A stretch of 13,003 nucleotides of DNA from Chlamydiales bacterium (GTDB taxonomy: Bacteria > Chlamydiota > Chlamydiia > Chlamydiales > JBDQID01), in contig JBLFWS010000096.1 of assembly GCA_047611865.1 (NCBI GenBank), positions 1 through 13,003 of the forward strand, written 5' to 3'. Both the position numbers and the translations under genes were made by a program. The notes under the pieces were generated by a model. That model saw only the letters and a program-made list of their open reading frames with translations, was not told the origin of the DNA and did not search any database. Of this stretch, positions 1 through 13,003 are shown piece by piece. The stretch's first letter is position 1; each line of letters opens with the position of its first letter.

Positions 1-622
1 AACGTTCTGCTGCATTTCTTTCACAATCATTTTTTGTAGAACCATCTTCCTTCATGATAGGCTCAGGACATAAAGGAATGACTTCTTTATAGTCGGGGTG
101 AGCAATGACTGATCCGAGCATTTGATGATGAAAAGTAATAGAGTCATCCTTTTTATGATGCTTTTCACAGCAGTTGTTACAGTGCACTTTTTTAGAAGAA
201 AAGTAGCCAGTTCCATCGTTAAGCATTAAATATTTACCATCTAAAAAAGCGAACTTTTCCAGCTCTTTACCTCTTTGTAAAGCCGAAAAAATTGATGTGA
301 AAGCAGGACGAAGGTCCTTTGGATTTATTTCATCGAGCCTTTCTCTCATATAGGTATCACAGGGCACCTTCTCTAACCCAAAAAGATTTTTCAGGTTTAG
401 TTTAATGGGACCTTCAATTTTATTTTCTTCAAACTGAAGTAAGGAAGGGAATTTTAGTTTAAAAATAGCAAGAGCAGACATGAGGCAGTCTGAAATACTG
501 ATCTTTTTTTCCAGTCCTTGCCTTCCTCTTGGAGGTTCTTTTACTTTCTTGAAAATGTTTCGTGCTTTTCTAAGCAATCCTTTAGAGGAAAGATTTACTT
601 TCTCAATTAGTCTTGTAGCCAT
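1..622 (-). CDS. DDE transposase, ISNCY-like (N-terminal 207 aa; runs off the left edge)
   Basis: Not in the ORF track because it is open at the edge. Manual minus-strand translation from ATG 622 gives MATRLIEKVNLSSKGLLRKARNIF...DCLMSALAIFKLKFPSLLQFE...NLKNLFGLEKVPCDTYMRERLD...YLMLNDGTGYFSSKKVHCNNC...HQMLGSVIAHP...PLCPEPIMKEDGSTKNDCERNAAER. The DGTGYFSS..HCxxC and KNDCERNAA motifs are typical of this transposase type. Confidence 0.88.
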   Translation of the reverse strand, partial: MATRLIEKVNLSSKGLLRKARNIFKKVKEPPRGRQGLEKKISISDCLMSALAIFKLKFPSLLQFEENKIEGPIKLNLKNLFGLEKVPCDTYMRERLDEINPKDLRPAFTSIFSALQRGKELEKFAFLDGKYLMLNDGTGYFSSKKVHCNNCCEKHHKKDDSITFHHQMLGSVIAHPDYKEVIPLCPEPIMKEDGSTKNDCERNAAER

Positions 623-717
623 TTTTCTTCCAAACTTGAGAATTTACGAAAAGAAAATTCTACACGACTCACAAATATTTTATAATTAGATATTTAAAAT
701 TTCACCGGGAATTGCTG
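1..717 (-). mobile_element. Insertion sequence (ISNCY-like), left part; terminus at about 717
   Basis: On the minus strand CAGCAATTCCCG begins at 717, 95 bp upstream of the transposase ATG. This is where the GxxExxY protein similarity breaks off. The other end lies outside the window. Confidence 0.7.
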
Positions 718-888
718 AGTTTTATAAGGGATATTTCTTATGCCTAATTCTATAGACATGGCTTTTTCATAAATTTTTTCCAAATACCCTGGTCCTAGTT
801 CACGGTGAACTTCTATGGCTACTCCGATGATGCTTCTGATAAGAGTTTCTGTTTCGTCACTCAGTCGATTTTGCAAATGAAATGTCAT
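718..888 (-). pseudogene. GxxExxY protein (PD-(D/E)XK nuclease-like), 5' half interrupted by IS
   Basis: IIGVAIEVHRELGPGYLEKIYEKAMSIEL contains the GxxExxY signature. The frame runs into IS sequence after ...IPYKTQ and stops at 694, giving about half the usual family length. Confidence 0.85.
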
Positions 889-960
889 GCTTAGCCTGGA
901 TTTAAAAATTCTGAGGCGACAGGATCATTCCAAAAGGGATTTCTTACAAGACAAAAAACT

Positions 961-1005
961 CCTCTCCTCTCCTCTCCTCTCCTCTCCTCTCCTCTCCTCT
1001 CCTCT
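961..1005 (+). repeat. Perfect pentanucleotide tandem repeat (CCTCT)9, continuing as a pyrimidine-rich tract to about 1083
   Basis: Read directly: cctct x9 at 961-1005, then degenerate cctcttcccc units. Confidence 0.95.
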
Positions 1006-1089
1006 TCCTCCTCCTATCTTCCTTCGCTGCCTTCGCGTCCCTCTTCCCCCCCTCTTCCCCTCTTCCCCCTCTTACATTCCTTCGCGGCC

Positions 1090-1098
1090 TTATCCACA
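1090..1098 (+). promoter_or_regulatory. Single consensus DnaA box (TTATCCACA)
   Basis: Exact 9-mer match 23 bp upstream of the -35 box below. It is a single copy, so function is uncertain. Confidence 0.3.
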
Positions 1099-1121
1099 AA
1101 CCACTGACTCTTAATTATTTC

Positions 1122-1150
1122 TTGATAAAATATATACTTGTCAGTATAAT
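1122..1150 (+). promoter_or_regulatory. Sigma70-type promoter TTGATA-N17-TATAAT
   Basis: TTGATA at 1122-1127, a 17-bp spacer, then TATAAT at 1145-1150, about 50 bp upstream of the 1196/1205 start. Confidence 0.7.
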
Positions 1151-1195
1151 TGTAAGATTTTTGAAACAATATACGCCCAAACAGGCAAACACACG

Positions 1196-1978
1196 GTGAT
1201 TAAAATGGAAATAAAGGCAATCAACCTCATAATAATCGAACCTTCTTTCGAACCTTCTTTAGCTTTAGACCCCTCAAAAAAGGCCCCTAAAGAATCCCTC
1301 TCCCCCTCCCTCGCAGCTCAAAATCGCCGAGTCCGAATAGCTAATTCCCCTGCCCAGATCACCATCATTGAGATGGAAAGAGACGAAATCATTGAAAAGA
1401 AGAAATCCCCAGATGATTTCCGCGAGAGAGTCAAGAAAAACCCCGAAACACCTCTTATGCACCACACTGGTCCCTCTGAAAGTACAAACTCCAAACATAT
1501 CCAGTTCAACTCCATCGAAGCCACGATCTTCCACAATAAGTCCAAAGTCTTTGCTGACCAAAAAACCACTGAAAAATGGGGAAAACTACATGGGAACATG
1601 CAAAGCCTTCTCTGGAAACCACTGGAAAATCTAAGTGCCAGACAACGCGTAAACTTCTACAATAGCATTAAAGCTTGCATCAAGGATCATGATGATGACA
1701 TTGATGTCGCTTACAAAACCGTATTCCGCTATCAGGACAAAAAAGATATGCCTTCCAAAATGAAAGCATCCCAGGCCTGCAAAAGAATTATCTCCGCAGA
1801 AGAGGACGTAAAGCTCCTAGAGGGAAAAGCTAAAGAAGTAAAAAACACTTTCGGCCTCTTCGCAAAAGCCCTAAGAAAAATGGATAAGACCCTCAAGCGC
1901 AAGAATATCCAGACGCCTCCTCCCCTCCTGCCTATACATATTTTTTCTTTTTCAAGCGTCAGCACACCTGATTCCTGA
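1196..1978 (+). CDS. Hypothetical protein (about 257-260 aa; low-complexity Pro/Ser N-terminus, helical Lys-rich C-terminal half)
   Basis: Long ORF preceded by a good promoter. The start may be GTG 1196 or ATG 1205. No family motif recognised. Confidence 0.7.
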   Translation: MIKMEIKAINLIIIEPSFEPSLALDPSKKAPKESLSPSLAAQNRRVRIANSPAQITIIEMERDEIIEKKKSPDDFRERVKKNPETPLMHHTGPSESTNSKHIQFNSIEATIFHNKSKVFADQKTTEKWGKLHGNMQSLLWKPLENLSARQRVNFYNSIKACIKDHDDDIDVAYKTVFRYQDKKDMPSKMKASQACKRIISAEEDVKLLEGKAKEVKNTFGLFAKALRKMDKTLKRKNIQTPPPLLPIHIFSFSSVSTPDS

Positions 1979-2074
1979 TGGTAAAAAGAGCCTGAAATGC
2001 CTATTAGTTGAACTCTCGCAGTCGCCGTGACCACAGCCCCCCCCCGAATCTTCCCTCCCCAAAAAATCTATATA

Positions 2075-2083
2075 TGCTATAAT
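2075..2083 (+). promoter_or_regulatory. Extended -10 promoter (TGcTATAAT) for the 2118-4729 operon
   Basis: TGnTATAAT ends 34 bp upstream of ATG 2118, and a GAGG Shine-Dalgarno-like sequence lies at 2107-2110. Confidence 0.55.
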
Positions 2084-2117
2084 CACGCCAAATAACCCCC
2101 ATATACGAGGCTCACCC

Positions 2118-2951
2118 ATGTGCCGGTTTTCCGCTTTGCTAAGTAAAAGCCCTGTTCCCCTTCAGATTCTCCTTAACGACCCGACAAACTCCCTTGTCAG
2201 CCAGAGTTATTGCGCACAAGAGAGCACTTCCGGAATCAATGCCGATGGCTTTGGTCTAGGCTGGTACAACCACGAATTATCTCCAAACCCCGGGGTTTTC
2301 AAATCGATCCTTCCCGCCTGGAACGATGAAAACCTTTTAAGCCTCACTTCAAAGATCTCTTCTCACTGCTTTATCGGTCACGTCCGAGCTAGCACTGTTG
2401 GTAATGTCAACTACGCCAATTGCCACCCTTATTCCCATAATCACTTCCTCTTCGCTCACAACGGTACCATCGAAAACTTCGATGCCATCAAGAGACCTCT
2501 AATCCAAATGCTCCCTGATGAATTGCTGAAGAATATAAAAGGGCAAACAGACTCCGAATACTTCTTTGCCCTCATATGCAAATTCTTAGCAAAAGACAGC
2601 TCACTCAAAGAAGCAAAAGAAGCTATAAACCAAGCCATAGGCACCGTAAATTCTTTACAGCGTGAAAATAAGATCGAAGTATGCTCCCTCTTAAACCTGG
2701 TTTTTACAAATGGCCACTACCTTATCGCGACAAAATATTCTTCCAAAATTGATGACAAAGACCTCTCTCTCTACTACAGGGAAAATATCTGTCAAAGTAA
2801 TAATGCTAACGCAGAACTATGCTCCATAACAGTTTCCTCCGAAATGCTGGACGACGACGGCCCTGAAAACTGGATCGAAGTACCCTCAAACCACATGATC
2901 TGGGCAGATAATACAATGCTTGTACACTCAGAAGAGATTACTAAGGGGTGA
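2118..2951 (+). CDS. Class II glutamine amidotransferase / Ntn hydrolase, EgtC/Dug3-like
   Basis: N-terminal MCR (Cys2 nucleophile), NADGFGLGWY, PAWNDENL, HVRAST, NCHPY, FAHNG, GQTDSE and VSSE motifs. Confidence 0.92.
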   Translation: MCRFSALLSKSPVPLQILLNDPTNSLVSQSYCAQESTSGINADGFGLGWYNHELSPNPGVFKSILPAWNDENLLSLTSKISSHCFIGHVRASTVGNVNYANCHPYSHNHFLFAHNGTIENFDAIKRPLIQMLPDELLKNIKGQTDSEYFFALICKFLAKDSSLKEAKEAINQAIGTVNSLQRENKIEVCSLLNLVFTNGHYLIATKYSSKIDDKDLSLYYRENICQSNNANAELCSITVSSEMLDDDGPENWIEVPSNHMIWADNTMLVHSEEITKG

Positions 2952-2957
2952 CCATCT

Positions 2958-3824
2958 ATGGCAGATTTCGAGCAGCCTTTCACTCCTGTTTTTGATAGAG
3001 AGAGACTTAAACTTAATCCTGCTTCTGAAATGGATATTCAACCGATAGAGCTCGGAGACAACAAATATCCTGCCATCCTGGTAGATAACTTTTATCGAGA
3101 TCCAGACTACATCAGAGAGATTGCCTTAAACTCATACTATCGCCCTGACCCGCGTACAGCTTATCCAGGTACTGTTTCATCGATTTCATTGGGAGCTTAC
3201 GATATATGCGACTTCCTTTATCCGAAATTGGGCTTCGAATATGCCTACTCACAAAAAAGCTTCAGAGAAAGTTCTGGAAATTACTGGAAGTTTTCCCTCG
3301 TAGGTTCAGGAGTAAATGATCCAAAGCTACAGATCGAACACACGGACCCTAATTTATTACAGGGTCTGGTATTTCTCAATCCACCAGAGCTCTGTAAAGG
3401 GGGAACGGTATTTTTTAAGCACAAGGATTATGAAATAGAGGAAATCGTAAATAATGAAGAAGTATCATTCCTTGCTCTGAATAAATTAGGCTCCCTTACT
3501 CATGCTGGAGCAAACAAGACAGTGGATTCAAAAGCGTTGGATTATGCAATCGGAAAAGGAGTATTTTCCCAATATTTGAACTTACAAAAGGGAGGGATAT
3601 TGAATAGCTACTTTGACTTAATGAAAATAGTTACAATGGAATACGCTCCAACATTGGGTCATTGGGAAGAAACAAAAATCATTGAGATGAAATATAATCG
3701 ACTCATTTGCTTTCCTGGCTTTCTTGTCCATGCCTTGCGCTGCGAGTCCGCTTGGTTCGGTGACAGCTTGGAAAAGCGAAGACTTACCCAAAATTTCAAT
3801 TTTGGATGGCCACTTTTAACTTAG
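2958..3824 (+). CDS. DUF6445-like 2OG-Fe(II) oxygenase (intact HxD...H...R)
   Basis: LVDNFYRDPD, YPG, HTD (3339-3347), FLNPPE..KGGTVFFKH, YNRLICFPGFLVH and RLTQNF. Starts 6 bp after the previous stop. Confidence 0.8.
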   Translation: MADFEQPFTPVFDRERLKLNPASEMDIQPIELGDNKYPAILVDNFYRDPDYIREIALNSYYRPDPRTAYPGTVSSISLGAYDICDFLYPKLGFEYAYSQKSFRESSGNYWKFSLVGSGVNDPKLQIEHTDPNLLQGLVFLNPPELCKGGTVFFKHKDYEIEEIVNNEEVSFLALNKLGSLTHAGANKTVDSKALDYAIGKGVFSQYLNLQKGGILNSYFDLMKIVTMEYAPTLGHWEETKIIEMKYNRLICFPGFLVHALRCESAWFGDSLEKRRLTQNFNFGWPLLT

Positions 3825-3868
3825 GTCGTGTCACTTAACTAAAAAAACCAAAAAAGGAACCTCTCATT

Positions 3869-4729
3869 TTGTCTATCGATTGGAAAAAGCTAGAGATAAA
3901 CCCCAGTGATATGATGGAAATTCATCATGCTACTGTTGGGAAACAATCTTATCCTTTCCTTGTAGTAGATAATTTTTATCAAGATCCCGCATATCTGCGA
4001 AACCTTGCTCTCAGTCTCGACTATTGTAGGAATTATAGGGATCCTATTTGTAGCCTTCTGGCCTTGGGACCTCTTGGCAGCAAAAAGATTGCTCGAATAA
4101 GTACTGACCAATCCCCCCTCTGTAAGTTTTTACATGAACATTTGGCTCATCATTTTATTTCCAGCCTCGAACACATGACCGTTTCTTTGGATTCACTAAG
4201 CGTATTTTCCATGGTAATGAACGCTAAAGGAGAGGCCGATTATGATTTTAAATTTCCAAAAGGAGGAGACCTTTTTCTTAAAGGATCTATCTTCTTAAAC
4301 CCTCCAGAACAATGTAAAGGAGGAATAGGATTTTATCGCCATAAGGAAACAGGATTGGAAGAATATGTTCCCTTTTACTTATTGGGAAAACAAGCAACTG
4401 GAAAGTCCCTTGCTTACAAGGAAATAGTTACGGCCGTCAAAGATCTGGGCTTGTATGAGAATTTCCATGACTTACAGGAGAAAGGAATTCTTAAAAAATA
4501 CGAAGACTGCTGGAAAATTTTAACGGCATCTTGCCTGGGTGCCACAAAAAACATAGCTGGAGGCAATGATATCTGGGAGCTAATTCACTTTGTGGAAATG
4601 AAATACAACCGGCTTGTCCTTTTCCCAGGTTTCCTCTTGAATGTGGAGCATTATCAAGAAGAGTGGTTTCCCGAATCGCTGGAGTCGAGAAAAGTCATGC
4701 AAGAAATTATGATTCCCTGGCCGACATAA
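3869..4729 (+). CDS. DUF6445-like 2OG-Fe(II) oxygenase paralog with degenerate metal ligands
   Basis: Colinear with the previous gene (VVDNFYQDP, FLNPPEQCKGG, EMKYNRLVLFPGFL, WF..SLE.R, WP). HTD is replaced by KGG and the distal H by N. TTG start preceded by AAGGA. Confidence 0.78.
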   Translation: MSIDWKKLEINPSDMMEIHHATVGKQSYPFLVVDNFYQDPAYLRNLALSLDYCRNYRDPICSLLALGPLGSKKIARISTDQSPLCKFLHEHLAHHFISSLEHMTVSLDSLSVFSMVMNAKGEADYDFKFPKGGDLFLKGSIFLNPPEQCKGGIGFYRHKETGLEEYVPFYLLGKQATGKSLAYKEIVTAVKDLGLYENFHDLQEKGILKKYEDCWKILTASCLGATKNIAGGNDIWELIHFVEMKYNRLVLFPGFLLNVEHYQEEWFPESLESRKVMQEIMIPWPT

Positions 4730-4767
4730 TTGTGCTGACAAAGCAGCAAACGAAGCCTTACCCTTGT

Positions 4768-7248
4768 TTAAACACAAGTCCTTTTCCCCAATAGTCGTAA
4801 AATCTCAGATAGATTCCTGCAAGTGAACCTTACCTTTAACCACTGATGATACAGCATCAAACCACCTTTGGAAATATTCTCTTCACAAATTTCTAAGAGG
4901 CTTTCCCAGGCTGCTTCTGGCATATCCAAATGATTATGACTACGTACAGAATCTACTTGAAGAATGCCATATAAGTTGACAGTCTCCTTTGAAGTGCTTG
5001 AAGATATTTCTCCCTGAAAAGCTGGTAAAAGAGTAATGGGGTCTATGAAAAACAGCATCTTGCCTAAATCACCATCCCGAGTTTTCCAATCCAGTACTGC
5101 GTTCAAAAAAGTAAACTCTTCGACCTCTTGATCCCCGTATAATACTCGGTCTTCATCAATAGTAAACGTCTCAGTAGGGTTTATATCTGTACTAAGATGG
5201 ACAATAACATAAGTGCCATAGAAAGCTTCTGCGAAAGAGGGGGAACTGCTACCCCTGATTTTTCTCCCAGAAAACTCTAACGCTCCAACGGAACCCTTAC
5301 TAGGTGAAAAAGAAATGGAGTGCTTCCCCCACATCAATTTTCCATCCCTGTAACGATAGCGGTCAACAGCTTCATCATTAATAAAAAAACCACATTCTCT
5401 TTGCCCATCTTCCTGAATAAAAGGGGTGATCGTAATCTGAGGACCCTTTGACCAGGTTTTTGTGTCTTCGCTAATTTCGCTACTATACCGCCCTGTCCAC
5501 ATACTTAAAGGTATCCCGTTCGGAGGGGTCTCAATAGCCGTGAAAGGACTTTCATCCTCTTCCTCTTGCCCATCTTCCCAAATAACCCCCTTCATCTTTC
5601 GGAGATTTTGCCCATCTTCACTTCCTGGCATCTCAAACTCTAGCTTGCCATTGTGAGGGTTCCCCTCCGATGCAGACCAGGAAAGCACAGAATGATAAAA
5701 GCTTCCTTTCACAAGTCGTTTAGAGTTCACATAGACAAAGCTATTCTGTGAAAGAGAAGGATTCCCGAATACCACGACAACGACACTTTTTTCCTGACAG
5801 TAATATGTCCCTGTCCAGGGGAGTAGAGATGTACTAAGAACATTCTCCGCTGCCACTTCAAAACTCTCCCATCGAACTCTTATTTTATGGGATAAAGACC
5901 ATTCAGATAAGGAATCTTCTAAATGCCTATTTTCAATCCCTCTTTCCACGACTTCTCGAAACTCTCTTGAAAGATTTTGATCTACCAGGAGTTGGCTAAT
6001 AAGTTCTTCTGTGGGAGAGGTTTTACTTCTTTCCCCTCTGACAGCACCACTTATACGTCGTTCATCAAAGCTGAGAAGAATCGACCTGTCTTCTTCGCTG
6101 ATTCCGGGAAAGTTTTTTTCACTAAGGATTTCTTCAGAATCCTGAAGATATCTCCTTTGTAATTCTTCATCTTGACTTAAGTGAAAAAGAAATTCCCCAA
6201 TTTTTGTTTTTTCCTGGAAATGATAGTCAGCAGGTACGACATATTCTTGTAACTCACTAATTGCTTCGAGTTCCATCGGCCCATAATCAGCCAAACTTCT
6301 GATTGGACTTTCTTCTATAAGCGCTTGCCCCTCACTTGCACACCCGAAAAGCACAGCCATATCCATATCCAAAAATACCGCGTCCCTGGGTGGAACATGA
6401 AAAGTCGATATCCCTGTTATTTGACTCTGAATCTTAGAATCAAAAAGTTCACTGAGTTTATACTTCGTTATCACCGGAGGAAAACTTGGATACCTGGAAC
6501 CTATATAGTGGACAATTTCAAAATCCTTTCCATAATACTTCTGGAGGTATTCAACAAAAATATTAAAGTGCTTATTGACAAAACCCTTTCTACGATACCC
6601 CGTATCTCCTATAGCTCCCACTTGCCATAATATCAAATGCATGGTCGTGTCAGGTCGAGTTGCCCTCAAAAGCATATGCGTGGCTTCGTAGGACTGCATT
6701 CCCGGAAAAGCAGGATCTAGGCCAAGATCTGCACATAAGGTATCCAAAGCCGATACCCCGGCTTTCATAACAGCAGGGTACCCTTCACGCTTGGCTATTT
6801 CTATAGCCCGATGTGAAGGAACAACGAAAATTCCGGGATGTCCGTAAAAGACCGCTACAACGTTTTTACCCTCTCGAACATAATATAACATAGCTTCAGA
6901 CATTTGAGCATAGGTGCGATGTCGCGGCTTTCCATCCTCATATAAAACGTACAGATCATAAGCGTCAGGCCTAAGGCTACGAATCCACATTGTCGTCACA
7001 GAATCGGAAGCATAGAAGAATACCTTATCTGCTTTTTCAATCTTATTCACAGCCTCCAATGTAAAACCCATGCATTCTATACCTGTACCTACAATGCTTA
7101 GGGAGCCTCGGCTTTTTATTTTTTCTCCAAGTTCCGATTCGCTGTCAAGGGATGCTCTTTGTTCCACAATATTTTGTGCAAGGGATTCCCATGCATCCTT
7201 ACATTCCTCACTAGTGGGATAGCTCTCGCCTAGAGTCAAATTAATCAT
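4768..7248 (-). CDS. Borosin-family peptide alpha-N-methyltransferase fused to a clasp/BBD-like region and three C-terminal repeats (about 826 aa)
   Basis: GSLSIVGTGI, ADKVFF, DLYVLYEDGKPRHRTYAQMSE, VFYGHPGIFVVPSHRAI, GVSALDTLCADLGLDP, YEAT, HLILWQVGAIG, STFHVPP and YGPMELEAI..L...VP..Y all parallel the OphMA methyltransferase and clasp. ATG 7248 is preferred over TTG 7308. Confidence 0.9.
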   Translation of the reverse strand: MINLTLGESYPTSEECKDAWESLAQNIVEQRASLDSESELGEKIKSRGSLSIVGTGIECMGFTLEAVNKIEKADKVFFYASDSVTTMWIRSLRPDAYDLYVLYEDGKPRHRTYAQMSEAMLYYVREGKNVVAVFYGHPGIFVVPSHRAIEIAKREGYPAVMKAGVSALDTLCADLGLDPAFPGMQSYEATHMLLRATRPDTTMHLILWQVGAIGDTGYRRKGFVNKHFNIFVEYLQKYYGKDFEIVHYIGSRYPSFPPVITKYKLSELFDSKIQSQITGISTFHVPPRDAVFLDMDMAVLFGCASEGQALIEESPIRSLADYGPMELEAISELQEYVVPADYHFQEKTKIGEFLFHLSQDEELQRRYLQDSEEILSEKNFPGISEEDRSILLSFDERRISGAVRGERSKTSPTEELISQLLVDQNLSREFREVVERGIENRHLEDSLSEWSLSHKIRVRWESFEVAAENVLSTSLLPWTGTYYCQEKSVVVVVFGNPSLSQNSFVYVNSKRLVKGSFYHSVLSWSASEGNPHNGKLEFEMPGSEDGQNLRKMKGVIWEDGQEEEDESPFTAIETPPNGIPLSMWTGRYSSEISEDTKTWSKGPQITITPFIQEDGQRECGFFINDEAVDRYRYRDGKLMWGKHSISFSPSKGSVGALEFSGRKIRGSSSPSFAEAFYGTYVIVHLSTDINPTETFTIDEDRVLYGDQEVEEFTFLNAVLDWKTRDGDLGKMLFFIDPITLLPAFQGEISSSTSKETVNLYGILQVDSVRSHNHLDMPEAAWESLLEICEENISKGGLMLYHQWLKVRFTCRNLSEILRLLGKRTCV

Positions 7249-7352
7249 GCCTGCACTTTCGTTACTGAGTACTAAGGTAAAGTTCGATGGACAAACTGCC
7301 ACCCACAAAGTTAAATATTTTTATAGGTCATTTGATTTTTCTGGGAAAGAAA

Positions 7353-8687
7353 TTACTCCATCCCTTTACGTCCTAATCCCCTATAAAGATAGCCCCATTT
7401 CGCCATATCGTCCTCTCTAAGAATATTTCTGGCATCGATAAGCACAGGAGATCTCATCAACTTTTTGACCCTTATCTCGTAATCCATCTCCTTGAATTCC
7501 TCCCACTCTGTCAAGATCAGGATAGCATCGGATCCGTTTACCGCGTCGTAAGCTCCGTCGCAAAAAGTCACCCCTATGAGATCTCCCAAAGCACTCTTTG
7601 CCTTCTTTCCCGCATGGGGATCATAGACTTGTAAAAGCACTCCTTCCTCTGATAGCTCACGAACAATCTCCAAAGCAGAAGAGTTCCTCACATCATCAGA
7701 GTTAGCTTTAAAGGCAAGGCCCAGCACTCCCAGACATTTCCCGGACAGACCCCCCTGAAAAACCTCTCTAAGCTTTTCTACAATCACTCTTCTTTGCATA
7801 GCATTGACTCTCTCAGATGCCTCCACCAACTGTAAAACAGAACCTACAGACCTTGCCTGTGCAAGCAGGGCTGTAGCATCCTTAGGCAAGCACGGTCCCC
7901 CATATCCCGGACCGGGCGTAAAGCCCTGCAAGTTGATCCTACTGTCCATACTCATCCCCTGGATAAGAATATCGATGTCTACTCCCAATTTTTCACAAAG
8001 CCCTGCCATCTCATTAACAAAAGAAATCTTCACCCCAAGAAAAGCATTGGAAGCATATTTGATCAACTCCGCGGTCTCAAATGAAGAAAATAGTACAGCT
8101 ACCCCTTGTTCCTGAAAGTCCTGAAAAAGCACTTCCATCACTTCCCTACTTTCTGCCGACTCACAGCCTACAATGATTCTATCTGGAAGGAAAAACCCTT
8201 TTACCCCCTCACCCTCTTTAGAAAATTCTGGATTCGATACGACATCAAAATCTTGAGACTTCCTTAGCCCCATTCCCTCTAGAATATCAGAAAGCTTCCT
8301 GCATGTTCCAACCGGCACTGTGCTTTTGATAACGACTAAATAATATTTCCCTTTCTCAAAAGACCTTGCCAAATCCTCCGTAACACGAAATACCCCCGAT
8401 GGGTCCGCTCCGCCCCCTTCGAGTGAAGGTGTATTGACACATATAAAAAAAACCTTGGACTTCTCCACCGCTTTCTTTAAATTTGTTGTGAAGTCAATAT
8501 TGCCTTTCTCTAGATTATCTCGATGAATTTCCAGCAATTGGGGCTCATAAATGGATAGTTCTCCTTCTTTCAAGGAAGAAATTTTATCGGCGTCTTTGTC
8601 AACAGCTATTACGTTTTTTCCAAGGGATGCCAGCCCATTGGCCAATACCAAACCCACATACCCACAACCCACAACAGAAACATTCAT
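7353..8687 (-). CDS. ugd: UDP-glucose/GDP-mannose 6-dehydrogenase family (UDP-glucose 6-dehydrogenase-like)
   Basis: MNVSVVGCGYVGL Rossmann motif, IYEP, CVNTP, KSTVPVGT, SNPEF.KEG, KYASNAFL, GPGYGGPCLPKD (catalytic Cys), GLAFKANSDDVR and DARN. ATG 8687 has GAAGGA upstream. Confidence 0.95.
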   Translation of the reverse strand: MNVSVVGCGYVGLVLANGLASLGKNVIAVDKDADKISSLKEGELSIYEPQLLEIHRDNLEKGNIDFTTNLKKAVEKSKVFFICVNTPSLEGGGADPSGVFRVTEDLARSFEKGKYYLVVIKSTVPVGTCRKLSDILEGMGLRKSQDFDVVSNPEFSKEGEGVKGFFLPDRIIVGCESAESREVMEVLFQDFQEQGVAVLFSSFETAELIKYASNAFLGVKISFVNEMAGLCEKLGVDIDILIQGMSMDSRINLQGFTPGPGYGGPCLPKDATALLAQARSVGSVLQLVEASERVNAMQRRVIVEKLREVFQGGLSGKCLGVLGLAFKANSDDVRNSSALEIVRELSEEGVLLQVYDPHAGKKAKSALGDLIGVTFCDGAYDAVNGSDAILILTEWEEFKEMDYEIRVKKLMRSPVLIDARNILREDDMAKWGYLYRGLGRKGME

Positions 8688-8783
8688 ATGGCTTCCTTCA
8701 TATCGCTTAAAACAAAAGACTCTGGACAAAACCTCATTATAGCAAGTATGGTCAAAAATAAATATTTTTATATAAGCCTACTG

Positions 8784-10400
8784 ATGAATACCACTGAAGA
8801 TCATAAAAACCATATTGGGACAGACTGCAGCACCTTTTTCCAGAGGCTACGCAAGGAAAAAGAGATTCGCTTTATCATGGACCACTCAAATAACTACGGA
8901 AATCAAGCTTCCTGCATCCATATAATAAAACGAATTATCTCCTTGATTGACAGCGAAATAGCCGTCAATCTTGTATACACCGGTGGTGAAAAAACGGTAG
9001 AAAAACTAAAACTCTTTCTAAAGGGTTTTTCTTCGCCCTCCGAAACTCTGAGAATAGGCAAATCCACCGTTCACTTCCTCGAATGGAAGGAAGGAAAAGA
9101 TGAGCTCTTTGAAGAAGAATGTCTCTATGGTTTTACTGGAGGTTTCGACTCGTCCAGACAAGATCTGACAAAAGTCCTAAACGTACGCTATTTTCTTCAT
9201 TTGTCTTTACAAGGGTGGCTTGTCCAGGAAAAAATCGACATCAAAGACGGTGAGACTTGCTTTCTCAGCGGGGAAAATGGTATCGACCCCCACCTTATTG
9301 ATCGCGCCTACTATTATGAGAATCCCGAAATCACAGACGATAAATGGATGTGCTACAAAGAACACGGGACAGAAACAGAAAAACAAAGGGTAAGCCAGAC
9401 CCAGTGCCTACTAGACTTCCTTAAAAAAGAAAAATGGGAACTCTGTCCCTCTTTTAGCATTCGCTTAAGAGGAGGGCAAATCAGCATTGAGCCAGAAGAG
9501 ATTCTCACCAACCTCATTGCCAGTGTCCTACACGCTCAAGAAACGAAAGATAAGCCCCTTAATAAAACTGTTATTCTACTTCTCGAACATGAACGCAATA
9601 TGTCCAAGGACTGCCTGAATAAAGTGCAGGAATTCGTAGCAGGGATCCCTTGTATGGAATCCTTTTTCCAGATTATCGAAAGGCAAATGCTGCATGCAAT
9701 CAAAGGCAAATCAAATCCTTCGGGTAATGAAGCCCTGCTTGTAAACGATTTAAAAAGGAGGGTGAAAAGAGTACAGAGCTTCTACAAAAAGCTCCCCGCC
9801 ATCTCGGCCTATCTGGAAACCCTTAGTGACGGGGGAAAACGAGTCCACTATTTGTCTGGTGAAGATATACGCCACAACGAAAACTTAAGAAAAGAACTCC
9901 GTAAGTTCCAAGAAGATCCTCATGCAAGGGTACTACTTTTTTCCCTCTACAACGTACCTCCCGAAATATTTCATTACATATACAGTCAAGCTACTCTCCC
10001 CTCTGTATTCGAAGGTCAGACTACCGCCAGCCAAATTCTCAACATAGGTAAACCTTATTTTCAGTTAAATAGAATGGCTCTCTTTGATGAAGATGAATTA
10101 TTCAAGGCGGTGCGATACCCCACTCAATTTCTACCGGAAAAATACGAGAAAACCGCAAAGGAATGTCGAGAAATCTCCAATCACTTACACAATGCCTTTG
10201 CAGAAGAAGACTACAAAAAAAGTATCCACAAAATCAGTGACTTTACCGTAAAAACTAAAATGCCGAATAGCCACTTTAACGAATACTTTGAGGCTGCAAA
10301 AGGGGTTTATGGAGACCCCCTCAATGATAAGCTTCTCTTGGGATGCATGCACCTGGCAAAAATCTCTGGCCTCACAAATTCAGAGTATAAGGGTTTTTAA
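8784..10400 (+). CDS. Hypothetical protein, possible GT-B-fold glycosyltransferase
   Basis: Long ORF, likely starting at ATG 8784 (alternatives 8748 and 8688). It has an N-terminal strand-loop IRFIMDHSNNYGNQAS and a C-terminal LPSVFEGQTTASQILNIGKPYFQL, resembling the GT-B nucleotide-sugar-binding segment (G..T..E....G.P). The ORF is confident; the function is tentative. Confidence 0.55.
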   Translation: MNTTEDHKNHIGTDCSTFFQRLRKEKEIRFIMDHSNNYGNQASCIHIIKRIISLIDSEIAVNLVYTGGEKTVEKLKLFLKGFSSPSETLRIGKSTVHFLEWKEGKDELFEEECLYGFTGGFDSSRQDLTKVLNVRYFLHLSLQGWLVQEKIDIKDGETCFLSGENGIDPHLIDRAYYYENPEITDDKWMCYKEHGTETEKQRVSQTQCLLDFLKKEKWELCPSFSIRLRGGQISIEPEEILTNLIASVLHAQETKDKPLNKTVILLLEHERNMSKDCLNKVQEFVAGIPCMESFFQIIERQMLHAIKGKSNPSGNEALLVNDLKRRVKRVQSFYKKLPAISAYLETLSDGGKRVHYLSGEDIRHNENLRKELRKFQEDPHARVLLFSLYNVPPEIFHYIYSQATLPSVFEGQTTASQILNIGKPYFQLNRMALFDEDELFKAVRYPTQFLPEKYEKTAKECREISNHLHNAFAEEDYKKSIHKISDFTVKTKMPNSHFNEYFEAAKGVYGDPLNDKLLLGCMHLAKISGLTNSEYKGF

Positions 10401-11762
10401 ATGACATCTGAAAAAAACAAGCGTCTTTTTGAGCTGATAAAGGACAAATTCATCCCCAGCCCCAAAGTAGAAAAATCTTGCTGTCACATCAGAAAAGCCC
10501 TTCTCGAACAATCTTTACTGAATAAACTAAGCTCCGAAAAAGATTACCCCTATCCTATTGAAACAGCCTGTATTATTGCCTCGCACCTCTTTCTAACGGA
10601 ATATGTGTATTACGAAACAAAAAAGGAAAGAGAACAAATCAACGAACTGGAAAAAGTCATCCTGGATTCCCTCACACAAAAACAATGGGATCCCTTGACT
10701 ATCTTTCAAATTGCGGTAATAGCTACATATAAAGAATTGCAGAACTCCACTTTCGCCGAACACATCCCCCTACCCCTTGCTGAAGCACCTCTGGATTTTC
10801 AGGAATTGATACAAAGGCAAATTACCGAACCTACTTTGGAGAAGGCCCTGAAAAAGAAAATCCCTCTCTTAAAAAAAATTGAAAACACTATTTCTCAAAA
10901 ATTCCAAAAACAATATGAGGAAAACCCTTACCACAAATGGATAAGCCTTCCCTCTTTTAAAAAAACACCATTCTCCGACCACATATCTCAATTATTCCCC
11001 TATAAAAAAATTGAAACAAGCTCCGGACCTCTTGATATCTTGATTCCTGGCTGTGGGACAGGGACACAAATCATAGCTATCGCCAATACCTACGAAAACT
11101 GTCGAATACTCGCTTTAGACATTAGCTTAAACGCCCTGGCTTATGCTGCAAGAAAAGTAAAAGAGTATGATCTAAAAAACATCGAAATACTACAAGGGGA
11201 CCTTCTCGATATAGGTTCTTTAGAAAAATCTTTCGATTACATCGAATGCATTGGTGTTATGCATAGCCTCGAAAACCCCCAAAAAGGTCTGGCAGTATTA
11301 GCACAACAACTCAAACCCAAAGGTCTTCTTTACGTAACCCTTTATAGTCAGCACGCTCGACAAGGCGTCATCGCCGCCAAAGATTTCATTAAACAAAATC
11401 ACTTCGCTCCCACTCTGGAAGGAATGAGAGAAGCTCGACAACGCATTCTGTCTCTTGAAGATGGTGATATAATCAAACAAGTCAGTCATTTACCTGACTT
11501 TTATACCACCGGCACTTGCAGGGAGCTCCTCTTCTACGTTCACGAAGAACGAATGACTTTGCCACAAATAGCCAAAATCCCTGAACTACAGGAACTCGAA
11601 TTTATAGGTTTCCCCTCTCTCGACAGAAAAACTGTTGAAGCCTATAAAGCCTCATTTCCGGATGACCCTCTTCTAAATTCATGGGAAAACTGGAAGCAAT
11701 TCGAAGAAAAAAAACCCGGTATTTTTGGCCCTATGTACCATCTCTGCTTCCAGAAAATCTGA
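10401..11762 (+). CDS. Class I SAM-dependent methyltransferase (QYEENPY-type)
   Basis: QYEENPY.KW, ILIPGCGTG (motif I), ALDIS..ALAYA, FDYIECIGVMH, LYS..AR and RELLFYVHE. The ATG directly follows the previous TAA. Confidence 0.88.
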   Translation: MTSEKNKRLFELIKDKFIPSPKVEKSCCHIRKALLEQSLLNKLSSEKDYPYPIETACIIASHLFLTEYVYYETKKEREQINELEKVILDSLTQKQWDPLTIFQIAVIATYKELQNSTFAEHIPLPLAEAPLDFQELIQRQITEPTLEKALKKKIPLLKKIENTISQKFQKQYEENPYHKWISLPSFKKTPFSDHISQLFPYKKIETSSGPLDILIPGCGTGTQIIAIANTYENCRILALDISLNALAYAARKVKEYDLKNIEILQGDLLDIGSLEKSFDYIECIGVMHSLENPQKGLAVLAQQLKPKGLLYVTLYSQHARQGVIAAKDFIKQNHFAPTLEGMREARQRILSLEDGDIIKQVSHLPDFYTTGTCRELLFYVHEERMTLPQIAKIPELQELEFIGFPSLDRKTVEAYKASFPDDPLLNSWENWKQFEEKKPGIFGPMYHLCFQKI

Positions 11763-11809
11763 GTCTCACAAATTTGATACGAGCTTGGGCATATCGCTAA
11801 GACAACTTG

Positions 11810-12445
11810 TCACTGAAATGCAGGCCCCTCTATCCATCCTACAAGAGAATATCGCACACCTTTCGTCACGACCTTTACACGATGGTATTCATACGATGGA
11901 AAGACTATAATATTTCCCCTCTCCCTTCTTTTCTCCTTATCTGGATCTTCTCCCAAAGTATTTCCAAAAAGCTCCAAATCTCCACCCTCATAATCGTCAC
12001 TATGAGATAATTGAATAGAAAAACTGAGCTTGCGCTGAGAAGCTGACGGTCCTAAATCCTGATGCCAATCATAAAAGTCTCCCCTCTCATCGATATACTT
12101 AAAAATTTTTGGGTGATCCTCTACAAGACTCATCCCTGTAATATCAAATTGCCAATTGCGAAGGTTTATTTCTGAAATCATGTGAGAAATAGAAATTAAC
12201 GGAAAATAATTCTCAGCATCTATTGGACAAAACACGGACTGTACTTTTCGATACCAATCATTTTCCCCTGATACGAGCTTCATTTCTTCAACTCGCCAAG
12301 CTGTTTCATCGAGATCTTCCAAAAGAGAATTGCACTGCTCATCATTAAAGATTTTCATGCAAACGTCTGTCCGAGAAAGCTTCATATTTCCCCTCGGACT
12401 AATGGGAAACATAAGCGGTAAGTTTTTCACAGGTAATTTAGACAT
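11810..12445 (-). CDS. 2OG-Fe(II) oxygenase (prolyl 4-hydroxylase/PKHD-type)
   Basis: YDWHQD (HxD), RKLSFSIQLS, YEGGDLE and FPSYEYHRVKVVTKGVRYSLVGW (distal H and 2OG-binding R). GGAG lies upstream on the minus strand. Confidence 0.92.
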   Translation of the reverse strand: MSKLPVKNLPLMFPISPRGNMKLSRTDVCMKIFNDEQCNSLLEDLDETAWRVEEMKLVSGENDWYRKVQSVFCPIDAENYFPLISISHMISEINLRNWQFDITGMSLVEDHPKIFKYIDERGDFYDWHQDLGPSASQRKLSFSIQLSHSDDYEGGDLELFGNTLGEDPDKEKRRERGNIIVFPSYEYHRVKVVTKGVRYSLVGWIEGPAFQ

Positions 12446-12547
12446 CTATTAAACCCACTCCCTCAACTTTCTTTCCTCTGAATTTACATCCACCTCCTTG
12501 AAACTATGATTTTAGAAGATTGTTGTGAATAAAAAAACTATTGACAA

Positions 12548-12901
12548 CAGGGCAATCGCATTACAGGCAATATTTTAAAAGCGTTTTTCGATATTTCTTA
12601 GAAGCTAAATCTTTTAAGCGATAGTATAGTGCTTTAAATTTACATTGTGACAATAGCCGCATCATCTGCCATTATAAATTCTGAGTGAGTGCCGCACCTG
12701 CTGGTGCTCACATTTTTTTCTTACCATTATACCGGGCCTTGCTCGCAAGCTCGCTACGAACCGGTATAGCAAGTAAATTAAAAAATAGAGCTGCGGCAGC
12801 TGCCTCACCACCGAAACACTATTAAATTTGGGATGTTTTTTTGAATCCCGCAGCTTACTGTCGTGAGAAGGTCAAGAAATTATTATAATGCGATTGCCCT
12901 G
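12548..12901. mobile_element. Non-autonomous MITE with ISAs1-type ends (354 bp)
   Basis: Perfect 16-bp terminal inverted repeats CAGGGCAATCGCATTA (12548-12563) and TAATGCGATTGCCCTG (12886-12901), flanked by the exact 10-bp direct repeat CTATTGACAA (12538-12547 and 12902-12911). No transposase ORF inside. Confidence 0.9.
12685..12808. repeat. Long imperfect hairpin inside the MITE
   Basis: Nested complementary pairs GTGAG/CTCAC, TGCCGCA/TGCGGCA, GCTC/GAGC, ATTTTTT/AAAAAAT, TTAC/GTAA and TATACCGG/CCGGTATA surround GCTCGCAAGCTCGC. Confidence 0.7.
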
Positions 12902-13003
12902 CTATTGACAATCCCACCTTCAGAAAAGCCAAAAAATATATTGAAAAATCACAAAAAAACAGACAAAGTACTTATAAGGGACTTATCCAAATAAATTAAA
13001 AAA

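Follow-up and report, generated by a model that had tools for sequence, protein, structure and literature searches.

An Apparently Orphan Borosin-Type alpha-N-Methyltransferase in a Chlamydia-like Bacterium

Results

The Locus

The window, by which we mean the whole 13,003-nucleotide stretch of DNA analyzed, carries on its minus strand a gene whose product belongs to the borosin family of alpha-N-methyltransferases. The genome to which it belongs contains seven TLC nucleotide-transporter genes, which support a chlamydia-like organism; Pfam searches of this genome for Chlam_OMP6 and Chlam_PMP came back blank or gave nothing informative. The gene, its parts, and its two nearest neighbors are listed below. 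Residues are numbered as in P0001, the translation of the longest open reading frame (4768-7308, minus strand), which opens at TTG 7308; the likely start codon is ATG 7248-7246, which is P0001 residue 21 and gives an 826-aa protein.

4768..7248, minus strand: whole gene, 826-aa borosin-family N-methyltransferase (NMT), stop codon 4768-4770 included
7111..7248, minus strand: conserved N-terminal segment, residues 21-66 (YPTSEE..W.SLA..I), from the homologue alignment
6349..7110, minus strand: putative SAM-dependent alpha-N-methyltransferase catalytic domain, residues 67-320, TP_methylase fold, from matches to PF00590, SonM, OphMA, and dbOphMA
6910..6951, minus strand: catalytic motif Y120-x2-Y123-x5-R129-x3-Y133 (equivalent to OphMA Y63, Y66, R72, and Y76), from the residue alignment
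6028..6348, minus strand: clasp plus BBD-like helices, residues 321-427, covered by the dbOphMA alignment as far as residue 424
5830..6027, minus strand: four-helix linker opening the C-terminal region, residues 428-493 (model helices 5-66, pLDDT 90-97)
4951..5829, minus strand: three tandem small beta-barrel-like modules, residues ~494-595, 596-690, and 691-786, from the secondary structure of the model
4771..4950, minus strand: C-terminal helical pair, residues 787-846 (AW..L....GGL.LW..W), from the alignment and the model
7353..8687, minus strand: UDP-glucose 6-dehydrogenase gene, directly upstream of the NMT gene across a ~100-nt gap
3869..4729, plus strand: DUF6445 gene, convergent, ending 38 nt from the NMT stop codon

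An earlier sequence-only reading of this DNA had drawn attention to several peptide strings, and all of them are found in the 4768-7308 translation: LYEDGKPRHRTYAQMSE (residues 122-138), YGHPGIFVVPSHRAI, and WQVG, together with YGPMELEAISEL...VPADY and FLFHLSQDEELQRRYLQD...ISEEDRSILLS. The interval that it assigned to the enzyme, 6034..7110, is real in that it corresponds to residues 67-425 and lies close to the span matched by dbOphMA (67-424), but it covers under half of the protein; taken as the extent of the protein, it stops ~420 residues short on the downstream side and omits ~45 conserved residues at the upstream end. The upstream segment (21-66) is family-specific with no OphMA counterpart, and all four of its highly conserved positions are retained.

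The assembly is consistent across this region. Contigs from runs X1 and X2 span positions 3000-9500 without a difference, and contigs from a third sample, X3, bridge both junctions of the NMT gene. The X3 sequence shows five clustered differences at 6990-7047, four of which alter an amino acid when read by codon. Of the six runs in which the stretch occurs, none is listed as an RNA run. Neighboring genes include two encoding DUF6445 proteins and others for a 2OG-Fe(II) oxygenase, a class I methyltransferase, and an EgtC-like amidohydrolase. When nine window neighbors were compared by tblastn with 80 homologous loci, nothing meaningful was returned, and the flanking genes are therefore not part of a conserved borosin cluster. 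An Rfam scan of the window gave no matches, and a promoter and terminator scan of the window stayed at shuffle level.

Family Assignment and Catalytic Residues

Comparison with solved structures points to the borosin NMTs. In a phmmer search of the PDB, the protein matched dbOphMA (E 9.1e-68, query 67-424), OphMA (3.6e-67), and MroMA (8e-63), followed by SonM (7ltc; 4.7e-41, query 68-318 only), while the best tetrapyrrole methylase, CbiF, reached an E value of 0.22. Pfam assigns only the generic PF00590 (E 4.5e-16), and the cut-offs of the tetrapyrrole-type NCBIfam models are missed by a wide margin (YabN, 33 bits vs 525; CobI/CbiL, 15.1 bits vs 163). The earlier claim that this is a borosin methyltransferase and not a tetrapyrrole methylase is thus supported by the comparison with OphMA and SonM that its author had proposed, and the placement with tetrapyrrole methylases that was named as grounds for abandoning it is not what the searches show. 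Its assertion that the catalytic residues are intact also holds. OphMA Y63, Y66, R72, Y76, Y98, S129, and Q172 align to Y120, Y123, R129, Y133, Y155, S186, and Q229 of P0001, where OphMA native numbering is taken as the PDB chain index plus one, derived from the catalytic numbering. In OphMA, Y63, Y66, R72, and Y76 are catalytic and Y98 binds SAM. The Y-x5-R-x3-Y set and the equivalents of Y63 and Y98 are all retained, and these catalytic columns are invariant across 21 full-length homologues. Activity on peptides is putative, by homology.

Full-length homologues are found in many bacterial phyla, with 33-41% identity over up to 97% of the query, and many of them are proteins of 730-860 aa. 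By this measure, the protein belongs over its full length to the bacterial Type VII/VIII NMT family.

Clasp, Predicted Dimer, and C-Terminal Region

The proposal of an OphMA-like clasp followed by a BBD-like bundle is borne out, in that the region aligns with OphMA and dbOphMA, whereas the SonM alignment stops at residue 318. A homodimer model scored an ipSAE of 0.87 vs 0.00 for the best of three controls, a result that may stem from likeness to the solved OphMA dimers. Of 30 proteins solved as same-chain pairs, 20 reached the mark used, as did 1 of 23 solved as single chains. Contacts with the partner chain involve P0003 residues 309-351 (P0001 311-353); the model runs share at least 80% of contacts, and the partner pLDDT is at least 79. 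From the model, we infer a clasp-mediated interlocked homodimer as in OphMA.

The C-terminal ~420 aa are conserved and were modeled at a pLDDT of 89 as three small beta-barrel modules, preceded by a helical linker and followed by a pair of helices. The modules open with W/F-x-G-x-Y motifs (WTGTY 498-502, WTGRY 605-609, and FYGTY 696-700), whose W, G, and Y columns are nearly invariant in a second alignment, and 14 of 16 conserved positions in the region are retained. Used alone as a query, the region retrieved 72 proteins from 1.84 billion representatives, and most matches covered positions ~405-830 in proteins of 730-1170 aa. VIA-align, with middling scores, matched model residues 67-168 and 259-359 to the Cap15 barrel (Z 8.9), a designed barrel (8.2), and the C-domain of a D-aminopeptidase (7.9), which we read only as a likeness to small up-and-down barrels and not as homology. 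Foldseek hits in the PDB (GH43 arabinanases and neuraminidases) were meaningless, with TM scores of at most 0.18 and rmsd values of 17-23 Å, and the ESM Atlas gave no usable feature match, its sole related structural row being the same NMT family. A shared origin of this region with the N-domain of the precursors, prompted by the resemblance of WTGxY to WxGTYYCY, was not established (hhalign probability 12%, E 0.0024). The terminal helical pair (model helices 371-383 and 392-418, pLDDT ~95) is conserved across phyla and is, in the model, a structured element and not a core-peptide tail. Only P0001 ~647-697 was modeled poorly; this part is a variable loop and contains nothing that resembles a core. 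The original authors had modeled the extra domains at low confidence only; a confident three-barrel model is now at hand for this region.

Search for a Precursor

Among the 80 homologous loci, examined with flanks of up to 8 kb per side, a D[V/I]D[V/I]-repeat gene lies beside the NMT gene or is fused to it in 69. It is upstream in 56, downstream in 6, fused in 2, and displaced or overlapping in 5; the remaining 11 have none. At the present locus, the upstream slot used in those 56 is occupied by the UDP-glucose 6-dehydrogenase gene. On the other side, the convergent DUF6445 gene ends 38 nt away, and there is therefore no room for a downstream precursor gene.

A regex search of all window ORFs of at least 40 aa found no D[V/I]D[V/I]-repeat precursor, and no canonical precursor was found in the 3.59-Mb assembly (272 contigs, 95.5% complete) by a six-frame motif scan combined with tblastn. 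The six-frame scan returned seven short runs, the longest of 12 residues; the six that were inspected lie within DnaE, LeuD, and further proteins that have no repeat array. Queried by tblastn with 12 long precursors, 4 short ones, and those of G243, the assembly gave a best E value of 0.03. The DLPN leader motif, common to the short precursors of loci L021, L005, and L023, had 11 matches in the genome scan, none of them plausible, and looser scans of the genome for alternating acidic and aliphatic residues gave no candidate. The window protein itself contains no repeat run; such runs occur in 3 of 125 compared proteins, all of 1173-1219 aa. Because no D[V/I]D[V/I]-repeat gene is present nearby or anywhere in the assembled genome, the enzyme reads as an orphan member of the known borosin family.

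Phylogeny and Sequence Divergence

A homologue is present in 2 of 401 genomes of the phylum, this one and one other, which retains its precursor. The phylogeny called for in the earlier reading, fungal versus bacterial, places the protein outside the fungal clade, which is resolved with a support of 100 in the NMT-domain tree; there, the window protein sits in a polytomy on a branch of 0.57. When the clasp and BBD were included, it fell at the base of a 91-row bacterial group with a support of 80, a position to which long-branch effects may contribute. On whether the phylum acquired the gene once or twice, an AU test did not reject the window protein and G243 as one clade (p 0.44).

Measured at the positions that are at least 90% conserved in 63 relatives, the window protein is the most divergent valid member of the family, retaining 133 of 164 (81%) vs a family median of 98.7%. 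Next in this ranking are L023 (89%) and L021 (91%), which share part of the divergence and belong to a subgroup that is under-represented in the alignment.

Discussion

Interpretation of the Orphan Enzyme

Taking these observations together, we favor, with moderate confidence, an orphan bacterial borosin-family alpha-N-methyltransferase that is under selection and acts in trans on a non-canonical substrate. The enzyme would pair as an interlocked, OphMA-like homodimer, and methyl groups would pass from SAM to the backbone amides of a peptide threaded into the active site of the partner chain. Most likely, the gene was acquired horizontally long ago by a chlamydia-like lineage and then held under selection, with the enzyme acting in trans on a substrate other than the canonical repeat type. 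The 826-codon frame is intact, and its composition (GC 42.1%, GC3 36.6%) is close to the means of the genome ORFs (42.5% and 38.7%). Such host-like base composition implies that the gene has resided in the genome for a long time, over which a frame not under selection would have been disrupted.

An ordinary Type VII/VIII split borosin whose D[V/I]D[V/I] precursor gene is distal would also leave the locus as we see it, and this is the foremost of the alternatives, though an unlikely one. The precursor gene could be unassembled, because the assembly is 95.5% complete and in 272 contigs; repeat DNA of this kind assembles poorly, and a distal gene is one explanation given by Lee et al. (bioRxiv 10.1101/2024.01.09.574750) for 733 NMTs with no identified precursor. 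However, the repeat gene is within flanks of up to 8 kb in 69 of 80 relatives, and both flanks here are taken by other genes across junctions confirmed in X3. Six-frame scans of the whole assembly, contig ends included, also turned up no partial D[VIT] run, and searches for homologues of the non-repeat domains of the long precursors gave none.

The divergence of the protein raises a second, somewhat more doubtful alternative, that of an evolutionary relic that lost its precursor and whose gene is drifting with little or no function. The retention of 81% of conserved positions fits such a history, as do the branch length of 0.57-0.85, which could mean relaxed constraint, the replacement of a substrate-proximal Cys by Tyr, and the amino acid changes at four of the five clustered X3 differences. 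What speaks against drift is that all 826 codons remain open, that every catalytic and SAM-binding residue is kept along with most of the conserved C-terminal positions (14 of 16), that base composition is fully host-like, and that the C-terminal region is still modeled at a pLDDT of 89. The same substitutions admit a bolder and equally doubtful view, in which the precursor-free NMT of an obligate intracellular chlamydia-like bacterium would have been re-tasked to N-methylate the backbone amides of another target, either a peptide without repeats or a protein, be it bacterial or from a host such as an amoeba or another eukaryote, within an island of protein-modifying enzymes, so that Tyr99 and the other changes would mark a new specificity, not decay. 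If true, this would be the first backbone N-methyltransferase outside RiPP biosynthesis.

We consider it very improbable that the protein is an autocatalytic fused borosin (Types I-III, such as OphMA, AboMA, and the bacterial Type III KchMA) with the core in its own chain. Its sequence is nearer to OphMA than to SonM, and KchMA methylates its own residues 742-796 according to PMC11395268. Yet the C-terminus here consists of two conserved helices modeled with high confidence rather than a tail that is hypervariable or repetitive, neither D[V/I] nor any other repeat run is present, the ~647-697 loop lacks core-like sequence, and selected bacterial NMTs expressed alone showed no self-methylation, as reported by Imani et al. 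(bioRxiv 10.1101/2021.12.24.474128). A tetrapyrrole (corrin or porphyrin) methylase or YabN/MazG-type enzyme can be set aside, since the generic PF00590 match and the source labels of homologues ("Tetrapyrrole methylase", "SAM-dependent methyltransferase") are outweighed by E values of 1e-67 for borosin NMTs vs 0.22 for CbiF, by bit scores far below the cut-offs (YabN, 33 of 525; CobI, 15 of 163), and by the presence of the borosin-specific Tyr/Arg/Tyr set, clasp, and BBD.

Among ribosomal pathways, only those with borosin methyltransferases are known to yield backbone N-methylated peptides, and such enzymes are in demand as biocatalysts. The gene itself is not a discovery, because the family, its large bacterial forms, and hundreds of precursor-less enzymes are already on record; our literature search found no paper pairing "borosin" with "Chlamydi*". 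What the orphan enzyme offers is a clear, well-controlled case of a Type VII/VIII-like enzyme, itself intact, whose canonical repeat substrate either was lost or was never present, for which a second chlamydial genome with a complete enzyme and precursor pair serves as comparison, as well as a natural variant (Cys to Tyr) at a substrate-proximal position. Activity on substrates of a new kind, should it be demonstrated, would broaden what is known of enzymatic backbone N-methylation.

Comparison with Known Borosin Systems

The characterized Type VIII pair is PmoA/PmoM of Pseudomonas mosselii, as described in bioRxiv 10.1101/2021.12.24.474128. The window protein shares its architecture of N-terminal segment, NMT, clasp/BBD, and ~400-aa C-terminal region, with 39% identity over 557 aa (E 1e-129) plus the C-terminal helices in a comparison made with the 806-aa NMT of one P. 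mosselii strain (locus L069) and not with the published protein itself. The PmoM precursor, of ~600 aa, is encoded immediately upstream and has its D[V/I]D[V/I] core in the middle (a 651-aa repeat ORF in L069), whereas the window gene has a UDP-glucose dehydrogenase gene in its place and no repeat gene in the assembly.

Type VII split borosins include AinM/AinA of Achromobacter insuavis and PruM, which, judging from its name, is presumably the Pseudoalteromonas rubra enzyme. The top full-length matches by score are the Arenicella NMT (836 aa; 39% over 835 aa) and P. rubra P0019 (39% over 86% of the query). These short-precursor loci (L021 and L005, respectively) have a 94-145-aa precursor with DVDV/DIDI runs just downstream, where the window gene faces the convergent DUF6445 gene.

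In PMC11395268, PruM is named and is grouped with RceM, AinM, PmoM, and the long bacterial Type III fused enzyme KchMA (WP_084224105.1). KchMA carries its core at residues 742-796, whereas the window protein has no core-like stretch. Mapped through an inferred +7 offset from OphMA, the equivalents of the KchMA residues that have been probed (Y73, R79, Y83, Y105, S136, and Q179) are all retained in the window protein. By the same mapping, the near-invariant Cys that is Tyr99 in the window protein would correspond to KchMA C49, and the C49A variant is reported in PMC11395268 to have lost most activity.

The fungal Type I fused enzymes OphMA and dbOphMA (PDB 5n0o, 6mjf, and 6mjg) have the catalytic domain, residues, clasp, and helical region in common with the window protein, but they are ~400 aa long and end in their own core peptide, where the window protein has a folded 420-aa region instead. 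The earlier judgment that the layout is closer to OphMA than to SonM consequently stands for the clasp and BBD, which are in cis, but not for the ~400-aa fused-precursor design. SonM/SonA of Shewanella oneidensis (Type IV split, PDB 7ltc) has the same catalytic domain; SonM, however, is ~260 aa, and lacks a clasp and BBD of its own, the BBD being carried by the precursor SonA, whereas the window protein has a BBD-like region in cis and a large extra C-terminal region.

Identity of the Enzyme

The longest ORF in the window runs from 7308 to 4768 on the minus strand, and its translation (P0001) gives an 826-aa enzyme from the likely ATG at 7248. The sequence-only reading had placed a borosin α-N-methyltransferase (NMT) at 6034-7110, residues 67-425 of P0001, a span near-identical to the phmmer alignment with the dbOphMA fusion protein (query 67-424, E 9.1e-68), and every motif string that it quoted is present in the translation. 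OphMA (E 3.6e-67) and MroMA (E 8e-63) follow among solved structures, and SonM (E 4.7e-41) is limited to query 68-318. An assignment as a tetrapyrrole methylase, which would agree with the generic TP_methylase domain that is the sole Pfam match, is exceedingly improbable given that the top-scoring such enzyme, CbiF, reaches E 0.22 and that the NCBIfam YabN and CobI models score far under their cut-offs.

In the printed OphMA alignment, Y63, Y66, R72, and Y76 of OphMA, which we take from the OphMA literature to be catalytic, correspond to Y120, Y123, R129, and Y133 of P0001, while Y98 (SAM-binding), S129, and Q172 correspond to Y155, S186, and Q229; the catalytic residues, described earlier as intact, all align with their OphMA equivalents. 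Roles of OphMA-type residues were also drawn from section 2.4 of PMC11395268. Judged from its sequence, the motif observation is confirmed, beyond chance, and the enzyme is a real borosin-type methyltransferase of an already known family. The OphMA-like part had been delimited correctly; the ~420 residues after it and ~45 conserved residues before it had been missed.

A search of 5.8 billion proteins gave at least 238 relatives among 8000 candidates scored, many of them 730-860 aa long with 33-41% identity and as much as 97% of the query covered. Their phyla include Pseudomonadota, Actinomycetota, Bacillota, Acidobacteriota, and Nitrospirota. An alignment of 21 relatives has invariant columns from end to end; those of the C-terminal region include W/G/Y and D-P motifs.

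The Window Lacks a Canonical Precursor Gene

All ORFs of the window and of 80 loci encoding relatives, collected by scanning a single genome for each species, were searched for the alternating acidic/aliphatic runs of D[V/I]D[V/I] precursors.

Position of the repeat gene at the 80 loci
Directly upstream, mostly ~600 aa: 56
Downstream: 6 (four of 94-145 aa, two of 460-795 aa)
Fused to the enzyme: 2
ORF displaced or overlapping: 5
Absent: 11

Four of the 11 repeat-less loci have <700 nt of contig upstream, and three have truncated enzyme ORFs. The same scan gave zero matches in the window, where the enzyme gene is flanked as follows.

Upstream, ~100 nt away, same strand: UDP-glucose dehydrogenase
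Downstream, convergent, ending 38 nt past the enzyme stop: DUF6445 gene

The gene order does not stem from misassembly: contigs from two runs, which may be the source samples, cover 3000-9500 with zero differences, and third-sample contigs bridge both enzyme-gene junctions. An otherwise near-identical contig of the third-sample run (X3) carries five differences clustered in a 58-nt stretch inside the enzyme gene (window 6990-7047), four of which alter amino acids, at residues 88, 92, 103, and 107 (codons read by hand).

A precursor gene lying in an unassembled part of the genome is rather unlikely. The assembly (3.59 Mb) is 95.5% complete, in 272 contigs. A six-frame scan of it found seven short runs, the longest of 12 residues, and the six inspected lie in DnaE, LeuD, and others without a repeat array. 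In tblastn against the assembly, 12 long and 4 short precursors and that of a second genome of the phylum (G243) gave nothing better than E 0.03, and neither looser motif scans nor a scan for the "DLPN" leader, a short-precursor motif, gave a plausible candidate.

Two repeat-like ORFs are recorded as separate observations. At the end of contig C115 of the window's assembly (~1-700, frame 3) lies a strongly acidic protein that repeats "EEEEESLEGIDEDLLAGLGEVEAPAEEAVK" and falls outside the D[V/I] type. In a Thermoanaerobaculia locus (L023, 10136-10462 (+)), the ORF just downstream of the enzyme has the "TDLPN" leader motif of short DVDV precursors and a different tail, in which an Asp/Arg/His-rich stretch comes after "DYPN..."; either a non-canonical core or an artefact of the reading frame may account for it.

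We consider that the window probably encodes an intact, horizontally acquired PmoM/AinM-like backbone NMT without its canonical substrate. With the repeat precursor missing, the enzyme, if active, would methylate some other target in trans.

State of the Enzyme and Predicted Dimer

Among positions at least 90% conserved in 63 relatives, the window protein keeps 133 of 164 (81%), against a family median of 98.7% and 89-92% for the next-lowest valid members (L015 and L054, mis-extracted ORFs, were left out).

Conserved positions kept by the window protein
N-terminal segment: 4 of 4
NMT domain: 97 of 115
Clasp/borosin-binding domain (BBD): 18 of 29
C-terminal region: 14 of 16

Tyr99 replaces a near-invariant Cys; by our own mapping, this is the site of KchMA C49A, the mutant with the greatest activity reduction in section 2.4 of PMC11395268. 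Such losses would suit a drifting relic, a reading that we hold to be quite unlikely; zero catalytic or SAM-binding residues are lost. In a predicted homodimer of residues 60-430, residues of the OphMA-like clasp proposed earlier contact the partner chain. Since solved OphMA dimers exist, its ipSAE of 0.87 (0.00 for the best of three controls) indicates likeness, not binding. Of 30 proteins solved as same-chain pairs, 20 reach the dimer mark, as does 1 of 23 whose structures are single chains; the runs share at least 80% of their contacts, and the partner's pLDDT does not fall below 79.

The C-terminal region is modeled confidently (mean pLDDT 89, pTM 0.89, 52-row alignment) as a four-helix linker, three beta modules, each starting with a W/F-x-G-x-Y motif, and two terminal helices. 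Foldseek gave no credible match to this model, and VIA-align matched it at Z 8-9 with small up-and-down barrels, among them the Cap15 barrel, designed barrels, streptavidin-like proteins, and the D-aminopeptidase C-domain, which suggests fold class only. Searched alone, the region matched 72 proteins among 1.84 billion representatives, mostly at positions ~405-830 of 730-1170-aa proteins, and thus appears to be an appendage specific to this enzyme family. The predicted triple-barrel region is part of what makes the case interesting. Two points make self-methylation very improbable: this C-terminus is conserved and predicted to be folded, and published expression of bacterial NMTs by themselves gave no self-methylation (bioRxiv 10.1101/2021.12.24.474128).

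Distribution and History

The assembly holds seven TLC-type nucleotide transporter genes, which fits a chlamydia-like organism, as does the abundance of complete genomes of ~1.1 Mb in the phylum sample. The enzyme is present in two of 401 genomes of the phylum, the window's and G243, of the same order. G243 has a complete Type VIII-like pair (L084, contig C94, 2956-5253 (-) and 436-2934 (-)), a 765-aa protein with a TDVDVDTDVDVDVDVDVDV core directly before an 832-aa enzyme; an unusual long Ser/Gly/Thr-rich "GSISSGSITGT" repeat block precedes the TDVDV core.

The two enzymes share 32% identity. The clasp layout had looked closer to fungal OphMA than to SonM; in trees, the fungal sequences group as a separate clade (support 100), with the window protein outside. 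The latter sits on a long branch, without a resolved position in the tree of the NMT domain alone and at the base of a 91-row bacterial group (support 80) in that of NMT, clasp, and BBD. The G243 enzyme groups among those with upstream precursors. A window + G243 clade is not rejected by the AU test (p 0.44), so one and two acquisitions are not distinguishable. Any transfer would have been old, as the gene's GC (42.1%) and GC3 (36.6%) resemble the values for long ORFs across the genome (42.5% and 38.7%).

Genomic Neighborhood

Genes near the enzyme gene
2118-2951 (+): EgtC-like amidohydrolase
8688-10400 (+): 570-aa unknown
Abutting the 570-aa gene (10400/10401): class I methyltransferase
Elsewhere in the window: two DUF6445 genes, 2OG-Fe(II) oxygenase

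None of the window's neighbors recurs beside the enzyme in other phyla across the 80 loci. The DUF6445 genes and the 570-aa gene have paralogues on contig C37 of the same assembly, in an island (~1-23617, L085/L086) with six DUF6445, three JmjC, and two DUF4915 genes, an HTTM gamma-carboxylase (vitamin-K-carboxylase)-like gene, and an NAD epimerase. These neighbors and their paralogues place the enzyme among candidate protein-modifying enzymes and keep open a bolder reading, re-tasking to a non-RiPP target, which we regard as a long shot.

The EgtC-like protein (ergothioneine synthesis) has a class II glutamine-amidotransferase fold, and scores 195.7 bits with TIGR03442, narrowly short of the 218.65 cut-off; no EgtB/EgtD-like neighbors were found in the window. 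The 570-aa protein and a 260-aa one (1196-1978 (+)) have no Pfam or NCBIfam match, and the former has no PDB sequence match and one paralogue in the genome (36% identity). Two features point to mobile-element debris close to the cluster: at the contig end (2-622 (-)), a truncated transposase-like ORF whose N-terminus recurs on C18, C179, and C123, and a 64-aa PD-(D/E)XK (PDDEXK_3) fragment (694-888 (-)).

Comparison with Known Borosin Systems

Outside subscription journals and closed supplementary lists, no paper linking borosins to chlamydiae came up in a literature search. NMTs of this family without a partner are already a recognized category; Lee et al. mined 733 without an identifiable precursor (bioRxiv 10.1101/2024.01.09.574750). 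The interest of the window lies not in the motif match itself but in finding together an intact Type VII/VIII-like enzyme, the lack of a canonical precursor, and rarity in a chlamydia-like genome.

Within the classification into types 0-XI (PMC11395268), Types VI-VIII are large NMTs with their own borosin-binding domain and adjoining precursors that carry TEVX or D[V/I]D[V/I] repeats; co-expression of PmoA/PmoM (Type VIII, Pseudomonas mosselii) and AinA/AinM (Type VII) gave repeat methylation, and that preprint reports no function for the extra domains (bioRxiv 10.1101/2021.12.24.474128). The window enzyme resembles PmoM, in that it matches the 806-aa enzyme of a P. mosselii strain (L069) at 39% over 557 aa (E 1e-129) and in the C-terminal helices, and an Arenicella enzyme is its best end-to-end match within the set of 80 loci (39% over 835 aa).
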